Source of the DNA: Candidatus Thorarchaeota archaeon
GTDB taxonomy: Archaea; Asgardarchaeota; Thorarchaeia; Thorarchaeales; Thorarchaeaceae
DNA: 14,985 bases
Assembly (NCBI GenBank): GCA_016840855.1
Contig: JAEORO010000128.1
Location: 1-14,985, forward strand
Direction: 5' to 3'
Shown: positions 1 to 14,985 of the stretch, in pieces
Layout of the letters: each line of letters begins with the position of its first letter
Numbering within the stretch: the stretch's first letter is position 1
The notes under the pieces: generated by a model
What the model was told of the DNA's origin: nothing
The model's input: only the letters and a program-made list of their open reading frames with translations
Databases searched by the model: none
Made by a program: the position numbers and the translations under genes

Positions 1-398
1 ATGCCTGCACTTTACGCCTACGGGGGTGTCACCCTCTATGCCACATCGTTCCAGACGACTTCGGCTTTACTTGCAGAGGCACTTGTCCAGGCCCTAACAC
101 CACATCTCCTTGTACTCATCGCACAAGGATTCAGTTTGGCCTATTCCCCTTTCGCTCGCTGTTACTAAGGGAATCACATTTGTTTTCTCTTCCTGCTCGT
201 ACTAAGATGCTTCAGTTCCGAGCGTTCCCATTCGAGATTTGACCCTCGAACAACATAGGCTATTAACCCATGCTTGGAAGTCCTATTCGGGAACCCTGGG
301 TTCACAGACTTCATGCGTCTACCCCAGGCATTTCGCTGCTTGTCACGCCCTTCATCGGCTAGCCAACCAAGTCATCCACCACTTGCCGTTTAGCGAAT
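1..398 (-). rRNA. rrl: 23S rRNA, 5' portion (continues beyond the left edge; mature 5' end approximate)
   Basis: The reverse complement reads GCTAAACGGCAAGTGGTGGATGACTTGGTTGGCTAGCCGATGAAGGGCGTGACAAGC...GGAACTGAAGCATCTTAGTACGAGCAGGAAGAGAAAACAA...TTAGTAACAGCGAGCGAAAGGGGAA...GAGGGTGACACCCCCGTAG, the conserved domain I of archaeal LSU rRNA. Confidence 0.97.
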
Positions 399-830
399 CG
401 CAAATCTACTCATGTGTTGACACAGTATTACCTGTTGTCCACTAATTGTGAACATGATTATTCCTAATCATGCCAAGGAGTTATTGTAGTAACATTTCCC
501 TACAATTATAATGATCAGTGTACCTCCATCCTCTGCAGTCCACGCCTCAGACTCTCCATGACACACTTCACCGAGTCATCGACGTTGACGGTCCTCCACC
601 GGGAATGATACCTCTCTCATGACCTGGTCCCGGTGAACCTTTGTTCAGCATTTCAGAATTCTGAACTCCGGACCTAACGCTAGCGCACCACTCTATCAGT
701 GAGCGCTCCGCCAGCCTAATTTGCTGACGATTTAAAGCTTGCTATGCATCGATGGTAGTTTTTGTCACCAGCACTACCAGAAACAGCCTCACGACGTTTA
801 CGTCGCATAAGACCTTCTCTTCGACGAGAG
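399..830 (-). other. Structured 5' leader (external transcribed spacer) of the 23S rRNA, including a probable 5' strand of the processing stem (~535-575)
   Basis: No credible ORF and many hairpins: CATGATTA-TTCC-TAATCATG at 453-472 (GGAA GNRA loop on the minus strand), CACCGGGA...TCCCGGTG at 597-635, TGGTAGT...ACTACCA at 753-779, CGACG-TTTA-CGTCG at 792-805. The minus-strand GGTGAAGTGTGTCATGGAGAGTCTGAGGCGTGGACTG resembles archaeal pre-23S processing-stem sequence. Confidence 0.65.
729..742 (-). promoter_or_regulatory. Possible second tandem rRNA promoter
   Basis: Minus strand GCAAGCTTTAAATC contains a TTTAAA box; tandem promoters are common at archaeal rRNA genes. Confidence 0.35.
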
Positions 831-853
831 CACATTTAATGTTCAGAGTTCAC

Positions 854-866
854 GTATAAAGTTTTT
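854..866 (-). promoter_or_regulatory. BRE-TATA promoter for the 23S rRNA transcript
   Basis: Minus strand AAAAACTTTATAC: purine-rich BRE followed by a TTTATA box, lying between the rph stop and the structured leader. Confidence 0.65.
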
Positions 867-891
867 GTCAGAGGCGATTTTTGAACAGCCA

Positions 892-1599
892 CTATTTCGC
901 AGATAATACTCTGTTTTGAGCCTCGATTAGCTCTGAGATGCCTTTTGTTGCCAAGTCCAACATTTCATTCATAGCACCACGACCAAAAGTGGCACCTTCA
1001 GCAGTACCCTGAACCTCGACAAAGTCAGACCCTCTCATAACTACATTCATATCAACATCAGCCTGCGCATCTTCAAGGTAGCAGAGATCTAGGAGGACTT
1101 CACTATTGATTATTCCCACACTCACAGCTGCTACATTGCCAATAAGAGGACTTTCTGAAATCATTTCCAAATCTATCATGTATTGTAGTGCATCGCAAAG
1201 TGCAACATAGGCACCTGTAATTGATGCTGTACGTGTTCCACCATCAGCTTGAATGACATCGCAGTCAATCCTGATTGTGTTTTCGCCCATTCGGTTCATG
1301 TCCACAGCGGCTCTAAGAGAACGTCCAATCAACCGTTGAATCTCTTGGGCTCTTCCGCTGAGCTTGTGTCGATTAATCCTGTCATCTGTAGAACGTGGAA
1401 GCATACCATACTCGGCTGTCACCCAGCCCTGTCCCTTTCCATTAAGCCAGCCTGGAACTCCTTCTTCAACAGTCGCAGTACAGATTACCTTAGTTTCTCC
1501 AGTAACAATCAGGACCGATCCTTCCGGATGCTTCAAATAATTCCGCGTGAATTCAACAGGCCTAAGCTCATCATAAGCTCGGTTATCTACTCGAGACAT
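892..1599 (-). CDS. rph: Ribonuclease PH, bacterial type
   Basis: Motifs [79 protein letters not shown] and EVQGTAEG; 235 aa. An AT-rich TATA-like tract lies about 25 nt upstream of the ATG. Confidence 0.95.
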
Positions 1600-1722
1600 A
1601 GCATTGCACTTTGATAATCGACTATTAATTAGTGTCGGGACTTATATCAGATAGTTTTATTGACCATTGTCACCTCAGGGGTAATACTAGTACACACTAG
1701 AGAACATGGAGAGGATAGGAAG

Positions 1723-2754
1723 ATGTCTGACATTCGAAAACGTTTCACAGATGCGTTGAAAGACACTGTCAATGAATGGAAACATAATAAGAATGTCAAA
1801 GGAATCTTCGTCTACGGGTCCTATGTAAAAGGTACAGCTACAGCAAATTCAGACTTGGATATATGCATCATTTGGGATGCTCCAGAAGCGCCTGTTCGAC
1901 TAATGTCATCACACAAAGAAGTCCTTGTGGACATGGTTTTTATGACTGTCAAGGAGGTCGAGAATGTGTTTGATGGTGTCACGAAAGATGTTACCAAGAT
2001 ATCTGAGGTCATAAACCGTCTGAGAAATTCCCTCGTAATGCACGATACAAATGGATTGGTTAGCAACTGGCAGAAGAAGACCGTCAGTTATGTATGGTCT
2101 GAGGAGTCGATCTCACAAGTCAAAAAGATGGCCTTGGAGTATCTGAACAGAGCAAAGAAATTTGCAGAAGAGGACGAGGGGCCTAGTGCGATTTACGAGA
2201 TGCGTGAAGGAGTGTTTAATCTGGGAAGAGTCATACTAATGGTGAATAATAACTTCCTGATTCTCAAACCAGCAGAAGTGCTGACTGAAGTTAGATTGCT
2301 CGATCCTATGACTTACTCTCTGTTCTTAAGAGCCTTTAAATTAAAGGGCATGGATGAACCTAAGCTTTTGTCTGTGCTTAACGACCTACGCGAGTGGTTG
2401 GATTTAGCTGAAGCCAGAATAGGTGAAGTGAGGATTGATGAACAAGCATTACTTGCTACAGGACTCTTGTCCCAAGCACAAAGAGAATATCATGGGTCAT
2501 TGGGACTAACATACAACGGTGACTATGAGTTGGCTGTTCTGGAGATGCGGCAATCAGCTTGTTCATTGGGTAGAGCACTCATTACACTAAAGGAGTTCTC
2601 CAGTTTAGTAGACGGTGTCTTCATGGATCAACTCAGTGAAACAGAACCAGTATTCTACGAGGAGATTCTGGTTGAACATGGAGCCTACGATATTCTTCCA
2701 AAGGAAATAATGAGAATCATCGGAGAGGCTGAGTTCATCGCACAACGTCTTTAG
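1723..2754 (+). CDS. Pol-beta superfamily (MNT/KNTase-like) nucleotidyltransferase fused to two HEPN-like helical repeats
   Basis: GIFVYGSYVKGTATANSDLDICII carries the GS and DxD motifs, with a third Asp in LVDMVF. Start placed at ATG 1723 after purine-rich GGAGAGGATAGGAAG; the ORF track starts at TTG 1660. Confidence 0.8.
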   Translation: MSDIRKRFTDALKDTVNEWKHNKNVKGIFVYGSYVKGTATANSDLDICIIWDAPEAPVRLMSSHKEVLVDMVFMTVKEVENVFDGVTKDVTKISEVINRLRNSLVMHDTNGLVSNWQKKTVSYVWSEESISQVKKMALEYLNRAKKFAEEDEGPSAIYEMREGVFNLGRVILMVNNNFLILKPAEVLTEVRLLDPMTYSLFLRAFKLKGMDEPKLLSVLNDLREWLDLAEARIGEVRIDEQALLATGLLSQAQREYHGSLGLTYNGDYELAVLEMRQSACSLGRALITLKEFSSLVDGVFMDQLSETEPVFYEEILVEHGAYDILPKEIMRIIGEAEFIAQRL

Positions 2755-2799
2755 GTTAGATTGATTAAGCCAGTTTTAGTTTTTAGAACAGTGTTACTC

Positions 2800-3378
2800 A
2801 TGCAGGACGTTGAGATACTAAAGTTACTGAGCGTCACTTTGACAAGAGATAAACAGACTGTTCTTGAGGAAGAAATCCAAAGATATGCAGCCGCTACTAA
2901 TTGGGTGATAAAACAAATACTAAAGCAACGTTTCTCATCTCGATTACGTGCAATCGAAACTCTGCATGAAGAGTTCTCAAGTAAGTATGATGCCAGACGC
3001 GGTTATCTAGATGATGTATTAAAGACTGCAGGCACAGAAATCAGGCAGCATCGGAAACTAGCGAAGACTATTCGTACCCTACGGGACAAAACTCCATTTT
3101 TTAGACCAGGTCGACTCATTTTTTCTCAACCTATAATTAGATTGGATGATAAAGCGGTCACAATTATTCTCAACGATAGAAACTTACTACCGATACCTTT
3201 TGACAAAAGGAGTAGGAATCGATTTGCGGACAAGTTATCTGCAATTCTCAAGAGTTCCAAAAAAGATGGAGAAATCAACAATAATTATAGTCGTATTAGA
3301 GTCACATTGCACAAAGAGGGATTTGCAGATATTGATATTCAAGCTAAGAAATTGCATTCAATGGAGAACTATTCATAG
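2800..3378 (+). CDS. Basic protein resembling the N-terminal WED/REC lobe of TnpB/Cas12f, lacking RuvC and the Zn ribbon
   Basis: Segments LEEEIQRYAAATNWV, LHEEFSSKY, KTPFFRPGRLIFSQ, RLDDKAVTI, LPIPFD and RIRVTLHKEGFADIDI follow the order of archaeal TnpB N-halves. ATG 2800 preferred over TTG 2761. Confidence 0.6.
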   Translation: MQDVEILKLLSVTLTRDKQTVLEEEIQRYAAATNWVIKQILKQRFSSRLRAIETLHEEFSSKYDARRGYLDDVLKTAGTEIRQHRKLAKTIRTLRDKTPFFRPGRLIFSQPIIRLDDKAVTIILNDRNLLPIPFDKRSRNRFADKLSAILKSSKKDGEINNNYSRIRVTLHKEGFADIDIQAKKLHSMENYS

Positions 3379-4260
3379 AGGAGGGATCCATGAAACTACT
3401 GATCCTGATAGGTCAGCTGTATAGATGATAGCTCCATCTGGAGACCAAGCAATTGATGCAATTCCAGTCACTAGTTGGCCAGTCGCAACTTCAATCTTTT
3501 CTTCTAGAGACCAGACTTTAATTGTACGGTCCCAACTTGCAGAGGCAAGATATTGGCAAGAGGGGTCAACAGATAAAGCACTTGTCAAGTCTGTATGCCC
3601 CGACATCTTGGATTTCTCACTGGTTTCTGTAAGATTGATTTGGGCTATTTCACCACTTTGAAAACCCAAAAAAATATGTGACCCATCTGAGGCTGCTGCC
3701 ATTGACCTTATACGGTCATTCCGTTTTACTAGTGTTTTCTCTGGATTATATGACGATAGATTCCACAATCTACAGGTTCCATCGTATGATGCTGTGACAA
3801 TCTTCTGGGCATCATCAATCAATGCTATACCTGAGATATCAGAATTGTGAGCTTGAAGGTTTCTGATGCTCTTAAGACTCCTCAATGAAAATATCTTTAC
3901 CATCCCATCGCGGGAGCCTGAAGCCCCTTTTCCAAGTTTCAATGAAATTGTGAGCGCTTTCACCTCAGCGGGATGTTTGAGAGTCAAAGTGTCCTCAACA
4001 TTCTTCACATTCCACAATCGTGTGGTCTGGTCCCAGCTGCATGAAAGAATAGCATTTGAACTCCCAACAAAGGACACATCAGTAACAGCGCCATCATGAC
4101 CCGTAATCCCTCGTTTTGTTTTTCCAGATCGAGCATCAATTAAAAGAATCTCGGAATTCATATTTCCGCATGCAATTAAGCGACCTTTTGGAGCAACAGA
4201 AATGCTTGTCAGTGGAGAGGGGGAACTGTCGGTTGGTCTATAGAGGTCTACCTTCTCCAA
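3373..4260 (-). CDS. WD40-repeat beta-propeller protein (about 7 blades)
   Basis: Repeats GHDGAVTDV..SCSWDQTTRLWN, AHNSDIS..TASYDGTCRLWN, GHTDLTSAL..SASWDRTIKVWS; TTG start preceded by GGTGA. Confidence 0.93.
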   Translation of the reverse strand: MEKVDLYRPTDSSPSPLTSISVAPKGRLIACGNMNSEILLIDARSGKTKRGITGHDGAVTDVSFVGSSNAILSCSWDQTTRLWNVKNVEDTLTLKHPAEVKALTISLKLGKGASGSRDGMVKIFSLRSLKSIRNLQAHNSDISGIALIDDAQKIVTASYDGTCRLWNLSSYNPEKTLVKRNDRIRSMAAASDGSHIFLGFQSGEIAQINLTETSEKSKMSGHTDLTSALSVDPSCQYLASASWDRTIKVWSLEEKIEVATGQLVTGIASIAWSPDGAIIYTADLSGSVVSWIPPL

Positions 4261-4327
4261 GCTAAATCACCATGTGCTAATATCAATCAATGTTCTGAAG
4301 AACTTTGGTTTAAAGGTGTGTAACATT

Positions 4328-5314
4328 CTATCTTCTCTTTAATTGAGAATATAATATTGGGATAGAAAGGGTTACGATGGCCACGATTCCGATAATAAGA
4401 AGTATGGGTGGATCAAGCGGAAAAAGTGACATATCAGTAGATTCTTGGACAAGAAAGACCTCCAAGACTTCACCAACGATTTCAAGACTATAAGCACTGC
4501 ACTTATCAGGTGTGTCCTCAAGTGTATGCCAATACCAAGGAAAGGGTATTTGAATCAAATCAACTGCAGGAATACCTGCATCTAGAAAGGGCCTATGATC
4601 ATCAAGTATTGAACCACCATATGAGTCAACGAATGTGTTGTTATACCCTAATTGATCAGCAAGACTCCAAATTACATTTTGAAGAGAAGCTGTCGAACTG
4701 GTTTCGCGAGGTAATTCGAGGTTAATATCCCCCACCATGTCAGTAAGTACCATAGCATGAATTGACCTTCTGCGTTCTGTACTAAGTTGAGAAACATAAT
4801 ATGTTGATCCTTGAATATAATCCCAATCGTTAATCCTGCCTGAATCCTCAGCATCAAAAAGCACGATTTCTACAGCCGTACGGGTTTCGTTCGGGAGTTT
4901 ATCTGCTAATTCTAAAAGGACAGCGACTCCACTTGCACCATCATTAGCTCCAACACCAGAACCAGGGTCATGAATGTTAGGCGCTCGTGTATCATAATGA
5001 GCTCCAACAATGATTGGAGAATTACTCTGCGAGTTCCATGTGGCAATAATATTTACACATTCAACTTCGCGATAGGTAAAATTTTGAAATGTGATATTCC
5101 ATCCAAACGATTCGAGTAATTCCACAATCATGGATCTACAGAGACTCAGATTATCTGACCCAGGTGGACGAGGGCCAAACTCACATTGATCGACCAGATA
5201 TGAATATGCACTTGTTCCGTTGAATAATGGAGAGTGAGTGATTTGCTTAATATCAATGGGAATTGTCAAGCTGATTAAAAGAATAATAACCAATCCACTA
5301 TACAAATACTTCAT
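4328..5314 (-). CDS. M28-family Zn metalloenzyme (glutaminyl cyclase/aminopeptidase-like), secreted with a C-terminal membrane anchor
   Basis: GAHYDTR, GANDGASGVAVLLELA, FDAED, DMVG, DDHRPF and WHTLEDT; hydrophobic N-terminal signal; C-terminal hydrophobic helix followed by KRR. Confidence 0.88.
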   Translation of the reverse strand: MKYLYSGLVIILLISLTIPIDIKQITHSPLFNGTSAYSYLVDQCEFGPRPPGSDNLSLCRSMIVELLESFGWNITFQNFTYREVECVNIIATWNSQSNSPIIVGAHYDTRAPNIHDPGSGVGANDGASGVAVLLELADKLPNETRTAVEIVLFDAEDSGRINDWDYIQGSTYYVSQLSTERRRSIHAMVLTDMVGDINLELPRETSSTASLQNVIWSLADQLGYNNTFVDSYGGSILDDHRPFLDAGIPAVDLIQIPFPWYWHTLEDTPDKCSAYSLEIVGEVLEVFLVQESTDMSLFPLDPPILLIIGIVAIVTLSIPILYSQLKRR

Positions 5315-5361
5315 CGCTGAAACTATCGAGGATAAGACACCTATGAAGGTTTTCAGCTTAG

Positions 5362-6573
5362 CTAAGTGAGATGAGAATGCACAACTTGTTTAATTATAGC
5401 TGGTAACTCTCTTGGAAGTCGTTTGAAGACAGTATAGGGAATATCTGCATATCCAATCTCACCACGAGCTACCATAGTCATTATCTCAGAAGCAAGTTTG
5501 TGACCATTCGCTCTCGGGAGTATGATTTCTGCTAATGATGGACCGTTGACTCCGACTCGAGTTGCAAGCGCAAAATTAGCAGAGAATTCATTGAAACAAA
5601 GATCTTGATATTCTGAGAGAATCTCTTCATCATAGCGGTTTTTATCATGTGCCTTACGGATGACCGATGCAGCAAATTCGCCGGATTTCATTGCGTATGC
5701 GATCCCTTCACCCATAAGTGGGTCTACGAAGCCTGCAGCATCACCAATCAGAATTGAGCGTTGTGTGACATTCTTGTTACCAAGCCCATCTCCACCAAGA
5801 AAGAAAGTTCTTCTTTTCTCAAGATTCAGTCTTACTCCAGTTCGTTTCTCTACTTGCTTGTAGAATGAATCAAATCGTGGTCGGAGGGCTTTCATATGCA
5901 CACCTGCTCCTGCTATTCCAATCGCAAGGTGCTCCTTCTTAGGAAAGACCCATCCATAGCTGACGCGACCTTCAACTGGGCATACTTCTAGGACTGTTGG
6001 ATTTCCCCCTGTAGCTTTCGATACCCCTTTCTCCCCAACGTAGAAGTCTGCTTCCATTCCGAGACCGACTTTTGTCAAATCCTTTCTTTTTGGTCTAAGG
6101 TTTAGTGCTCTACTCACAATAGAGTTCACACCGTCGGCTCCAAGGAGATAGCTTGCTTTGAACTCAGTCCCGTTTGCTAGTTTAACGATGGCGGAATCTG
6201 ATGATACTGATGCATCAACAACTGGCGAGTTATCAATGAGCTCAGCACCTGTGTCGCTAGCGCGTCTAGCTAGAAATTCATCAAAACGATCTCGAAACAC
6301 TGTAATTCCAATCAACTTGTCAGATATGAATTCTGTCACCTGTCCGTCTGGCAGGAGGAACCTGAGACCAAAAATGCGTTGTTCGACTAGGTTTCTAGGA
6401 ATTTTTCCGCCAATCAAACGAAGCCCTCGGTACATGACAGCACCGCCACAGGGCTTTTCTCGTGGAATGCGATATTTCTCTAATAATAATGTCTTGAGAC
6501 CTTGTTTTGCACAATCATGTGCGGCAATTGACCCAGCAGGACCTGCACCAACCACGATTACATCATAAGCCAA
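5362..6573 (-). CDS. Geranylgeranyl reductase family FAD-dependent oxidoreductase
   Basis: YDVIVVGAGPAGS, KPCGG, GADG, YGWVFPK and GDAAGFVDPLMGEGI; GGAGG upstream of the TTG start. Confidence 0.92.
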   Translation of the reverse strand: MAYDVIVVGAGPAGSIAAHDCAKQGLKTLLLEKYRIPREKPCGGAVMYRGLRLIGGKIPRNLVEQRIFGLRFLLPDGQVTEFISDKLIGITVFRDRFDEFLARRASDTGAELIDNSPVVDASVSSDSAIVKLANGTEFKASYLLGADGVNSIVSRALNLRPKRKDLTKVGLGMEADFYVGEKGVSKATGGNPTVLEVCPVEGRVSYGWVFPKKEHLAIGIAGAGVHMKALRPRFDSFYKQVEKRTGVRLNLEKRRTFFLGGDGLGNKNVTQRSILIGDAAGFVDPLMGEGIAYAMKSGEFAASVIRKAHDKNRYDEEILSEYQDLCFNEFSANFALATRVGVNGPSLAEIILPRANGHKLASEIMTMVARGEIGYADIPYTVFKRLPRELPAIIKQVVHSHLT

Positions 6574-6668
6574 AGATACCAGGAACCTCCAATATGATTA
6601 CATGAATTCTTTTAGAGCACGATATTTTCAGACCGATAACTTGCATTAGGTTTGTGAGCTATTTAGTC

Positions 6669-7499
6669 TTAACCTCTATTCGCAATGAACTCGAAACTAT
6701 CCACTGCGTTTTTTTCTGTTGCACCTATTTTTTCTCGGATCAGCGGTTCATATGCTGGGTTGATCTCATATCCTATAGAATTACGTCTTAACTCACGGGC
6801 GACCTTAAGAGTGGTTCCGCTACCTGCAAAGGGATCAAGCACTGTATCACCAACAAATGAGTACAATCGAATGCATCTTCGAGGAAGCTCTTCAGGAAAA
6901 GGTGCAGGATGATTCTCTTGTTTTGCTGAAGCAGTCTGGAAATCCCAAATTGAGTTTTGAACCCATTCCGTAAATTCACTATGCGTTATGGTGGATGCTT
7001 CTTTGATTGTTTTAGGGATGGATGGTCTCCGCCCACTCTTCGAAAAAACGATAATCCATTCATATGGGTAAGTTGAAAGAAGGTTAGGTGGATAGGGATA
7101 GGAACCCCAGGAACTAAATCTGGCAGCTTTTCGTTTATCCCAGATATACAGTGAATGGAGGTACATGTTTCCAAGAGATGTCATAAATTCCTCTAGTTCG
7201 GGCAAGACAGTTTTTGTGACTCTTCGATTGAATTTGGTATTCTTACCAGTTAGAAGAATTGGCATGATGTTAATGATTAGCTTGCCATCAGGCACGAGCT
7301 TCTTCACGCACTCGCTAAAGACATCACAGATTGATGTGAAATATTCATCAAAGGTTGTAGTTCCCTGTCCAATTCCTTTGTTCTCACCATAATCTTTTAG
7401 ATTCCAATAAGGAGGTGATGTAACAACGAGATGAACAGATGAGTCTTGCACTTCATCCATACTTGTACTATCACCAATCACGATCTTATGATGAGTCAA
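6669..7499 (-). CDS. Amino-DNA methyltransferase (m4C/m6A), beta class
   Basis: Catalytic VTSPPYW near the N-terminus, HPAPFPEEL, and C-terminal SAM motif VLDPFAGSGTT. Confidence 0.93.
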   Translation of the reverse strand: MTHHKIVIGDSTSMDEVQDSSVHLVVTSPPYWNLKDYGENKGIGQGTTTFDEYFTSICDVFSECVKKLVPDGKLIINIMPILLTGKNTKFNRRVTKTVLPELEEFMTSLGNMYLHSLYIWDKRKAARFSSWGSYPYPPNLLSTYPYEWIIVFSKSGRRPSIPKTIKEASTITHSEFTEWVQNSIWDFQTASAKQENHPAPFPEELPRRCIRLYSFVGDTVLDPFAGSGTTLKVARELRRNSIGYEINPAYEPLIREKIGATEKNAVDSFEFIANRG

Positions 7500-8602
7500 T
7501 TTTGGCTCCTGCCCCCTTTAGCAAGGTCCCAGACTATTATCTGCTCTTTTCGCTTGGTTCTGTTAATTTTATCCCAGAGGCCACTTGCTGTTTTTGTGTA
7601 TTCCCGTTCGACCACATACGGATTGATCCAAGGAGCAATCTCTGTGAAGAATTCAGATCCCTTGATTAGATTTCCATGAACCAAACGGTCTCCTACAACA
7701 AATATAATGAGCGAGTGTTCATGGATTACTTTGTCAATCTCAACCAGCGCTCTCCTCATGTCTTTTCTATAAGTCGAGTGTCTTTGAATGAGCCCTTTCC
7801 GGACCAAGGCTCGATCCATATCAAGTATCTCAAGTACAATCTTTGAGTAGTAGCCTGTGTAGTCCAGAGCATCAAAATATGGAGGGCTCGTGTATACAAT
7901 ATCTATTGAATTCTCCTCAATGATTTCAGATATCTGACGTGAGTCATAAGTATGAATCTGTGCTGGAGGTCCAACATTCAAGAACTCTAGGTGCTTCTTT
8001 GCCTTTCTATGGAAAGTCGAGTAGAAGTCAATCTTACGAAGTGGGAGATTGATACGACCTATTGAAGTGGAGGTCCATAACCACCCATTGCATGCTCGTG
8101 CGGCAACACAAATTGCTCCATAGAGTGCAGAAAGAAGATAAGATGGAAAAGTAGTTGAAACTTGGACCATCCTCATGATTTGGTCTGCTGTATCTGGATG
8201 AAAGAACTTAGCAGGTGCAGTAGGCATTCTTGGGAAACTGGTTTGCGATTGAGCAGCAGATATTGCTGAAGACAGAGTATCAAGAACTAATTCTGCATCA
8301 ATAAGTTCAGTCTTCCCTCTAGCAATTATACACGCAAGAGGATTGTTATCAACGCCAATGGCTCTCATTCCATGTGCTTGAGCTTCATAAACGATTGTGC
8401 CAGTTCCACAAAAAGGGTCCAGAAGAACAGCAGTTGATGGGAGTTGTGAGATGACATGTGCTGCATCTATTGCAGACATCTTCCCTCGATAGGGGTAGAT
8501 GCCATGAATAGATTTTGGATTACTGACTTTGCTAAAATGATTCAAAGTGATTTTTGGGCTTGATTCACAGAGAACTCCATTGCGAACTCTTGGCTCCTGC
8601 AT
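7496..8602 (-). CDS. Amino-DNA methyltransferase (probably m4C), alpha class
   Basis: HGIYPYRGKM, with SAM motif LLDPFCGTGT preceding catalytic YTSPPYF. Start uncertain (ATG 8602 or GTG 8629). The stop overlaps the next start (TTGA). Confidence 0.88.
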   Translation of the reverse strand: MQEPRVRNGVLCESSPKITLNHFSKVSNPKSIHGIYPYRGKMSAIDAAHVISQLPSTAVLLDPFCGTGTIVYEAQAHGMRAIGVDNNPLACIIARGKTELIDAELVLDTLSSAISAAQSQTSFPRMPTAPAKFFHPDTADQIMRMVQVSTTFPSYLLSALYGAICVAARACNGWLWTSTSIGRINLPLRKIDFYSTFHRKAKKHLEFLNVGPPAQIHTYDSRQISEIIEENSIDIVYTSPPYFDALDYTGYYSKIVLEILDMDRALVRKGLIQRHSTYRKDMRRALVEIDKVIHEHSLIIFVVGDRLVHGNLIKGSEFFTEIAPWINPYVVEREYTKTASGLWDKINRTKRKEQIIVWDLAKGGRSQN

Positions 8603-8664
8603 AGTACTTCTACCTAGACAATACTTCACTAAAAATCTGCCCAGTTGTTTAGGACATCATGAAG

Positions 8665-9312
8665 TTAAATATCTCTACATGTTTCGCATCCAGTGCGAGG
8701 TCTCAAGCCTAGTCTTCGCATGATTTTACCACCCGGTAAATCTGAGGTTTCATCTTTAGCCGAAACCGTGTTAATTGGGATATTGCGGCGACCAATTTGT
8801 TTGAAGCCATAGGTCATGACAAGTAGCAGAGAAGGAGTATTTTCCTCAAACACCTCACAGTATACTTCTTCGACTCCAGATTTGAGAAAGTAGGTTGTAG
8901 CACGTTTAATCAAAGCAGTGGCAATTCCACGCCGTCGTCGAGCGGGATGTACGCCAATTCCAGTGATCTCACCATAGTTTGAATCTTCCTTTTTCTCAAC
9001 AAAACAAGCGATAAAGCCCACGAGCGTACCAGCCATCTTTGCCACAAATATACCTTCAGGGTCAAGCTTTTTCGCCTCATCTGGGGTCAAAGCACAGAAG
9101 GGGTCAGGAGCAGCAAGAAAGCATCTATTGTAGAGCTGTGTGAATTCACCAACTTCATTCAAATCAAGATTTTCAATCTTAATATAAGTTGGAGTTTCTT
9201 TTCCAGTCCACCGGTCCTCTGCAAGTTTGAGGGCTTCTTGAGCGTCAGCTTTCAGTATTAGGTATGATCTCACATCAGTCTTAGGTTGGAAGTTAGAGTT
9301 ACCAGTAGCCAT
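8665..9312 (-). CDS. GNAT-family N-acetyltransferase with a C-terminal CxxC tail
   Basis: Acetyl-CoA motif IGVHPARRRRGIATALI, then EVFEEN..S....YGF; ATG 9312 preceded by GGTG. Confidence 0.88.
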   Translation of the reverse strand: MATGNSNFQPKTDVRSYLILKADAQEALKLAEDRWTGKETPTYIKIENLDLNEVGEFTQLYNRCFLAAPDPFCALTPDEAKKLDPEGIFVAKMAGTLVGFIACFVEKKEDSNYGEITGIGVHPARRRRGIATALIKRATTYFLKSGVEEVYCEVFEENTPSLLLVMTYGFKQIGRRNIPINTVSAKDETSDLPGGKIMRRLGLRPRTGCETCRDI

Positions 9313-9345
9313 TGTCAACACCAAACTTTTGCTCCCAAGTGACTT

Positions 9346-10146
9346 CTACTTTGATTGTTCCATCATATCGATTGACATGACCACAGCATCAAGTGACTTT
9401 GCTATCGCTTCGACAAGTAGGGGGTTTTGTTCTCCAGTTTTTTCTTCCTCATGGGCTTGTTCAGTCTTCTGTGCTCCATGAAGGTTGCCATCACATGAAA
9501 GAATTGCTGCCGCCGCAAGACCACGAGTCTGAGCAAACGTAAATAGAAGCGAGGATTCCATCTCAACACTCTTCACTTTTGCTCTTGTCCATAGGTCTAG
9601 CTGGTTGAGCGATGGGTTCACATAGTAAATGTCTGAGGTCCAATTGATGCCAGCATGCACGCGTTCCGGTGGAAGAAGTTTCTTGATACTATCATAGAGT
9701 GCGATGAACCATTGGGGAGATGCTACTGCTGGATATTCCATTGGAGCATAGTTGAGGCTAGCACGTTCATCTCGTACACACGCTGTCGGTACAACTACAT
9801 CACCAGTCTTCACTGATGGGTCGATGCCTCCACAACTTCCTAGACGGATGATTATTTCGCATCCAAGTTTGGCAAGCTCTTCAATACAAATATGAGTTGA
9901 AGCGACACCCATGCCAGTTCCTGAGATAGTCACAGGTATCCCTTGTGGTGTAAAAGCACGGTAAGTGACAAGTCCTCGATATCTTGAGACCTCTTCTGGG
10001 TCTTTCATTCTAGCTGCAATCACAGGCACACGGTCTGGATTGCCTGTAATAATCACATGTTTCTCTACATCTCCGTCTCCAACTCTGAGATGAGGTTGAA
10101 TTCGTGTCTTCAATGGAATCACCTGATTTGAATCAACATCCAACAC
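9346..10146 (-). CDS. Nucleoside phosphorylase (uridine phosphorylase/PNP family 1)
   Basis: TGNPDRV, GTGMG, EEL..LG...IIRLGSCG, TSDIYY and VEMES. Confidence 0.92.
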   Translation of the reverse strand: MLDVDSNQVIPLKTRIQPHLRVGDGDVEKHVIITGNPDRVPVIAARMKDPEEVSRYRGLVTYRAFTPQGIPVTISGTGMGVASTHICIEELAKLGCEIIIRLGSCGGIDPSVKTGDVVVPTACVRDERASLNYAPMEYPAVASPQWFIALYDSIKKLLPPERVHAGINWTSDIYYVNPSLNQLDLWTRAKVKSVEMESSLLFTFAQTRGLAAAAILSCDGNLHGAQKTEQAHEEEKTGEQNPLLVEAIAKSLDAVVMSIDMMEQSK

Positions 10147-10167
10147 TTACTTTTACACTGTTCGGTT

Positions 10168-10332
10168 TTATGGATTCATAAACAAGTAAGGAATACCAGC
10201 AATTCTTGCCAGAATACAATCCATGCATACCCACTGTCCACTAATGAGAAAACTTCTTTCAAATCGGGGTGTGGTCGTGTCGCAAACATTACATCGTCGT
10301 AATTCGGTTGTATAGTTCTCTGTGAGGAACAC
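10168..10332 (-). CDS. Small C4 zinc-finger protein (about 54 aa; start uncertain, could extend to 10377)
   Basis: CNVC...VCMDC treble-clef-like pattern; fills the gap upstream of the phosphorylase on the same strand. Confidence 0.65.
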   Translation of the reverse strand: MFLTENYTTELRRCNVCDTTTPRFERSFLISGQWVCMDCILARIAGIPYLFMNP

Positions 10333-10503
10333 TAATAATAGAGACAGAAGTTTTGTGTTCTGCTGCTGAATTAACATCTAAGATCACATCCTTAGTATGG
10401 TGAAGATCTTTCCTTATTAGACCCACAGAACAATTTTCTAATAGTGCATATTTCTTAACTTAAGTTACGAGCTTCTGAAATTCAAGAAGGAGGTCAATAG
10501 CTT

Positions 10504-10875
10504 TTGAGTCAAGAGTTCAGATATTTCTGTTATCGCTGTGGTGGAGAGAACAGATTAGAGCTTCCTATGCCCAATGCACCAGAATACCATCATACTCACC
10601 TTACCTGCGCGAACTGTGGTGATAAGACAAACATAATTGTAAGCCATTGCCCGAGTTGTACTCGTTATGTGTACTGGATCAATGATATGTCCATTCCAGA
10701 GCTCGTTGGGGGTTTTGCTAAGTATATGGTTCACAATATGCAAGCGCTCATAGACAAGGCCGCCATCCAAGGGGCTTCCATAAGTATTGATACCCCAGAC
10801 ATATACCCAATCAATGCTACCTGCCCCTGTGGTGAACAAATTTCTGTCGAGATATCGATTCCAGACTTAGATTGA
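10504..10875 (+). CDS. Hypothetical multi-zinc-ribbon protein
   Basis: CYRC, CANC, CPSC and CPC; strong AAGGAGGT RBS before the TTG. Confidence 0.85.
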   Translation: MSQEFRYFCYRCGGENRLELPMPNAPEYHHTHLTCANCGDKTNIIVSHCPSCTRYVYWINDMSIPELVGGFAKYMVHNMQALIDKAAIQGASISIDTPDIYPINATCPCGEQISVEISIPDLD

Positions 10876-10890
10876 CCAATTCAATCCTCA

Positions 10891-11550
10891 TTACTCTTTC
10901 AGGCTTGACTTTGTATACCATGCACATACATTGTTGAGTGGACAAACACTACACTTGGGATTCTGTCTTAGACATGTTGTAGCAACGAGATCTATTATAC
11001 CCCAATATAGCTTGGAATCATGCGAACCCCCAAACTTAGCTACAAAGTCCCAAGCTCTGACGTCAGAGGGTCCGGAGAATTCCATTTCAAAGACTCGAGA
11101 GAGAAAATGAATTACATTACCATCAACTAAGGGTATAGCATCACCAAAAGCGAATATTTTGACAGCAGATGCAATATAATATCCCACACCAGGAAGTGAT
11201 TGAAGGGCTTCAAGTGATGTTGGAATTTTACCATCATAATCGTTCACAATAATAGATGCTGCCTGCCTGAGTTGTTTTGCTCTAGTTGATTGAAGCCCAA
11301 TAGAAACTAATGAACGCGCGATTGATGATTCGCGAGTTCTCGCAAGATGCTCAGGGGTACCATAACAGTTTATGAAGTCAACATAGATTCTTGATACTGC
11401 AGCAGCTGTCGTTCTTCGGAGAAGCATTTCTCCAATTAGAATGTGATAGGGGTTTTTGGTGTTTCTCCACGGAAAATTGCGACCTTTCTGATTATACCAA
11501 TTAATTACTAGCTCTCGTACGAGAGCATATTTCTTATTATCACCATGCAT
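10891..11550 (-). CDS. mig: HhH-GPD DNA glycosylase with [4Fe-4S] cluster, MIG (T/G, U/G mismatch) type
   Basis: FPWR...PY.ILIGEMLLRRTTA (Arg-Arg as in Mig.MthI rather than MutY LQQT), IGL, LPGVGYY (Tyr at the lyase-Lys position), VDGN and C-x6-C-x2-C-x5-C; no MutY C-terminal domain. Confidence 0.82.
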   Translation of the reverse strand: MHGDNKKYALVRELVINWYNQKGRNFPWRNTKNPYHILIGEMLLRRTTAAAVSRIYVDFINCYGTPEHLARTRESSIARSLVSIGLQSTRAKQLRQAASIIVNDYDGKIPTSLEALQSLPGVGYYIASAVKIFAFGDAIPLVDGNVIHFLSRVFEMEFSGPSDVRAWDFVAKFGGSHDSKLYWGIIDLVATTCLRQNPKCSVCPLNNVCAWYTKSSLKE

Positions 11551-11559
11551 TCAAATTCC

Positions 11560-12123
11560 TCACTCTTTATTGAGGAGGTCTGTAAGTAGCTTTGGAATTT
11601 TCAAAGGTGAATCTAGTATAGTCACTCGTTCCATCTCTCTAAGGCGTTGGACATTCTCTAAATCAATTCTACGAGGCTTAATTGAAAATATTTCACCATT
11701 GGGTCCAACTGTTTGTACTTCTTCATCAACTTGATCAACAGGATAAAGCACCACGGGTGTAGTTCCCTTCAATGTCTGAGCAACAGCATTAGTAATTAGA
11801 GTATCAGCAATTCCATGTGCAATCTTGGCGGTCGAGTTGGCAGTTAAGGGAGCTACGATAAGAGCGTCATACTTTCCTATCTGAAGAGGACCTGCGATGA
11901 AGGGCACGTTTGCGTTGGATTCTTTCATGACTTTCGAGAATGATGCGTTCAGCTCATCCCATAGACCATAAAGTCTAAGCATCTGTTCCCCAGACTTTGA
12001 AATAATTACTGTAAGACGAATGTCCTTATCTTCCTCAAGTTGTTTCATCGTCTGGATTATTTCATGGATTAGGTCGCCAGACCCGGTGATTCCCCAGATT
12101 ATTCGCACCAATGTAATCAACAT
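11560..12123 (-). CDS. afpA: Archaeal flavoprotein (AfpA/HFCD family)
   Basis: WGITGSG, ANVPFIAGPLQIGKYD and APLTANSTAKIAHGIADTLITNAVAQ; start may lie a few codons downstream. Confidence 0.85.
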   Translation of the reverse strand: MLITLVRIIWGITGSGDLIHEIIQTMKQLEEDKDIRLTVIISKSGEQMLRLYGLWDELNASFSKVMKESNANVPFIAGPLQIGKYDALIVAPLTANSTAKIAHGIADTLITNAVAQTLKGTTPVVLYPVDQVDEEVQTVGPNGEIFSIKPRRIDLENVQRLREMERVTILDSPLKIPKLLTDLLNKE

Positions 12124-12213
12124 TGACTATTCGCACTCTCAGAAATAAATATCCCCTAACAAAAGGTGGATATTTGAGAGGAAATTGTATTGCAATAGAC
12201 TGGGTTGATTGAG

Positions 12214-13218
12214 ATGAGCAGCTCGTTTGAGGTCAGTATTGGAATAACAACACATATGGGTGTAAGCGCAACAAGCTGGATTGCGCAAAATGCTGATTCA
12301 CTTGGGGCAAAGAGTATTTGGGTTGGCGAAGATATTGCGTTAGGACAGGAAGCTTTTGTTCTGACTGCAGCAACATTGCTCCAATCAAAGAACGTGCGAG
12401 TAGGTACAGGGATAATTCCAGTTACAGTTCACAATATTTCTACACTTGCTCGGACGGGTGTGACATTAGAGGAGGTAGGAGCTGGCAGGTTCGCATATGG
12501 TCTTGGGATTGGAGGTATTCAAGACTTAGAAAAACATGGAATTCATATCAAGAGACCAGTCACTGAACTTCGCAAGGTTGTGGAAACTCTTAGAAGACTA
12601 TGGGTGGGAGAAAAAGATGATACCAATAGTGAGCTGTTTTCGTTACGAGGATTTAGCCTTGAGTTAGCTAATCCAATTAATATTCCAATTTTCTTGGGAG
12701 TGAGGGGACCTCAAATGCTGAATCTATCTGGTGAAATCGCTGATGGAGTTATTTTGTCAGGACCATTTGACTATCTTCGTTACGCGATTGAGATGGTTAA
12801 TAGTGCCGCAAAAAATGTGGGAAGGGAAGAGAACGAGGTTGAGAAAGTAATTTGGGTTCCAACAATTCCAACCTTTAAAGGCATAGAGGAAAAAGTAGCT
12901 CAGAGAGTTGTCGCTCTAGTAATCGCTGACACACCTGATGCTGTTCTTGATATGCTCTCAGTGGATAGAGAAAAAGTGAATCAGATTAGAGAGATTGTTG
13001 CTTCATCTAGTCCAAAAGAGGGGGCGGAGTTTGTAGATGATGAGCTACTTGATGTCTTCTCAATAAGTGGTACGAGAGAGCATATGGTTGATCGATTTCA
13101 GAATTTATCTGAAATCGGTGCTACTGAAGTTGTGGTTGGACCTCCATTCTCAGGAGATTGGAGAGAAGCACTAGTCGAGATTTTTGAAGAAGCTGATTCT
13201 AGGAGGAAAACAGCATGA
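12214..13218 (+). CDS. LLM-class (luciferase-like, Mer-like) flavin/F420-dependent oxidoreductase
   Basis: IWVGED, VRVGTGII, GRFAYGLGIG, IPIFLGVRGPQMLNLSGEIADGVIL and VVGPP; start at TTG 12205 or ATG 12214. Confidence 0.88.
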   Translation: MSSSFEVSIGITTHMGVSATSWIAQNADSLGAKSIWVGEDIALGQEAFVLTAATLLQSKNVRVGTGIIPVTVHNISTLARTGVTLEEVGAGRFAYGLGIGGIQDLEKHGIHIKRPVTELRKVVETLRRLWVGEKDDTNSELFSLRGFSLELANPINIPIFLGVRGPQMLNLSGEIADGVILSGPFDYLRYAIEMVNSAAKNVGREENEVEKVIWVPTIPTFKGIEEKVAQRVVALVIADTPDAVLDMLSVDREKVNQIREIVASSSPKEGAEFVDDELLDVFSISGTREHMVDRFQNLSEIGATEVVVGPPFSGDWREALVEIFEEADSRRKTA

Positions 13219-14126
13219 GGTGGGGAGTTGCACTTAATGTTAGAAATACGCTGTCAGACACTTTGCAAAAGGCAGAAACTGCTGATCAGGGTGGAATTGA
13301 TCAGATTTGGGTAACCGACTTCCCAGCAGCTCGATATGCACCAGCTGTTGCAGCCGCAATTGCTGAAAGAACAAACCAATGTAGAATTGGCGTTGGTTTA
13401 GTAAGTCCTCTTTTATACTCAACCACGCAGATTGTGCAATTTATGTCAACATTGATTGATAACTATGGCAATCGTTTCGATTTGCTACTTGGTCCTGGAG
13501 ACAGACACGCACTTGCTAATATTGGAGTTTCATTTTCTCCAGTGCTCGTAGTTGAAAAAATCAAGAATACTCTGACAGAGATAAAACATAGACTGGCAAG
13601 TGCAGGATATAGAAGTTCAGTTCTTTTTGGAGCTCAAGGTCCAAGCATGCTCAAAATATCTTTGCATGCAGATGGAGTCCTTCTAAACTATTCAGACATT
13701 GAAATGGTATCTTGGGCATTAGGTCAGATTACGAAGAGAACTCCAAAAGATTTTCAGCTTGGTATCTTTCCTCCAACATTTGTGGGTGACTGCGAGGATA
13801 TCGAGAAGATTCAAGGAGTAGCAATCTCAGCAGCAATGGTAGCTATTGGATTAAGTAGTGTTGTGAGTGAATCATTTGGCCTTCGCAATCAGATAAAGGC
13901 AGCTAGGGATTTACTGAAAAAGCGAGGTCGTGTAGATTCAGATATTATTAATACACTGGGGAAAGAAGTCCTCCAGAGGTTTGCTTTTTGCGGATCTATT
14001 GAACAGCTCATTGATTATGTGATGGCTTTAGAAGAGCTTAATATTTCGTCAGTTGTTTTTGGACCTCCACAAGGAACCAGGAAAAACGGTGTGGACATTC
14101 TAGTAGAAGCAAAATCAAGGTTCTGA
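13215..14126 (+). CDS. Second, more divergent LLM-class oxidoreductase
   Basis: IWVTD, RIGVGLVSP, LLLGPGD, GAQGPSML..ADGVLLN and VFGPP; ATGA overlap with the upstream paralog. Confidence 0.85.
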   Translation: MRWGVALNVRNTLSDTLQKAETADQGGIDQIWVTDFPAARYAPAVAAAIAERTNQCRIGVGLVSPLLYSTTQIVQFMSTLIDNYGNRFDLLLGPGDRHALANIGVSFSPVLVVEKIKNTLTEIKHRLASAGYRSSVLFGAQGPSMLKISLHADGVLLNYSDIEMVSWALGQITKRTPKDFQLGIFPPTFVGDCEDIEKIQGVAISAAMVAIGLSSVVSESFGLRNQIKAARDLLKKRGRVDSDIINTLGKEVLQRFAFCGSIEQLIDYVMALEELNISSVVFGPPQGTRKNGVDILVEAKSRF

Positions 14127-14132
14127 AGAGAG

Positions 14133-14985
14133 CTAGGGAGGGAGGTAGTGCCGAAGGTCAACATCTTCGGGTTTCACAGACCAGACACCATTTTCATAGA
14201 CCCAATTCCTAGTTAGGTCTATAGTGGACCTAGAGCCACGCTGACTTATTGTCATGATAGGTTGAACTATGTCTACACCACTCATTTGTTGAAGAGCCCG
14301 AAATACTTGATAGTACTCTACCTGATGACTTGCTGGTACACTAGTCCAAACAATTATACCACGTGCCGAGAGATAATACATTGTCGACGGGAAGGTGACT
14401 ATTGTTGAGAGAATCCGATCTCTCCACGCCTCATTGCAGACGATTTCGAAGCAGAAATTGGATGATAGTCCAAGGCCAGATGTCGTAATATATGGAAGAA
14501 TCAGAGAACGGTTGTTGAGTTTGTGAATGACATGAGCAACACGGCGAGGATCAATAGTCCATCCATATGTAGATAGGGTTTTGCTGATTTTACTTGGAGG
14601 AGCTCGTACATCGAGCTGAAGTTGTGTCCCAACAGCTAATTCCACTTCACCAAATTCAGATTGTACGCCTTTGCACATAACTAATACTGGCAGTTTCTCA
14701 ATATCCTGCATCTCTTCTTCAAAGGGAGACTCGATGACTCTAGCTAGAGTCCACTGACCATCTTCGAAAAGAGAGAGATTTAATCTTGCACCTGACCCCG
14801 TCTGATAATGAAGACTAGAATAGTCAAAGTAGGTCTTTGATACCGATCTTATTGAATCATGAAAGGCTGACAGATTTCGTTTCAGATTGGGGATCATGAA
14901 ACTTACATATCCAAGTTCAGTCATTGTGGTCTTGAGAAGAGTCTTCGTGAACCTATATTCAGCAAATCCTTGTTCCACCTCAGCC
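14133..14985 (-). CDS. Hypothetical protein, 5'-truncated by the window edge
   Basis: The frame stays open to the right edge (GCT GAG GTG...). The C-terminal part is weakly reminiscent of an HTH followed by an Lrp/AsnC-like alpha/beta domain. Confidence 0.7.
   Translation of the reverse strand, partial: AEVEQGFAEYRFTKTLLKTTMTELGYVSFMIPNLKRNLSAFHDSIRSVSKTYFDYSSLHYQTGSGARLNLSLFEDGQWTLARVIESPFEEEMQDIEKLPVLVMCKGVQSEFGEVELAVGTQLQLDVRAPPSKISKTLSTYGWTIDPRRVAHVIHKLNNRSLILPYITTSGLGLSSNFCFEIVCNEAWRDRILSTIVTFPSTMYYLSARGIIVWTSVPASHQVEYYQVFRALQQMSGVDIVQPIMTISQRGSRSTIDLTRNWVYENGVWSVKPEDVDLRHYLPP

Follow-up and report, generated by a model that had tools for sequence, protein, structure and literature searches.

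A stand-alone TnpB/Cas12f-type recognition lobe, probably domesticated, encoded by a core gene of a Thorarchaeia family

Structure prediction confirms that a 192-residue Thorarchaeia protein consists solely of the TnpB/Cas12f recognition lobe's WED and REC domains, without the nuclease lobe, and our data show that its gene is a single-copy core gene under purifying selection and not a decaying fragment. We consider it probable that the ancestor of the family domesticated a TnpB recognition lobe, which now works as a non-cutting nucleic-acid binder. In that Thorarchaeia ancestor a TnpB gene would have become fixed downstream of a nucleotidyltransferase (NTase) gene and, at that fixation, lost its RuvC domain, Zn-ribbon and 3' omegaRNA; vertical descent would since have passed it on as a core gene, in one copy and with a promoter of its own, maintained by purifying selection. 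The gene and its parts lie as follows in the window, by which we mean the whole 14,985-nt stretch of DNA that was analysed:

2800..3378, + strand: WED-REC-only gene, 192 aa, with stop codon TAG at 3376-3378
2809..2832, + strand: first WED strand, residues 4-11 (ILKLLSVT), assigned as a strand by DSSP
2845..3069, + strand: helical insert resembling REC, residues 16-90, formed by three long helices (16-43, 48-62 and 67-90)
3112..3348, + strand: remaining WED barrel, residues 105-183, six strands and a flanking helix
3193..3222, + strand: IPFDKRSRNR, the signature of the family (residues 132-141), at a basic junction of strand and helix in WED

The first-pass annotation had described an intact, very basic open reading frame of about 192 residues whose segments follow the order of a TnpB N-terminal half and which stops before RuvC-I, and all three points hold. 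The frame is open from 2761 to 3378 (+), an ATG matching that at 2800 is the start in all orthologues, and the protein has a pI of 10.0 and a net charge (K+R-D-E) of +13; the pI of the family is equally high (median 10.0, range 9.7-10.5 in 33 members). In the AlphaFold2 model (pLDDT 92.9, pTM 0.87) one strand leads into the helical insert, after which the remaining strands complete a seven-stranded barrel with a helix at its flank; these WED strands lie at residues 105-108, 113-115, 119-123, 129-134, 163-170 and 176-183, and helices at 136-141 and 143-151. This is the WED/REC layout of ISDra2 TnpB, in which, according to the available part of its structural description (PMC10097598), WED takes up residues 1-12 and 117-176, REC residues 13-116, and RuvC starts at 185. 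Since the end of the model aligns to ISDra2 TnpB residue 180, the protein ends at the WED/RuvC boundary.

Conservation among 33 aligned family sequences is spread over all of these parts. In the region of the first strand L9, S11, V12 and L14 are conserved in at least 90% of sequences, and in the REC-like insert, which carries a further insertion of ∼50 residues in some genera, Y29, N34, I37, Y69 and A77 are invariant. R95, K97, R165 and R167 likewise count among the invariant residues. The signature has P133, D135, K136, S138 and N140 invariant and F134, R137, R139 and R141 conserved in at least 90%; it worked as a search pattern for the family, which comprises 124 relatives, and we infer that it makes phosphate contacts.

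Comparison with solved structures gave a strong match to the same lobe. Foldseek against the PDB returned 32 matches at E ≤ 1e-3, nearly all of them Cas12f, TnpB or Cas12k (best 9i8y_A, 6.4e-7, TMq 0.65). With VIA-align, residues 3-217 of SpCas12f1 (9i8y_A) superimpose on residues 2-191 of the model with Z 14.2 and rmsd 4.1 over 177 of the 192 residues, and residues 1-180 of ISDra2 TnpB (8h1j_A) on residues 1-191 with Z 10.9; Z was at least 8 in 82 of the 995 chains compared. An independent scan of 48,161 solved chains, made without Foldseek, placed only Cas12, TnpB, Fanzor and TranC proteins in its first 30 positions (Z 12.6-6.9), the first chain of another type following at Z 6.5 with just 88 residues aligned. 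TnpB/Fanzor-type transposases were also returned for the model from a viral structure library.

By sequence, TnpB homology is weak and does not reach the thresholds customarily required for confidence (hhalign Prob 23-35%). Pfam and NCBIfam, searched with the protein and 33 family members, gave noise only (best E 0.14), among which we also count ThiI_fer, weakly matched in 8 of the 33 members at E 0.021 or worse, and a profile search of PDB sequences gave no match at E ≤ 10. With such weak similarity and no Pfam/NCBIfam match, homology therefore rests mainly on predicted structure. What similarity there is points to archaeal TnpBs. In 400 Asgard genomes, the best three matches of the family profile outside the family have E 2.1e-5, 1.6e-4 and 3.1e-4 per genome. 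Two full TnpBs, of 459 and 444 aa, are hit at their N-termini, one of them adjoining a serine recombinase, and the remaining match lies on a truncated TnpB-like frame. Two further profile matches, in genomes G236 (E 6.8e-3) and G003 (contig C4, E 5.1e-3), were discarded as ORFs without TnpB resemblance; another weak match, at E 6.7e-3, lies in genome G116. In hhalign against 24 such archaeal TnpBs, residues 1-94 align on TnpB residues 21-115 (Prob 35%, E 4e-4), the first WED strand pairing with the N-terminal strand of the TnpBs and the REC-like insert giving a weak but in-register match; a second, local run gave Prob 23.5%, with E from 4e-4 to 9e-4 across runs. Language-model look-alikes of the protein are transposase fragments and members of PF27234, PF27229 and PF27142, N-terminal TnpB families of a newer Pfam release that probably lie outside the release scanned; PF27234 and PF27142 occur on full archaeal TnpBs alongside PF07282. 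The TnpB clade resident in the genome itself gave no N-terminal match in hhalign. A match of residues 109-169 to its RuvC-I region (Prob 0.4-6.6%) is spurious, because in the structure this stretch belongs to the WED barrel. An archaeal IS607-type TnpB is the probable donor.

Such weak similarity, together with the fact that no transposon relic (ends or tnpA) survives at the locus, is what one would also see if the protein were an older independent lineage or a product of convergence, that is a free-standing protein of an OB-barrel plus helices that is the source or a sibling of the TnpB lobe. We regard this as very unlikely. The REC helices sit between barrel strands 1 and 2, an arrangement shared over 165-177 residues and seen among the 48,161 chains solely in TnpB/Cas12/Fanzor-type proteins. 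The gene is, moreover, restricted to one archaeal family (79 of the 85 other genomes of that family carry it), whereas TnpB is widespread in bacteria and archaea. The direction from TnpB to the short form is argued from distribution only, the short form being confined to that one family and the NTase occurring without it in the one genome that represents the sister family.

The distribution is that of a fixed cellular gene. It is present, essentially as a single copy and as orthologues of the same length, in 80 of 87 Thorarchaeia genomes and in 23 of the 24 high-quality ones, while the remaining 314 Asgard genomes scored gave just weak profile matches, on TnpBs. The NTase gene lies upstream in all 49 loci fetched and a convergent WD40 gene downstream in each of the 48 loci whose sequence continues beyond the WED-REC gene; two of the most divergent members, from a metagenome scan, show the same synteny. 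Pairwise dN/dS is well below 1 (0.044-0.267, median 0.137; 42 pair rows, which are 27 distinct pairs once genomes filed under two locus identifiers are merged), and the neighbouring genes give 0.07-0.14. The locus was also found in 20 sequencing runs from 6 studies, all DNA metagenomes.

N-terminal TnpB fragments are common in Thorarchaeia genomes, and short transposase-fragment clusters in a protein atlas resemble our protein, so the gene could in principle be the N-terminal remnant of a recently broken TnpB or the N-terminal half of a split one. The pattern just described makes this barely credible: 80 of 87 genomes hold one copy of the gene, always in the same place, and dN/dS is ∼0.14. No relative carries a full-length TnpB at the site, where open frames in whole matches span 184-257 aa. 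In-frame stops are few: 9 whole matches report one stop each, and their open frames measure 185-232 aa. Mobile TnpBs of the resident clade, in contrast, were matched in 32 of 87 genomes, 1-20 times in each, and many of these matches are fragments or interrupted by stops. A search among longer proteins gave no longer homologue in 1,406 candidates, and an exhaustive search gave no form fused to RuvC; the sole long member of the latter, of 377 aa, ends in helical repeats that have no Pfam match and are not RuvC. In fusions of the L072 type, helical repeats follow at the C-terminus and the WD40 gene is missing. Whole-genome searches with PF01385 and PF07282 found one full-length TnpB, on another contig (C54), nothing in the contig of the WED-REC gene and no stand-alone RuvC or Zn-ribbon gene in the genome, which speaks against a split TnpB. 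Finally, 17 genomes of the class have no match to the TnpB Zn-ribbon (PF07282) at all, and 15 of them keep the gene.

The genes that flank the WED-REC gene, and the short block before it, are these:

1723..2754, + strand: NTase gene, 343 aa, KNTase/ANT(4')-like fold, Pfam NTP_transf_2 at 2.4e-9
2755..2769, + strand: conserved upstream block GTTAGATTGATTAAG, ∼35 nt before the ATG, candidate BRE/TATA-type promoter
3373..4260, - strand: WD40 beta-propeller gene, convergent and sharing 6 nt with the WED-REC gene at its 3' end, Pfam WD40 at 1.9e-34

Several absences around the gene had been pointed out from the letters and are borne out by the searches. Neither a RuvC nor a Zn-ribbon remnant is left in the contig by PF01385 and PF07282, the DNA downstream being the WD40 gene on the opposite strand; no tnpA or other transposase is found among the window ORFs; and the space needed for a 3' omegaRNA is missing, with the 6-nt overlap here and a median tail-to-tail gap of 4 nt in 48 loci. 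A statement that the two stops overlap needs correction: the genes do overlap tail to tail by 6 nt, but their stop codons do not coincide, that of the WD40 gene being the reverse complement of 3373-3375 and that of the WED-REC gene the TAG at 3376-3378. The 15-kb window holds no CRISPR array or terminal repeats, merely two-copy repeats expected by chance, and 23S rRNA is its only Rfam match. The + strand downstream of the gene shows no excess folding (z +0.43).

The block upstream, which we also designate the GTTAGATTGATTAGG block, has a core that is invariant in 32 aligned loci and is most likely the gene's own BRE/TATA-type promoter. It is the sole such 15-mer upstream of a gene in this genome, the second match to the 15-mer lying inside a coding sequence. 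An ordinary promoter is the simpler reading because neighbouring genes bear different but equally conserved A/T-rich blocks of their own, several of them (RNase PH, M28) at a similar distance from the ATG. The block contains TTGAT, given as the TAM of ISDra2 in the available text of PMC10097598; we nevertheless rejected it as a TAM-like operator or regulon site. The genome contains 19 copies of its 10-mer, where base composition would lead one to expect an estimated ∼15, and the remaining matches have no comparable upstream context. An upstream hairpin with apparent compensatory changes, noticed by eye in some loci, was also dropped, as RNAalifold on 32 upstream sequences gave no consensus structure.

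The constant NTase neighbour raises the question whether the WED-REC protein is an RNA-binding specificity or accessory subunit that works with this enzyme in RNA 3'-end metabolism. All 49 loci have the NTase gene immediately before the WED-REC gene and in the same orientation, RNase PH (346 bits to TIGR01966) and the 5' end of 23S rRNA adjoin the locus, and the two-domain KNTase-like fold of the NTase (AlphaFold2 pLDDT 91; best Foldseek match ANT(4') at 1.2e-5) is shared with nucleic-acid-tailing enzymes such as HalB. We nevertheless find such a partnership unlikely, though less so than any other alternative. Adjacency says little about function here because a whole block of about ten genes is syntenic across the family, and a conserved promoter-like block of its own precedes the WED-REC gene. 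In the single sister-family genome the NTase sits among other neighbours and the WED-REC gene is lacking, and in 3 of 17 NTase orthologues the catalytic carboxylates are changed while the WED-REC gene at those loci is intact. A predicted complex of the two proteins (score 0.00, mark 0.32) neither supports nor opposes binding.

Another possibility is that the protein is still RNA-guided, the lobe loading a guide or scaffold RNA encoded elsewhere and targeting without cutting as a minimal TldR-like factor, maybe one that recruits a partner encoded by a neighbouring gene. TnpB WED and REC do help to bind the omegaRNA and the heteroduplex in the accessible account of ISDra2 TnpB (PMC10097598), stand-alone omegaRNAs acting in trans are described in the part of PMC10691335 available to us, and the protein is strongly basic. 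The same account of ISDra2 TnpB states, however, that both the omegaRNA scaffold surface and the heteroduplex channel also require RuvC, which is missing here. The locus offers no free non-coding space either, the median upstream gap of 58 nt being promoter-like and the downstream one 4 nt, and neither the folding of the downstream strand nor Rfam points to a guide RNA. The 15 genomes that keep the gene without a Zn-ribbon match weigh against this reading too; a general dependence on omegaRNAs of insertion sequences is therefore excluded, and the suggestion of the first-pass annotation that a guide is supplied in trans finds no support. Taken together, we think guidance by RNA quite unlikely. 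Slightly less likely again is its most specific form, in which the lobe is still programmable by a small RNA encoded elsewhere and uses, for example, the WD40 scaffold or the NTase as its effector. If it were programmable, it would be the smallest RNA-guided targeting protein known (∼190 aa), with a core cellular function in Asgard archaea.

We thus return to a domesticated lobe that binds nucleic acid without cutting it. The idea of exaptation put forward from the letters is supported as regards domestication, by fixation, dN/dS and fold, while a nucleic-acid-binding role is read from fold and charge: non-catalytic binding is suggested by the predicted fold, the charge (pI 10, +13) and the invariant basic and aromatic residues. 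In the portion of PMC10097598 that was available, the cleft for the TAM duplex is the only nucleic-acid site of TnpB built wholly of WED and REC, which is why we prefer a mechanism in which the basic cleft would bind a short double-stranded motif or a structured duplex independently of any guide. The protein may then act as a regulator, or as an architectural or adaptor protein. Within this explanation double-stranded DNA is the ligand we would name first, at somewhat less than even chances; structured RNA comes a close second, and some other role, still a real possibility, third. If a short duplex motif is indeed read, the portion of a mobile-element nuclease that reads the TAM would have given rise to a cellular DNA-binding factor.

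To our knowledge, the TnpB descendants that hosts have recruited (Cas12 effectors, Cas12k, Cas12m, TldR and other inactivated forms) all retain the two-lobed scaffold. A search of openly available full texts returned no description of a stand-alone WED-REC protein without RuvC. TnpBs themselves (ISDra2, 8H1J/8EXA; IS607-type with PF27234 and PF07282) have the same seven-stranded WED barrel with REC after strand 1. Compared with TnpB of IS200/IS605/IS607, the protein lacks RuvC, the Zn-ribbon/TNB and the C-terminal domain, and its locus has no adjacent omegaRNA, tnpA or transposon ends and is single-copy and immobile. No solved chains match the model better than those of Cas12f (V-F; SpCas12f1 9I8Y, AsCas12f 8J12; Z 14.2-12.5), yet our protein has no CRISPR array, RuvC or TNB and is half the length. 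The nearest functional parallel is TldR, which, with the other inactivated exapted TnpBs (Ri-7, Ri-8 and the flagellin-, DppD- and sigma-associated forms), is described in PMC10691335; as far as its available text goes, TldR is likewise an immobilised TnpB derivative with a host function without cutting and a conserved link to a host gene. In these TldR-type forms the RuvC fold persists, its residues mutated and no more than RuvC-III missing, and the guide RNA has a long 3' UTR (same source and same extent), whereas the WED-REC gene has lost the entire nuclease lobe and the guide region. The exaptation of TnpB here would be more radical than that of TldR.

The recognition lobe alone can thus fold, stay under purifying selection and be passed on throughout an archaeal family as a single-copy gene whose locus does not change, which widens the range of routes by which transposon nucleases are exapted. 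Asgard archaea are the closest prokaryotic relatives of eukaryotes. WED plus REC would be an autonomous evolutionary module, a view that bears on the assembly of TnpB and Cas12, and the protein offers a natural scaffold of 190 aa whose DNA or RNA specificity is directly testable. Short viral proteins matched the fold as well, namely a 243-aa protein of Campylobacter phage F379 (E 7.8e-7) and a 190-aa Pithovirus protein (E 0.023). We found no sequence relationship between these WED+REC-like proteins and ours, which, unlike them, is encoded by a chromosomal core gene; their occurrence suggests that nuclease-less recognition lobes arise repeatedly.

The WED-REC gene and the convergent WD40 gene overlap by 6 nt. 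The first-pass annotation had their stops overlapping; the overlap of the genes stands, and the stop codons themselves are distinct, that of the WD40 gene being the reverse complement of 3373–3375. The gene and the block in front of it lie as follows:

Window 2800–3378, + strand: WED-REC gene, ATG-initiated open frame (192 codons), with its own stop codon TAG at 3376–3378.
Window 2755–2769 and matching spacers of L003–L051 (fetched loci carrying the gene): conserved block GTTAGATTGATTAGG, ∼35 nt before the ATG, core invariant in 32 aligned loci.

A longer start, TTG at 2761, is possible, and relatives do not use it. The encoded protein is strongly basic (pI 10.0, net charge +13; median pI 10.0 for 33 relatives). 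Curated family searches do not recognize it (best E 0.14 in Pfam and 0.19 in NCBIfam), and PDB sequence profiles gave 0 matches.

The AlphaFold2 model, built from the alignment of 33 family members, reaches pLDDT 92.9 and pTM 0.87 and consists of an N-terminal strand (4–11), three long helices (16–90) and six strands (105–183) with a flanking helix (136–151). Foldseek against the PDB returned 32 matches at E ≤ 1e–3, almost all Cas12f, TnpB or Cas12k, the top one being SpCas12f1 (9i8y_A, E 6.4e–7, TMq 0.65). Re-alignment by VIA-align gave Z 14.2 for this chain (rmsd 4.1, 177 residues; model 2–191 versus chain 3–217) and Z 10.9 for ISDra2 TnpB (8h1j_A; model 1–191 versus chain 1–180). A Foldseek-independent scan of 48,161 representative chains placed only Cas12, TnpB, Fanzor and TranC in rows 1–30 (Z 12.6 to 6.9), and the first unrelated chain appeared at Z 6.5 with 88 residues aligned. 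In the cryo-EM domain description of ISDra2 TnpB (PMC10097598), WED comprises 1–12 and 117–176 and forms a seven-stranded barrel with a flanking helix, REC (13–116) is inserted between barrel strands 1 and 2, and RuvC runs from 185. Taken with these domain limits, the fold matches show the protein to be a whole WED+REC recognition lobe, stopping at the RuvC boundary. The initial reading of its segments, in the order of a TnpB N-half ending before RuvC, was correct, and the predicted structure matches the WED/REC lobe of Cas12f and TnpB at both Z values.

Judged by sequence, the link of the family to TnpB is weak and consistent. The best three out-of-family profile matches in 400 genomes (per-genome E 2.1e–5, 1.6e–4 and 3.1e–4; profile positions 10–93, 8–95 and 12–131) are the N-termini of a 459-aa TnpB, a 444-aa TnpB adjoining a serine recombinase (IS607-like) and a 233-aa truncated TnpB-like frame; three weaker matches (E 5e–3 to 7e–3) included no TnpB among those looked at. 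The profile of 24 archaeal TnpBs, which carry PF27234 and PF27142 beside PF07282 in precomputed annotation, aligns in register (WED-REC 1–94 versus TnpB 21–115; Prob 35%, E 4e–4), and a repeat alignment gave Prob 23.5%, E 8.6e–4. Nearest look-alikes in a protein-language-model atlas are clusters with PF27234, PF27229, PF27142 or ‘transposase fragment’ (scores 0.96–0.97, low recognition). No N-terminal match was found between the family and the clade of the genome's own TnpB. That clade occurs in 32 of the 87 class genomes (1–20 matches, many fragments and stops), and many of its otherwise full-length copies (∼409 aa) have exactly one in-frame TGA (G029, G038, G039, G042, G054).

Nuclease and transposon parts are missing from the locus, as had been claimed. 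Throughout the genome (3.36 Mb, 259 contigs, 92% complete) there is exactly one PF01385 (RuvC) and one PF07282 (Zn-ribbon) match, both in a 407-aa full-length TnpB on another contig, C54. The window has no transposase, tnpA included, no CRISPR-like or terminal repeats, no tRNA and no Rfam family except the 5′ end of 23S rRNA at 1–403(−). Past the 3′ end of the gene, folding of the + strand does not exceed that of shuffled sequences (z +0.43); with the WD40 overlap and the lack of terminal repeats, this bears out the absence of a 3′ omegaRNA or IS right end. The 23S rRNA (archaeal, RF02540, 284 bits) is cut at the window edge, and the listed ORFs 3..242 and 239..445 fall within it and are spurious.

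A word-indexed search yielded 124 relatives at E ≤ 1e–3 (identity 32–81%, 116–243 aa), the named ones labelled Thorarchaeota or other Asgard, and none of 1,406 candidates of 337–2000 aa was a longer homologue. HMMER, run exhaustively against 1.84 billion cluster representatives, gave only 20 at E ≤ 1e–3 (68–377 aa). The sole long member (377 aa) ends in a helical-repeat tail that matches nothing in Pfam and is not a nuclease. One divergent lineage carries such a fusion:

L072:4932–6086, + strand: fused WED-REC and C-terminal helical-repeat domain (∼190 aa, no Pfam match).

The WD40 gene is absent at exactly this locus, a hint that the WED-REC protein is functionally tied to a protein-interaction scaffold. 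Residues 132–141, IPFDKRSRNR, form the family signature, and Y29, N34, Y69, R95, R165, R167 and G174 are invariant in the 33-member alignment. Several genera have a ∼50-aa insertion between REC helices 2 and 3 (consensus ...FGRRFKY...), giving 223–257-aa forms at the same syntenic position (L040–L050, L074).

The gene is fixed: the family profile finds it in 80 of the 87 class genomes, 23/24 high-quality genomes and 16/17 genera, and in 79/85 further genomes from the family to which the window belongs. The open frames that hold whole-gene matches span 184–257 aa, and 9 matches have one in-frame stop; orthologues of similar length were thus present as predicted. Among the six own-family genomes without a match, the four tested also lack the NTase neighbour (0/4), and the locus is probably simply unassembled there because it borders 23S rRNA. 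One MAG, G018, has two full copies with complete neighbourhoods (L024 and L050, one short form and one long), for which a mixed bin is likelier than a duplication. Gene order is the same in 49/49 loci from species-representative genomes: RNase PH (divergent), NTase, WED-REC, WD40 (convergent), M28 peptidase and FAD-dependent reductase. The proposed synteny accordingly holds for the NTase throughout and for the WD40 gene in 48/48 loci long enough to reach it; two divergent metagenomic members lie in the same block. Across 400 scored Asgard genomes, real matches are limited to the window's own family. The sister family (single genome) has an NTase of 32% identity in a different neighbourhood, without WED-REC and WD40 genes.

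Purifying selection, anticipated as dN/dS <1, is evident: Nei–Gojobori values for orthologue pairs with dS 0.05–1.2 range from 0.044 to 0.267 (median 0.137; 42 pair rows, equal to 27 distinct pairs after merging genomes under two locus ids). Medians for the same pairs are 0.078 for NTase, 0.117 for WD40, 0.138 for M28, 0.068 for RNase PH and 0.104 for the reductase, so constraint on the WED-REC gene matches that on the housekeeping genes around it.

We class the gene as a variant of TnpB exaptation. Known exapted TnpBs, in the survey passages of PMC10691335, are inactivated or C-terminally truncated, without RuvC-III, whereas here the whole nuclease lobe is gone; full-text searches of openly readable literature, and those passages, turned up no such form. 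Matches in a viral structure library include, besides many full TnpB/Fanzor proteins, a few short ones (243 aa and 190 aa), and nuclease-less recognition lobes may arise repeatedly. What sets the present case apart is its vertical inheritance as a core gene in one family of Asgard archaea.

The TAM duplex of TnpB sits, in the structural account of PMC10097598, in a cleft formed by WED and REC alone, which leads us to favour a guide-independent, non-cutting nucleic-acid binder. The isolated lobe would most plausibly still be able to hold a duplex in its basic WED/REC cleft. As to its role, we tentatively place the reading of a dsDNA motif first, with the binding of a structured RNA close behind and something else less likely. 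A lobe that is still RNA-guided, with its guide encoded elsewhere, seems quite improbable. According to the same account, the omegaRNA scaffold of TnpB requires WED and RuvC, and the heteroduplex channel WED, REC and RuvC. PF07282 matches occur in 70/87 class genomes (1 to 45 each), and 15 of the 17 genomes without one keep the WED-REC gene, which therefore does not depend on the insertion sequences present in these genomes; the finding speaks against a split nuclease and, for the guide in trans that had been suggested, against its being borrowed from such elements.

The spacer from the NTase stop to the ATG is short (median 58 nt). Its block GTTAGATTGATTAGG is nearly unchanged even where the proteins share only 30–45% identity, and is unique in the genome to this promoter region; a GTG ∼10 nt before the ATG is conserved in the 32 aligned loci, and no consensus RNA structure was predicted for the spacer. 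The neighbours have different, equally conserved A/T-rich blocks (RNase PH ...CTAATTAATAG, M28 ...CCTTCATAGG, WD40 ...CCTTTAAAC), with RNase PH and M28 having theirs about as far from the ATG as the WED-REC gene and the others further upstream. These blocks suggest that Thorarchaeia have a TATA-like consensus with ATAG(G) at its end. We infer that GTTAGATTGATTAGG is the gene's own putative BRE/TATA-type promoter; on this reading an operon shared with the NTase is less likely. The NTase (window 1723–2754) has a two-domain KNTase/ANT(4′)-like fold (pLDDT 91; best Foldseek E 1.2e–5, TMq 0.45), HalB and LinB also being among its matches. Its catalytic carboxylates are altered in 3/17 orthologues with the gene intact: at the GS..DxD motif, L022 has DLN, and L030 and L039 have VLD, the last also without the third Asp. 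On the other side of the locus, two DNA methyltransferase genes (N6_N4_Mtase) lie side by side at window 6669–8629(−), unaccompanied by a visible restriction enzyme; they are kept in most syntenic loci and look like orphan core methylases.
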